Shown here piece by piece: positions 1 through 64,000 of a stretch of DNA of 64,000 nucleotides; positions within the stretch are counted from its first letter, which is position 1; each line of letters opens with the position of its first letter. Source of the DNA: Dehalococcoidia bacterium. GTDB lineage: Bacteria; Chloroflexota; Dehalococcoidia; UBA2979. The stretch spans positions 1,536,001-1,600,000 of the forward strand of contig OZ244720.1 of the NCBI GenBank assembly GCA_965219085.1. The letters are read 5' to 3'. The notes beneath the pieces were generated by a model that saw only the letters and a list, made by a program, of their open reading frames with translations, was not told the origin of the DNA and did no database searches. The position numbers were made by a program, and so were the translations under genes.

Positions 1-96
1 GTGAAGAAGCGGTGCGACCGCTGCCAGATCATCCGGCGACACGGCCGGTTGCGCGTGATCTGCGTGATCCCGCGACACCGCCAGCGCCAGGGTTAG
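1..96 (+). CDS. rpmJ: 50S ribosomal protein L36 (5'-truncated by window)
   Basis: Frame 1 reads [31 protein letters not shown], with the zinc-ribbon CxxC...C...H; lies directly upstream of rpsM. Confidence 0.95.
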
Positions 97-134
97 AACA
101 CGAGACGAAGCGGACTGGGCGAGGAGGACGGACG

Positions 135-518
135 ATGGCACGAATAGCCGGCGTCGACATCCCCAACGACAAGCGTCTGGAGTTCTCACTGCCGTACGTG
201 TACGGCATCGGCCGCTCGCGGACGAAGCAGATCGCGAAGCAGATCAACATCCCGCTCGACAAGATGGTCGGCGACCTCACCGAGGAAGAGCTCGTGCGCC
301 TGCGCGCGGTCGTCGAGGGTGAGTACATGGTCGAGGGTGACCTGCGGCGCGACGTGCGGCAGAACATCCAGCGGCTGATCGAGATCAACTGTTACCGGGG
401 GTTCCGCCATCGGCGCGGGCTGCCGGTGCGAGGCCAGCGCACGCGCACCAACGCGCGCACGCGCCGAGGCTCGAAGCGCACCGTCGCCGGCAAGCGACGC
501 GTGGCGCGCAAGAAGTAA
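135..518 (+). CDS. rpsM: 30S ribosomal protein S13
   Basis: [10 protein letters not shown]...[14 protein letters not shown]; GAGGAGG RBS before ATG135. Confidence 0.98.
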
Positions 519-533
519 GGGAGCGCGCGACAT

Positions 534-917
534 ATGGGAGGCCGGCGCGGACGGCGACGCGAACGCAAATCGATCCCGAGAGGGCGGGCGTATATCCGCT
601 CGACGTTCAACAACACCCTGATCACCATGACCGACCCGAACGGGAACGTCGTGGCGTGGGGCTCGGGCGGCACCGCGGGATTCCGTGGTTCGCGCAAGAG
701 CACGCCGTACGCGGCGCAACTCGCGGCCGAGGGCGCCGCGCAGACAGCGATCGAGAACGGCATGCGCGAGATCGAGGTCTACGTGCGCGGGCCGGGAGCC
801 GGCCGCGAGGCCGCGGTACGCGCACTGCAGGCCACCGGGCTGCGCGTCTCCTCGATCCGCGACACCACGCCGATCCCGCACAACGGCTGCCGCCAGCGGC
901 GCCGGCCGCGGACGTAG
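534..917 (+). CDS. rpsK: 30S ribosomal protein S11
   Basis: [34 protein letters not shown]. Confidence 0.98.
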
Positions 918-931
918 GGCGGGTAGCGCTC

Positions 932-1540
932 ATGGCTCGATACACCGGCCCCAGGGTCAAGAAGGCACGGCGCTACGGCGCGCCGATCTTCGCCAACGCA
1001 GCGGTGCTGCGCATGCGGCGGCAGGGCCCGCCCGGCGCGCGTCCCGCCCGCAGGCGCAAGATCTCCGACCGCGGCCTCCAACTCATCGAGAAGCAGAAGG
1101 TGCGTTTCGCCTATGGGCTGATGGAGAAGCAGTTCCGGCGCTACTACGAGCGCGCCGCGGCGCGCCCGGGCGTGACCGGCGACAACCTCATGGCCTCGCT
1201 CGAACGGCGCCTCGATAACGTCGTGTACCGCATGGGCTTCGGGGGCACGCGGGCGCAGGCGCGCCAGCTGGTGACGCACGGCTTGATCGCCGTCAACGGC
1301 AAGAAGCTGGACGTGCCGAGCGCGGCGACGTCGATCGGCGATCGTGTGGGCTTCTCGGATCGAGGCAAGCGCTCGAAGTACATCGATATCGTCAGGGAAG
1401 AGGTCCAGGGGCGCGAAGTGCCCGGCTGGATCGAAGTCGACCGCGATGCGCTGGAGGGACGCGTGTCGGGTGCGCCCGGCACGGGGGACGTCGAGCCCTT
1501 TTTCAACCCCAGCGCCATCGTCGAGTACTACTCACGCTAG
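932..1540 (+). CDS. rpsD: 30S ribosomal protein S4
   Basis: MARYTGP...LERRLDNVVYRMGF...IVEYYSR. Confidence 0.97.
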   Translation: MARYTGPRVKKARRYGAPIFANAAVLRMRRQGPPGARPARRRKISDRGLQLIEKQKVRFAYGLMEKQFRRYYERAAARPGVTGDNLMASLERRLDNVVYRMGFGGTRAQARQLVTHGLIAVNGKKLDVPSAATSIGDRVGFSDRGKRSKYIDIVREEVQGREVPGWIEVDRDALEGRVSGAPGTGDVEPFFNPSAIVEYYSR

Positions 1541-1597
1541 CAACAGGGCGGCCGAGCCGGACGGCCTGCCGCCACTACCACGCAGCGAGGTGTTTCA

Positions 1598-2710
1598 TTG
1601 GCTGCTGAACTGCAGAGCCCGGAGCTTCGGGTCGAGGACCAGAACTCGGACTACGTGAAGCTCGTGATGGAGCCGCTCGAGTCCGGCTTCGGCACGACTG
1701 TGGGTAACGCGCTCAGGCGCGTGCTGCTGTCGTCGTTGCCGGGCGCGGCGATTACGTCCGTACGCATCGAGGGCGTCGACCACGAGTTCTCGACCGTCGA
1801 CCACATGCAGGAGGACGTGACCGAGCTGCTGCTCAACCTCAAGGAGGTGCGCCTGCGCGCCTTCGCGGACCGGCCCGCGCGGCTGTTCCTGGAGGCAAGC
1901 GGCGAGACGGAGGTGCGCGCCGGAGACGTGCGCGCCACCGCGGACTACGAGGTCATCAATCCCGACCTGCATGTCGCGACGCTCGATAGCCCCGAGGCTT
2001 CGCTCGTCGTCGACCTCAACGTCGAGACCGGGCGCGGGTACACGCCGGCGGCGATGGCCGAAGGCCTGCCGATTGGCGTCATCCCCATCGACGCGCTGTT
2101 CACGCCGGTGCGGCGGGTCAACTACCACGTCTCCAACACCCGCGTGGGACAGGACACCAACTACGACCGCCTCGAGATCGAGGTGTGGACGGACGGCACC
2201 GTCGGCGGCGAGCAGGCGATCTCGATGGCCGCGGATATCCTCCGCGACCAGCTCCAGCCGCTCCAGTTGCTCGGTCACACCGAGCCGGAGCCGGAGCGCG
2301 TCGCGACGGATGCCGCGCGCCCCTTCGACGGCTACGAGACGCCGATCGAGGAACTCGAACTGTCGGTGCGCGCCTACAACTGCCTCAAGCGCTCCGGGCT
2401 GACCACGGTCGGCGCTATCCTCGAGCGCTCCGAGGAGGAACTGCTGGCGCTGCGCAACTTCGGGGAGAAGTCCTACGAGGAGCTGCGCGACAAGCTGACC
2501 GAGCACGGGTTCCCGTCCCCGCGCGGCGACGCGCGGCGTCAGGCCGAGCCCGCGGCGGTCGCCGAGCCGGTCGCGGCCGGTGCGGGGATGACCAGCGAGG
2601 CGCCCGCGGCCGAGGAAGAAGAGGCCGGTGTGGGTTCGCTCGGGGCGGCGCTGATCCAGGCGCTGCGTGAGGCCGGCGAGGATCCCTCGGACCTCGTCGA
2701 GGCCGAGTAG
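1598..2710 (+). CDS. rpoA: RNA polymerase alpha subunit
   Basis: EPLESGFGTTVGNALRRVLLSS; LELSVRAYNCLKR alpha-CTD; TTG start. Confidence 0.97.
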   Translation: MAAELQSPELRVEDQNSDYVKLVMEPLESGFGTTVGNALRRVLLSSLPGAAITSVRIEGVDHEFSTVDHMQEDVTELLLNLKEVRLRAFADRPARLFLEASGETEVRAGDVRATADYEVINPDLHVATLDSPEASLVVDLNVETGRGYTPAAMAEGLPIGVIPIDALFTPVRRVNYHVSNTRVGQDTNYDRLEIEVWTDGTVGGEQAISMAADILRDQLQPLQLLGHTEPEPERVATDAARPFDGYETPIEELELSVRAYNCLKRSGLTTVGAILERSEEELLALRNFGEKSYEELRDKLTEHGFPSPRGDARRQAEPAAVAEPVAAGAGMTSEAPAAEEEEAGVGSLGAALIQALREAGEDPSDLVEAE

Positions 2711-2748
2711 CGGCAACGAACACGGACGGCAGAGGCAGGTAGCGAGTT

Positions 2749-3099
2749 ATGCGCCACAAGGTCGACGGCCGGAAGTTCGATATGCCCACCGCGCAGCGGA
2801 TGGCCATGCTGCGCAACCTCACCACCGACGTGCTGCGTTACGGCTCGGTGCAGACCACCGAGGCGCGCGCCAAGGAAGCACGCCGATTCGTCGACCGCAT
2901 GGTCACGCTCGGCAAGCGCGGCACGCTGCACGCACGCCGTCAGGCGCTCGCGTTCGTCTACGACCCGAAGGTCGTGCAGCGGCTGTTCGACGAGCTCGCG
3001 CCGCAGTACGCGAACCGGCCCGGCGGCTACACGCGCGTCCAGAAGCTGGGCCAGCGCAAAGGCGACGGCTCGCGCATGGCGAAGCTGGAGTTGGTGTAG
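2749..3099 (+). CDS. rplQ: 50S ribosomal protein L17
   Basis: MRH...TTEARAKE...RPGGYTR...RKGDG. Confidence 0.98.
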   Translation: MRHKVDGRKFDMPTAQRMAMLRNLTTDVLRYGSVQTTEARAKEARRFVDRMVTLGKRGTLHARRQALAFVYDPKVVQRLFDELAPQYANRPGGYTRVQKLGQRKGDGSRMAKLELV

Positions 3100-3105
3100 G
3101 CGCCC

Positions 3106-3927
3106 GTGGACACCCTGCGACGCGTCGCACTGCTCGTTGAGTACGACGGGACGGAGTTCTCCGGCTCGCAACTGCAGCCGGGCCGCCGCACCGTGCAGGG
3201 CGCCATCGAAGACGCCGTCTATGCCTACGACGCCGAGCCGGACGCGGAGCCGCGCAGGGCCGCCCTGGCCGGGCGTACCGACGCCGCCGTGCACGCCCGC
3301 GGCCAGGTCGCGGCCATCGACCTCAACCGCCGCGACGACCTCGCCACGGTGCGGGACGCCATCAACCACTACCTGCCCGATGACGTGGCGGTGCTGGCGG
3401 CGGCCGACGTCGACGCTTCGTTCGACCCTCGGCGCTGCGCCACATCGCGCTGCTACCGCTACCGCATCGAGGACGGACGGCCGCGCTCGCCGCTGAGCCG
3501 CCGCGACCGCTGGCAGGTGCGCAAGCGCCTCGACGATGGCGCGATGGCGGAGGCTGCGGCGCTGCTGCCGCGCGACGAACGAGACTGGTCGGCGTTCGCG
3601 AGCCCGCTCGATGAGGGGCGCTCGCCGCTGCGCACGCTGCACCACCTCTCGGTGGTGCGCACGGGCACGCACGCCATTGAGATCACGATGGAGGCGGACG
3701 CGTTTCTGCCTCACCAGGTACGGCGCACGGCGGGCGCGCTTGAGCGCGTCGGCGGCGGCGCGTGCACGCCGGAGGCGTTCGCGGCGCTGGTGGACGGCGA
3801 GGTGGCGAGCGTGGGCCCGACGGCCCCGCCGCAGGGGCTCACGCTGGAGGCGGTGCGCTACGCGCCGGACCTCCCGGCGTGGGATTGTGACAACACGGCA
3901 CCGGGCGGTGCGGGAGGTCCGAGGTGA
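3106..3927 (+). CDS. truA: tRNA pseudouridine(38-40) synthase
   Basis: YDGTEFSGSQ, AGRTDAAVHARGQV, TAPPQGLTL. Confidence 0.96.
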   Translation: MDTLRRVALLVEYDGTEFSGSQLQPGRRTVQGAIEDAVYAYDAEPDAEPRRAALAGRTDAAVHARGQVAAIDLNRRDDLATVRDAINHYLPDDVAVLAAADVDASFDPRRCATSRCYRYRIEDGRPRSPLSRRDRWQVRKRLDDGAMAEAAALLPRDERDWSAFASPLDEGRSPLRTLHHLSVVRTGTHAIEITMEADAFLPHQVRRTAGALERVGGGACTPEAFAALVDGEVASVGPTAPPQGLTLEAVRYAPDLPAWDCDNTAPGGAGGPR

Positions 3928-4688
3928 CGACGAAGACGTACCGGCTGCGCGCGTCCGACATCGAGCGCAAGTGGCACGTGCTGGACGCCAGCGGGCGGCC
4001 GCTCGGCCGCATCGCGAGCGACGCGGCGCGCCTGCTGCTGGGCAAGCACAAGCCGACCTACGAGCCGCACCTGGCGATGGGCGACCACGTGATCGTCGTC
4101 AACGCGGGCGAGGTGATCCTGACCGGCAACAAGGCGAGCCAGAAGACCTACTACCGGCACTCCGGCCACCCGGGCAACCTGCACGCGCGCTCGTTCGAGC
4201 AGCAGATGGAGCGCGACCCGCGCAAGGTCATCGAGATCGCCGTGCGCGGGATGCTCCCGCACAACGTGCGCGGCCGCGAGCTGTTCCGGCACCTGAAGGT
4301 CTACGCCGGCCCCGAACACCCGCACGAGGCGCAGGTCAACGCCGGTACGGGCGCCCGCGCCCGGCGCCGCGCGGCGGCCGAGGCCCGCGCGGCTGCCGCG
4401 CCCGCCCCGGCCGTCGAGATCGAGGAGCCTGTCGCCGAGGAGCCGATGGTCGAGGAGCCGACCGTCGAGGAGCCCGTGGCCGAGGCGCCCGGCGAGGCAG
4501 CCGGGGAGGCCACGAGCGAGGCGGCGCCGGCGCGCCTGACCGGCTCGCTGTCGCGCTACCGCCGTGACGAGCTGGACGCCGAGGCGGAACGGCTCGGCTT
4601 CACCATCGAGTCGGAATGGCGCAAGGGCGACGTGGTCGAGGCCATCTCAGCGCACTACGAGGCGAACCCGCTGGACGAGGAAGAGTAG
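3924..4688 (+). CDS. rplM: 50S ribosomal protein L13 with long acidic C-terminal extension
   Basis: WHVLDA...LGRIAS...GKHKPTY...GDHVIVVNA...AVRGMLP...YAGPEHPHEAQ, then about 105 extra residues. Confidence 0.97.
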   Translation: MTTKTYRLRASDIERKWHVLDASGRPLGRIASDAARLLLGKHKPTYEPHLAMGDHVIVVNAGEVILTGNKASQKTYYRHSGHPGNLHARSFEQQMERDPRKVIEIAVRGMLPHNVRGRELFRHLKVYAGPEHPHEAQVNAGTGARARRRAAAEARAAAAPAPAVEIEEPVAEEPMVEEPTVEEPVAEAPGEAAGEATSEAAPARLTGSLSRYRRDELDAEAERLGFTIESEWRKGDVVEAISAHYEANPLDEEE

Positions 4689-4691
4689 ACG

Positions 4692-5093
4692 ATGACGACT
4701 GACGCGCAGCACTACTACTACGGCCTCGGCAGACGCAAGGCGGCGGTCGCGCGGGTGCGGCTCTACCCCGGCAACGGAGCGGTGGTCGTGAACGGGCGGC
4801 CGCTCGAAGACGTGATCTTCCGGGCCTCGCAGCGCCAGGACATGATGCTCCCGCTCACCATCACCGAGACGGCGGGGCGCTTCAACGTGCAGGCGATGGT
4901 GAAGGGCGGCGGCGTGACCGGCTGGACCGGCGCGCTCCGCCTGGGCATCGCGCGCGCGCTCCTCGCGGCCGACGAGGGCTACCGCCGGACGCTGCGGCAG
5001 AACGGGCTGCTGACGCGCGACGCGCGGGTGAAGGAGCGCAAGAAGCCGGGCCTGAAGCGCGCCCGCAAGGCTCCGCAGTTCACCAAGCGCTAG
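4692..5093 (+). CDS. rpsI: 30S ribosomal protein S9
   Basis: [10 protein letters not shown]...[26 protein letters not shown]. Confidence 0.98.
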
Positions 5094-5119
5094 CGAGCGA
5101 GTCCTCGGGACACTCGAGC

Positions 5120-5147
5120 CCGGGGCGGCATTGCCGCCCCGTTACTT
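5120..5147. terminator. Hairpin terminator between convergent rpsI and PGM genes
   Basis: CGGGGCGGCA-T-TGCCGCCCCG followed by TTACTT. Confidence 0.65.
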
Positions 5148-5274
5148 GTCATTCCGTCGTGGCGGGGGTTCATCGACGCTGCACGGGCCCAGATATACGC
5201 AAAGCCCCCGAAGGGGCTTCGCACCCGGCCCGCGAACCGACCGGGGGAGTGCCTTAACTGTGCTACGGAACGAC
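5148..5274 (-). ncRNA. Unassigned rod-like structured RNA candidate
   Basis: On the minus strand the termini GUCGUUCCGU/ACGGAAUGAC pair, inner GCGGGCC/GGCCCGU pairs, and the apex is AAGCCCC-UUCG-GGGGCUU. Confidence 0.45.
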
Positions 5275-5282
5275 GCAGTTCG

Positions 5283-6695
5283 TCAAGGTACGCCCGCGAT
5301 GCGCTGCCCCTCGCGCAGCGCCGCCTGCACCAGGTTCGTCGACGGCATCTCCGCGTAGATCCGCAGCAGCGGCTCCGTGCCGCTGAACCGCAGCAGCAGC
5401 CACCACCCGCCCTCGAGCGTGAAGCGGTAGCCGTCCAGCGTGTCCTTCGAGGTGACCGCGAGGCCCGCGATCGTTGACGGCTCCGCAGCAGCGACGCGCG
5501 CGGCGATGGCGTCGCGGTCTTCGGGGCGGAGTGCGATGTCGACGCGGTCGTACTCGTGGTGGCCGACCTCCTCGTACAGCTCCGCGAGGAGCTGCGAGGG
5601 CGGCTTGCCGGTGCGCACGACGTAGTCGAGCAGCAGCAGGCCGGACAGGATGCCGTCGCGTTCCGGGATGTGGCCGCGGAACGCGTAGCCGCCCGACTCC
5701 TCGCCGGCCACGAGCGCGTCTTCCTCGATCATCTTCGGGCCGAGGAACTTGAACCCGACCGCCGTCTCGTGCACCGGGACGCCGAAGCGCTCGCCGAGGC
5801 GGTCGATCATCCGCGTCGAGGTGATCGAGCGCACGAACGCGCCGCGCTCGCCGCGCACATCGAGCAGGTAGCGCACGAGCAGCGCGAACGCCTGGTGCTG
5901 GTTGAGGAACGCGCCCCGCTCGTCGACGAGACCGAGGCGGTCGCCGTCGCCGTCGGTGGCGAGGCCGATGTCGTAGCCGCCGCCCTCGACGATGTCGAGC
6001 AGCGCGCCGAGGTTCCGTGCGATCGGCTCCGGCGCGTGCATGCCGGGGAACGCCGGGTTCGGCTCGCCACGCAGCTCGTGCACCGTCGTCGCGCCCTCGC
6101 CGAGCACGCGCGCCGTGAGGCCGCCCGCCGCGCCGTGCATCGAGTCGACGGCGACGCGCAGCCCAGCGGCACGGATGCGCTCGACGTCTACGAACGCGCG
6201 CAATGCCTCGACGTACTCGGGGCGCGGGTCGAAGCGCTCGATCGCGCCGTCCCGGACGGCACGGTGGACGCCGCCTCCGGCGAGGATGGCCGGGATGTCC
6301 CGCTCGATCTCCGAGGTGACCTCGGGCGGGGCGGAGTTGCCGACCGCCTGCTTCACCTTGAAGCCGTTCCACTCCGCGGGGTTGTGGCTGGAGGTGATGA
6401 CCACGCCCGCCCCGGCCCCTCGATGCCGCACGGCGTGCGAGATGGCGGGTGTCGGAGCGGCCGCCGACGCAAGCCCGACGGTGATGCCGTTGCCGGCGAG
6501 TACCTCGGCCACCGCCTGCGCGAACTCCGCCGAAAGGAAGCGCGTGTCGTAGCCGACGACGGCGCCACTGGCGGCGAGGCCGGCGCGCTGCATCCACGCG
6601 GCCGTGGCCTGCGCGACCGCGCGCACGTTGTCGAAGGTGAAGTCCTCGCCGATGACCGCGCGCCAGCCGTCGGTGCCGAAGCGGATCTCGGCCAT
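5283..6695 (-). CDS. Phosphoglucomutase/phosphomannomutase family protein
   Basis: FGTDGWR, TSSHNP, DGDGDR, GEESGG, RFSGTEP; true start MAEIRFG at 6695. Confidence 0.95.
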   Translation of the reverse strand: MAEIRFGTDGWRAVIGEDFTFDNVRAVAQATAAWMQRAGLAASGAVVGYDTRFLSAEFAQAVAEVLAGNGITVGLASAAAPTPAISHAVRHRGAGAGVVITSSHNPAEWNGFKVKQAVGNSAPPEVTSEIERDIPAILAGGGVHRAVRDGAIERFDPRPEYVEALRAFVDVERIRAAGLRVAVDSMHGAAGGLTARVLGEGATTVHELRGEPNPAFPGMHAPEPIARNLGALLDIVEGGGYDIGLATDGDGDRLGLVDERGAFLNQHQAFALLVRYLLDVRGERGAFVRSITSTRMIDRLGERFGVPVHETAVGFKFLGPKMIEEDALVAGEESGGYAFRGHIPERDGILSGLLLLDYVVRTGKPPSQLLAELYEEVGHHEYDRVDIALRPEDRDAIAARVAAAEPSTIAGLAVTSKDTLDGYRFTLEGGWWLLLRFSGTEPLLRIYAEMPSTNLVQAALREGQRIAGVP

Positions 6696-7759
6696 CAGGC
6701 GCCGCGGCTGCCTGCCGCGGGGTGCACCGTGCCGTCGCGGAACACGGCGTCCGAGTCGATCTCGATGCCCGCTGGCGGCCGCTCTCCCGCGGCCACCTCG
6801 GCGCCGTGCCCGAGCACCGCGTCGCCGAGCACCGCGCCCGCGCCGACGCGCGCGCCGCTCGCGAGCACGCAGCGATCGACGCGCGCGCCCGCGCCGATGT
6901 GCACGCCGTCCCACAGCACACTCGACGTGACGAGTGCGCCCGCGCCGATACGGCATTCGGCCCCGGCGACCACACCCAGCCCGAGCATCGCGGACGCGGC
7001 AACGGTCGCGCCCGTGGCGACCAGCGCCGGAAAACCCTCGGCCGCGAGTGCCGGCGCGTCGCCGCGCAGCAAGTCGATATTGGTCTGGAGGTAGGCCGCC
7101 GATGTGCCCACGTCGGCCCAGTACCCGTAGTGGCGGAACCCGACGATGGCGCGCCCGCCGTCGGCCATGCCGGGGAACAGCTCGTCCTCGACGCGGTTGA
7201 ACCGGGTCGCGTCGAGTTCGCGTGCGACGTGCGGCTCGAACAGCCACACGCCCGCGTTGATGAGGTTGGAGGGGGCCTCGGCCGGCGGGGGCTTCTCGAC
7301 GAAGCGTGTGATGCGGTCGCCGTCGAGCGCGACGACGCCGAAGCGCGAGGGGTCGTCGACCTCGTACAGCGCGATCGACAGCTCCGCTGCGCGCGCGCGG
7401 TGTGCCTCGACCATCGCGCCGAGGTTGATGTCGCAGACGAGGTCGCCGTTGCAGACCAGGAACGGCTCGTCCCACCCGGCCGCGCAGGTCGCGATCGCGC
7501 CGCCGGAGCCAAGTGGCTCCCCCTCGTACACCCGCTCGATGGAGAGCCCGAGGTGCGCGCCGTCCCCGAACGCATCCTCGATCGCCTCGTCGGGAGCGGT
7601 CATCGCGAGCGTGACATCGCGTACGCCGTGGAGCTGCAGCCGCCGCAGCAGGTACTCGAGCAGCGGGCGGTTGAGGATCGGGACGAGCTGCTTGAGCGTG
7701 CGCGGGGTGAGCGGGCGGAGGCGCGTGCCGCGCCCACCCACGAGTACGATCGCCTTCAT
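6695..7759 (-). CDS. NDP-sugar pyrophosphorylase (mannose-1-phosphate guanylyltransferase-like) with C-terminal left-handed beta-helix
   Basis: MKAIVLVGGRGTRLRPLT, FVEKP, YWADVGT, hexapeptide repeats. Confidence 0.92.
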   Translation of the reverse strand: MKAIVLVGGRGTRLRPLTPRTLKQLVPILNRPLLEYLLRRLQLHGVRDVTLAMTAPDEAIEDAFGDGAHLGLSIERVYEGEPLGSGGAIATCAAGWDEPFLVCNGDLVCDINLGAMVEAHRARAAELSIALYEVDDPSRFGVVALDGDRITRFVEKPPPAEAPSNLINAGVWLFEPHVARELDATRFNRVEDELFPGMADGGRAIVGFRHYGYWADVGTSAAYLQTNIDLLRGDAPALAAEGFPALVATGATVAASAMLGLGVVAGAECRIGAGALVTSSVLWDGVHIGAGARVDRCVLASGARVGAGAVLGDAVLGHGAEVAAGERPPAGIEIDSDAVFRDGTVHPAAGSRGA

Positions 7760-8144
7760 GTTGGGGCCCCCACCGCGGCCCTCGATCCAAGAGCGCGCGT
7801 TGACCTCGTGGGGCATCGTACAACCCGCCGCGGCAGGGGCAAATGAGACGATCGGCTCCTTTGACCGACGAGGGCCGAGGGGGCGCGCAGAGCGCCCTTC
7901 GGTACTTAGGTTAGAATCTCCTACGAATAGTTACACGTCTGCGAAACACCAGACGCTGGACATATTGAACTCGGATACGTCGGTAATTCACCAATGTATT
8001 CCTCCAATGCCGCGAGCCTCGCCTAGTCGACCGACCCTAAGGGGCATCGCTGCCTCTGAGAGCTAGGTTCGATGGCTCAATTTCAAATCGCCTAGGTGCC
8101 ATCAAAGGGATCCGGCACCTACGTGCGCCAGTATACTCCATCTC

Positions 8145-8885
8145 GTGAGAACTCGATTGCTCTTGGCTGTGGCCATAGCCTCCTTGGCCCTGCTCGGCGC
8201 AGCTGGCTACGCCGCCTACGGCGCCAATCACGAAGCTGAGGTGCGCATCGTCGCGCGTCGACTTGACGACGGGCGCACCGAGTTCGGCCTGCAGCAACGC
8301 GGCACCGACGGGGAGTGGGCCGAACGCCGGTTGCCCACGCGCAGATTCTTCCCTGCCGATCCTGGGCATGGACGTTGGGTTTCCAGTTCTCCGCTGTCGG
8401 TTGCCCCGCCCCCTCAGGAGCCATTCGAGGGAAGCGGCACCATGAATGGGGTTGCGTTCTACACGTCGGAGGACAAGTTCACGGATCGCATTGGGACGCG
8501 CATATCCATCGACGAGCTGGGGGAAGGTGGAGCGTATAGTAGAAAAGCTGAATTGACGATGGTGTGTAACTGGCTCGGAGAGGTGGAGCTCTTCTTCGTG
8601 ATATTTGAACCTCTTGAAGACTACGATGATGAGGAGGTTCAGGTCACGTACCGGCTCGACGAGGCGACTCAAATCGTTGAGAAGTGGCGTATCGGCGATC
8701 TTGTCCAAATTGCTACATACCTGTCCCCCTCTGAATCGAGCGCGTTCTATGACGACCTACGCGATGTCGAGACGTTGCTCATACGGTTGCGTATACGTGA
8801 CCGAGGCGCGCAAACCTTTACGTTCGATGTGTCGGATTTCTTCAATACACCCGCTCAGGGAAATATCGATCAGTGCGGGCCATAG
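8145..8885 (+). CDS. Secreted hypothetical protein in a lower-GC patch
   Basis: 246-aa ORF with signal peptide; TATACT 7 nt before the GTG start. Confidence 0.75.
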   Translation: MRTRLLLAVAIASLALLGAAGYAAYGANHEAEVRIVARRLDDGRTEFGLQQRGTDGEWAERRLPTRRFFPADPGHGRWVSSSPLSVAPPPQEPFEGSGTMNGVAFYTSEDKFTDRIGTRISIDELGEGGAYSRKAELTMVCNWLGEVELFFVIFEPLEDYDDEEVQVTYRLDEATQIVEKWRIGDLVQIATYLSPSESSAFYDDLRDVETLLIRLRIRDRGAQTFTFDVSDFFNTPAQGNIDQCGP

Positions 8886-8950
8886 GCTGAGCGCCTGAGC
8901 CCAACTGGACGGCACTCCGTCTCCTTGCCAGCGGCTACGCGGCTCTCGCG

Positions 8951-12388
<3,438 letters not shown>

Positions 12389-12392
<4 letters not shown>

Positions 12393-13291
12393 GGCCCCTC
12401 TCCCTCGGGTGTCCCGCCATCGGCCGGGCCCCAGTAGCGGTCGACGAGCAGCGCAAGGCGGCTGCGTGTCTCGGCGGGCACGAGCTGTGGCGCCGTCATC
12501 AGCGCCGACGCGAGCGCGCTGCCACACCCGCACGGGCGGCCGTCCCCGATGCCCTCGATCGCCGCCGCGAGGATCGAGCGCGCACGGGCGGTGTTCTCGC
12601 GCAGCACGCGCATGACGAGATCGGCGCTGACGTCGTCCTCGTGCGCGTGCCACACGTCGTAATCGGTAACGAAGCAGATCGATGCGTAGCAGAGCTCGGC
12701 CTCGCGGGCGAGGCGGGCTTCGGGAAGCGCGGTCATGCCGATGATGTCCGCGCCCCACGAGCGGAACAGCTGAGACTCCGCGCGCGTCGAGAACGCGGGG
12801 CCCTCGATGACCACCAGCGTGCCGCCCTCGTGCGCCGTCGCGCCCACGCCGATTGCCGCGTTGGCGAGTTGGTGCGAGAGCGCCTGGCAGAACGGGTCGG
12901 CCAGCCCGACGTGCGCAACGAGGCCGTCGCCGAAGAAGCTCGGCGGCCGTCCGCGCGTGCGGTCGATGAGCTGGTTCGGCACCACCGCGTGCCCCGGCGC
13001 GATGTGCTGCTGTAGCGAGCCGACGGCCGAGGCGGCGAAGAGCCGCTCGACGCCGAGCTGGCGGAAGCCGTGGATGTTCGCGCGCGCGGGCAGCTCGTGG
13101 GGCAACAGCGTGTGCCCCTCGCCGTGGCGGGCGAGGAACGCGACGCGCTTCCCGCGCAGCGAGCCGACCACGTACGGCCCGCTCGGCTTCCCGAACGGCG
13201 TGTCGAGATCGACGCGTTCCGGCGCCTCGAGGGCGTCGAGCGCGTAGAAGCCGGAGCCGCCGATGACGCCGATCTCGGGCGTCGCGGTCAC
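12389..13291 (-). CDS. mtnP: S-methyl-5'-thioadenosine phosphorylase
   Basis: IGVIGGSG, FLARHG, IEGPAFSTRAES, GMTALPEA, VTDYDVW. Confidence 0.95.
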
Positions 13292-13319
13292 CTTCGCGCC
13301 TCCTTCGTCGACCCGACCG

Positions 13320-13514
13320 CTAGACGATCGAGTCACTCTTCTGCCGGTTGCAGTCTCCGCACAGGATCTGGATGTTGTCGATGGCGCCGCCGCCCTTCGC
13401 CACGGGGATCATGTGGTCGAACTGCAGGTCGTCTTCGGCCCCGCAGCGCGTGCATTGTCCGGCGTCGCGCTCCCGCACGAACGCGCGCACCTCGTCGGGG
13501 ATGCGCAGGCTCAC
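13320..13514 (-). CDS. Stand-alone mini HNH endonuclease
   Basis: RD..CTRC...DHMIPVAKGG...NIQILCGDCNRQK; GAGGGGG RBS. Confidence 0.88.
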   Translation of the reverse strand: MSLRIPDEVRAFVRERDAGQCTRCGAEDDLQFDHMIPVAKGGGAIDNIQILCGDCNRQKSDSIV

Positions 13515-13524
13515 GGCCGCCCCC

Positions 13525-14610
13525 TCACGACGGGACCTCGACGCTCGCGGGTGACGCGGCGACGGCGGCGGCGATCGAGGGACCGTAGGGAGCGCGCAGC
13601 ACGCCCCGCTCGGTCACGATCGCGTCGATGAGCTCCGCGCGTGTCACGTCGAACGCCGGGTTGAGGGCGCGCGCCCCCGGCGCGGCGAGGTCGGCGCCGC
13701 CCGGCCGCAGCACCTCGTCCTCGGCGCGCTCCTCGATCGGGATCGACGCGCCGTCGGGCGTGTGGGGATCGAGGGTGGAGACGGGCGCGACGATGTAGAA
13801 CGGGACGTGGTGGTGGCGGGCGAGCACGGCGAGCATGTAGGTGCCGATCTTGTTGGCGGTGTCGCCGTTTGCAGCAACGCGGTCGGCGCCCGTGACGACG
13901 GCGCTGACGCGGCCCGCGGCCATGAGCGAAGCCGCCGCCCCCTCGACGACGAGGCGGAATGGCACGTCGTGCTGCTGCAACTCCCACGCCGTGAGCCGCG
14001 CGCCCTGCAGGCGCGGGCGCGTCTCGCACGCGAGCACCTCGGTGAGGCGACCGCTGCGCCACCCCTCGACGATGACGCCGAGGGCGGTGCCGCCGCCCGC
14101 CGTGGCGAGCGGGCCGGTGTTGCAGAGCGTGAGCACGTGCGTGTCGGGCGGGAACAGCGCCGCGCCGAGCTCCGCCATGCGGGCATCGGCGTCGTGTTGC
14201 GCCTCGTGGATGGCGCGCGCCTCGTCGAGGGCGGCCGCGCGCGCCCCCTTGTCGCTCGACGACGACGCCACGCGCGCCGCGACGCGGTCCAGCGCCCAGC
14301 GCAGGTTGACGGCGGTCGGGCGCGTCGCGCCCAGCTCCCGCGCGGCCTCCTCGACGGTCCCGGCCACGTCCGATGACGCACGAGCAGCGGCCGCCGCGAG
14401 CGCGTATGCGGCGGTCACGCCGATGGCCGGCGCGCCGCGCACGCGCATCGTCGTGATCGCCTCGGCGGCGGCGTCGACGGTATCGAGGGGGATGTAGCGC
14501 GTCTCGCCGGGGAGCAGCGTCTGGTCGAGCAGCCACAGCCGCCCGTCGCGCCACGCGACGGGCTCGTACGGCTCGCGGGTGGTGGAAGCGGCAGCCGGTG
14601 CCCGTGCCAT
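13525..14610 (-). CDS. mtnA: S-methyl-5-thioribose-1-phosphate isomerase
   Basis: LLDQTLLP, MRVRGAPAIG, RPTAVNL, CNTGPLAT, ETRPRLQG, NKIGTY, NPAFDVT. Confidence 0.96.
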   Translation of the reverse strand: MARAPAAASTTREPYEPVAWRDGRLWLLDQTLLPGETRYIPLDTVDAAAEAITTMRVRGAPAIGVTAAYALAAAAARASSDVAGTVEEAARELGATRPTAVNLRWALDRVAARVASSSSDKGARAAALDEARAIHEAQHDADARMAELGAALFPPDTHVLTLCNTGPLATAGGGTALGVIVEGWRSGRLTEVLACETRPRLQGARLTAWELQQHDVPFRLVVEGAAASLMAAGRVSAVVTGADRVAANGDTANKIGTYMLAVLARHHHVPFYIVAPVSTLDPHTPDGASIPIEERAEDEVLRPGGADLAAPGARALNPAFDVTRAELIDAIVTERGVLRAPYGPSIAAAVAASPASVEVPS

Positions 14611-14859
14611 GTGCATATGGTAGAGCGAGCGGCCCTCCGGAGGCATCCGGGGGATGGGATTACATATCTAGTTACCCAAAGTGAAACAACGGGCTAGCCG
14701 AACACAGAATTGTCCCAAAAATAGTGGTCGGAATATGGGGGAGCGGCAATTCGGTCTGTTGTTTTTAGGTGCTCTCGAAATCCCCGCACATGAAAACCAA
14801 AAACCGATGTTCGTGTACGCTACTTGTCAAAAGGCCGCGCGCACACTTACGCTTGTGAC

Positions 14860-15105
14860 TCGAAGTGAGGGTCGGGCTAGCAGGGTTCATTTTGGCTTGG
14901 GGTGGTTTTGAGCGTATTCCCCGCGCCGAAAAGGAAAAACCCGCTGCCCGGCCCTCGCCTCGCGTCACAAGCCTCAGATAGAGCCTAGCACCCCCCAAAG
15001 GTGACCTGTCAACGGGCGTGACTGTCCGGCAAGTCCATGACGGCGAGCCTTGCTACCACCCCGGATGAGCCGGATGGGTACCTTGCGATATAGGCACCCA
15101 TCCGG
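14860..15105 (+). ncRNA. Unassigned structured RNA candidate with its own promoter
   Basis: TTGTCA(14824)-18-TACGCT(14848) promoter; long stem 14861-14962; strong hairpin 15070-15105; no credible ORF. Confidence 0.4.
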
Positions 15106-15158
15106 GCACTCTCGCCCAACATTGACCCCCGCCGGAGCCCGAACCTAGCATCGAGCCG

Positions 15159-15947
15159 ATGCCTGAACCGTCACCCGACCCGTTCGCGCGGATCGCGCGC
15201 TTCTACGACCTCGACCTCGAGGGCTTCGACGACGACCTCGCGCTCTACCTCCACCTCGCCGACGGCGTCGAGGTGATCGAGCTCGGCTGCGGCACGGGAC
15301 GCGTCGCCGTCCCGCTCGCCGAGGCGGGCGTGCGGGTCACGGGCGTCGACCTCAGTCCGGCGATGCTCGCCATCGCGCGCGGTCGCGCCGAGGGACTGCC
15401 GCTGCGGCTGATCGAGGGCGACCTGCGCACGCTCGACCTCGGCGAGCGCTTCGGCGCGGTGTTCGTCCCGCTCGGCGGACTCCAGCACATGGCGACCGCC
15501 GCCGAGGTCGCCGCCGCGCTCGCGACGGTCGCGCGCCACCTCGCCCCCGACGGTCAGGCGGTGGTCGACGTCGAGACGCCGCACCCGGACGATTGGCTGC
15601 CGGGCCCGCGGCCGCTGCTCCAGCACTGGACGCGCGAGTTGCCGCCTGAGCCGGGCTCGCTCGGAGGCGTCGTCACCAAGCTCGTCGCCGTCGAAGGCCG
15701 GCCGGTGGAGGCGCTGCGCGAGGTGACGTACCACTTCGACGTGCAGCCGCCGGAGGGGCCGCTGCAGCGCGTCACGCAGCAGTTCGCGCTGCGCGTCATC
15801 ACGGCCGGCGAGCTCGAGCTCGCCACGCGCCTCGCCGGGCTGCGCGTCGCCGCCTGGTACGGCGACTACGACGGGGCGCCGCCGCGCGAGGGCGACGACC
15901 GCCTGATCGCAGTCCTCGAACACGACGCAGGGAGAGGGGGCGCCTGA
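15159..15947 (+). CDS. Class I SAM-dependent methyltransferase
   Basis: VIELGCGTGR, GVDLSPAML; TTGACC-18-TAGCAT-7-ATG suggests a leaderless mRNA. Confidence 0.9.
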   Translation: MPEPSPDPFARIARFYDLDLEGFDDDLALYLHLADGVEVIELGCGTGRVAVPLAEAGVRVTGVDLSPAMLAIARGRAEGLPLRLIEGDLRTLDLGERFGAVFVPLGGLQHMATAAEVAAALATVARHLAPDGQAVVDVETPHPDDWLPGPRPLLQHWTRELPPEPGSLGGVVTKLVAVEGRPVEALREVTYHFDVQPPEGPLQRVTQQFALRVITAGELELATRLAGLRVAAWYGDYDGAPPREGDDRLIAVLEHDAGRGGA

Positions 15948-16951
15948 TGACGCGTGTTGTCCTCGACGCCATGGGCGGCGACCTCGCGCCGCAGGCCACG
16001 GTCGCCGGCGGCGTCGCCGCCGCGCGTGACGGCGTCAGCGTGGTACTCGTCGGCGTCGAGGAGCAGCTGCGCGCCGAGCTCGCCCGGATCGAGGAGCCGA
16101 CGCCCAACATCGAGGTCGTACACGCGCCCGAGGTCGTGGCGATGGGCGACCACGACGCGCGGACGGCGCTGCGGCGTCGCGACACCTCGATCGCCGTGGG
16201 CCTGGAACTGGTGCGCGACGGTGCGGCCGACGCGTTCATCTCCGCCGGCAACACCGGCGCCGTGCTCGCGGTCTCGCTCGTGCGGCTGGGGCGGCTGCCG
16301 GGCATCGAACGCCCGGCGATCGGCGTCGTAATCCCCACGCCGAAGGGGCCGCTGCTGCTGCTCGACGCGGGCGCGAACGCGGAGGCGCGGCCCGCGCACC
16401 TGCTACAGTGGGCGCGCCTCGGCTCCTCCTACATGCGCACCACGAGCGGGCTCGCCGCGCCCAGGGTCGGGCTGCTCAACATCGGCGAGGAGGCGACGAA
16501 AGGCTCGCAGGTGACGGTGGAGGCGCACGAGCTGCTGTCGGCGTCGGGCCTCAACTTCACGGGCAACATCGAGGGCCGCGACCTGCCATCGCATGGCGCG
16601 GACGTGGTGGTGGCGGACGGCTTCACGGGCAACGTCGTGCTCAAACTCGCCGAGGGGTTGAGCTCGATGCTCTTCGAGGAGCTGCGCGACGCCGCCTCGA
16701 CATCCCTGCGAGCGCGCATCGGCGGCCTGCTGATACGCCCGGCGGCGCGGCGCATGCGCGACCGCCTGGACTACCGCATCTACGGCGCGGCCCCGCTGCT
16801 CGGGCTGCAGGGCACGGTGTACATCGCGCACGGCGCGAGTGACGCGCGCGCCATCGCCAACGCGATCCGCAGCGCCGACGCGGCGGCATCCGCGGGGATC
16901 GTCGACGCGCTGCGCGCTGCGGCGGCCGAGGGGGATCAGGCGGCCTCGTAG
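15947..16951 (+). CDS. plsX: Phosphate acyltransferase PlsX
   Basis: LDAMGGDLAP, SAGNTGA, LLNIGEEATKG, DGFTGNVVLK. Confidence 0.96.
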   Translation: MTRVVLDAMGGDLAPQATVAGGVAAARDGVSVVLVGVEEQLRAELARIEEPTPNIEVVHAPEVVAMGDHDARTALRRRDTSIAVGLELVRDGAADAFISAGNTGAVLAVSLVRLGRLPGIERPAIGVVIPTPKGPLLLLDAGANAEARPAHLLQWARLGSSYMRTTSGLAAPRVGLLNIGEEATKGSQVTVEAHELLSASGLNFTGNIEGRDLPSHGADVVVADGFTGNVVLKLAEGLSSMLFEELRDAASTSLRARIGGLLIRPAARRMRDRLDYRIYGAAPLLGLQGTVYIAHGASDARAIANAIRSADAAASAGIVDALRAAAAEGDQAAS

Positions 16952-16973
16952 GTCCCGGTGCTGGCGGCGACGG

Positions 16974-17303
16974 TCAGGGCACGGGCTGTTCCCGGGGCTC
17001 GTCGCCCGCCTCGTCGGCGGGGGCGAAGCCGGCCGCGCCGGGGGCGAAGCGCCACCACAGCTTCATCGAGTCCCGCAGCTGCGCGATGCGCTCGGGGCTG
17101 TCGTCCTCGGCGAGGCAGCGTTCGAGGTGCGTGTCGAGGATGAGCGCACCGGCGGTGTCGATGCCGGAGCGCACGGCCATGAGCTGCGTGACGATGTCCT
17201 CGCAGGCGCGCTCGTTTTCGAGCATGCGGGCGATGCCGCGGATCTGGCCCTCGATGCGACGCAGGCGTGCGCTGACCTGGTCCGGGGTTGCCGAGTCGTT
17301 CAT
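16974..17303 (-). CDS. CsoR/RcnR-family metal-sensing repressor
   Basis: RLRRIEGQIRGI...C EDIVTQL...HLERC (C-H-C fingerprint). Confidence 0.92.
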   Translation of the reverse strand: MNDSATPDQVSARLRRIEGQIRGIARMLENERACEDIVTQLMAVRSGIDTAGALILDTHLERCLAEDDSPERIAQLRDSMKLWWRFAPGAAGFAPADEAGDEPREQPVP

Positions 17304-17333
17304 GGCTGCGTCCCCGCGCTGCTGCTGCTCTCG

Positions 17334-17390
17334 TTGACATACCCCACTGGGGTATATAGAATCCTATGTGTCCGGCAGGTGCCTTGTCAA
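17334..17390. promoter_or_regulatory. Overlapping divergent sigma70 promoters with CsoR-type operator
   Basis: Plus: TTGACA(17334)-17-TAGAAT(17357). Minus: TTGACA(17390)-18-TAGGAT. Operator ATACCCC-ACT-GGGGTAT at 17339-17355. Confidence 0.8.
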
Positions 17391-17593
17391 CGCGCAGTCG
17401 GCGTGGACGGGCGGGGTGCGGAGCCGGATCGAGGTCCGGGTGCGGCGAGCGGCGGCGCGTTCGGGCAGGGCTCCCCGGGATGACGTTTCCGGGTAGCAGT
17501 ACCCCCGGAGTAGCGGGGTCAAGCCGATCTTTGCTAGGTTGCGCGCGGCGCGGCGATACGATCGCCGGGCCCGCCAGTGCGAAAGGAATCCCA

Positions 17594-17920
17594 ATGGCAG
17601 CACCGACCAACACTTCCGACACCACCTTCAGCGCTGACGTGCTCGATCACGACACCCCGGTCCTGGTCGACTTCTGGGCCCCCTGGTGCGGCCCGTGCCG
17701 CATGGTCGCCCCCATCGTCGAGGAGCTCGCCGAGGACTACGACGGCCGCGTCAAGTTCGTGAAGCTCAACACGGACGAGAACCCGATGGTCGCCGGCCAG
17801 TACGGCATCCGCTCGATCCCCACGCTGCTCGTCTTCAAGGGCGGCGAGAAGGTCGGCGAGATCATCGGCTTCCGCCCCAAGGGCGACCTCTCCAAGCGCC
17901 TCGACGACGCGCTCGCCTAG
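17594..17920 (+). CDS. trxA: Thioredoxin
   Basis: [19 protein letters not shown]; AAAGGA RBS. Confidence 0.96.
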
Positions 17921-18169
17921 CCGGTTACCGGCTCCTCGCCCTTGCGGCCGCCCGGCGGCCACAGGTCGGCCGGGACAGGCGAAGCACCAGCCGCGGCTTG
18001 CATTGCAGTCCGCGGCTTTCGTGTGTCCGGCGCCTCTGGTCGTCGCGCCCGCGGTCGTCGGGCTGGTGGGCGTCGGGTCGGCGGGCGTTGAGGCACACAC
18101 GCACGGACCGCGGCCGGGGGGCCGCGGTCCTTCGCGTGTCGACCGTGGTGGGGCTGGACCCCGGGGTCG

Positions 18170-18610
18170 TTACTTGCGGATGGTGCGGCCCTGCTTCTCC
18201 TCGAGGCGGGCGAGGGCGCGCCCCTTGTCGGGGTGCGGGTCCTTCACGAGGCCGTAGATCTCGCGGCCTTCGTGGTCTGCTGGGAGGTACTCGGTGATGG
18301 GAAGACCTTCCTCATTACAGAAGAGCAGTCAGTGGCAGTACTTGAACTTCTGCATCTCCTCGCAGGCGCAGATCCACGTCGAGCGTGTGACCTCCTCCTG
18401 CTTGTCGTCGTAGAAGTTGCAGGGGCAGAGCGGGCGCCCGAGGTCGTCGACGTGCTTGGCGAGGCCGATCACGAGGAACTCGGTGATCTCGCGCTGGGGG
18501 TGCAGGTACGAGCCGCTCTTCTCGGCGAACTTCTCGACGAACTTCCACATCCGGTTCAGCGACTTCTCCGACGCCTCCGCGCGGTCGGCGTCGGTTGGCT
18601 GTTCGAGCAC
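18170..18610 (-). CDS. Ferredoxin:thioredoxin reductase catalytic subunit, selenocysteine-containing (UGA at 18329-18331)
   Basis: CPC...CAC...CH-UGA-LLF matches the FTR CPC/CPC/CHC motifs; frame stays open to TAA at 18170; SECIS-like hairpin follows; start approximate. Confidence 0.88.
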
Positions 18611-18727
18611 GGTCAGGCTCCCGCCCGTTGCTGCGTGCGTGGTGGCCGGGTCAGCGTATCACGGCGCCCGCACTGGCACCCCGCGCTTCGAGGGGGCGGC
18701 GCGAGGCGCGACACGTGATGGACAAAA

Positions 18728-18897
18728 CGGATGGGCCGCGCGGAGTGGCTTGCGGATCGGTCCGCCGAAGCAAGCAGACGGGCCGCGCAGGGTGGCTTGA
18801 GGGGCGGTCCGCTGAGGCAAGCAGACGGGCCGCGCGGTGTGGCTTGAGGGGCGGTCCGCCGAGGCAAGCAGACGGGCCACCCGAGGGCGGCCCGTCC
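18728..18897. repeat. Three 47-bp tandem hairpin units plus a partial unit forming a terminator-like stem
   Basis: Units start at 18728, 18775, 18822 and 18869; consensus CAGACGGGCCGCGCrGnGTGGCTTGAGGGGCGGTCCGCyGAGGCAAG. Confidence 0.85.
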
Positions 18898-18923
18898 GTG
18901 TGCTCGAACGATGCGCTGCGAGG

Positions 18924-20618
<1,695 letters not shown>

Positions 20619-20630
20619 GCTGGACTGCTC

Positions 20631-20930
20631 CTAGCCGTCGACGAGCTTCGCGAGGACGTCCGAGAAGCGGATGATGATGTAGTCCTCGTTCTCGACGTTG
20701 ATCTCCTGGCCCGTGTACTTCTGGTAGAGGACCCGGTCACCGGCGCCGAGGTCGATGGTCTCGACGACGCCTGCTTCGTTCATCTTGCCGGGGCCGACGG
20801 AGACGACGTTGCCGTGCTGGGGCTTCTCCTTCGCGGACTCGGGGATGACGAGCCCGGAGGCGGTCATCTCGTCTTCCTCGACGGACTGCAGCACGATGTG
20901 ATCGGTGAGCGGGACGACTGACGTTGCCAA
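20631..20930 (-). CDS. groS: Co-chaperonin GroES
   Basis: PLTDHIV...TASGLVIPESAKEKPQ.G.V..VGPG; GGAGGT RBS with TTG start. Confidence 0.96.
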   Translation of the reverse strand: MATSVVPLTDHIVLQSVEEDEMTASGLVIPESAKEKPQHGNVVSVGPGKMNEAGVVETIDLGAGDRVLYQKYTGQEINVENEDYIIIRFSDVLAKLVDG

Positions 20931-21071
20931 GTTCGGTTACCTCCCCATTTGCCTGTCTTGCCTGCCTGGCTGGTATCCGCCGCCGCGGGACCGGAGCCGG
21001 CCTGACATGCTCGCGTCTCCTCCTCGGCCGCGACGTCCCGTCGCGCCCGCACCGCTGCGGCGAACGGTAGC

Positions 21072-21098
21072 TTAGCACTCTATATGGGAGAGTGCCAG
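21072..21098. promoter_or_regulatory. CIRCE (HrcA operator)
   Basis: TTAGCACTC-N9-GAGTGCCAG upstream of groES. Confidence 0.9.
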
Positions 21099-21126
21099 CG
21101 CCCCACACGCTCACGACGGCGAACGG

Positions 21127-21150
21127 ATCGTACACGAATTCGTGTACGAT
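21127..21150. promoter_or_regulatory. Perfect 24-bp palindrome containing a TACGAT -10 box on each strand
   Basis: ATCGTACACGAATTCGTGTACGAT between the divergent groES and HTH genes. Confidence 0.65.
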
Positions 21151-21157
21151 GGAGGGC

Positions 21158-21427
21158 ATGAGCGAGCAGGCCGGCGAGTACGGGGCCGGACAGCCACGCG
21201 GCGAGGAGTGGGCAAGCGGGCGGCGCGTGCGCCGGCTGCGCCGCCACCTCGGCGAGACGCAGGCGGCGTTCGCGGACCGCCTCGGCACGAACCAGCAGAC
21301 GGTGTCGGAGTGGGAGCGCGGCGCGCGCCAGCCGCGGCGCATGGCGCGGCGCCTGCTGCACCTCGTCGCCGAGCAGGCCGGCTACTACGACGCCAGCGAC
21401 GGCGCCGCCGCCGCCGAGGACGTGTAG
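21158..21427 (+). CDS. XRE-family helix-turn-helix protein
   Basis: VRRLRRHLGETQAAFADRLGTNQQTVSEWERG. Confidence 0.9.
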   Translation: MSEQAGEYGAGQPRGEEWASGRRVRRLRRHLGETQAAFADRLGTNQQTVSEWERGARQPRRMARRLLHLVAEQAGYYDASDGAAAAEDV

Positions 21428-21431
21428 GCGC

Positions 21432-22538
21432 GTGGTCACCACCGTCCCCCCGCCGCGCGCCGTCGCCCGCACCGCCGCTCCGCTGCGGGAGCGGGAGCTC
21501 GTTGCGCTGTGGCTGCTCGGGCGCGTGCCGGCGGAGCTGCTGCCGTGGCCGCTGCTGCGCGCGGGTCGCGCCGGGCGCGGGCCCGGGCCGGACGTGCGCG
21601 AGGCCGCGTTCGCGGGCCCGGACGGCGTGGTGCTGTGCGGGGACGTCGAGGTCCACCTCGCGGCCAGTGACTTCGTGCACCACGGCCACCTCGCCGACCC
21701 GGCGTACGCGGGCGTCGTGCTGCACCTCGTGTGGGCGGACGACCGGGCGCTGCGCGGCACGCCGCAACCGCTCCCCGGGGGCGCGAGCGCGCCGGCGGTG
21801 GAGGTCGGGCCGGCGCTGGGCCGGGACCCGGATCGCCTGCGGCGGCTGCTGCGGCGGGGGCCGCGCGGCGCGGAGCCATGCGCCGCCGCGTCGCGGGCGC
21901 GCGGGATCGCGGCCACCTCGGAGCTCGTGCGCGCGGAGGGCCGGCGTCGGCTCGCCGAACGCGCGTGGCGCGCCGCCGAACTCGCCGCGGAGCACGGCTG
22001 GGACGGCGCGTGGGACGTGCTGCTGGACGGCGCGCTGCACGGCAGCGCCGGACGCCGTCGCGAGACCCCGGAGGAGCGCGCCGGGCTCGCGGCGCGGCTC
22101 AGTGCAACGCTGTGCTCCCCTGCACGCGGGGATACCCCGTGTCTTCCTTCCCGCGGGGATACCCCGCGGGGGCCGGACGTGCTGCGCGCCCTGCGCGGGC
22201 ACGCCCTGGACGGCGGGGCGCGGCCGCGCGCACTGATCGCGGCGCTCCGCGGCGAGGGCGCGGTCGGCCCGGGCCGCGCCGCCGAGCTGGGCTGGAACGC
22301 CGCGCTGCCGCTGCTCGCCGCCGCGGCCGCCGCCTACGACGACGCCCCCCTCGCGCGCGCCACGGCGGATCTCGCCGAACGCTGGCCGGCGCCGCGTCCC
22401 TACGGCCGCACGCGCGCGCTCGCGGGCCTGCTCGGCCCGCCGCCGCGCGGCGCCGGCGCGCAGCACGCGCAAGGCCTGCTCCACCTCCAGGACCTGTGGT
22501 GCGAACGCGGCGGCTGCGGGACCTGTCCGGTCTCATAG
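21432..22538 (+). CDS. DUF2851-like protein
   Basis: GPGPD...GDVEVH...HGH..DPAY..VVLHLVW; C-terminal QGLLHL...C..GGC..CP. Confidence 0.75.
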   Translation: MVTTVPPPRAVARTAAPLRERELVALWLLGRVPAELLPWPLLRAGRAGRGPGPDVREAAFAGPDGVVLCGDVEVHLAASDFVHHGHLADPAYAGVVLHLVWADDRALRGTPQPLPGGASAPAVEVGPALGRDPDRLRRLLRRGPRGAEPCAAASRARGIAATSELVRAEGRRRLAERAWRAAELAAEHGWDGAWDVLLDGALHGSAGRRRETPEERAGLAARLSATLCSPARGDTPCLPSRGDTPRGPDVLRALRGHALDGGARPRALIAALRGEGAVGPGRAAELGWNAALPLLAAAAAAYDDAPLARATADLAERWPAPRPYGRTRALAGLLGPPPRGAGAQHAQGLLHLQDLWCERGGCGTCPVS

Positions 22539-22807
22539 CAGGATTGGCCTCGCGTGGGTCGATGAGGTGGGGACCGTGATCATGCATGGACTGCACGGTC
22601 GTTGAGCGCCCGGCGGCGACAGCCGCTCTTTGCTGGAGGGGCCTCGGCCCAACCTGCGACGGCAAGGCGCTGCGTCTGTTTCGCCCACCCCGTCATTGAG
22701 GATCCGGGTCCGGGTGCCCCTTGTGCCTGGGAGTGGCGCTGCCTGACGGCCTCGGCGACTCGTGCGCGAACTGACGCCCTCGGCGGCTGGGGCCGTAGAA
22801 TCAGCGC

Positions 22808-22904
22808 GGGAGTGGATGGTGTCCGGTGGCGCCCGCGGTCTTCAAAACCGTTGTGGGGCTGCGTCGCAGTCCCGGGTGGGTTCGACCCCCACGCACTCCC
22901 GCCA
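22808..22904 (+). tRNA. selC: tRNA-Sec (anticodon UCA)
   Basis: 97 nt; GGGAGTG/CACTCCC-GCCA acceptor; anticodon arm GCGGT-CTTCAAA-ACCGT; long variable arm; GTGGG-TTCGACC-CCCAC T arm; TAGAAT -10 upstream. Confidence 0.95.
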
Positions 22905-23018
22905 GGCGGCACTGCTGCCCTCTTGCAGGAGTTGGGCTGGCCGTGCGACGGGTCGGAGAGTGCTTGGTCGGCTGGTTGCGCGCCCACCGATCGAGCAGCG
23001 GCGCAGCCGGGCACACGT

Positions 23019-24008
23019 CTACGAGTTCGAAGCGGAGTCCTGTGGCAGCGCTCCAAAGATACGATGCGCAAGCGTGTTGAGCTCTGTCAGTTCATCACGC
23101 GTCGCGTCGCCTCGGTGTGTCGCCGCGATTGCTATCTCGGACACCGCCACGTGGTCCTTGTTCGCGGGATCGTAGTCGGGGAGATCCACGTATTCGGCTA
23201 CGCTCACGCCGAGAGACAGTTGGGATGCATAGGCGCCGATGGCGTCTGCCGCGACTGGTGCATTGAGCAGCCCCGCAATGAACGAGGCCGGCCGTTCTTC
23301 GTCAAACGGAATGAAAATGAAGTAGAGCTTGTGGTCCGGAATCACCGGGCGCCTGCCCAACCCTTTGATATCAACCGGGCCAGCCAGGGCGGCGATGAAC
23401 CTCCCGCCACTCATCTCCCTCCAAACAACCTTTGTAGGGGCTGAAGGTGTAGGGCCCCGTCGACCATAGCGACCAGTAGGGTTGGCCTCTTTGGTCACGC
23501 CGGTAGCTCCCTCGAGCTTCCAGGTGAGAGCGGAAGGCCGAAAGGAACTTGTGCATACCTGGGCTGTTGGCGGGCAAGTCAGGATCTCCATGCATCCCTC
23601 GTTGAGGTACGAGCACTTGCAGGTCCTCGTCTGTCTTGGCTTGGAATCGAGATACGCCGCGTCCCCGAAGTAGTGGGAACACGTGCTCCGCTTCAACCTG
23701 TCCCGTGCGTCGTGCAACTCCCTTCGTGCGTCCGGCGCTCGGCTCGTTGGTAACGGTTGCAACGCCGTTATCAATCCCGTCGACGCGCACCCAATAGATT
23801 CCATTGCGGTCCGTCGTGATCCCTTTCCGGGCCCGGTAGCTTGTCTTACCAGCGCCGAAGACAGACTTCCATAGAACCAGATCGGATTGCGAGCCGCGCA
23901 GCCATGGGCCTGCGTCTGAACCTGGAACCGGCTCGGCGAAGTAGACGGTGGCAGTGGTTGTCTCCGACAGGCGCAAACCCGATGCGACCGATGCAATCAC
24001 AGCGTCGC
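23019..24008 (-). pseudogene. C-terminal remnant of a type IIG-like restriction-modification/N6-methyltransferase protein, frameshifted
   Basis: RKGITTD..., PLLRGRGVSRF, FSPYK|VVWREMSG split across two frames near 23430; lower GC. Confidence 0.65.
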
Positions 24009-24068
24009 TGACCTGACCCCTTGAAACGGGACCACCGTTGATGAGAGTCCTTTGGCCCATGAAAGTGG

Positions 24069-24365
24069 GTGGAGGAGGACATCACGGTGAAACGACGCAG
24101 GCACACGCCCGAGCAGATCGTGCGGAAGCTGCGCGAGGTGGAGCGGCTGCTCGGTGAGGGGCAGACGATCGCCGAGGCGGCGAAGCAGGTCGAGATCTCG
24201 GAGCAGACCTACCACCGCTGGCGCAACCAGTACGGCGGGATGAAGGCCGACGACGCCAAACGGCTGCGCGAGCTGGAGCGCGAGAACGCCCGGCTGAAGC
24301 GGATCGTCGCCGACAAGGAACTCGAGATCGACGCGCTCAAGGAGATCGCCCGGGGAAACTGGTAA
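24069..24365 (+). CDS. IS3 transposase OrfA
   Basis: KRRRHTPEQIVRKL...TYHRWRNQYGGM...LERENARLKRIVAD. Confidence 0.92.
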   Translation: MEEDITVKRRRHTPEQIVRKLREVERLLGEGQTIAEAAKQVEISEQTYHRWRNQYGGMKADDAKRLRELERENARLKRIVADKELEIDALKEIARGNW

Positions 24366-25219
24366 GCCCGTCGCGCCGGCGCGAGGCAGTCTGCATGTTG
24401 CAGGACCGCCTCGAGTTGTCGGAACGGCGGGCATGCCGGGTCACCGGCCAGCACCGCTCCACACAGCGCCGCCTCCCGGTGCGCGGCCGCGGCGACGACG
24501 CGCTGCGCGCGGAACTCCACGCCTTCTCGCGTGGCCACCCCCGCTGGGGCTACCGCCGGGCCTGGGCGACCTTACGCGAGGAGGGATGGGGCGTGAATCG
24601 CAAGCGGGTGCAACGGCTCTGGCGTGAAGAAGGGCTGCGCGTCCCGGTGAAATGGCGCAAGCGTCAGCGCCTGGGGGACTCGGCGGTGCCCGCCGCCAGG
24701 CTGCGCGCTGAGCGGCCGAACCACGTCTGGGCGCTGGACTTCCAGTTCGACCAGACCGCGGACGGGCGGGTCCTGAAGCTGCTCAACATCGTCGACGAGC
24801 ACACACGGGAGGCGCTGGCGATCGTGGCCGCCAGGAGCATCAACGCCGACGCCACGGCCTCAACGCTCGACGGGATCGTCGCCCGGCGCGGGACGGCGCC
24901 TGGGTACATCCGTTGCGACAATGGGCCCGAGCTCACGGCCAACGCGCTGCGCGACTGGTGCCGGTTCAGCGGTACGGGCAGCAGCTACATCGAGCCCGGT
25001 GCGCCGTGGGAGAACCCGTACGTGGAGTCGTTCAACGGCCGGCTGCGCGACGAGTTCCTGCCGGTCGAGCAGTTCGACAGCCTGCTCGAGGCGCAGGTGC
25101 TGCTCGAGGACTGGCGGATCGAGTACAACACGAAGCGCCCGCATAGCAGCCTGGGCTGGCTCGCCCCGGCTGCCTACGCCGAGCGCTGGGAGACTCAGCT
25201 ACACGCTGGACTCTCATAA
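24362..25219 (+). CDS. IS3 transposase OrfB (DDE; reached by -1 frameshift)
   Basis: WALDF, DNGPE, PGAPWENPYVESFNGRLRDE, YNTKRPHSSLG. Confidence 0.92.
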   Translation, partial: VSPSRRREAVCMLQDRLELSERRACRVTGQHRSTQRRLPVRGRGDDALRAELHAFSRGHPRWGYRRAWATLREEGWGVNRKRVQRLWREEGLRVPVKWRKRQRLGDSAVPAARLRAERPNHVWALDFQFDQTADGRVLKLLNIVDEHTREALAIVAARSINADATASTLDGIVARRGTAPGYIRCDNGPELTANALRDWCRFSGTGSSYIEPGAPWENPYVESFNGRLRDEFLPVEQFDSLLEAQVLLEDWRIEYNTKRPHSSLGWLAPAAYAERWETQLHAGLS

Positions 25220-25248
25220 GCGGTGGACTCGCGAAGGGGGTCCGGTCA

Positions 25249-25581
25249 CTCCTCTGGCCTGCCTTCCTCCCGCGCGAGCAGTTGGCAGTACTCGACGGCT
25301 TGGGCGCGCGCGTGATCTAGTTGGGCCGAGCCTTCTCGGACGAGGCTGCGCGGCGACTCCTACTCGATGACCACAGCCCCGTGCGCGACGTCCAAGAATC
25401 GCGGCCGCCGCGGGTCGCCAGTCCTGAGGAGTTGGTCAAGTTGGAACGGAACCCAAGGGAGGCCTGTTTCCGACGCTGCCTTTGAGAGAGCGTTCTCGAT
25501 CTCATGCCTCAGCGTGGCCTCGTTGCTTGCGTGGGCTGTCGCATGCCCGACCGTACGGACAAGGTCAGTGACTGCGCTAAT
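25249..25581 (-). pseudogene. N-terminal remnant (PD-(D/E)xK-like) of the same restriction-modification gene, with internal TAG
   Basis: NEATLR...FLDVAHGAVVIE*ESPRSL...ARAQAVEY; TAG at 25360-25362; cut by the IS end. Confidence 0.6.
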
Positions 25582-25670
25582 GAGGATCCTCCCGTCGGCC
25601 GTGTCGCTACTGTGGGTATCGCGCGTGGGGTCAGTCGGTTTGATAGCGGCAGGTCGCGCGGCCAGCCAAC

Positions 25671-26753
25671 CTAGTTTGCCCTCCCGAGGCGATCCAGCAG
25701 GCCGTCCTCCCAGGCCCAGTCGAAGGGCTGCGACTCGTACAGGCCCTCTGAGCGGTACCACTCGTAGGTCTGCTCGACGGCCGAGCGGAACGTGTAGGCG
25801 GGCGCCCAGCCGACGTCGCGGTGGAGCCGCTCGATCGAGAACACCGTGTTCTCGTTCCAGCGATGGATGTACGGCGCCAAGCGCTGAATCATCTGCTGGA
25901 GGTACGGCAGGTTGCGCTGGCTCACAGGCGCGGTCACGGCGCCGAAGTTGCCCGGCTCCTCGGGGTCGTCGGCGAGCGGGATCTGGCCGTCGTAGACGGC
26001 GTCCATCGTGTCGGGCGGGATGAACACCTTGTCCGCCTCGACGCCGAGGATGTCGGCGAAGGTGTCGACGTAGCCCTCGTCGCTCCAGTAGTCGCGGCCG
26101 GTCAGGTTGTAGCGCTTGCCGTAGGTCTGCGGCTGCTGCATGAGCATGCGCATCGCGGTCGCCTCGTCGTCGACGTGGCCGATCTGGCTGAGCGTGGTGC
26201 CGTCGCCGGGGATGAGCACGGGCCGGCCCAGCAGCAGGCGGCTGAACATGCGCTGCTCGCGCACGGGGATGATGTTGTGCGGCCCGAACACCATCGAGAA
26301 CGGCACGATGGTGGCGGGGAAGCCGTTCTGGCGGTACTCGCGCAGCAGGATCGCCTCGCAGGCCAGCTTGTCGAGGCCGTACTGGGACTGCCGCTCGGTG
26401 CCGTCGACAGGCGAGCTCTCGCGGATCGGCAGCAGCTTCGTGGCGGCGTAGATCACGGTCGAGCTGGCGAAGATGTAGTGGCCGGTGCGGCCGCGGAAGA
26501 TGTCGACCATGCTCTCGACGTCGGCCGGGGTGTAGGCAGAGATGTCCTGGATGCAGTCGAACTCCTCGCCGGCGAAGACCTCGCGCATGCCGTCGTGGTC
26601 GGTGCGGTCGCCGTAGAGGCGGCGCACGCCGCGCGGCAGCGTCGCCTCGGTCTGGCCGCGGTTGAAGATCGTGACGTCGTGGCCGTGCCTGGCCAGCTCG
26701 TGGACGAGGGCGAGCCCGTTGAAGCGCGTCCCGCCCATCACCAGCACCTTCAT
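25671..26753 (-). CDS. NAD-dependent epimerase/dehydratase family protein
   Basis: MKVLVMGGTRFNG, YGLDK (YxxxK). Confidence 0.92.
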   Translation of the reverse strand: MKVLVMGGTRFNGLALVHELARHGHDVTIFNRGQTEATLPRGVRRLYGDRTDHDGMREVFAGEEFDCIQDISAYTPADVESMVDIFRGRTGHYIFASSTVIYAATKLLPIRESSPVDGTERQSQYGLDKLACEAILLREYRQNGFPATIVPFSMVFGPHNIIPVREQRMFSRLLLGRPVLIPGDGTTLSQIGHVDDEATAMRMLMQQPQTYGKRYNLTGRDYWSDEGYVDTFADILGVEADKVFIPPDTMDAVYDGQIPLADDPEEPGNFGAVTAPVSQRNLPYLQQMIQRLAPYIHRWNENTVFSIERLHRDVGWAPAYTFRSAVEQTYEWYRSEGLYESQPFDWAWEDGLLDRLGRAN

Positions 26754-26814
26754 CGTGGCCTCCTTGCGTGTTGGGTGCGTGTCGTCTGGCGCTTGTGCCG
26801 TTAGCCGGTTTCCC

Positions 26815-27498
26815 TCAACGCGGGGATACCCCGCGGGCCAGGGCCTCGGCGAAGAACGGCCCGACGGCCTGCTCGATCGCGTACTCGTCGCCCCACCAGA
26901 AGTGGTCGGCGCCGGCGACGACGCGCACCGTCGCCTCGCCCGCGCACGCCGCGGCGAGGGCGTTCAGGCCGTCCTCGCTGCTGCCCTCGTCGTCGCTGCC
27001 GGAGATGAGGAGCAGCGGGCCCGTGTAGGCCCCGAGGGTTTCGCTCGCGCCCTCGGCCATCATCAGCGGCAGCGAGATCAGCGCGAGCGCCGGCAGCGCG
27101 TCGCTCACGACGCCCACCACCGTGCCCGCGCCGAAGGAGTAGCCGGCGAGGGCGACGCGGTCGGCGTCGATCTCGTCGAGGGTGGCGACGTAGGCGAGCA
27201 CTGTCGTGGCGTCGGTGAGCGCCTCGTCGCGGTCACCGGCGACGCCGTCGCTGGCGCCGACGCCGCGGAAGTTGAACATCACGGCGGCGATGCCGCGCGC
27301 GACGACGCTGGAGGCGACGGCGGCGACGACGTTGTTGTGCATCGACCCGCCGTACTGCGGGTGCGGGTGGCAGATCACGACCGCGGGGAACGGGCCTGTA
27401 TCTGCATGCGGGGATACCCCGCTGGCTCCCTCGGGCAGCGTGAGCACGCCTTCGAGGCTGGCGCCGTCGCTCTCGATGGTGATGCGGCGTTGCGGCAT
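26815..27498 (-). CDS. Alpha/beta hydrolase
   Basis: CHPHPQYGGSM, FNFRGVG, GYSFG, GADHF. Confidence 0.92.
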   Translation of the reverse strand: MPQRRITIESDGASLEGVLTLPEGASGVSPHADTGPFPAVVICHPHPQYGGSMHNNVVAAVASSVVARGIAAVMFNFRGVGASDGVAGDRDEALTDATTVLAYVATLDEIDADRVALAGYSFGAGTVVGVVSDALPALALISLPLMMAEGASETLGAYTGPLLLISGSDDEGSSEDGLNALAAACAGEATVRVVAGADHFWWGDEYAIEQAVGPFFAEALARGVSPR

Positions 27499-27626
27499 GG
27501 CGGCTCCCCCGTGGGCTTGCGGTGCGCTCGGTGCGCTCAGTGCGGCGCAGCCTACCGCATCGGCGGGGCGTCGCGACGCGACGGTGGCGAGGGTATGCTC
27601 GCGCTCCGGAAAGAGGAGGGTGAACA

Positions 27627-28058
27627 GTGCCGAAATTCCAGTACTTCTCCGTGGCCGTGCGCGACCTCGAGGCGGGCATCAAGCGCTACGAAGAGATGTT
27701 CGGGCTCAAGCAGACGGGCGAGATCTTCGAGCAGCGGTGGGGCTTCCGCGGCGTCATGATGGGCAACGACGACGGCAACATGCTCGAGCTGATCTCGCCG
27801 CAGCGCGAGGACTCGGCGCTCAAGCGCTTCATGGACATGCGCTCAGGCGACGCGTACCCGGACGGCGAGGGCCTCTACCTGATCGGCATGGAGGTCGACG
27901 ACATCGACGAGGCGGTGCAGCGCGCGCAGGACGCCGGCGCCACCGTCACGCTCGAGGAGGAGTCGCCGACGAGCGCGTGGATCCACCCGCTCAGCAACGG
28001 CAACGTCTTCGTCGAGTTCAACCAGGTCAGCGACGACGACGAAGAGGGCGACGGCTAG
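27627..28058 (+). CDS. VOC/glyoxalase family protein (methylmalonyl-CoA epimerase-like)
   Basis: VAVRDLE...LELISP...GEGLY.I.MEVDDI...WIHP...VFVEF. Confidence 0.85.
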   Translation: MPKFQYFSVAVRDLEAGIKRYEEMFGLKQTGEIFEQRWGFRGVMMGNDDGNMLELISPQREDSALKRFMDMRSGDAYPDGEGLYLIGMEVDDIDEAVQRAQDAGATVTLEEESPTSAWIHPLSNGNVFVEFNQVSDDDEEGDG

Positions 28059-28218
28059 CCGCTCCCCCGCTTCCCCGGGGCTTTGTGCTGCTCCTCCGCG
28101 CAGCGCGGGATCGCAGCGGCGCGCGCCGTTAGCATCGAACGCAGCACGCCCGTGCGTCGCACGGGTGCTACCGGCCCCGCATCGCGGGGCCGGGTGGCGC
28201 GCGAGCGCCGGGGGGGAC

Positions 28219-29442
28219 ATGCGCCAGGCCCTCGTCCTCATCACGCTTGCGACGCTGGTGACGGCGCCGGCGCTGTACCTGCGCGTCACCGGCAGCCACA
28301 TCGAACTCGTCACCGACACGGCGCTGTACGGGCTCGCGATCGTGGCGGCGGCGTTCCTGCTGGCCTGGGCGGCCGAGGCGGCGGAGGTCGACATCTCGCA
28401 GGCGCTCGCGGTCGCGTTCATCGCGTTCGTGGCGGTGCTGCCGGAGTACGCCGTCGACCTCACGTTCGCGTGGAAGGCGGGCCAGGACCCGGAGTACGCG
28501 CCGTTTGCGGTGGCGAACATGACCGGCGCGAACCGGCTGCTGATCGGCATCGGCTGGTCGGCAGTGTTCTTCATCTTCTGGATCCGGACGCGCGGCAACG
28601 TGCTGAGCCTGGGCCGCGGTAACGCGCTCGACGTGGTCGCGCTGGGGGCGGCGACGCTGTACTCGTTCACGATCCCGCTCAAGGGCTCGATCAGCCTGTT
28701 CGACACGGTGATCCTGTTCGCGATCTTCATCGCGTACATCTACGGCGTCTCGCGCGCGGAGGGCGAGGAGCCGCACCTCGTCGGTCCGGCCGCGTGGCTC
28801 GGGGGACTCGCGCAGAAGCGACGCCGCGCGGCGAACGCGTGGCTGTTCATCTTCTCCGCCGCCGTGATCCTCGCCTCGGCCGAGCACTTCGCCGAGGGAC
28901 TCGTCGAGAGCGGGACGAAGCTCGGCATCGACGAGTTCCTGCTGGTGCAGTGGCTGGCGCCGCTGGCATCGGAGGCGCCCGAGTTCCTGGTGGCGGGCAT
29001 CCTCGCGTTCCGCGGGCGCGCGGCGGTGGGGCTGGCGGCGCTGCTGTCGTCGAAGGTGAACCAGTGGACGCTGCTGGTGGGGGGCTTGCCGGTGGCGTTC
29101 AGCATCTCGGGCGAGACGCTGGGCGGTTTGCCGCTGGACGGCCGGCAGACCGAGGAGGTGCTCCTGACGGCGGCGCAGTCGCTGTTCGCAGTGATGGTGC
29201 TGGTCAATCTCAGCCTCGGACGCTACGAGGCGGGGGCGCTGCTCGGCCTGTTCCTGGTCCAGTTCCTGATCCCGATCAGCGAGGTGCGGCTGGTGATCGC
29301 GGGCATCTACATCGTGCTGGCGGTGGTGCTGATGGTCCGCGAGCGCCGCGAGCTGCGGCAGCTGATCGGGTGGGCGCGGATGGCGATCCAGGACCGGGAG
29401 CGGCTGGATGCCGAGTCCAGCGGGGGCACATCGCACGGATGA
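28219..29442 (+). CDS. Ca2+:cation (Na/Ca, Na/H) antiporter family
   Basis: AVLPEYAVD, ANMTGANRLL, LAPLASEAPEF, SSKVNQWTLL; many TM helices. Confidence 0.88.
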   Translation: MRQALVLITLATLVTAPALYLRVTGSHIELVTDTALYGLAIVAAAFLLAWAAEAAEVDISQALAVAFIAFVAVLPEYAVDLTFAWKAGQDPEYAPFAVANMTGANRLLIGIGWSAVFFIFWIRTRGNVLSLGRGNALDVVALGAATLYSFTIPLKGSISLFDTVILFAIFIAYIYGVSRAEGEEPHLVGPAAWLGGLAQKRRRAANAWLFIFSAAVILASAEHFAEGLVESGTKLGIDEFLLVQWLAPLASEAPEFLVAGILAFRGRAAVGLAALLSSKVNQWTLLVGGLPVAFSISGETLGGLPLDGRQTEEVLLTAAQSLFAVMVLVNLSLGRYEAGALLGLFLVQFLIPISEVRLVIAGIYIVLAVVLMVRERRELRQLIGWARMAIQDRERLDAESSGGTSHG

Positions 29443-29461
29443 GCGCTACAGGAGTCGTCAG

Positions 29462-29704
29462 ATGAGCGCGGCAACGATCGAGGACTACCTGAGGCGGCCG
29501 TACCACATCGAGATCGTCACGAGCGAGAGCGAGGACGGCGACTCCGGCTGGGTCGCGGAGGTGCGCGAACTCAAGGGCTGTATCGCCCAGGGACGCACGC
29601 ACGCAGAGCTCTTCGAGAACACCGAGCGCGCGATGACCGCGTGGATCGACGACGCCTTGCACGCGGGCGATCCCATCCCGGGCCCGACCGAGGCTTCGTC
29701 CTAG
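29462..29704 (+). CDS. HicB-family antitoxin (orphan)
   Basis: GWVAEVRELKGCIAQGRT.AE...WI..AL..G.PIP. Confidence 0.85.
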   Translation: MSAATIEDYLRRPYHIEIVTSESEDGDSGWVAEVRELKGCIAQGRTHAELFENTERAMTAWIDDALHAGDPIPGPTEASS

Positions 29705-30551
29705 AGTTCGATGATCTCGGCCGGCTCGGGCGCAGGAATGCGGCGTTCGCGCGGCGCGCGGGCGGCCTCCAGGCGCGATAGCAACGCCAGCGCCTTGCGC
29801 GTGTCCGACGCCACCCGCGCCGGCTCGGCCAGCCGGAAGCGGTACTTCGAGCACCAGTACGTGAACGCCGCCAGCTCCGCCTGGCTCACGTTCGACCCGA
29901 GGCTGGCCCCGGTCTCGGCGCGGTACTCAGCGGTGAGTTCGGCGAACGTCTTGCCGTAGACGCGCTCGTAGGCAGCCACGTCGGAGGGCTCGCCGCGCGG
30001 GCCCTCCAGGTGGCGCGCCTTGTGCAGGTCCTGCTCGGCCTGCAGCAGCAGCGCCTCCTCGACCGTCACGCCGTACTGGAAGTTGAGGTGCGCGCGGTAC
30101 TTCTCACGGCCGATGGTGCGCGCGAACGCCTCCTCCGAGGGGTCCTCGCCCACAGGCGGCTTGCCTTCGAACAGCAGCCGCTCCGCCTCTTTGGCCGGGA
30201 CGAGCTCGCCGGCGGCGTCGATCAGGCGCTCGGCGAGCCGCCGCCAGTCGAACGCCTCGCCGCCGAGCAGGTAGCGGTACGTCGCATCGTCGACCGTCTC
30301 CTCGGGCGTCACCCAGCGCGCCACGACGCCGAGCAGCGCCGGGTACCACGGCTCGCCGGCGTGCAGCGCGTCGAGGAACGCCTCGACGCCATCTTCGGCG
30401 CCGAGCGGGGGCAGGAGCGGCAGGTCCGAGTCGGCGAAGGTGTCGAATCCCGGGTGGGTCTCCGCGCCGGGTGCGCGCCGGGCGCCGTTGCCGCGGGACG
30501 TGGATGCGCCCGCGCGCCGCGAGCGCTTCGTCGTGCCGCCGCGGGCGGGGG

Positions 30552-30555
<4 letters not shown>
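29701..30555 (-). CDS. Hypothetical protein coupled to secA
   Basis: GTG start overlaps the secA stop; protein-like composition (YLLGGEAFDW..., ASDTRKAL). Confidence 0.75.
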
Positions 30556-33119
<2,564 letters not shown>

Positions 33120-33141
33120 GGTTGACTCCGCGGGCGGGCGG

Positions 33142-34110
33142 CTAGCGGAACAGCTCGCCGACGGACCCGCCGGTGTGGATGCGGTGCATCGCGTCGCCGA
33201 AGTACGGCGCCACCGAGAGCACGTGCGTCTTTACGTTCTGGAACGAGTTTTCGGCGACAGGCACCGTGTCGGTGAAGACCAGCTCGGAGATGTCGGTCGT
33301 GTCGAGGCGCTCGAAGCCGGCGCCCGCGAACAGCGGGTGGATCGTCCCGACGTAGACCGAGCGCGCGCGATTGCGGCGCAGCAGCTCGAGCGCGCCGGCG
33401 ACGGTGCCGCCGGTGAGGATCTCATCGTCGACGATGATCGCGTCGCGGTCCTCCACCTCGCCGATGATCGTCATCGCCTCGGCCTGCTCGTTGTTGGAGC
33501 TGCGGCGCTTGTCGACGATGGCGAGCTCGGCGCGGAGGCGCTCGGCGACGTCGCGCGCGTTCTTCGCGCCGCCGACGTCGGTGGCGACGATCACGGGGCG
33601 CGGGAGGTTGAGCGAGCGGAAGTACTCGGCGAGGTGTGGCTGCGCGTGCAGCTCGTCGAGCGGGATGTTGAAGAAGCCCTGGATCTGCCCGGCGTGGAGG
33701 TCCATCGTTAGCACGCGGTCGGCCCCGGCGACCTCGATGAAGTTCGCGACGAGGCGCGCGGTGATGGGGACGCGGGGCTGGTCCTTCTTGTCGGAGCGCC
33801 CGTACGCGAAGTACGGGATCACCGCGGTGATGCGGCCCGCCGAGGCGCGCTTGGCGGCGTCGATCATGATGAACAGCTCCATGAGGCGGGTGTTCACCGG
33901 CGGGGCGATGGGCTGGATCAGGAAGACGTCGCGCTCGCGGATGTTGTCCAGGAAGCGCACGAAGATGTTGCCGTTGGAGAACTCGAACACCTCGTTGCGG
34001 CCGAGGGGCATCTCGAGGTGCCTGCAGACAGCCTCGGCGAACGCACGGTGCGCGTTGCCGCTGAACACCGCCATCTCGCGGTATACGCCGAGGTTGTCCG
34101 GCTCGTTCAT
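33142..34110 (-). CDS. prs: Ribose-phosphate pyrophosphokinase
   Basis: PYFAYGRSDKK, DLHAGQIQGFF, IVDDEILTGGT. Confidence 0.96.
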   Translation of the reverse strand: MNEPDNLGVYREMAVFSGNAHRAFAEAVCRHLEMPLGRNEVFEFSNGNIFVRFLDNIRERDVFLIQPIAPPVNTRLMELFIMIDAAKRASAGRITAVIPYFAYGRSDKKDQPRVPITARLVANFIEVAGADRVLTMDLHAGQIQGFFNIPLDELHAQPHLAEYFRSLNLPRPVIVATDVGGAKNARDVAERLRAELAIVDKRRSSNNEQAEAMTIIGEVEDRDAIIVDDEILTGGTVAGALELLRRNRARSVYVGTIHPLFAGAGFERLDTTDISELVFTDTVPVAENSFQNVKTHVLSVAPYFGDAMHRIHTGGSVGELFR

Positions 34111-34314
34111 GCCTCCACCACTCAGTCCGCGCTACCTGCGCTGCGTTGTGCGTATCATGCGTCGCCGGAAAGCTGGCGACGCCAGGGAGCAGCGCTGCCG
34201 GCGCCGCACGCAGGCCCGCTTCGGCGGGGGTGCTCCGATGGTACCATGAGGGCCCGCGGGCTCACGGTGAGTCTGCTCCCGTTTGAGGGATAACCGAGGG
34301 ATTCGGCGGCCGCC

Positions 34315-35487
34315 ATGGATTTTGAGTTCACCCCGGATGAGGAACGGTTCCGAGCAGAACTGCGCCAACTCCTGACCTCGCAGTTGCCCGGCGACTGGGC
34401 CAGGCGTGGCGTGGCCGAACCGATTGACTCCGAGGAGCGCTATGCCCTCGCCGATGTGATCTCGAAGCAGCTCGCCGAGCGCAAGTGGCTGACCATGGCC
34501 TGGCCCGAGGAGCACGGCGGCCTCGATGCCACCTACCTGATGCAGTACCTCTTCAACGAGGAGATGGCGTACCTCGACGCGCCGGGTGGCGGCGGCGTCG
34601 GCGTCAGCTCGGTCGGCCCCGCGATCATGATGTTCGGCGACAGCGAGCAACAGCGGCTCTACCTCCCGCGCATCGCCAACGCCGACGACCGCTGGGCCGC
34701 GCTCTACTCCGAGCCCGGCGCCGGCTCCGACCTCGCCGCCATCCAGACGCGCGCCGTCCGCGACGGCGACGAGTACGTCATCAACGGCCTCAAGACGTGG
34801 GTCGCCGGCGCCGACCGCGCCACCATGGGCTGGCTCGCCGCCCGAACCGACCCCAGCGCCCCCAAGCACCGCGGCCTCTCCACCTTCGCCATCCCGATGG
34901 ACGGCCCGGGCGTCGAGATCCGCCCGATCGAGAACCTCGCGGGCGAGCGCCAGCTCTCCGAGGTGCTCCTCCACGACGTCCGTGTGCCCGTCGAGAATCG
35001 CGTCGGCCCCGAGAATCGCGGCTGGTACCACGTCGCCTCAACGCTCGACTTCGAGCGCTCCGGGGTCGCCTCGTACGCGCGCGGCAAGCGGCACGTCGAG
35101 CAGCTCGTGGACCTCGTGAAGGAGAACTCGGCGCTGGCCGACCAGAGCGCGGCGGTGCGTTATGAGCTGGCCGACCGCTGGATCGAGCTGCAGGTCGGGT
35201 TCAACGTCGCGCAGCGCATCCCGTGGCTACAGACGCAGGGCATCTCCCCGAACCACGAGGCGTCGGTCTCGAAGGTCTACGGGTCGGAGATGACGCAGCG
35301 CATCGCCGGGACGGGCATCCGGCTGCTCGGGATGGCGGGATTGCTCCAGCGCGGCAGCGACGGCGCCCCCGCGGGCGGCGCGTTCGCGCGCCACTACCTG
35401 ACCTCGGCCGGCAGCACGATCGCGGCCGGCACGTCCGAGATCCAGCGCAACATCATCGCCCAGCGCGGGCTCGGGCTGCCGAGGTAG
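34315..35487 (+). CDS. Acyl-CoA dehydrogenase family protein
   Basis: YSEPGAGSDLA, INGLKTW, TIAAGTSEIQRNII. Confidence 0.93.
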   Translation: MDFEFTPDEERFRAELRQLLTSQLPGDWARRGVAEPIDSEERYALADVISKQLAERKWLTMAWPEEHGGLDATYLMQYLFNEEMAYLDAPGGGGVGVSSVGPAIMMFGDSEQQRLYLPRIANADDRWAALYSEPGAGSDLAAIQTRAVRDGDEYVINGLKTWVAGADRATMGWLAARTDPSAPKHRGLSTFAIPMDGPGVEIRPIENLAGERQLSEVLLHDVRVPVENRVGPENRGWYHVASTLDFERSGVASYARGKRHVEQLVDLVKENSALADQSAAVRYELADRWIELQVGFNVAQRIPWLQTQGISPNHEASVSKVYGSEMTQRIAGTGIRLLGMAGLLQRGSDGAPAGGAFARHYLTSAGSTIAAGTSEIQRNIIAQRGLGLPR

Positions 35488-35510
35488 CGCGGCACTTCGG
35501 GGGACAGTCG

Positions 35511-35768
35511 ATGACGCGGATCACGTTGCACGACCTCGACGACAACACCGCTGCGGTGCTGCGCGCCCGCGCCACGAAGCACGGGCGTTCGGTGGAGCAG
35601 GAGGCGTGCGCGATCATCCGTGAGGCGCTGGGCAATGCGGATGCCCCGCCCGAGCGACCGCCGGAGAAGCTCGGCACCGCGATTAACGAGCTCTTCAAGC
35701 CGTTTGGGATCAAAGAACTCCCAATCCCGCCGCGCGAACCTGCGCGCGAACCTCCGACTTTCGACTGA
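35511..35768 (+). CDS. FitA-like ribbon-helix-helix antitoxin
   Basis: ITLHDLDD...LRARATKHGRSVEQE; directly upstream of a PIN toxin. Confidence 0.88.
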   Translation: MTRITLHDLDDNTAAVLRARATKHGRSVEQEACAIIREALGNADAPPERPPEKLGTAINELFKPFGIKELPIPPREPAREPPTFD

Positions 35769-35780
35769 TCGCCGAGCCTG

Positions 35781-36203
35781 GTGTTCGTTCTCGATACGAA
35801 CGTCGTGTCGGAGCTCATGAGCGACCGAGCGAATCCGATCGTACTCGGGTGGGTCGACGCACAACTCACGGACGACCTGTTCGTCACGGCCGTTACCGAG
35901 GCAGAAATACGCGTGGGGATTGCACGCCTGCCTGCCGGGCGGAGGCGAGGCGCGCTGGACGCAGCCGCGGCCGCCGTCCTCGATGGGTTCTTCGCGGGGC
36001 GGGTGCTTCCACTCGACAGCGCGGCCGCGCGTGAGTACGCGGCCGTGGTCGCCGAACGGAACGCGGCGGGACGCCCGATTGGCGCATTCGATGGGCTGAT
36101 CGCGGCGACTGTCCGGTCGGTGGGCGCCCCAATCGTGACGCGCGATGTCGGTGGGTTCGAGGGTCTTGGGATCGAGATCGTGAACCCGTGGGCTGTCGCC
36201 TAG
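35781..36203 (+). CDS. VapC/FitB PIN-domain toxin
   Basis: VLDTNVVSELM, DGLIAAT, VTRD..GF, IVNPW. Confidence 0.93.
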   Translation: MFVLDTNVVSELMSDRANPIVLGWVDAQLTDDLFVTAVTEAEIRVGIARLPAGRRRGALDAAAAAVLDGFFAGRVLPLDSAAAREYAAVVAERNAAGRPIGAFDGLIAATVRSVGAPIVTRDVGGFEGLGIEIVNPWAVA

Positions 36204-36229
36204 CGGGCCTGAGCGTCGAGGCGTGCCGT

Positions 36230-36751
36230 CTACCCGCTCAGCGACGTGATCGCGCGGCGGAGGTGGTCGTCTTCCAGGAAGGGGGCGCCCTGCGCCTCCT
36301 TGAGCTCCCCAGCCCTCGCCAGCACCGCCGCGCGCGACATCCCCGCGGGCGGCTCCGTCGTCCACGCGATGAGCGCGATCAGGATCTGGTTCGGGTCCTC
36401 GAGGAACACGAGCCGCTCGTAGCCGCGACGGATCTCCTCGCTTGCCTGTAGCCCCACCGACGACAGCCGGAAGTACGCCTGGTCGATGAACTCGCCGCTG
36501 ACGTGCAGCGTCAGGTACTGCATCGACCCGACACCCGGGCTCGACTCGGCGATGTTGACGCCCTCGCGGTTCGGGCCGACGAGGAGCAGATAGTCCTCGC
36601 CGCCGGCATGCATGAGCACCTGCACCGAATCGGGGTCGTCGCGGTTGGGCTCCATGAAGAGGCGCCGCATGCCGAGCTTCTCGTAGAAGTCGATGCTGGC
36701 CTGCATGTCCTTGCAGATGAGGGCCGGATAGCCGAGGCCGCGCAGCTCCAT
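36230..36751 (-). CDS. VOC family protein with C-terminal helical extension
   Basis: ALICKDMQASIDFYEKLG...VFLEDPN; tail resembles a Clp-N repeat. Confidence 0.75.
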   Translation of the reverse strand: MELRGLGYPALICKDMQASIDFYEKLGMRRLFMEPNRDDPDSVQVLMHAGGEDYLLLVGPNREGVNIAESSPGVGSMQYLTLHVSGEFIDQAYFRLSSVGLQASEEIRRGYERLVFLEDPNQILIALIAWTTEPPAGMSRAAVLARAGELKEAQGAPFLEDDHLRRAITSLSG

Positions 36752-36871
36752 GCCGTTCGCCTTTCGTGTGCCGGTCCGATGTGCTCCGCACGACTGTAGG
36801 CGGTTATGGCGACCCGCGCAGCCTCGTCGCGGCGGCGAGGAGCCCACCCGCCGGGGCGCTATCATCGGGCC

Positions 36872-37351
36872 GTGACGCCCTCGCCCGTCCCCCAGCGCTT
36901 CACCGCCACGCTCCACACGCTCGCCATGAACTACTGCGTCGACGTGCCCGCCGAGGCGAGCCGCGCGCTCGCCGGCGACCCGCCGGAGCGCTACGTGCGC
37001 GTCGAGGGCACGGCGAACGGCCACCCGTTCCGCACGCGCCTCACGCCGCGCGGCGGCGGCGCCTACCGCCTCTTCCTCGACGGCGACGTGCGCGCGGCGG
37101 CCGGCATCGACGTGGGCGACGAGGTGACGATCGAGGTCACCCGCGCCGACGCGCCGCCCGAGCCGCCGCTCCCCGGCGACCTGCGCGAGGCGCTGTCCGC
37201 CCTCGACGGCGGCGTCGAGGCATTCTTCGGCCTCACCGAGGCGCAGCGCACCGGCATGCTCGCCTTCGTCGAGCGCGCGCGGACCGCGTCGACGCGGGCG
37301 GGGTATGTGGAGCGGGTGGTCGACGAGATGCGGAAGCGGGTAGGACGATGA
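36872..37351 (+). CDS. DUF1905 / YdeI-OmdA family protein
   Basis: VRVEGTANG.PFRT.L...VRAAAGIDVGDEV...LPGDLREAL...ARTASTR. Confidence 0.8.
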   Translation: MTPSPVPQRFTATLHTLAMNYCVDVPAEASRALAGDPPERYVRVEGTANGHPFRTRLTPRGGGAYRLFLDGDVRAAAGIDVGDEVTIEVTRADAPPEPPLPGDLREALSALDGGVEAFFGLTEAQRTGMLAFVERARTASTRAGYVERVVDEMRKRVGR

Positions 37352-37530
37352 GCGAGCGGGCGGGATGGAGCATGGGCTTGGTCGTGACCGGCGGCCTGGT
37401 GATCGGGACCGTGATCTTCGCGGCGACCGGGAACGCGGCCTGGATCGGCATCGGGTTAGTGGCCGGCGCGGCCTTCGGACAGGCGCTGCGGTGGTCAAGA
37501 CACGGCCGGAGCGACGACGAGCCGCGTTGA
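37348..37530 (+). CDS. Small membrane protein
   Basis: 60 aa with two Gly-rich TM segments; ATGA overlap with upstream gene. Confidence 0.6.
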   Translation: MSERAGWSMGLVVTGGLVIGTVIFAATGNAAWIGIGLVAGAAFGQALRWSRHGRSDDEPR

Positions 37531-37764
37531 GCCCGAGCCCCTCTCAACCGTCGAGGGGCGACGAGGGAGGTCTGTGGCCGGCGGCTGAGGTCCTGAACCG
37601 GGCGCTACTCCAGCACCGTGGCGGAGCGAATGTAGGCAAGCGTGCCGTGACGAATCGATGGCGCACGAGGATGTAACTCCCGTTGGGTTCGCGCAGGAGG
37701 ATTAAACTTGGGGCCCCGAAAGTATGATCCTGCAACGAGGGCTGCAACTCCAGAATCACGCGCG

Positions 37765-37793
37765 TTGACCCCTCCCACCCCCCTGCCTACCAT
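37765..37793 (+). promoter_or_regulatory. valS promoter
   Basis: TTGACC-17-TACCAT, 6 nt before ATG37800. Confidence 0.7.
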
Positions 37794-37799
37794 CGACCC

Positions 37800-37847
37800 A
37801 TGCACCAACACGCACACCGCCACGTAGCAGTAGCCGGCGGCGGCTAG
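37800..37847 (+). CDS. Putative valS leader peptide MHQHAHRHVAVAGGG
   Basis: Starts at the predicted TSS; GTA-GCA-GTA Val codons; hairpin follows at 37881-37902. Confidence 0.6.
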   Translation: MHQHAHRHVAVAGGG

Positions 37848-37965
37848 CCCGGCCCGCGTCGAGGGCCGCGGCGGCCGCCTGCGCCCCGCTTCCGCGGGGC
37901 GTCGCTTTGCCCGCGCCCGATCGGTTCGCGAACCCACTCACCAGGCACCACCGAGGAGCCCGCCC

Positions 37966-40686
37966 GTGACCACCGATTCAGCGCCACCCGCGTCCCCGGC
38001 CGCGCAGATGGCCACGGCCTACGACCCCTCGATGGTCGAGCAGCGCGTCTACGCCGCGTGGGAGCAGGCCGGCGCGTTCCGGCCGCAGGGCGGCGAGCAG
38101 CCGTTCACCATCATCATGCCGCCGCCCAACCTCACCGGTGAGCTCCATATCGGCCACGCGCTCACCGTCGCCGTCGAGGACGCGCTCGTGCGCTGGCATC
38201 GCATGCTCGGCGACGACACGCTGTGGCTGCCCGGCGTCGACCACGCCGCCATCGCCGTCAACGCGCTCGTCGAGCGCGAACTCGCCGCCGAGGGCATCTC
38301 GCGCCATGACATCGGCCGCGAGGCGTTCCTCGAGCGCGTGTGGGCGTTCGTCGGGCGCTCGCGCTCGCGCATCGCCGAGCAGCACCGGCGGCTCGGCGCC
38401 TCGGCCGACTGGGAGCGCGAGGCGTTCACGATGGACGAGGCGCGACAGCGCGCCGTGCGCCAGACGTTCGCGAACCTCTACGAGGACGGCCTGATCTACC
38501 GCGGCGAGCGCATCATCAACTGGTGCGTCGACTGCGGCACCGCGCTCTCCGACCTCGAGGTCGAGCACGACGACGAGCCCGGCGCGTTCTGGCACTTCCG
38601 CTACCCGGTGCTCGACGACGACAACGAGCAGACCGGCGAGTACCTGGTCATCGCCACGACGCGGCCGGAGACTATCCCCGCGGACACCGCCGTCGCCGTG
38701 AACCCCGAGGACGAGCGCTACCAGCACCTGCTGGGGCGCAACGTGCTGGTCCCGACCTCGGACCGGCCGGTGCCCGTCATCGCCGACGAGGCGGTGACCA
38801 TCGAGGCGGGGTCGGGTGCGCTGAAGGTCACGCCCGGCCACGACCCCGTCGACTTCGAGATCGGCCAGCGTCACGACCTGCCCGTGCTCAACATCGTCGG
38901 CACCGACGGCCGCCTCACCGAGGAGGCCGGCAAGTACGCCGGGATGGAGCGCTTCGAGGCGCGTGACCGCGTGGTCGCGGACCTCGACGCGGCGGGCCTG
39001 CTGGAGCGCACCGAGGACTACACGCACTCGGTCGGGCACTGCCAGCGCTCCGGCACGATCGTCGAGCCGATCATCTCCGAGCAGTGGTTCGTGCGCGCCG
39101 AGCCGCTGGCGAAGCCGGCGATCGAGGCGGTGCGCGACGGCCGCATCAGCTTCGTGCCGCGCCGCTTCGAGCGGACCTACTTCCACTGGATGGAGAACAT
39201 CCGCGACTGGACCATCAGCCGCCAGATCTGGTGGGGCCACCGCATCCCCGTGTGGTACTGCGACGCCTGCCCCGAGACCATCGTCGCCGTCGAGGACCCC
39301 GACGCGTGCCCCACATGCGGCGGCGCGGTGCGGCAGGACGAGGACACGCTCGACACGTGGTTCTCGTCCGGGCTGTGGCCGCACTCGACCCTCGGCTGGC
39401 CGGACCAGGACGCCGACGACCTCGGCCGCTTCTACCCGACGCAGGTCATGGAGACCGGCTACGACATCATCTTCTTCTGGGTCGCGCGCATGGTGATGCT
39501 CTCGCTCTACAACATGCGCGACCTCGGCGACGACGCGATCCCGTTCGAGACCGTCTACCTGCATGGCCTCGTGCGCGCGCCCGACGGGCGCAAGATGTCG
39601 AAGACGCTGGGCAACGTCACGGATCCCCTCGACGTGATTGCGCAGTACGGCACCGACGCGCTGCGCTACGCGCTGATCTCGGGCACCTCGCCCGGCAACG
39701 ACCAGCGCATCACCGATGACCGGCTCGAGGCGGGCCGCAACTTCGCGAACAAGCTGTGGAACGCCAGCCGGCTCGTGCTCACGCTGATCGAGCAGGAGGG
39801 CCTCGACGCGGACGACCTCGCGCTGCCTGCGGTCGGCGACCCGCGGCTGCTGCGCGAGGACCGCTGGGCGCTGTCGCGCCTCGAGCGCACCGTCGCGCTC
39901 GTCGACGAACTGCTGCGCAAGTTCGAGCTGGCCGAAGCGCTGCGGCAGACGCGCGACTTCTTCTGGGACGAACTCGCCGACTGGTACCTCGAGTTGGCGA
40001 AGGTGCGTGTGCGCGGGGGCGACACCACGCCGCTGCCGGTGATGCTGCACGCGCTCGATGCGGTGCTGCGGATGCTGCACCCGTTCATGCCCTTCGTGAC
40101 CGAGGAGCTGTGGCAGCGGCTCACGCCGCTGCGCGCGGACGCCCCCGGCGAGGCCTCGCAGCTCATCGTCGCCCGCTACCCGGTCGCCGACGAGACACGC
40201 TTCGACGACGAAGCGGAGCGCGAACTGGCGGCCGTGCAGGACTTCGTGCGCGCGATCCGCAACGTCCGCGCCGAGCGCCGCGTCGACGCCGGGCGCTGGG
40301 TCGAGGGGTACATCGTCGGCGCCGAGGCGGCCGAGGCAGCGCGCGGCACGGCGGAGGCGCTGGGCCAGCTCGCCCGTGTGCGCCCGCTGCACGTCGTCGA
40401 CACGCCCGACGAGGCGCCCTCCGACGGGGTGGTGACGTCGGTGCTGCCGGTGGGCCGCGTGGTATTGCCGATGGCTGGGCTGTTCGACCTCGATGCCGAG
40501 CGCACGCGCCTGCAGAAGCAGATCGACGACGCGACGAACGAGGTGCGGCGGCTGGAAGGCAAGCTGGGTAACGAGCAGTTCCGCACGCGCGCCCCTGCCG
40601 AGGTGGTGGCGAAGGAGGAGGAGCGCCTCGTGACGGCGGGCGGCCGCCTGCGCGGCCTCGAGGAGTCGTTGGCCGAGATCAGCTAG
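37966..40686 (+). CDS. valS: Valine--tRNA ligase
   Basis: PPPNLTGELHIGHA, DWTISRQIWWGH, KMSKT, C-terminal coiled coil. Confidence 0.98.
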   Translation: MTTDSAPPASPAAQMATAYDPSMVEQRVYAAWEQAGAFRPQGGEQPFTIIMPPPNLTGELHIGHALTVAVEDALVRWHRMLGDDTLWLPGVDHAAIAVNALVERELAAEGISRHDIGREAFLERVWAFVGRSRSRIAEQHRRLGASADWEREAFTMDEARQRAVRQTFANLYEDGLIYRGERIINWCVDCGTALSDLEVEHDDEPGAFWHFRYPVLDDDNEQTGEYLVIATTRPETIPADTAVAVNPEDERYQHLLGRNVLVPTSDRPVPVIADEAVTIEAGSGALKVTPGHDPVDFEIGQRHDLPVLNIVGTDGRLTEEAGKYAGMERFEARDRVVADLDAAGLLERTEDYTHSVGHCQRSGTIVEPIISEQWFVRAEPLAKPAIEAVRDGRISFVPRRFERTYFHWMENIRDWTISRQIWWGHRIPVWYCDACPETIVAVEDPDACPTCGGAVRQDEDTLDTWFSSGLWPHSTLGWPDQDADDLGRFYPTQVMETGYDIIFFWVARMVMLSLYNMRDLGDDAIPFETVYLHGLVRAPDGRKMSKTLGNVTDPLDVIAQYGTDALRYALISGTSPGNDQRITDDRLEAGRNFANKLWNASRLVLTLIEQEGLDADDLALPAVGDPRLLREDRWALSRLERTVALVDELLRKFELAEALRQTRDFFWDELADWYLELAKVRVRGGDTTPLPVMLHALDAVLRMLHPFMPFVTEELWQRLTPLRADAPGEASQLIVARYPVADETRFDDEAERELAAVQDFVRAIRNVRAERRVDAGRWVEGYIVGAEAAEAARGTAEALGQLARVRPLHVVDTPDEAPSDGVVTSVLPVGRVVLPMAGLFDLDAERTRLQKQIDDATNEVRRLEGKLGNEQFRTRAPAEVVAKEEERLVTAGGRLRGLEESLAEIS

Positions 40687-40711
40687 CGCAGCGAGGCTGC
40701 TCGCGACCTCG

Positions 40712-41137
40712 TTACGAGGACGAGGCGCAGGCGCTGCCGTGGATGCGCAGCACTGACTCCTGGTCGAAGCGTCGCTCGTACTCCCGCGAGATCTCGTCGA
40801 TGAGGCGCAACGTCTCCTCGCCGGGAGCCGCGAGGATCCACAGCACCTTCGAGCGCTCGCGCTGGACGGCGCCCGAGTCGTCGCGCCACTGACCCGCCAC
40901 GTCGAGGACGGTGAGGCCGTCGGGGAAGCGCGGCGTCACGGTGTCGGCGAGGAACGCCGCCCACGCCTCCTCGCTCACCTCGTCGCCGTCCGCGGTGCCG
41001 CGACCGAAGAAGAGCTGGTACTCGGCGTAGCGGTCGCTGCCCTCGGGGCAGGGCGCCTCGCCCTCGTCGCCGCACGCGAGGAGTACGAGCGCGGCGAGGG
41101 CGAGCAGGGCCGGCGCAATCAGGCGTAGTGGCGGCAT
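40712..41137 (-). CDS. DUF3574 family lipoprotein
   Basis: LLAC lipobox; LFFGR, VTPRFPDGLTV, F.QESVLR. Confidence 0.85.
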   Translation of the reverse strand: MPPLRLIAPALLALAALVLLACGDEGEAPCPEGSDRYAEYQLFFGRGTADGDEVSEEAWAAFLADTVTPRFPDGLTVLDVAGQWRDDSGAVQRERSKVLWILAAPGEETLRLIDEISREYERRFDQESVLRIHGSACASSS

Positions 41138-41327
41138 CACCGCGATCGTACCAACGCTCGCCATTGCAAGCGCCGCCAGGGATGGGACGAGCCCGAGCCG
41201 CGCGATCCGAATCGCCCACTGGGCGCTGAGGGCGGATTTGAACTCAGAACCTTCGCCATGGACACAGCCGGGGTCTGCGGCGGAGGAGTGATGTGTATGA
41301 TGAGTACACATCGGGAGCGGGTGGAAC

Positions 41328-41603
41328 ATGGCTCGGGTACAGATCATCATTCCCGACGAGGATCGTGATCGGTTCTTCTCCCAGGCGAAGCGAGAAGGCG
41401 TGACCTTGAGCGCGTGGCTGCGCGCGGCCGCGCACGAGCGCCTCGAGTCCCGGCAGCAGGCGCAGCACTTCGGATCGCCGGAGGAACTCGAGGCATTCTT
41501 CCGCGAATCCAACCAGCGGGCGGGGCCGGGCCGCGAGCCGGACTGGGAGGAGCACCTGGCTGTGATGCGCGAGTCACGGCTTCGCGGGATCGCCGACGCG
41601 TGA
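41328..41603 (+). CDS. Antitoxin (RHH-like)
   Basis: AKREGVTLSAWLR; overlaps the PIN toxin start. Confidence 0.8.
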   Translation: MARVQIIIPDEDRDRFFSQAKREGVTLSAWLRAAAHERLESRQQAQHFGSPEELEAFFRESNQRAGPGREPDWEEHLAVMRESRLRGIADA

Positions 41604-41998
41604 TCTTCGTCGACACCAACATCTTCGTCTATGCGGTTGGACGCGAGCATCCGCGCCGTGAGCCGGCGCAGGCATTCTTTGTCGACGCCAGCCGTACTCG
41701 GGAGCCCCTCTACACGTCCGCGGAGGTCCTGCAGGAACTCCTGCATGTGTACCTGCCGGTCCGGCGGTTCCGCGAACTCGACGAGGCGATGGCGCTGGCG
41801 GCGGGCGCGATGGCCGAGATCTGGGCGCTGGAACAAGCAGACGTCGACCTGGCTCGGCAGCTGGAGCGGCTCCATCCCACGCTGGCTGCCCGGGATCTCT
41901 GCCATCTCGCGAGTTGCCGCAGGCGCGGCGTGACACGGATCGAGAGCTCCGACCGCGCTCTGACCCTCGCCGTCGCCGAACCCAGCAGCGGGAACTGA
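41600..41998 (+). CDS. VapC PIN-domain toxin
   Basis: IFVDTNIFVYAVG, TSAEVLQE, ARD..HLA. Confidence 0.9.
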   Translation: MIFVDTNIFVYAVGREHPRREPAQAFFVDASRTREPLYTSAEVLQELLHVYLPVRRFRELDEAMALAAGAMAEIWALEQADVDLARQLERLHPTLAARDLCHLASCRRRGVTRIESSDRALTLAVAEPSSGN

Positions 41999-42161
41999 GA
42001 CGGATCACGCGAGCGTCTGCACGGTGTCGACCGATCCGGGTCGACCAATCCGGGACTTCGCGACGTTGACCATGCACGGGGCCGCTGCTACGTTCCCCTC
42101 GGCTGCGCGCCGTGCCATCGCACGGCGGAAATGTGCTGCGGCCAGCGGGGTTGGAACGGCC

Positions 42162-42527
42162 GTGGACGAGCTCTTCGGCAACTATCTCCCGGTGCTGCTC
42201 GCGACCGTCACGGGCTTCATCCTCGTGATCACCGCGCTCATCGGCTCGCGGCTGCTCGCGCCCTTCTCCGAGGAGCGCGAAAAGGGCACGACCTACGAGT
42301 GCGGGATGCTGCCCGTCAGGCGCACGAGCACCAACGTGGGCATGCGCTTCTACCTCTTCGCGATCCTCTTCATCATTTTCGACGTCGAGGCCGTGTTCAT
42401 CTTCCCGTGGGCGATGTCCTTCGTGGAGGTCGGCGCCCAGGCGTACTGGGAGATGGTGCTTTTCGTCGCCATCCTCGCCGTCGGCCTCGTCTACGCGTGG
42501 AAGAAGGGAGCGTTGCAGTGGCGCTAA
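42162..42527 (+). CDS. nuoA: NADH-quinone oxidoreductase subunit A
   Basis: [28 protein letters not shown]. Confidence 0.96.
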
Positions 42528-43159
42528 GACCCCCTGACGCCGTCACCGGAACCACGGCGCCGCCGGGCGCCCCCGAGACCGCACCGCCGCTGGTGCCCGC
42601 TCCGCTCGTACCGGAGATGCCGCCGACGGAACACCCGGCCGAGGCCCCTCGCCTCGTGCCGATCGAGCCCGTACCGGGCAAGGCGCTCTACCGCGTCGTG
42701 CTCCCGGGCGTGATGCAGGTGCCTGCCGACCTCGTGCTCGCCGCGTCGCGCAAGTCCTCGCTGTGGCCGATGACGTTCGGGCTGGCGTGCTGCGCGATCG
42801 AGATGATCGCGACGTATATGGCCCACTACGACCTCGACCGCTTCGGGATCGTGCCGTGGCCGTCGCCGCGCCAGTCCGACGTGATGATCGTCGCCGGCAC
42901 GGTGACCAAGAAGATGGCGCCCGCCGTCAAGCTGCTCTACGAGCAGATGCCGAACCCCAAGTGGGTGATCTCGATGGGCGCGTGCGCCACCAACGGCGGC
43001 CCCTACACCCGCTACGACCGAGTCCTCCAGGGCGTCGACAAGATCGTGCCCGTCGACGTCTACGTGCCGGGCTGCCCGCCGCGGCCGGAGGCGCTCCTCG
43101 ATGGCTTCGTCGCCCTCCAGGAGAAGATCATGGAGGAGCGGGGAGCGACCGGTCGATGA
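42518..43159 (+). CDS. nuoB: NADH-quinone oxidoreductase subunit B
   Basis: [28 protein letters not shown]. Confidence 0.96.
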
Positions 43160-43692
43160 CGACCGACGAGTCCAACGGCGCTCCCGAGTCCTTCGACGAC
43201 ACCATCTGGGGCATCGTCGACACGGCGCTCGCCGGCATCACCGCCGACGCCGAGCGCGGCGCGCAGGACCTCATCGTGTTCATCCCGAAGGGTGAACTCT
43301 CGCGTGGGCTGCGCGCGCTGCGGTCGAACGAGACACTCGCGTTCGACTACCTCCGCAACCTCACCGCGATCGACTGGGAGGAGGAGGGCATCGACGTGGT
43401 GTACCACCTCTACTCCTCCGAGCACCGCCACAACCTGACCGTGAAGTGCCACCTCGACAACGCCGACCTCACGCTCGACACCGCGACGACGGTGTGGCGC
43501 GCGGCGGGCTGGCTCGAGCGCGAGACGGCTGAGATGTTCGGCGTGCGCTTCGACGGCCACCCGGACCCGCGCCCGCTGCTGCTGCCCGAGGACATGGACG
43601 ACACGTTCCCGCTGCGCAAGGATCACCCGCTCGCGGAGATCGAGGTGCTGCAGGGCGAAGGCATCGCCTACGCAGAGGAGGCGTTCGAATGA
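43156..43692 (+). CDS. nuoC: NADH-quinone oxidoreductase subunit C
   Basis: [25 protein letters not shown]. Confidence 0.95.
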
Positions 43693-44822
43693 CCCAGCCT
43701 CCCCCGGTGCTCGACCACGAGTTCGAGACCGAGGACATCTTCATCAACATGGGGCCGCAGCACCCCTCGACGCATGGCGTCTTCCGCATGGTGCTGACGA
43801 TCGACGGTGAGATGGTCACCAACGTGGTCCCACACGTCGGCTACATGCACCGCGGGGCCGAGAAGCTCTGCGAGACCATGGACTACCGCCAGGGCATCGG
43901 CTACATGGACCGCACGGAGTACCTGGCGAACTTCAACGCCGAGCTCTCCTACGTGATGGCCGTCGAGCGCCTCGCCGAGCTCGAGGTCCCCGAGCGCGCG
44001 CAGTGGATCCGCATGATCCTCTGCGAGCTCAACCGGCTGTCCAGCCACTTCATGTTCCTCGGCGCGTTCGGCACGGACGTGGGCGTGTTCGGCACGGCCT
44101 TCGTCTACGGGTTCAAGAACCGCGAGGTGGTCCAGGACCTGTTCGAGGAGATCACGGGCGATCGCCTGATGTTCGCGTACTTCCGCGCCGGCGGCCTCGC
44201 CTGGGAGGTCCCGGACAACTTCGAGACGCGCGTGCGCGAGGTGCTCAAGAACGCACGCGAGGGCCTCAAGGAACTCGACGGGCTGATGACCCGGAACGAG
44301 ATCTTCCGCGCCCGCACCGAGGGCGTCGGCGTCATTACCGCCGAGGACGCGATCGACTGGGGCATGAGCGGCCCCGCGCTGCGCGCCAGCGGCGTGCCGA
44401 TGGACATCCGCCGCGACGAGCCGTACCTCTACTACGACCAGATGGACTTCGACGTCATCACCGGCGACCACGGCGACGTGTTCGACCGCTTCTACAGCCG
44501 CATCCGCGAGGCCAGCGAGTCGATCAAGATCATCGAGCAGTGCCTCGAGCGGCTCGAGCCCGGGCCGATCGTCCCGGACCGCCTGCCGCGGATGCTGCGC
44601 ACCCCGCCGGGCGAGGTGTACACGCGCACCGAGGCGCCGCGCGGCGAGTTCGGGATCTACCTGGTGAGCAGGGGCGGGAACCGCCCGTACCGGCTCAAGA
44701 TCCGCTCGGCCTGCCTCTCCAACCTGCAAGCACTCCGCGACATGACGATCGGCGGCTATGTCGCCGACGCGGTCGTGGTGCTCGGCTCGCTCGACATCGT
44801 GCTCTGCGAGGTTGACCGATGA
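43689..44822 (+). CDS. nuoD: NADH-quinone oxidoreductase subunit D
   Basis: NMGPQHPSTHGV, GYMHRGAEK, EAPRGE, SLDIVLCEVDR. Confidence 0.97.
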   Translation: MTQPPPVLDHEFETEDIFINMGPQHPSTHGVFRMVLTIDGEMVTNVVPHVGYMHRGAEKLCETMDYRQGIGYMDRTEYLANFNAELSYVMAVERLAELEVPERAQWIRMILCELNRLSSHFMFLGAFGTDVGVFGTAFVYGFKNREVVQDLFEEITGDRLMFAYFRAGGLAWEVPDNFETRVREVLKNAREGLKELDGLMTRNEIFRARTEGVGVITAEDAIDWGMSGPALRASGVPMDIRRDEPYLYYDQMDFDVITGDHGDVFDRFYSRIREASESIKIIEQCLERLEPGPIVPDRLPRMLRTPPGEVYTRTEAPRGEFGIYLVSRGGNRPYRLKIRSACLSNLQALRDMTIGGYVADAVVVLGSLDIVLCEVDR

Positions 44823-45961
44823 ACGTCGGCCTGTTCGGCATCGAGAACGTGAACATCTGGGTTGACGCCGTCATCCGGCTCCAGCTCATCGTCGCGCTCA
44901 TGACGGTGGTGGTGATGGGGCTCATCTACGGCGAGCGGAAGCTGATCGCGCGCTTCCAGTACCGCCTCGGTCCGACGCGCACGGGCCCGGTCGGCATCCT
45001 GCAGTCGCTCGCCGACGCGCTGAAGCTGGTCGGCAAGGAGGACCTGCGGCCGCGCGGCGCGGACCCGTGGGTGTTCGAGCTGGCCGTCTACTTCGTCTTC
45101 GTCCCGGTGTTCCTCGGCTTCGTGGCCGTGCCGTTCGCGTTCGACTGGAACGTGCGGGTGCTCGAGCTCGGGCTGTTCTACATCATTGCCGTGAGCTCGG
45201 TGAACATCGTCGGGTGGGTGATGGCCGGCTGGGCGTCGGACAACCGTTACGCGATGCTGGGCGCACTGCGCGCCGCCGCGCAGGGCATCTCCTACGAGCT
45301 CCCGCTGATCCTCTCGCTCATCGCCGTCTCGATGGTGGTGAGCACCGACGCCGGGCGCGGCTCGCTCAACCTCGCTGTGATCGTGGCCGAGCAGGGCCAC
45401 ATCCCGTACATCGTGTGGCAGCCGCTGGCGTTCGCGATCTTCTACGTCGCGATGCTGGCCGAGTTGAACCGCACCCCGTTCGACATCCCGGTCGGTGAGT
45501 CCGAGGTGGTGGGCGGGCCGTTCGTCGAGTACAGCGGGATCCGCTGGTCGATGTTCTTCCTGGGCGAATACGCCGGGCTGTTCATCCTCGCGCTGGTCGG
45601 CGCCGCGGTGTTCCTCGGAGGCTGGGCGTGGCCGCTCGGCGAGGAGATCGGGACGGTGTGGCAGCTGGCGCTGACGGCCGTAAAGGCGCTGTTCCTCATC
45701 TTCACCGTGTTCTGGGTACGCGTGACGATGCCACGGATGCGCATCGACCAGCTCATGGGCTTCTCCTGGAAGGTCCTGCTGCCGATGTCGTTCGCGCTGA
45801 TCCTCGTCAACGGGCTGATCCTGGTGTACGACTGGCCGGACGTGGCCCTGCTGGCGGGGAACCTCGTCGGCCTCGCGGCGCTGTACCTGATCGTCGACCG
45901 AGGCATCACGCGACGGCGGGTGCGGCCGCCCGCGCGGGCGGGCGCGCCCACTACCGCGTAA
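44819..45961 (+). CDS. nuoH: NADH-quinone oxidoreductase subunit H
   Basis: ERK..A..Q.R.GP, AELNRTPFD, EYSG, PRMRIDQL. Confidence 0.96.
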   Translation: MNVGLFGIENVNIWVDAVIRLQLIVALMTVVVMGLIYGERKLIARFQYRLGPTRTGPVGILQSLADALKLVGKEDLRPRGADPWVFELAVYFVFVPVFLGFVAVPFAFDWNVRVLELGLFYIIAVSSVNIVGWVMAGWASDNRYAMLGALRAAAQGISYELPLILSLIAVSMVVSTDAGRGSLNLAVIVAEQGHIPYIVWQPLAFAIFYVAMLAELNRTPFDIPVGESEVVGGPFVEYSGIRWSMFFLGEYAGLFILALVGAAVFLGGWAWPLGEEIGTVWQLALTAVKALFLIFTVFWVRVTMPRMRIDQLMGFSWKVLLPMSFALILVNGLILVYDWPDVALLAGNLVGLAALYLIVDRGITRRRVRPPARAGAPTTA

Positions 45962-45987
45962 GGAACGATCGTGAAAGGCTCCGCGAC

Positions 45988-46461
45988 ATGAAGGGCGTAC
46001 TGAAAAGCATGGCCGTGACGATGAACGCATTCGTGCGTCGGCCCGTCACGCGCCAGTACCCCGAGCAGCATCGCGCCCTGCCTGAGCGCGACCGCGCGTT
46101 CCCCCTCCTGCTGTGGGACGACGACATCGATGAGCCGTACTGCACGGGCTGCCACGCCTGCGAGCGGGCCTGCCCGGTGGAGTGCATGACGGTGCTGATG
46201 AAGGACAACCCCAACCACGAGAGCGTGGGCGGGGACTCCCGGCGCCGCAAGATCATCGACAAGTTCTGGATTGACTACGCCCGCTGCATGCGCTGCAACA
46301 TCTGCGTCGAGGTCTGCAACTTCGAGGCCATCGCCATGAACAACACATGGACCGGCCACGAGATTTCAGTCTACGACCGTGCAGACCTGGTCATGGACCT
46401 GCCGCAGCTGCTCGCGCAGCACAAGGCGGGCGAACTCGATGAGTGGGTCGCCGACATCTAG
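45988..46461 (+). CDS. nuoI: NADH-quinone oxidoreductase subunit I
   Basis: CTGCHACERACP and CMRCNICVEVC. Confidence 0.94.
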   Translation: MKGVLKSMAVTMNAFVRRPVTRQYPEQHRALPERDRAFPLLLWDDDIDEPYCTGCHACERACPVECMTVLMKDNPNHESVGGDSRRRKIIDKFWIDYARCMRCNICVEVCNFEAIAMNNTWTGHEISVYDRADLVMDLPQLLAQHKAGELDEWVADI

Positions 46462-46497
46462 GTCGGTCCCGATCCGGAGCGTGGTACAGGGCCTGAC

Positions 46498-47211
46498 GTG
46501 ATCGACCGCTTACCGCTCCCTGCCGCACTCGACGCCCTGGTGCGTCGTGTCTTCTACCCGGAAGGGTCATTCCGGGTGCCGCTGCCCCCCCAGCTCGACC
46601 GCGTGATCATCTTCGGCGGGCTCCTCGCCGGGGCAGTGCTGACGCCGATCCTGCTCGTGCTGATCGTGCTGCTGGCCTTCAACGTCCTGACGGCGCCCGA
46701 GCTGGTCTTCTGGCTCGCCTCCGCCATCATCGTCGGCGGCGCACTCGGAGCGGTGCTGCTCAGGAACATCGTCCACGCCACGTTGTGCCTGGTCGTGACC
46801 TTGCTCGGCGTGGCGGCGATCTTCCTGCTGCTGGGCTCCGAGTTCCTCGCACTCGTGCAAGTCCTTGTCTATGGCGGCGGCGTCACCGTGCTGCTGCTGT
46901 TCGGTCTCATGCTCACCAACGCGACCGATGACCCCATCGTCTCCGACGGGGCGCAGAAGCCGTTCGCGTTCATCGTGGGCATCGCGCTCGCGGGCCTCCT
47001 CGCCGTGGCGCTGGTCGACCAGGTCTGGGGGGCGCCGACGGCGTCGACCGTCCCGTTCCGGGAGCTCGGCGTGCGGCTCTTCCGCGACTTCGGTGCGCCG
47101 TTCGAGATCGCCTCGCTCGTGCTCATCATCGCGCTCATCGGCGCCATCGCGATCGCGCGGCGCGACCTGCCCGAGGACACTGAGGACACGGCGACGGGAG
47201 ACGGCGCCTGA
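46498..47211 (+). CDS. nuoJ: NADH-quinone oxidoreductase subunit J
   Basis: EFLALVQVLVYGGG, PFEIASLVL. Confidence 0.93.
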   Translation: MIDRLPLPAALDALVRRVFYPEGSFRVPLPPQLDRVIIFGGLLAGAVLTPILLVLIVLLAFNVLTAPELVFWLASAIIVGGALGAVLLRNIVHATLCLVVTLLGVAAIFLLLGSEFLALVQVLVYGGGVTVLLLFGLMLTNATDDPIVSDGAQKPFAFIVGIALAGLLAVALVDQVWGAPTASTVPFRELGVRLFRDFGAPFEIASLVLIIALIGAIAIARRDLPEDTEDTATGDGA

Positions 47212-47528
47212 TGGCCGGCGACATCCCGATGGAGAACTTCCTGATCCTCTCGGCCGTCCTGTTCGGGATCGGCTTCTATGGGGTGCTGGCGCGGCGCAGC
47301 GCGATCCTCATCCTTGTCTCGGTCGAACTCATGCTCGCCGCGGTCACGATCAACATGGTCGCGTTCGCGACCTACCTCGACCCGGACCGGTTCACCGGCA
47401 TCATCTTCGCGATCTTCGTCATCACCGTCGCCGCGGCCGAGGTCGGCCTCGCGCTCGGCATCGTGTTGCGGCTGTTCCGCGAACGGCAGACGGCGATGGT
47501 CGACGAAGCGAGCGATCTCAAGTGGTAG
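47211..47528 (+). CDS. nuoK: NADH-quinone oxidoreductase subunit K
   Basis: VELML, AAAEVGLAL. Confidence 0.95.
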   Translation: MAGDIPMENFLILSAVLFGIGFYGVLARRSAILILVSVELMLAAVTINMVAFATYLDPDRFTGIIFAIFVITVAAAEVGLALGIVLRLFRERQTAMVDEASDLKW

Positions 47529-47596
47529 GCGCGCGCGCCATGCAGTCATTCCAGATCGCGGCTGCCGCCGCGCGGCAGGCCGGGGAGTAGCGCGGT

Positions 47597-49522
47597 ATGG
47601 GTATGGAGCAGGTCTGGCTGCTGCCGGCGATCCCCGCGGTGCTGTTCGCACTGATGGCGCTCTTCAGCCGCGTCGTCCCGCGGCGCGGCGACTTCATCGT
47701 GATCCTCGGGATGGCGGCGGTCGTCGTGCTCTCGCTGCTCGTCCTGCTGGACTTCCAGGGCAGCTTCAAGGACGGGCACTTCGCGCCCGGCGACAGCAAC
47801 GTGTACGCGTTCGTGTGGGCCGAGATCAGCACCGGCGTCGTCGACAACCTGCTGCTGATCGAGTTCAGCACGTACGTCGACGGCATCACCGTGCTCATGC
47901 TGGCCGTGGTCAGCATCGTAACGCTGATGGTGATGATCTACTCGGTCGGCTACATGCAGGGCGAGGCGCGCTACGGGTGGTACTTCGCGGCGCTGTCCGG
48001 CTTCGGCGCGGCGATGCTCTTGCTCGTCGTCTCCGGCAACCTGCTGCTGCTCTACCTCTCGTGGGAGGCGGTCGGCCTCGCCTCGTACCTGCTGATCGGC
48101 TTCTACTGGGAGCGCCAGACGGCCGCCGAGGCGGCGAAGAAGGCGTTCATCACCACGCGCATCGGCGATGTGGGCCTGCTGATCGGGATCATCCTGCTGT
48201 GGCGCGGGGCCGGCTCGTTCGACATCCAGGAGATCATCCACTTCGCCGAGGCGGGCGGGTACAGCGACGTCTACCTGACCGTCTCGATGCTTATGGTCTT
48301 CGCCGGCGCCGCCGGCAAGTCCGCGCAGTTCCCGTTCCACGTCTGGCTGCCCGACGCGATGGAGGGCCCCACGCCCGTCAGCGCGCTCATCCACGCCGCG
48401 ACCATGGTCGTCGCCGGCGTCTACCTCGTCGCGCGCATGATGCCGGTGTTCGACGTGGCGCTCGTGGCGCGCGACGTGGTGCTGTACATCGGCCTCACGA
48501 CCGCCGTGCTCGGAGCCACGCTCGGCCTCGTGACGAGCGACATCAAGCGCGTGCTCGCGTATTCGACGGTGTCGCAACTCGGGTTCATGTTTGTCGCGCT
48601 CGGCGTCGGGTCGGTGACGGCGGCGATGTTCCACCTGTTCACGCACGCCTTCTTCAAGTCGCTACTGTTCCTCGGCGCCGGTTCGGTCATCCACGCGACC
48701 GAGCAGCAGGTCGTCGAGTCGCTGGGCGGGCTGTGGCGCAAGATGCCGGCCACGACGCTGCTGTTCGCGCTCGGCTCGCTCGCGTTGGCGGGGATCATTC
48801 CGCTCGCCGGGTTCTGGTCGAAGGACGAGATCCTGCTCGTGCTGCGCGACGGCGCCGCGTTCGGGCCGTTCGTGCTCCTCGCCGCGACCGCGGCGCTGAC
48901 CGCGATCTACACCACGCGCCTGGTGCTGCTGACCTTCTTCGGCGCGCCCAAGGACCAGCAAGCCTACGACCACGCGCACGAGTCGCCGCCCGTCATGGTG
49001 CTGCCGATGGTGCTGCTATGCCTGCTCGCGGTCATCGCCGGCTTTATCGCCCTCGACCCCGTCGGCAGGGTGCTCGGCTTCACGGGTGGCATCGGCGAGG
49101 TCGTGTTCACGCAGGGCCACGAGGGGCACGCGTTCGCGCTCGACGCGACGATCGCGCTGGGCGCGACGCTGTCGGCCCTCGCCGGCATCGCCATCGGGTT
49201 CATGTACTGGTCGGGCGCAGCCGAGCGCGCCGTCCGCGCACGGCAGTGGGCGCCGGAGTTCCACGACCTGCTGGTCAACCGCTACTACATCGACCACCTC
49301 TACCAGTTCGCCATCGACAAGGTGGTGTTCGGGCTGGCCACGGTCGTGGCGTACTTCGACCGCTGGGTGGTGAACGAGACGGGTGTCGACGGGAGCGCGC
49401 AGGGCATCAGCTTCGCGGGCTACCGGCTCAAGTTCTTGCAGACCGGCCGCATTCCGAACTACGCGCTGGCGATGGCCATTGGTGTCGTCGTCCTGGCGCT
49501 CGTCGCGGTCGGCCGGACGTAA
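47597..49522 (+). CDS. nuoL: NADH-quinone oxidoreductase subunit L
   Basis: GKSAQFPFHVWLPDAMEGPTPVSALIHAATMV. Confidence 0.97.
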   Translation: MGMEQVWLLPAIPAVLFALMALFSRVVPRRGDFIVILGMAAVVVLSLLVLLDFQGSFKDGHFAPGDSNVYAFVWAEISTGVVDNLLLIEFSTYVDGITVLMLAVVSIVTLMVMIYSVGYMQGEARYGWYFAALSGFGAAMLLLVVSGNLLLLYLSWEAVGLASYLLIGFYWERQTAAEAAKKAFITTRIGDVGLLIGIILLWRGAGSFDIQEIIHFAEAGGYSDVYLTVSMLMVFAGAAGKSAQFPFHVWLPDAMEGPTPVSALIHAATMVVAGVYLVARMMPVFDVALVARDVVLYIGLTTAVLGATLGLVTSDIKRVLAYSTVSQLGFMFVALGVGSVTAAMFHLFTHAFFKSLLFLGAGSVIHATEQQVVESLGGLWRKMPATTLLFALGSLALAGIIPLAGFWSKDEILLVLRDGAAFGPFVLLAATAALTAIYTTRLVLLTFFGAPKDQQAYDHAHESPPVMVLPMVLLCLLAVIAGFIALDPVGRVLGFTGGIGEVVFTQGHEGHAFALDATIALGATLSALAGIAIGFMYWSGAAERAVRARQWAPEFHDLLVNRYYIDHLYQFAIDKVVFGLATVVAYFDRWVVNETGVDGSAQGISFAGYRLKFLQTGRIPNYALAMAIGVVVLALVAVGRT

Positions 49523-49550
49523 GGCAGAGGGTCGAGGGTCTCGAGGAACG

Positions 49551-51041
49551 ATGACGGCGAACGAAGGCTACCTGCTCCTCTCGCTCCCGCTGATCCCAAT
49601 GGGCACAGCGGTGCTGCTCATGTTCGTCCCCTCGGGCGAGCGGACGCTGATCCGCATCGTCACGGGCGCGGCATCGGTCGCGATGTTCGCGATCTCCGTC
49701 TACGTGTTCTTCGCGTTCGACTACCGCGGCGAGCAGTTCCAGGGCGTACTCGCGTGGCCGTGGTTCGAGAACGTCGGGTTCCTCGGCGATAACGGGGTGC
49801 AGCTCAAGGTTGGCGTCGACGGCATCGCCGCGCCGATGGTGCTGCTGACCGGGATCGTGATCCTGACCGGGACGTGGGTGTCCTGGAAGCAGGAGCACCG
49901 CACGAAGGACTTCTTCATCCTGCTATTCGTGCTCGTCGCCGGGGTCTACGGCACGTTCGTCGCGCTCGACCTGTTCTTCTGGTTCCTGCTCTACGAGACC
50001 GCGGTGCTGCCGATGTACCTGCTCATCGGGGTGTGGGGCTCGGGCCGGCGCGAGTACGGCGCGATGAAGCTGATGATGATGCTCGTCGCGGCCTCGATCC
50101 TGATCTTCACCGCCATCTTCGGCATCTTCACCGAGGCCGGCCTCGGCACGTTCGACCTGCCGGCGCTGTTCGACGCCACCTATGACCCGACGTTCCAGAA
50201 GATCATGTTCCCGCTGGTCGTGCTCGGCTGCGGCACGCTGGGCGGCATCTTCCCGCTCCACCCGTGGTCGCCGGACGGCCACGCCGCCGCGCCCACGGCC
50301 GTGTCGATGCTGCACGCGGGCGTGCTGATGAAGCTGGGCGCGTTCGGCATCATCCGCCTGGGCTTCCAGATCCTGCCGGAGGGCGGCGAGTTCTGGGCGC
50401 CGGCGCTGCTCACGCTTGGTATCGTCGGCGCGCTCTACGGCGCGATCGGCGCGATGCGCCAGACCGACTTCAAGCTGATGACCGGTTTCTCCTCGATCTC
50501 GCACATGGGCTACGTGTTCCTGGGGCTCGGCACGCTCAACCTCATCGGCATGAGCGGCGCGGTGCTGCAGATGTTCGCGCACGGCGTGATGACGGCGCTG
50601 TTCTTCCTCCTCATCGGCGCGCTCTACGACCAGTCGCACGACCGCGAGATCACGCACTTCTCGGGCATGGCGAAGCAGATGCCGGTGTGGGCCGTGTTCT
50701 TCGTCATCGCCGGCCTCGCGTCGTTCGGCCTGCCCGGGCTGTCCGGGTTCATCGCCGAGGTGCATATCTTCATCGGCGCGTTCCGGGCCTACCCCATCGT
50801 CGGCGGGCTGGCGGTGTTCACCGCCGCCATCACCGCGACGTACCTGCTGCGCATGTTCGCGCGCACCTTCTTCGGCGAGGTCGACCCGCGCTGGAGCAGC
50901 ATCGGCGAGATCACCTGGGCCGAACGGGCCGGGGCGACCGTGCTCTCGATCTCGATCTTCGCGCTCGGCCTCTGGCCCGCGCCGTGGATCGACCGCATCG
51001 CGATGGGCCTTGAGATGGGCATTCCCGAGGTGCTGTCGTGA
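49551..51041 (+). CDS. nuoM: NADH-quinone oxidoreductase subunit M
   Basis: GVDGI, FPLHPWSPDGHAAAPT, SSISHMG, LPGLSGFIAE. Confidence 0.96.
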   Translation: MTANEGYLLLSLPLIPMGTAVLLMFVPSGERTLIRIVTGAASVAMFAISVYVFFAFDYRGEQFQGVLAWPWFENVGFLGDNGVQLKVGVDGIAAPMVLLTGIVILTGTWVSWKQEHRTKDFFILLFVLVAGVYGTFVALDLFFWFLLYETAVLPMYLLIGVWGSGRREYGAMKLMMMLVAASILIFTAIFGIFTEAGLGTFDLPALFDATYDPTFQKIMFPLVVLGCGTLGGIFPLHPWSPDGHAAAPTAVSMLHAGVLMKLGAFGIIRLGFQILPEGGEFWAPALLTLGIVGALYGAIGAMRQTDFKLMTGFSSISHMGYVFLGLGTLNLIGMSGAVLQMFAHGVMTALFFLLIGALYDQSHDREITHFSGMAKQMPVWAVFFVIAGLASFGLPGLSGFIAEVHIFIGAFRAYPIVGGLAVFTAAITATYLLRMFARTFFGEVDPRWSSIGEITWAERAGATVLSISIFALGLWPAPWIDRIAMGLEMGIPEVLS

Positions 51042-52489
51042 GCGGCCTGAACTTCGAGTACGGACTGCTGCTCCCGGAGTTCATCCTCGTGGGCGCGGCC
51101 GCCGCCGTGCTGATGCTCGACGCGTTCCGCAGCGACCTGCGGATCTCCCGCAACCTGCTGCCCGCCGTCACCGTCCTCGGCGCGCTCGTCGCCGGTGTCG
51201 CCAGCCTGCTCTTCCTCGACCGCGCCCCGACCGACTTCGCGCAACTCATCGCCGTCGATGACTACACGACGTTCTTCCGCATCCTCTTCATCGCGACGCT
51301 GATCGCGATCGTGCTCGGCTCCTACGAGTTCGTGGACCGCCACATCACGCACCAGGGCGAGTTCTACGCCCTGCTGCTCGTCTCGACGATCGGCGCGATC
51401 TACATGGCCGCCGCGCGCGAGCTGCTCACCGCCTACATCTCCATCGAGCTGCTCTCGTTCTCGCTGTACGTCGGCGTCTCGCTCGCCAAGAGCGACACGC
51501 GGTCGGGCGAGGCGGGGCTGAAGTACGTGCTGCTCGGCGGCGTCGCCTCGGCGATGCTGCTCTACGGCCTGAGCCTCATCTACGGCACCACCGGCACGAC
51601 GACCTACGACGGCATCGCCGCGGCGCTCGAGGGCGGCGTGGTCGGCACACCGGCGTTCCTGCTCGGCCTCGCCTTCCTCGTTGGCGGGCTCGGCTTCAAG
51701 GCCTCGGCGGTACCCTTCCACATGTGGACGCCCGACGCCTACGAGGGCGCCCCGCTGCCCATCACCGCCTACATCGCGGCGACCTCGAAGGCGGCGGCGT
51801 TCGCGCTCATGCTCGCGCTGTTCGGCACCGCGCTCGAACCGGCGAAGGCGGACTGGCAGTGGATGCTGGCCTCGCTGGCGGTCGCGACGATGGTCGTGGG
51901 GAACCTGATCGCCATCCAGCAGTCGAACATCAAGCGGCTGCTCGCCTACTCCTCGATCGGCCAGGTCGGCTTCATGCTGATGGCGATCACGACGGTGTCG
52001 GACGCTTCGGGGACCGCGCTGCTGCTGCACCTCGCCGGCTACCTGATCACGAACCTCGCCGTGTTCATCGCGGTGATCGCGTTCTACAACCGCGTGGGGT
52101 CCGAGGAGATCGAGGACTTCCGCGGCCTGGCGGAGACCCAGCCGTACCTCGCGCTCGTGATCACGGCGGGGCTGTTCTCGCTCGGCGGGATGCCGCTGCT
52201 GGCGGGCTTCGTGACGAAGTTCGTGCTGTTCCAGGCGGCCGCCGAGGAGGGCTTCCTCTGGCTCGCGACCGTCGCGGTCATCATGAGCACCGTCTCGCTG
52301 TACTACTACCTGAAGGTCATCCGCCAGATGTACGTGGCGGAGCCCGCCGATGGCGACACGCGCTGGCGGCTCTCACCCGTCGCCTACCTCACGACGGGCG
52401 TGCTGTTCCTCGGCATCTTCCTCGTCGGCCTCTGGGCGACGCCGATCTTCAAGGCCGCCGACGGCGCCTCGGCGATGCTCTTCGGGTAG
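51038..52489 (+). CDS. nuoN: NADH-quinone oxidoreductase subunit N
   Basis: FKASAVPFHMWTPDAYEGAP, KRLLAYSSI, YYYLKV. Confidence 0.96.
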   Translation: MSGLNFEYGLLLPEFILVGAAAAVLMLDAFRSDLRISRNLLPAVTVLGALVAGVASLLFLDRAPTDFAQLIAVDDYTTFFRILFIATLIAIVLGSYEFVDRHITHQGEFYALLLVSTIGAIYMAAARELLTAYISIELLSFSLYVGVSLAKSDTRSGEAGLKYVLLGGVASAMLLYGLSLIYGTTGTTTYDGIAAALEGGVVGTPAFLLGLAFLVGGLGFKASAVPFHMWTPDAYEGAPLPITAYIAATSKAAAFALMLALFGTALEPAKADWQWMLASLAVATMVVGNLIAIQQSNIKRLLAYSSIGQVGFMLMAITTVSDASGTALLLHLAGYLITNLAVFIAVIAFYNRVGSEEIEDFRGLAETQPYLALVITAGLFSLGGMPLLAGFVTKFVLFQAAAEEGFLWLATVAVIMSTVSLYYYLKVIRQMYVAEPADGDTRWRLSPVAYLTTGVLFLGIFLVGLWATPIFKAADGASAMLFG

Positions 52490-52568
52490 GCACGAGGCCG
52501 GGCCGCGACGGCACACGGCCGCTCTCAGCACACACACGGCGAACACGAACCGAAGGAGCGCTGCGCCC

Positions 52569-53756
52569 ATGGCCTGGACACGCAACCGCCCGAGCGGGCT
52601 CGTCTACCGCGACCCCGGGCAGTCCCACGACGGCTACACGCTGTTCTCGAACGTCGAGGGCTACCACGCCACGCTGCTCGACCCGGAGGGCCGCATCGCG
52701 CATCGCTGGGTGCACGACGAGGGCGTGCAGTACGCAAAGCTGCTCCCCAGCGGGCACGTGCTGTTCCACACGGCCAACCCGGTCCACTTCATGGAGGCGG
52801 AGGAGACGAGCCCGGTCGGCGTCATCGGCGGCGCGGCACACGCGCTCATCGAGCTCGACTGGGACGGAAACACGGTCTGGGAGTACCGCAACGAGCAGCA
52901 GCACCACGACTTCGTGCGGCTCGACAACGGCAACACCGTGATCCTGCACTGGGAGGTGCTGCCCGACGAGGTGCGTCGCCAGGTGCAGGGCGGCTTCCAC
53001 GGCCCCAACGACCCCGACGTGATGGTCGGCGACCTCGTGCGCGAGATCACGCCGGATGGCGAGACGGTCCGGGAGTGGCGCTCCTGGGAGCACTTCAACT
53101 ACCGGCTCGACGTGCTCTGCCCGCTCGAGCGGCGCCGGGAGTGGACGCACGCCAACTCGGTCTCCGTCGCCCCCGACGGCCGCTGGCTGGTCAGCCTGCG
53201 CCAGACGGACACGGTCGTGATCGTCGATCCGGATAGCGGAGAGATCGAGTGGAGGTGGGGACCAGGCGTGACCTCGCACCAGCACCACTTCACGATGCTG
53301 CCGAGCGGCAACGTGTTGCTGTTCGACAACGGCATCCACCGCCGAGGCGGCCCCGGCCACTCGCGCATCCTCGAGGTGGACCCGGCCACGGAGGAGATCG
53401 TCTGGCAGTACCAGGCGGAGGTGATGCTGGCCTTCATCAGCTTCATGACGAGCGGCGCGGAGCGGCAGCCGAATGGCAACACGCTCATCACGGAGGGCGC
53501 CACCGGCCGCATCTTCGAGGTGACGACCGAGGGCGAGACCGTGTGGGAGTACGTGACCGGCTTCATGCCGGCGGGCCGTTTCGGCAAGACCCCCTCGATG
53601 TTCCGCGCGCACCGCTACGCCGCGGACGGCCCCGAGCTGGCCGGTCGGGACCTGGATCCGGCGCGGTGGGTGGAGGAGACGAAGAAGCTGAACAGCGGCG
53701 AGGAGCCGTACGGAGTGCAGAGCGCCTGGGAGCGGGACACGTCGGTCGCATCCTAG
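52569..53756 (+). CDS. Aryl-sulfate sulfotransferase-like beta-propeller protein
   Basis: QHHDF, WTHANSV, HQHH, LLFDNG, PNGNTLI; no signal peptide. Confidence 0.82.
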   Translation: MAWTRNRPSGLVYRDPGQSHDGYTLFSNVEGYHATLLDPEGRIAHRWVHDEGVQYAKLLPSGHVLFHTANPVHFMEAEETSPVGVIGGAAHALIELDWDGNTVWEYRNEQQHHDFVRLDNGNTVILHWEVLPDEVRRQVQGGFHGPNDPDVMVGDLVREITPDGETVREWRSWEHFNYRLDVLCPLERRREWTHANSVSVAPDGRWLVSLRQTDTVVIVDPDSGEIEWRWGPGVTSHQHHFTMLPSGNVLLFDNGIHRRGGPGHSRILEVDPATEEIVWQYQAEVMLAFISFMTSGAERQPNGNTLITEGATGRIFEVTTEGETVWEYVTGFMPAGRFGKTPSMFRAHRYAADGPELAGRDLDPARWVEETKKLNSGEEPYGVQSAWERDTSVAS

Positions 53757-53802
53757 AGCCGGGGCATCAGAGGGGCGGCGACGCTCTGCGCGCGGAGAGC
53801 AG

Positions 53803-53973
53803 CTACGTCCAGAGCCGCATAGCGGCGAGGATGATGCCGGTCGCGGTCGCGAGCCCGACGGTCATCGCGACGTAGAGGCGCACCGCGAGCCGTTCGAGAT
53901 CAGCCTTGGTGGCCAGATGCTCGATGATGCCCTCGATGCGGGCGACGCGTTCGCCGAGCGTGTCCGTCGTCAT
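53803..53973 (-). CDS. Small coiled-coil plus TM protein (DUF1640-like)
   Basis: MTTDTLGERVARIEGIIEHLATKADLERLAVRLYVAMTVGLATATGIILAAMRLWT*; absent from the ORF track. Confidence 0.7.
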   Translation of the reverse strand: MTTDTLGERVARIEGIIEHLATKADLERLAVRLYVAMTVGLATATGIILAAMRLWT

Positions 53974-54093
53974 GGCATCCCCGGTATCCCGGCGGTGGGG
54001 GTCCAGCCTAACACCGCGACTGACAAGTGTGCGTCAGTCGGGAGCATTATCCGGAATTCAATATCAGGCGCCTGCGTGGTGACTCGCGCCCGC

Positions 54094-54218
54094 CTACAAC
54101 ACGCCGAGGTAGCGCTCCAGCTCGAACTCCGAGACGTGGGTGCGGTACTCGTCCCACTCGTGGCGCTTGTTCGCCACCAGTGACTCACACACGTGCTCGC
54201 CGAGGGCGTCACGCAGCA
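54094..54218 (-). repeat. Orphan second copy of the glnA 3' end (about 41 codons including stop)
   Basis: Aligns without gaps to 55483-55607; differences are almost all synonymous. Confidence 0.93.
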
Positions 54219-54286
54219 ACCCAGCAGGGGGTAAGTGTGGATAACTCTTACCCGTCTCCCGGATTACGCTGCTAAACTGTACCTTC

Positions 54287-55360
54287 GTGACAGTTCAACG
54301 TGGCCAAGGCGACCCGGACGGTCGTCGCATTGCGCGGCGCAAGAACCTCCAACTCTCTGAGGCGGGACGTTTGGGCCGTGCGTTCGCCGCACTGCTCCGG
54401 CGGGCAGATTTTCAAGCGCCAGATCTCGATGACTTGCTCAAGGCCATTGCGTTAGAGGAGAGGCGCGAGTTGATGCGCCGTGAAGGGCGGGTCGAGTCGC
54501 GGCAGCGCTTCAAGTACAAGAGCGGACAGCCGCTGGGCGAATCACGAACGCCTGACTACCTGTTCCTTGATGAATCTGGCCGATCGGATCCGCGGTTCCC
54601 AAGTGCCTACTTCGTCATCGGCGGTGTCGCAATGGCGGAGCAGGACATATCTGCGTACCAAGAGCATGCCGACGCACTCAAGATGGATTTCTTCGGTCAG
54701 TCGGATATGACGTTCCACGAGCCACAGATGCGGAACCACGAAGGCTGGTTCGGGCTGGGTGGTCGCGAAGAGCGCCAGCGTGAGCTATGCGAGGCTCTGG
54801 ACGAACTCGTCGCCAAGAGTTCGTGCACAGTGTTCGGTGTGGCTGTTCGCAAGGACGTCTTCAGAGAGTTCATCGGCTCACGGGAAGACCCTTACTTACC
54901 CCCGGACCCGTACTCGGTAGCCATACAGATGCTCCTCGAGCGCTACGTCGACTACCTAGCCGCGCGTGGAGACGACCCGTTCGGACGGGTGACCTTCGAG
55001 AGCATTGGCCCCCGGGAGGACGCGGAGCACCATCGCGACTATGTTGATCTCCTGTTGCAAGGCACGCAGTGGGTTCCTGAGTCGGCTTTCAGGAACTGGC
55101 TGGGTACGGGCTGCGTCTTCATGGGGAAGAAGAGCAACCACCCCATGGAACTGGCCGACATGTTCTCGCGAGACCTCTTCGAGTGGGTGCGTGGCGGCTG
55201 CGGCGAGATTCTACCTCGACGTTGGGATACTTGGGAGCCGAAGATATACGCACGTGATGATGCCCAAATGGGGAAGTTCGGTATCAAGGTGTTCCCGGAT
55301 AGCGACATCCGCGACCGCATCGAAGATCATCGCAGACGGGTGCTTGAGGGGGGAAACTAG
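54287..55360 (+). CDS. DUF3800 domain protein
   Basis: LFLDESG...YFVIGGV...FH...MELADM; lower GC; TAAACT -10 just upstream of GTG. Confidence 0.85.
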   Translation: MTVQRGQGDPDGRRIARRKNLQLSEAGRLGRAFAALLRRADFQAPDLDDLLKAIALEERRELMRREGRVESRQRFKYKSGQPLGESRTPDYLFLDESGRSDPRFPSAYFVIGGVAMAEQDISAYQEHADALKMDFFGQSDMTFHEPQMRNHEGWFGLGGREERQRELCEALDELVAKSSCTVFGVAVRKDVFREFIGSREDPYLPPDPYSVAIQMLLERYVDYLAARGDDPFGRVTFESIGPREDAEHHRDYVDLLLQGTQWVPESAFRNWLGTGCVFMGKKSNHPMELADMFSRDLFEWVRGGCGEILPRRWDTWEPKIYARDDAQMGKFGIKVFPDSDIRDRIEDHRRRVLEGGN

Positions 55361-55414
55361 AAGCGCCGAGCCCCAAGGGGGCGCGGCGCCGATAACGGAA
55401 TTCCGCTATCCACT
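55361..55414 (+). ncRNA. DUF3800-associated structured RNA candidate
   Basis: GCGCCGAGCCCC-AAG-GGGGCGCGGCGC then GATAACGG-AATT-CCGCTATC-CACT immediately after the stop codon. Confidence 0.55.
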
Positions 55415-55482
55415 GCGAACAATGTATCGCATTTTGTGATCACTCTCAACGGTGACATGCCCATTCGCGGTCTTCCGGCGCG

Positions 55483-56829
55483 CTACAGCACGCCCAGGTA
55501 GCGCTCCAACTCGAACTCGGAGACGTGGGTGCGGTACTCGTCCCACTCGTGGCGCTTGTTCGCCACCAGCGACTCGCACACGTGCGCGCCGAGGGCGTCA
55601 CGCAGCAGCGCCGAGTCGTCGAAGGCCGCGATCGCCTCGCCGAGCGAGCTCGGCAGCGGCGTGATCGCGCGCCGCTCCACCTCGTCGGCTTCGAGGTCGC
55701 GGACGTCGCGGTCGAGCGCCCCCGGCAGCGCCGCCTCGCGCTCGATGCCGTCGAGGCCGGCCGAGAGCAGCGCGGCGAACGCCAGGTACGGGTTGCAGGC
55801 CGGGTCCGGCACGCGGTACTCGATGCGCGTCGCGCCGGGGTCGCCCGGCTTGTAGCTCGGCACGCGCAGCAGGTCGGCGTGGTTCGTCGTGGACCACGTG
55901 GCGTGGGTCGGCGCCTCGAAGCCCGGCACGAGCCGGCGGTACGAGTTCACCCACTGGTTGGTGACGAGCATCGTCTCCGACGCGTGGTCCAGCAGGCCCG
56001 CCATGAAGTGGCGCGCGAGGGGGCTCAGCCCCAGCGCGTCGTCCGGGTCGGCGAAGGCGTTGTCCTCGCCTCGGAAGAGCGAGAGCTGGAGATGCATACC
56101 GGAGCCGTTCACCTCGCGCAGCGGCTTCGGCATGAACGTCGCGTACGCCCCGTGGCGCATCGCGACCTCTTTCACGACGAGGCGATACGTCATGATCGCG
56201 TCGGCCATCGTCAGCGCGTCGGTGTAGCGCAGGTCGATCTCGTGCTGGCTCGGGGCCGCCTCGTGGTGGCTGAGCGCCACGCCGATGCCCATGCTCTCCA
56301 GCATCAGCACCGTCTCGCGCCGCAGGTCGCTGCCTGAGTCGAGCGGGGTGAGGTCGAAGTACCCGCCGCGGTCGAGGGGCTCCGTTCCGGTCGCGTCGCG
56401 GAAGTAGAAGAACTCGATCTCCGGCGAGACGTAGAACGTCAGCCCCTGCTGAGCCGCGCGTTCGACGGTGCGCTGTAGCACCCAGCGCGGATCGCCCTCG
56501 AACGGTTCGCCGCCTGGCCTGCGGATGTCGCAGAGCATGCGCGCCACCGCGCGCTCGCGCGGCCGCCACGGCAGCAACTGGAACGTCGAAGGGTCGGGGA
56601 CGGCGACCATGTCGGCCTCGTCGACGCGCGCGAAGCCCTCGATCGAGGCGCCGTCGAACGTCACGCCGTCGTCGAGGGCGTGCTCAAGCTCCTCGATGGT
56701 GATGGCGACGGACTTGAGCATCCCGAGGATGTCCGTGAACCACAGGCGGATGAACTTCACGTCCTGGTCGTAGCACGCCTGGATCACGTGCTGCCGCTCG
56801 TCGTAGTCGGACCGCGGTGGACTCGTCAT
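55483..56829 (-). CDS. glnA: Glutamine synthetase, type I family
   Basis: FDGASIEGF, HHEAAPSQHEI, ATFMPKP...NGSGMH, PGFEAP, RIEYRVPDPACNPYLA. Confidence 0.93.
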   Translation of the reverse strand: MTSPPRSDYDERQHVIQACYDQDVKFIRLWFTDILGMLKSVAITIEELEHALDDGVTFDGASIEGFARVDEADMVAVPDPSTFQLLPWRPRERAVARMLCDIRRPGGEPFEGDPRWVLQRTVERAAQQGLTFYVSPEIEFFYFRDATGTEPLDRGGYFDLTPLDSGSDLRRETVLMLESMGIGVALSHHEAAPSQHEIDLRYTDALTMADAIMTYRLVVKEVAMRHGAYATFMPKPLREVNGSGMHLQLSLFRGEDNAFADPDDALGLSPLARHFMAGLLDHASETMLVTNQWVNSYRRLVPGFEAPTHATWSTTNHADLLRVPSYKPGDPGATRIEYRVPDPACNPYLAFAALLSAGLDGIEREAALPGALDRDVRDLEADEVERRAITPLPSSLGEAIAAFDDSALLRDALGAHVCESLVANKRHEWDEYRTHVSEFELERYLGVL

Positions 56830-56905
56830 CGTGCGACGATCGTAGGCGGCGGACGTTTCACCGATGTTTCTCGCAGGCATCGTCCTGGCGTCGGCGGCGA
56901 GTGGC

Positions 56906-58018
56906 TCACTCGTCGCTAAGCTCCCGGAGTGCGGCGCGGATGCGCTCGGCCTCGTCGGCTGTGGCGGGGCGCGGGCGGTTCTCGTCGGGGTCGATGTACG
57001 CCGGACGGAAGTCGATGCTCGGTGGGGCATCCTCGCGCAGCTCGACCACGGCGACGACGCTCGCGAACGGCCCCTCGCCGAGCGTCGCGAGGTCGTCGCG
57101 GTCGAGGTCGAAGACGAAGTTGCCGAGGCCGTAGAGGATCAGCGCGTCGCCTCGGCGCTCCCACGGCTGGAGCGTGTGCCCGTGGTGTCCGGCCACGAGG
57201 GTGGCCCCGGCATCCGCGGCGGCGCGGGCGAGCAGGCGCTGCTCTTCGGTGGGGTCGGGGTCGTACTCCGTGCCGAAGTGGAAGACCACGACGACGAAGT
57301 CGGCCTCGACGGTGGCGGCCTGCACCGCGGCGATCACCTCCTCGTGGCCCGCCTCGGCGACACCGGAGCGCGACTCGCCGGCGAAGACCGAGGAGCGCAC
57401 CGCGCTGAACCCGAGCAGTGCGAGGCGGAATCCGCTCGCCTCGAGCATGAGCGGCCGCGCCGCCTCGGTGGCGTCGCCGCCCGCTCCGAAGTGCGCCACC
57501 CCGAGCGCGTCGAGGGCCTCGCGCGTGTCGATGAGGCCGACCGGCCCGAAGTCGAGCGCGTGGTTGTTGGCAAGCGAGACGGCGTCGAAGCCGGCCTCGC
57601 GCAGCGTCGGCGCGAGCGAGGGCGGCGCACGGAACGTGTAGTACTTGTTCGCGCGCACGCCGCGGTCGGTGAAGGCGCCCTCGAGGTTGCCGATCAGCAC
57701 GTCCACGCCCCTGAACAGCCGGGTCACGCGCTCGAACGGGTAGCCGGGGCCGTGCTCCTGCATGAGCGTGACCACGTCACGCGCAAACATCAGGTCGCCG
57801 ACGAGGCCGATCGTCACTGTGGGCGGCCCGGGCGTCGCGGTCGGTGCGAGCGTGGCAGGCGCGGCGGTCGGTGTCAGGGCCGATGCGGCAACGGTCGGTG
57901 CTGCGGGATCCGCGGGCGTCGGGGTCATGAGCCCGGGCCCGCGCACCGGCTCCCTCGCCGCGCAGGCCATGAGCAGCGCGATGAGCGCCGACGCCATCGC
58001 GGCGCGGAGGGCGGGCAT
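56906..58018 (-). CDS. CapA family (PGA_cap metallophosphatase) lipoprotein
   Basis: LMAC lipobox; VGDLM, GNLEG, LANNHALD, HFGTEY, GHHGH, YGLGNFVF. Confidence 0.9.
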   Translation of the reverse strand: MPALRAAMASALIALLMACAAREPVRGPGLMTPTPADPAAPTVAASALTPTAAPATLAPTATPGPPTVTIGLVGDLMFARDVVTLMQEHGPGYPFERVTRLFRGVDVLIGNLEGAFTDRGVRANKYYTFRAPPSLAPTLREAGFDAVSLANNHALDFGPVGLIDTREALDALGVAHFGAGGDATEAARPLMLEASGFRLALLGFSAVRSSVFAGESRSGVAEAGHEEVIAAVQAATVEADFVVVVFHFGTEYDPDPTEEQRLLARAAADAGATLVAGHHGHTLQPWERRGDALILYGLGNFVFDLDRDDLATLGEGPFASVVAVVELREDAPPSIDFRPAYIDPDENRPRPATADEAERIRAALRELSDE

Positions 58019-58032
58019 GCGACTGCGCGCGG

Positions 58033-59529
58033 CTACGGCCCGCAGCCGCTGATGATCAGCGGCTCGCGCCAGAGGCGGCCGAACCTGAATGTACCCTCGA
58101 ACGCGGCGTTCGCGGCAGCGTCGGCCGAGGGGTCGAGCGTCACGAATGCACCCTCCCACTCGTGCCGCCCGTTGGCGACGGCGATCGCGCCGGGGGCGCA
58201 CTCCGTCTCCAACGCGTGGCGGAGCCGCTCGACGCCGCCGGTGTAGATGGTGAGCGTCTCGGTGCTGCTTCGCACGGAGGGTTCGAGGTACGTCGGGTGC
58301 CCGCAGTAGTCCACGCGCAGCGGAGCCACGTCGAGTCCCTCCGGGAACGCCGCCTCGAAGTCGGCGTTGTGCGGGCTCGCGATCCCGTTCGGCGCGACCG
58401 CGTAGGAAACCCATCGCGTCTCGCCGTCCTCGATCACCGATCCGTAGACGATGACGCCGCCCGGGCACTGCGCGCCCAGGATGCCCCGGAAGTCCTCGTG
58501 TGAGCCGCTGAAGGTGATCAGACCGGGCCGGATGCCCGCCCACTGGGACCAGGCGCCTTCGCCGAGACCGTTCCAGGAGCGGACGCGGAACGTGCGAGCC
58601 GGAGCGTGGAATACGGTCTCAATGGCCGTCTGGGTCTTGCCGCCCACCCACGCGATCTCGGACCAGTAGTCGTAGCCGATGAGGTGGTCGATGGCGTGTC
58701 GGCGTTCGACCTGGTGGGCGAAGATGTCGCTGCCGCCGGCGTCGGGGGCGACCCACCGCAGGCGCACCTCCCGCGGGCCGATCCCGATGATGGTGAGCGA
58801 CGGCGGGCGTGCGGGCACGGTGACGTCGTCACGGGCGAGCACGGGCTCCGACCACTCGCTGGCGCCCGCACCGTTCCAGGATCGGATCCGGTACGCGCGC
58901 CCGGGCTCCTCGAACGGGTTGTCGATCGTGAACGCAAAGCGCGAGTCGCCTTCGGGCCACTCGGTGAACGCCCAGAAGCCGACGACGATGCGGTGATCGG
59001 AGCCGAAGAGCCGCTCGAGCTCGTAGCGAATCACGGGGCTGCCGTTCTCGACGGGCGTGCTCCACTCAATCGTGATCGACTCGGCGCTCACGGCGGTGAC
59101 GGCGAGGTCCGTGATTGCAGCGGGCGCGGCGGCGGGGGTGCCGTGCGCGGGCTCGGACCACTCGCCGGCGCCCGCCGCGCTGACTGCGCGTACGCGGTAC
59201 CAGTAGCGCTGACCCTGGGTCAGTGGGCGGTCGCGAAGCGCCGCGAACCCGGGATGGGACGTGAGGTCTGTCCACTGCTCACCGTCGTCGCTGCGCTGGA
59301 TGTCGTAGCCGGTGACCGGTTCGCCGTTGTCGGCCGGTACGGACCAGCGCAGCACGAGCGAGCCCCCGCTGCCGATCCGGACGGCGAGGGCCTCCACCCG
59401 GTCGGGCGGTGTGGCCACGTTGGAGCTGACTGCGGCCTCCCCTTCGGCCGCCGCCGGAGCCACCGCGACCGCAAGCCACCCGAGCGCAGCGAGGGCGACC
59501 GACGCGGCGAGGACAAACGCGCGGCTCAC
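58033..59529 (-). CDS. Secreted fibronectin type III repeat protein
   Basis: Signal peptide; three W..P..NG/GG.P/I..Y...YRVRA/S.N..G.G.WS modules; duplicated C-terminal domain. Confidence 0.88.
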   Translation of the reverse strand: MSRAFVLAASVALAALGWLAVAVAPAAAEGEAAVSSNVATPPDRVEALAVRIGSGGSLVLRWSVPADNGEPVTGYDIQRSDDGEQWTDLTSHPGFAALRDRPLTQGQRYWYRVRAVSAAGAGEWSEPAHGTPAAAPAAITDLAVTAVSAESITIEWSTPVENGSPVIRYELERLFGSDHRIVVGFWAFTEWPEGDSRFAFTIDNPFEEPGRAYRIRSWNGAGASEWSEPVLARDDVTVPARPPSLTIIGIGPREVRLRWVAPDAGGSDIFAHQVERRHAIDHLIGYDYWSEIAWVGGKTQTAIETVFHAPARTFRVRSWNGLGEGAWSQWAGIRPGLITFSGSHEDFRGILGAQCPGGVIVYGSVIEDGETRWVSYAVAPNGIASPHNADFEAAFPEGLDVAPLRVDYCGHPTYLEPSVRSSTETLTIYTGGVERLRHALETECAPGAIAVANGRHEWEGAFVTLDPSADAAANAAFEGTFRFGRLWREPLIISGCGP

Positions 59530-59646
59530 GCTGCCCGGCTCACGCAGCGCTCACGATCAGTTGCCCCGCGCCTGAGATGGTCACGGCCGTCACACTAACA
59601 CTACGGCGGGGCGGGCACGTCGGATGTACCCTCGAACGGGAGCATC

Positions 59647-60390
59647 ATGACGGCCGAGTCCAGGCGAACAGCCCAACACCGCTCGCCCCTGCTCATCGCG
59701 CATCGCACGGCGATGGGCCTGCGGCCCGAGAACACCATCGTTGGCATCGAGGCGGCCATCGCCTCGGGCGTCGACGGCGTCGAGATCGACGTGCGCGCCA
59801 CGCGCGACGGTGTGCTGGTGCTCATGCACGACGCCTCGCTTGCCCGCACCACGGGCGACCCGCGGGAGGTCGAGGAGGTCACGCTGGACGGGCTGCGCGC
59901 GCTGCGCGTCCTCGACCCGCACGGCGACGTCGGCCCCCAGCCCGTCCCGACGTTCGCCGAGGCGCTGCAGGCGACGGCCGCCACGCACCTCGTGATCGAG
60001 GTGAAGCAGACGGGCATCGAGGACCTGGTCGCGAAGGGCGTCCGCGACGGCGACGCCCTCGGACGCTGCTCGCTGTGCGCGTTCGACGCCGGGGTGTGCG
60101 CGGCGTCGGCCGAGGTGATGCCCGATGTGCCCGTCTCGCTCCTCGCCGCGCCGAACCGCGATGCCGCCGAGGTGCTCGCGCAGGCCGCCGAGCTCGGCCT
60201 CGCGGGCGTGAGCCTGCACTACTCGATGGTGGATGAGCAGCTCGTGCGTGACGCGCACGACGTCGGCCTGAGCGTGGCGACGTGGACCGTCAACACCGAC
60301 GCCGAGGCGCGCCGCCTGCACGCGGCGGGCGTGGCTCTGATCTGCGGGGACTACCCGGCGAGCCTGGTCGAGGTGGTGCGCGGCGCGTGA
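59647..60390 (+). CDS. Glycerophosphodiester phosphodiesterase family protein
   Basis: IAHR...PENT, EIDV..TRDG.LVLMHD, IEVK, WTVN. Confidence 0.92.
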   Translation: MTAESRRTAQHRSPLLIAHRTAMGLRPENTIVGIEAAIASGVDGVEIDVRATRDGVLVLMHDASLARTTGDPREVEEVTLDGLRALRVLDPHGDVGPQPVPTFAEALQATAATHLVIEVKQTGIEDLVAKGVRDGDALGRCSLCAFDAGVCAASAEVMPDVPVSLLAAPNRDAAEVLAQAAELGLAGVSLHYSMVDEQLVRDAHDVGLSVATWTVNTDAEARRLHAAGVALICGDYPASLVEVVRGA

Positions 60391-60513
60391 CGCCGCGGCG
60401 TCAGCCGTGACACTAACGTCTGACGAACGGAGTCGGCGATGACCGAACGGGCTGGAGGTCTGGACGAGCGCGCCGCTGATGCACGGTCTGACGAGCCCGC
60501 GGGGTAACGCGAG

Positions 60514-61200
60514 GTGCACGATCCATCCCAGTTCCGTGACGACCTCGCGAAGCTTCCCATGGCTGTGCTTGTGGTTGCGGTTACGGGCACGCTCGGCTTC
60601 TTTGCGGTGATGCTCACGTTTGGCGGCATCGCGGACGCACTCGCGCTCAACGGCCAGCACCCGAGGCGTGAGGGTATCGAGCTTGTACTGTTTCCGCTCG
60701 GGGTAGTAGCGACGAGCCTCCTGATGCGCAGGTTGGGACGCGACATACCCGTCGCGCGCCGCCCGTGGGTGGGGCCGCTGCTGCCGCTGTTGGCGGCGCC
60801 GGTAGTACCGGGGATCGCCTTGCACCTCTGGTCAACCTGGGAGGCGCAACGCCTGGAGGCGGCGATCGGGCCGGAACGGTTGCTGGGGGCCGCGATGATC
60901 GCGGCCGCCGCAGTCGCGGGAACGCTGTTCTTCCCCCGGATCGCGGCCGCGATCGCGGGAGCCATCGCCGTTCCGATCCTGTTCGGCTTGCTCGTACTCC
61001 CAATCCCCACGAGCGCGCTCGTCGACAACAACGGGGTGGGTTTCACCTACCTCGCGCTCTGGTTCGGGGGCCCGTTGGCGCTGGTCTACGCGTCGTGGCG
61101 AATGGGGGGGCGTCCGTTGAGCCACGCTATGCGGGTCGGGGCGATCACGCTCTTCCTCGGCATCTTCGGTTACGGGTGGGCGCACGGCTCAGGAGGTTGA
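60514..61200 (+). CDS. Integral membrane hypothetical protein
   Basis: About 7 hydrophobic segments; GAGG before GTG. Confidence 0.7.
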   Translation: MHDPSQFRDDLAKLPMAVLVVAVTGTLGFFAVMLTFGGIADALALNGQHPRREGIELVLFPLGVVATSLLMRRLGRDIPVARRPWVGPLLPLLAAPVVPGIALHLWSTWEAQRLEAAIGPERLLGAAMIAAAAVAGTLFFPRIAAAIAGAIAVPILFGLLVLPIPTSALVDNNGVGFTYLALWFGGPLALVYASWRMGGRPLSHAMRVGAITLFLGIFGYGWAHGSGG

Positions 61201-61294
61201 GTGTGCCCCACCGATGCTGTGCTGCGCTTCATATGCCTGACGTGCCAGGACACGCGCCTTACGGGTGACCGTGTCGCCCCGGGGTGCTGCGCCG

Positions 61295-62134
61295 CTACTC
61301 CAGCGTGAGCGGGGTGTCCTCGCGGTTCGCCCACTCGCCCATCGAGCCGTCGTAGTTGCGCGCGCGGTCGTTGCCGAGCATGCGCAGGACGAAGGCCGCG
61401 AACGCGGCCCGGATGCCACCCTGTCAATAGCTGACCGTCGCCGCCTCCGGGTTGATCCCCGCGCCTTCGATCAGCTCCCGGATCTCGTCGAGGGGGCGGA
61501 AGCGGCGCGACGGCGGGCCCTGCATCAGCCGTAGCCACTCGAGGTGCTTCGCGCCCGGCACGTGGCCGGCGCGCTGGTTGCCGCGGCCGTTCGAGCCGTC
61601 CCACTCGCCGTCGGAGCGCGTGTCCCAGATCTGGGGCGCGTCCGGCGCGTCCGGGCCCGCCTCGACGATGGTCAGCAGCTCGTCGACGGTGCAGTGCGAG
61701 CGGTCGTCGACGCGCGTCGTGAACGTCGCGGGCGCGGGGCGTGCGGGCGCCGAGGTGAGCGGGCGGCCCTCGTGCAGCCAGGCGTTGAGGCCGCCGTCGA
61801 CGACGCGCACGTCGCGATGGCCGAAGTGCTCGAACACCCACCACACGCGCGCGGCGTGTAGCGAGGCGTTGTCGTCGTAGATGACGACCGGCGTGTCGTT
61901 GGAGATGCCGAGGCGGCCCATGAGCGCCTCGAACTCCGGCGCGGTCATGACGAGCCGGGACTGCTCGCGGCCCTTGAGATAGGGGTGCGGCAGACCGACG
62001 GCGCCCGGGATGTGGGCGCGCCGGTAGGCGACGGCCTCGCCGGCGTCGATGAGCGCGAAGTCGCTGCCGACGCCGTCGAGGTTGTCGGCCAGCCAATCCG
62101 TGGTCGTGAGCAACTCGGACTGAGCGGTCGTCAT
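61295..62134 (-). CDS. Two-domain rhodanese/sulfurtransferase, selenocysteine-containing (UGA at 61424-61426)
   Basis: AHIPGA, AARVWW, GHVPGA, VSY-UGA-QGGIRAA...NYDGSMGEW; UGA falls at the catalytic Cys position; frame ends at TAG 61295. Confidence 0.9.
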
Positions 62135-62240
62135 GGTCGCCTCCTCATCGCCGCCGGGGGATCATACGCGGCGTGGCGCCCGGCGTCGGGCCGCCTCGAC
62201 GCGGGGCGCGGTAGCATGGCGTCGCTTCAGGAGGCGACCC

Positions 62241-63080
62241 GTGCGCATCGGCATCTCGCTCCCCGTGCGGGAGCTCCAGAACGACATGGCGGCGATCCGC
62301 GATTTCGCGCAGACCGCCGACGAACTCGGATTCACACACCTCCGCGTCCCCGAGCTACTCATCCGCCCCGGCAGCGGCGAGCTGCACGAGTCGCTGACGC
62401 TGCTGAGCTGGGTCGCGGCGCTCACCACGAACATCGAGCTCGTGCCGTCGGTGATCATCCTGCCCGCCCGCCAGACCGTGATGGTGGCGAAGCAGGCCGC
62501 CACCATCGACGTGCTGAGCGGCGGGCGCTTGCGCCTCGGCGTGGGCATAGGCGGGAGCGCCGAGGAGTATGTCGCGCTCGGCCAGGACTTCCACACGCGC
62601 GGGCGGCGCTGCGACGAGCAACTCGAACTGCTGCGCCTGCTGTGGACGCAGGAGTCGGTCGACTTCGAAGGGCGTTGGGACCGCGTCGAGGGCGCGGGCA
62701 TCGGCCCGCTGCCCGTGCAGCGCCCGATCCCGGTCTGGATCGGGCCCGGCGGCGGTGCGCCACTCCCCGAGCCGGTGCTGCGCCGCATCGGCCGCTTTGC
62801 CGACGGCTGGTTCGCCATTGTCCCGCGCGACCAGGTAGCCCCGACGCACGAGGCCATCGCCCGCCACGCCGAGGAAGCGGGGCGCGACCCGGCCGCGATC
62901 GGCGTCGAGGGCGCCGTGGGTGTGACCGGCGGAGCAACAGCCGAGTGGCTCGCGGACGTCGATGCGTGGGAAGCCGCGGGGGCGACGCACCTCTGCCTGC
63001 GCACGCTCGGCGCGGACCTCGACGGTGCCGGGCACGTCGCCGCCCTGCGCGAGGCCCGCGAGGCGCTCGACGCGCGTTAG
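62241..63080 (+). CDS. LLM class (probably F420-dependent) oxidoreductase
   Basis: AKQAATIDVLSGGRLRLGVGIG, PLPVQRPIPVWIG, ADGW. Confidence 0.9.
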   Translation: MRIGISLPVRELQNDMAAIRDFAQTADELGFTHLRVPELLIRPGSGELHESLTLLSWVAALTTNIELVPSVIILPARQTVMVAKQAATIDVLSGGRLRLGVGIGGSAEEYVALGQDFHTRGRRCDEQLELLRLLWTQESVDFEGRWDRVEGAGIGPLPVQRPIPVWIGPGGGAPLPEPVLRRIGRFADGWFAIVPRDQVAPTHEAIARHAEEAGRDPAAIGVEGAVGVTGGATAEWLADVDAWEAAGATHLCLRTLGADLDGAGHVAALREAREALDAR

Positions 63081-63109
63081 CCGCTCACGATAGCCGCTAC
63101 TGGGCGGGG

Positions 63110-64000
63110 CTACGCCCCGCGGCCGGCGAAGATCGCCGGCGGGTACGCGGGCTCGACGTCGTCCGGGATGCCGTCGCGGATGGCCCGCTCCACCGTCTCG
63201 GCGGCGAGGTCGATATCCGCCTCGTTGTTGAAGGCGTGGAGCGACAGCCGCACGCTGTTGAACTCGGCGACCGAGCGACACACAACCCTCGCCTCGGCCT
63301 GGAGGAAGGCGTTCACGTCGCCCGCAGGCAGCTCGTCCACGCTGAAGCAGAACAGCCCGGTGCGCGTCGAATCATGGAGCGGGCTGACCACGCTCACGCC
63401 CTCGATGCGCCCGAAGCGCCCCTCGGCGTAGCGGTTGAGCTCGCGTGCCCGCTCGAAGACCGCCTCGGGCCCCGAGTCGAGGAACCACTCGGCCGCCTCG
63501 AGCGTGCCAGCGATGAGCGGCGTCGAGGTTGTCGTGAGCTCGTACTTCGTGATGCGCTCGCGCTCGGGCTCGAAGTTGCCCTCGAAGTCGTATGAGGCGG
63601 CCGAGCGCCCCGCCACCTTCGCCGGCGCGACGAGCGGGATCAGCTCCTCGCGCACGTAGAGCGCGCCGAGGCCGTCCGGGCCGCACAGCCACTTGTGTGA
63701 CGGGATCGCATAGAAGTCGACGCCGCTGTCGTGCACGTCGATCGGGATGTGGCCGGCCGTCTGCGCGCCGTCGACGAGCACGTACCCGCCTCGGCGGTGG
63801 GTCTCCTCGACGATGGCCTTGAGTGGCAGCAACTGGCCGGTCGAGTAGGAGATCTCGGAGAGGATGACGAGCTTCGTGTTGCCCTGTGCGGCGCCCATCG
63901 TAGAGACGAAGGACTCCATCGCCTGGCCGGGCGAGTCCTGCGCGTGGATGGGGACGATCAGCACCTCGCAGCCCGTGCGCTCGCGCAGGTAGTAGGCGGG
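63110..64000 (-). CDS. Aminotransferase class V PLP enzyme (cysteine desulfurase / Sec lyase / isopenicillin N epimerase fold), 5'-truncated
   Basis: LVDGAQTAG, SHKWLCGPDGLG, VRLSLHAFN. Confidence 0.88.
   Translation of the reverse strand, partial: PAYYLRERTGCEVLIVPIHAQDSPGQAMESFVSTMGAAQGNTKLVILSEISYSTGQLLPLKAIVEETHRRGGYVLVDGAQTAGHIPIDVHDSGVDFYAIPSHKWLCGPDGLGALYVREELIPLVAPAKVAGRSAASYDFEGNFEPERERITKYELTTTSTPLIAGTLEAAEWFLDSGPEAVFERARELNRYAEGRFGRIEGVSVVSPLHDSTRTGLFCFSVDELPAGDVNAFLQAEARVVCRSVAEFNSVRLSLHAFNNEADIDLAAETVERAIRDGIPDDVEPAYPPAIFAGRGA

Follow-up and report, generated by a model that had tools for sequence, protein, structure and literature searches.

The stretch of DNA analysed here (hereafter the window) comprises 64,000 nucleotides of contig OZ244720.1 from a Dehalococcoidia bacterium (GenBank assembly GCA_965219085.1; positions 1,536,001 to 1,600,000 of the forward strand). 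Its minus strand carries, preceded by groES-groEL on the same strand, a gene whose product is homologous to the catalytic chain of ferredoxin:thioredoxin reductase (FTR) and in which one in-frame UGA codon is predicted to specify selenocysteine (Sec). The features of the locus, with coordinates counted from the first letter of the window, are the following:

18170..18610, minus strand: gene for the single-Sec homologue of the FTR catalytic chain (146 residues, GTG start, UGA as residue 94, TAA stop)
18329..18331, minus strand: in-frame UGA predicted to be read as selenocysteine (U94), as judged from the translation, the alignments and the codon TGA in relatives
18296..18316, minus strand: SECIS-type hairpin, nt 16–36 counted from the U of UGA, as judged from core identity, covariation and fdhF geometry
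18173..18313, minus strand: conserved C-terminal extension, residues 100–146, with invariant columns and beyond the Pfam match
17594..17920, plus strand: convergent thioredoxin with WCGPC, 108 aa, a putative substrate (Pfam Thioredoxin, 9.5e-33; translation)
22808..22904, plus strand: tRNA-Sec with anticodon UCA (ARAGORN; Rfam RF01852, 73.7 bits)

The gene starts with GTG at 18610, with GGGAG just before it on the minus strand. The open reading frame listed for this region, 18329..18610 (minus strand), closes at TGA after ...KFKYCH. A preliminary description of this DNA had named UGA as the stop of the listed frame and had proposed that the frame continues to ...TIRK, and both points hold: TGA was confirmed at 18329–18331 on the minus strand, and past it the frame reads LLFCNEEGLPITEYLP...TIRK, staying open for 52 further codons up to the TAA at 18170–18172. 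A 47-nt unit is tandemly repeated in the interval from the groEL stop to the FTR start (18733–18878; 3.1 copies, 89% matches); BLAST found the repeat nowhere else in the genome, and it folds only weakly better than its shuffles (z −1.69).

Family, fold and position of the UGA codon

The read-through product matches Pfam family PF02943 (FeThRed_B) over residues 18–101 with 83 bits (cut-off 22; 1.8e-23), and a genome-wide search with PF02943 returned this gene only (77.3 bits), with one TGA inside the match. Against the FTR catalytic chains of the PDB, phmmer gave E-values of 3.9e-24 for 7bzk and 4e-21 for 1dj7, the CHC of these chains standing opposite CH-UGA. The AlphaFold2 model has a mean pLDDT of 78 and is least confident around the active site (block means of 59–75 for residues 71–100); when it was submitted to Foldseek, PDB ranks 1–10 were all FTR catalytic chains (probability 1.00, TMt 0.61–0.67).

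The protein contains the cysteine set C62-P-C64 + C81-A-C83 + C92-H93-U94, where the six FTR positions and the histidine are kept and the sixth position is the UGA; the middle motif CAC, already named in the preliminary description, is seen in the translation. As aligned with 1DJ7, residue n of the window protein corresponds to residue n−7 of the Synechocystis chain, which places C62, C64, C81, C83, C92 and U94 at positions 55, 57, 74, 76, 85 and 87, respectively. We take positions 55, 74, 76 and 85 of FTR to ligate the [4Fe-4S] cluster, and 57 and 87 to form the redox-active disulfide. In FTR, Cys57 is the residue that attacks thioredoxin. Its partner Cys87 forms a bond with a cluster iron in the one-electron intermediate and afterwards resolves the disulfide by which enzyme and thioredoxin are joined; these residue roles reportedly go back to the mechanistic work of Dai et al. 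in 2000 and Dai et al. in 2007. Given the alignment to 1DJ7 and these roles, the UGA would thus lie at the cluster-side partner of the redox-active pair.

Among public proteins, the 24 full-length homologues (out of 120 listed matches) that were aligned with the window protein all have cysteine at the TGA column, and similarity carries on beyond it. A homology search with just these two signs, a cysteine opposite the UGA and similarity past it, had been proposed earlier, and both are present in 24 of 24 homologues. The earlier assignment of Sec to the last cysteine of CHC likewise agrees with the alignment, as the codon stands opposite cysteine in the solved FTR chains and in all of these homologues. 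The canonical FTR catalytic subunits of cyanobacteria and chloroplasts (1DJ7, 2PUK, 7BZK and 7C3F) are 35–41% identical to the window protein and share with it all six positions, the active-site histidine and the fold, whereas the window protein has Sec for the last cysteine, CAC instead of CPC as the middle motif, and a C-terminal extension in a genome where the variable subunit was not found. The search for the latter (PF02941, FeThRed_A) gave no match in the genome (3.3 Mb, 92.7% complete), and its control was matched in Synechococcus; the preliminary description had remarked that no variable subunit gene is adjacent.

The Pfam match stops at residue 101, and the invariant columns G102...A132 lie in the tail, where the 24 homologues have in common LLF.NEEGLPITEYLPEDHEGREIYG..DP.PDKGRA, a stretch with many invariant columns. 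No Pfam family was found for residues 100–146 at E ≤ 10. The idea that the 47-residue tail structurally replaces the variable chain found no support: the Foldseek match to 7c3f_V has an E-value of 8 and a probability of 0.06, and no Pfam family covers the tail.

Decoding of the UGA codon

Near-full-length matches from 60 relatives and the window's own genome amount to 35 rows, with one in-frame TGA in 32 and none in the other three. Within the window's own genus, an in-frame TGA occurs in 18 of 18 matches (86–99% identity). Scripted placement of the codon at 30 loci of relatives gave TGA in 27 and TGC in three, and in 80 public loci of Chloroflexota/Dehalococcoidia the codon is TGA (59 loci), TGC (19) or TGT (2). 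Raw reads with TGC or TGT had been named earlier as a result that would speak against Sec; at the level of contigs rather than reads, the DNA runs of three studies span the codon with no difference listed at 18329–18331 (160 further differences are left undisplayed), and two contigs bridge it, one of 137 nt from X1 with no other letters and one of 154 nt from X6 with a single one. Short contigs from metatranscriptome run X13 also touch the gene; each of them has 7–11 other letters. They derive from relatives and are silent on decoding.

Downstream of the codon, GGAAGGUCUUCC is located at 18311..18300, its first nucleotide 17 nt past the UGA. It belongs to a hairpin (18316..18296) consisting of a 4-bp upper stem GGAA/UUCC, a GGUC tetraloop, a bulged A (nt 20) and AUG/CAU beneath, which spans nt 16–36, begins 13 nt downstream of the UGA and has its GGUC loop at nt 25–28. 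The preliminary description had correctly placed a hairpin here, about 18 nt downstream, and the AGGUCU core that it considered common with E. coli fdhF was recovered from the K-12 record sequence; the 2-nt GU loop it drew is impossible, and the loop is GGUC.

GAAGGTCTTCC occupies nt 22–32 in 69 of 70 distinct TGA forms versus one of 22 Cys forms, as counted on 92 distinct 60-mers beginning at the codon. The same residues E-G-L-P are written in 18 different codon strings in the Cys forms, and GAA, GGT and CTT are unusual codons for a genome of 70% GC. The structure tested on 58 distinct TGA sequences (pairs 16-36, 17-35, 18-34 and 19-33, nt 20 bulged, then 21-32 to 24-29) has 91.6% of its cells paired, and pair 19-33 covaries (GC 24, UG 21, CG 6, GU 2). 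When the partners were slid by 1–3 columns, at most 63% were paired, while an alternative register that moves the bulge to nt 18 is better for UCG-type sequences and worse overall (81.3%). None of 500 shuffles matched the observed paired percentage or the covariation score, a figure which, like the Mann-Whitney p of the comparison of Sec with Cys forms, overstates the evidence because the compared sequences are kin; the contrast between Sec and Cys forms is the stronger argument. The fold of a single sequence, 79 nt around the UGA, is no better than its shuffles (z +0.72), and Rfam at gathering level reports the tRNA-Sec only, with no family at the hairpin, so that it is the comparative data that carry the hairpin beyond chance.

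The parallel drawn here is with the SECIS of E. coli fdhF, which in the K-12 record reads ...GGUUGCAGGUCUGCACC... after its UGA, with GGUC at nt 22–25, a 4-bp upper stem and a bulged U17. Both elements have a GGUC loop closed by A-U, an upper stem of 4 bp and a bulge five positions 5' of the loop, whereas the loop in the window is one codon farther from the UGA (nt 25–28 versus nt 22–25), the bulge is A or C instead of U, and the stem sequences differ. The comparison supports the putative identification of the hairpin as an element of SECIS type kept by selection. A scan of the whole genome for TGA followed by a GGU-loop hairpin in open frames was discarded as an outline of the selenoproteome, as nearly all of its 111 matches are noise at 70% GC.

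If the TGA were a true stop, or an error of sequencing or assembly, the locus would hold a pseudogene or a truncated protein of 93 residues. Gene callers agree on such a stop, and the single-sequence fold is not significant. With the N-terminal 93 residues as query, 111 of 112 new database matches end in ...CH and so are cut at the Sec codon. Against a stop, the TGA recurs in dozens of genomes that were assembled independently and encode products 63–95% identical to this one, the 52 downstream codons are open and among the most conserved columns, synonymous sites are frozen in TGA forms only, and the contigs of three studies, with X1 and X6 bridging the codon, have no difference listed there. 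Sequencing error or a pseudogene is ruled out by the conservation of TGA and tail across the relatives' loci, and the probability of a stop in any of these forms is regarded as negligible.

The genome, a single contig, encodes the machinery for Sec insertion. The tRNA-Sec gene on the plus strand is about 4.5 kb away from the FTR gene (about 4 kb in the preliminary description), and the three proteins whose presence was to be checked, SelA (451 bits), SelB (301 bits versus a cut-off of 242) and SelD (366 bits), all score above their curated cut-offs. The frame of selD, too, contains a TGA, located at the CGG-U site. TGA closes 633 of 1254 open frames of at least 500 codons and is thus an ordinary stop in this genome.

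A reading of the UGA as something other than Sec, either by Cys carried on tRNA-Sec at low selenium or by near-cognate Trp or Cys tRNAs, would make the product mostly a Cys enzyme. Cys at Sec codons is a known possibility when selenium is limiting. This explanation is considered very improbable in view of the full sel set with a Sec-containing SelD and the SelB-type hairpin, and of the Cys lineages, which changed the codon itself to TGC or TGT (21 of 80 loci, among them L101 with its hairpin).

Several further observations concern the Sec system of this organism. The selD gene (G000:C1:475714), itself a selenoprotein gene, has a GGGUC-UCGC-GACCC hairpin after its UGA. An organism-wide loop consensus for SelB derived from this hairpin was rejected, because the selD loop UCGC differs from the GGUC loop of the FTR gene; a common consensus is thus not shown. 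At seven sites outside the window (G000:C1, near 876999, 894640, 2155356, 2247527, 3092513 and 3278759, and a seventh), an element of about 50 nt, almost the same each time, stands at the ends of otherwise unrelated open frames. It has the layout ...LAGC, TGA and a following hairpin of 6 bp whose loop is GGUC, and could be a repeated terminator, a REP-like element or a family of selenoproteins ending in ...GCU. Right after the tRNA-Sec, the GC content drops from about 0.71–0.81 to 0.60–0.63 (23000–24199); the region 22905–25219 holds ORFs lacking Pfam matches and then an IS3-type transposase (24395–25219; rve, rve_3, HTH_21), and resembles an insertion of foreign DNA next to the gene for tRNA-Sec.

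Sec and Cys forms and the previously predicted selenoprotein FTRs

The Cys single-subunit homologues (e.g. P0003, P0005 and P0046), which occur in Dehalococcoidia and other bacteria, are 66–81% identical to the window protein over the full length, tail included, and carry TGC or TGT where the window form has TGA; the frozen hairpin of the window form is absent from them. A quick maximum-likelihood tree of 96 distinct proteins, computed on 132 columns, had the Sec column masked and the column of the residue four positions later (+4) kept; L112 and L117 were omitted as incomplete. Support in this tree is moderate. The Cys forms are basal, and one clade of 75 rows contains 73 Sec and two Cys forms (SH-aLRT 90). 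L036 is set apart from this main Sec clade, beside a Cys form, and the tree requires at least four changes of state.

L036 (1612–1659) and L065 have TGA at the same codon, with another hairpin in place, GAUGG-CGUG-CC(C)AUC, and may represent a second, independent change from Cys to Sec. Two further loci have TGC at the Sec position: L101 (3277–3324) with an intact GGAAGGTCTTCC hairpin and the +4 Cys, and L111 with a decayed hairpin, GGAAGGCCTCCC, and the +4 Cys. From codon and hairpin, L101 looks like a recent and L111 like an older reversion from Sec to Cys.

The +4 residue itself, codon 98 of the window gene (18317–18319), is Cys (U-L/M-L-F-C) in every Sec form with the GGAAGGUCUUCC hairpin among loci L013–L122. 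In the Cys forms it is Val or Leu, Val being usual in the single-subunit homologues compared above; exceptions are the loci L101 and L111 and, in the protein alignment, P0025. The separately placed Sec forms L036 and L065 have Val. This Cys could reflect a constraint of the SECIS stem (G14 could pair with C38), a protein partner of Sec, or inheritance within one clade. An obligatory coupling of Sec and the +4 Cys was rejected: the association comes from one clade and is not supported by independent events, as L036 and L065 have Val, while Cys persists in both revertants, L101 and L111.

That Sec-containing FTRs might already have been predicted was suspected in the preliminary description, and such predictions do exist. 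A selenoprotein family consisting of homologues of the FTR catalytic subunit was reported as new on the basis of two GOS reads (Zhang & Gladyshev 2008, PMC2398784); in the supplement of that paper the two reads share a single short type and, as far as they can be read, show CPU and CIU, the second one ending before the CIU site. Tables of two reviews list an FTR selenoprotein family, as COG4802 with CxU (PMC9312934) and as NF041072 with CxU and two Sec (PMC13188914), and BSepDB, with 46–49 selenoproteins in Dehalococcoidia, may include the genes considered here (PMC13326102). No description of a single-Sec CHU clade was found in searches of the literature on FTR selenoproteins or on selenoproteins of Dehalococcoidia.

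On NF041072, the NCBIfam model of the double-selenoprotein FtrB, the window protein scores 38.5 bits (33.2 in the genome search) against a cut-off of 160, and apart from this below-cut-off match no family of NCBIfam release 20.0 was found for it. Instead of the two UGA codons by which NF041072 is defined, the window gene has a single one, and its CPC retains Cys64. The double-Sec FtrB resembles the window protein in belonging to the FTR catalytic-chain fold family, in having Sec at CxU beside the cluster and in occurring in Dehalococcoidia as well. It differs in having two Sec at both redox-active positions (CPU...CIU) and about 104–121 residues, whereas the window protein has one Sec, a kept CPC and a conserved tail of 47 residues. 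True double-Sec FtrB genes (two TGA; 186–214 bits on NF041072) were found in 30 of 301 sampled Dehalococcoidia genomes, L127–L132 among them, and matches below the cut-off with one TGA make up about 50 rows of the same sample, the window's genus included; one of these rows belongs to a genome flagged as unpublished (G271), and no conclusion depends on it. The true double-Sec genes sit in other families than the window's, and there is a further FTR-like group with one TGA at about 45–50 bits (e.g. G185, G201 and G092).

Compared with public proteins, the full-length product is at most 81% identical among the best 120 matches, though genomes of the same genus encode products 86–95% identical to it. 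As far as the sequences indicate, the gene is best seen as of a kind already predicted in print and as a member of a distinct, widespread single-Sec subfamily that family models and gene callers miss.

Candidate redox partners, proposed mechanism and significance

The convergently encoded WCGPC thioredoxin of the preliminary description is present at 17594–17920 on the plus strand. Such a convergent thioredoxin lies within 1.5 kb of the FTR gene in 32 of 86 Sec loci and in none of 24 Cys loci, an arrangement limited essentially to the window's genus, where it occurs throughout, and some neighbouring genera. The commonest neighbour is ribosomal protein S14, directly downstream on the same strand (56 of 80 loci). 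With 32 of 86 Sec loci having the thioredoxin and S14 being the usual neighbour elsewhere, the linkage to thioredoxin is suggestive only. Among the same 80 loci (L043–L122), 28, all of them Sec forms, have a PAC2-family gene about 1 kb upstream. A CsoR/RcnR-type metal-sensitive repressor (16974–17303, minus strand; Trns_repr_metal, 1.6e-24) is encoded shortly upstream of trxA, on the strand opposite to it.

The genome has a sole gene for a TrxB-like flavoprotein (L124, G000:C1:2164432-2165337), which scores 252 bits against an NCBIfam cut-off of 343 and contains the redox motif CSTC and YRGDR in the NADPH site. NADPH-dependent enzymes presumably have HRR where this protein reads YRG. To judge from its score and these motifs, it could be something other than a classical NADPH-dependent thioredoxin reductase.

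FTR-like catalytic domains working without a variable subunit are represented by 4TPU, a ferredoxin:disulfide reductase from Methanosarcina acetivorans, and 7PWE, the Grx-FDR fusion from Desulfotalea, which are far more distant from the window protein (E 2e-07 and 1e-03, respectively) and, unlike it, bear extra rubredoxin or glutaredoxin domains and no Sec. The window protein could, like these enzymes, be a selenoprotein of the FTR fold that is no thioredoxin reductase and acts on another disulfide or with another donor. Such a role would suit the missing variable subunit, the conserved tail outside any Pfam family, the thioredoxin synteny, which only a subclade shows (32 of 86 Sec loci), the fact that 4tpu and 7pwe are detectable as relatives, and the presence of a TrxB-like flavoprotein (252 bits) in the same genome. 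It is nevertheless rated unlikely, as true FTR chains are far closer (E 4e-24 to 1e-19) than 4tpu or 7pwe, Pfam gives one family with neither a rubredoxin nor a glutaredoxin domain, the set CPC...CxC...CH(C/U) with its histidine is retained, and a canonical TrxA is encoded convergently throughout the window's genus.

The gene is thus read here, with a probability of roughly 0.85, as encoding a genuine selenoprotein that is a single-subunit homologue of the FTR catalytic chain, with presumed roles for ferredoxin and TrxA. In the mechanism proposed for it, SelB and Sec-tRNA(Sec) would decode UGA 94 under the direction of the hairpin at nt 16–36. Cys62, Cys81, Cys83 and Cys92 are predicted to hold the [4Fe-4S] cluster, beside which Cys64 of CPC and Sec94 of CHU would form a redox-active selenenylsulfide. 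By analogy with FTR, reduced ferredoxin would feed electrons to the cluster, the Cys64-Sec94 selenenylsulfide would be cleaved with the selenium bonding to a cluster iron, and Cys64 would attack thioredoxin, after which the selenolate of Sec94 would probably resolve the mixed disulfide. The convergent TrxA is the candidate acceptor, and the conserved tail of 47 residues may take on some role of the absent variable subunit.

A wider proposal, that the protein represents a large, undescribed clade of one-subunit FTRs which is widespread in environmental Dehalococcoidia and gained Sec independently of the double-Sec FtrB, is put forward tentatively, at somewhat less than even odds. If true, the enzyme would have a selenenylsulfide at rest and an Fe-Se bond to the [4Fe-4S] cluster in the intermediate, the latter being expected since only the cluster-side residue is Sec. 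The clade would then comprise a main gain of Sec with a frozen fdhF-like SECIS, a second gain in L036 and L065, and at least one reversal with a fossil hairpin (L101).

For the family, the locus provides a clean example of a SECIS written into coding sequence and of its decay after reversion to Cys. It also offers a natural experiment in which Sec is placed at the buried partner that bonds the cluster and not at the exposed nucleophile, with Cys homologues and a double-Sec cousin available for comparison. For Dehalococcoidia, it means that a common redox enzyme is systematically mis-annotated, with gene callers stopping at residue 93, and, should the wider proposal hold, this enzyme may be the main thioredoxin reductase of organisms in which the only TrxB-like protein is divergent.
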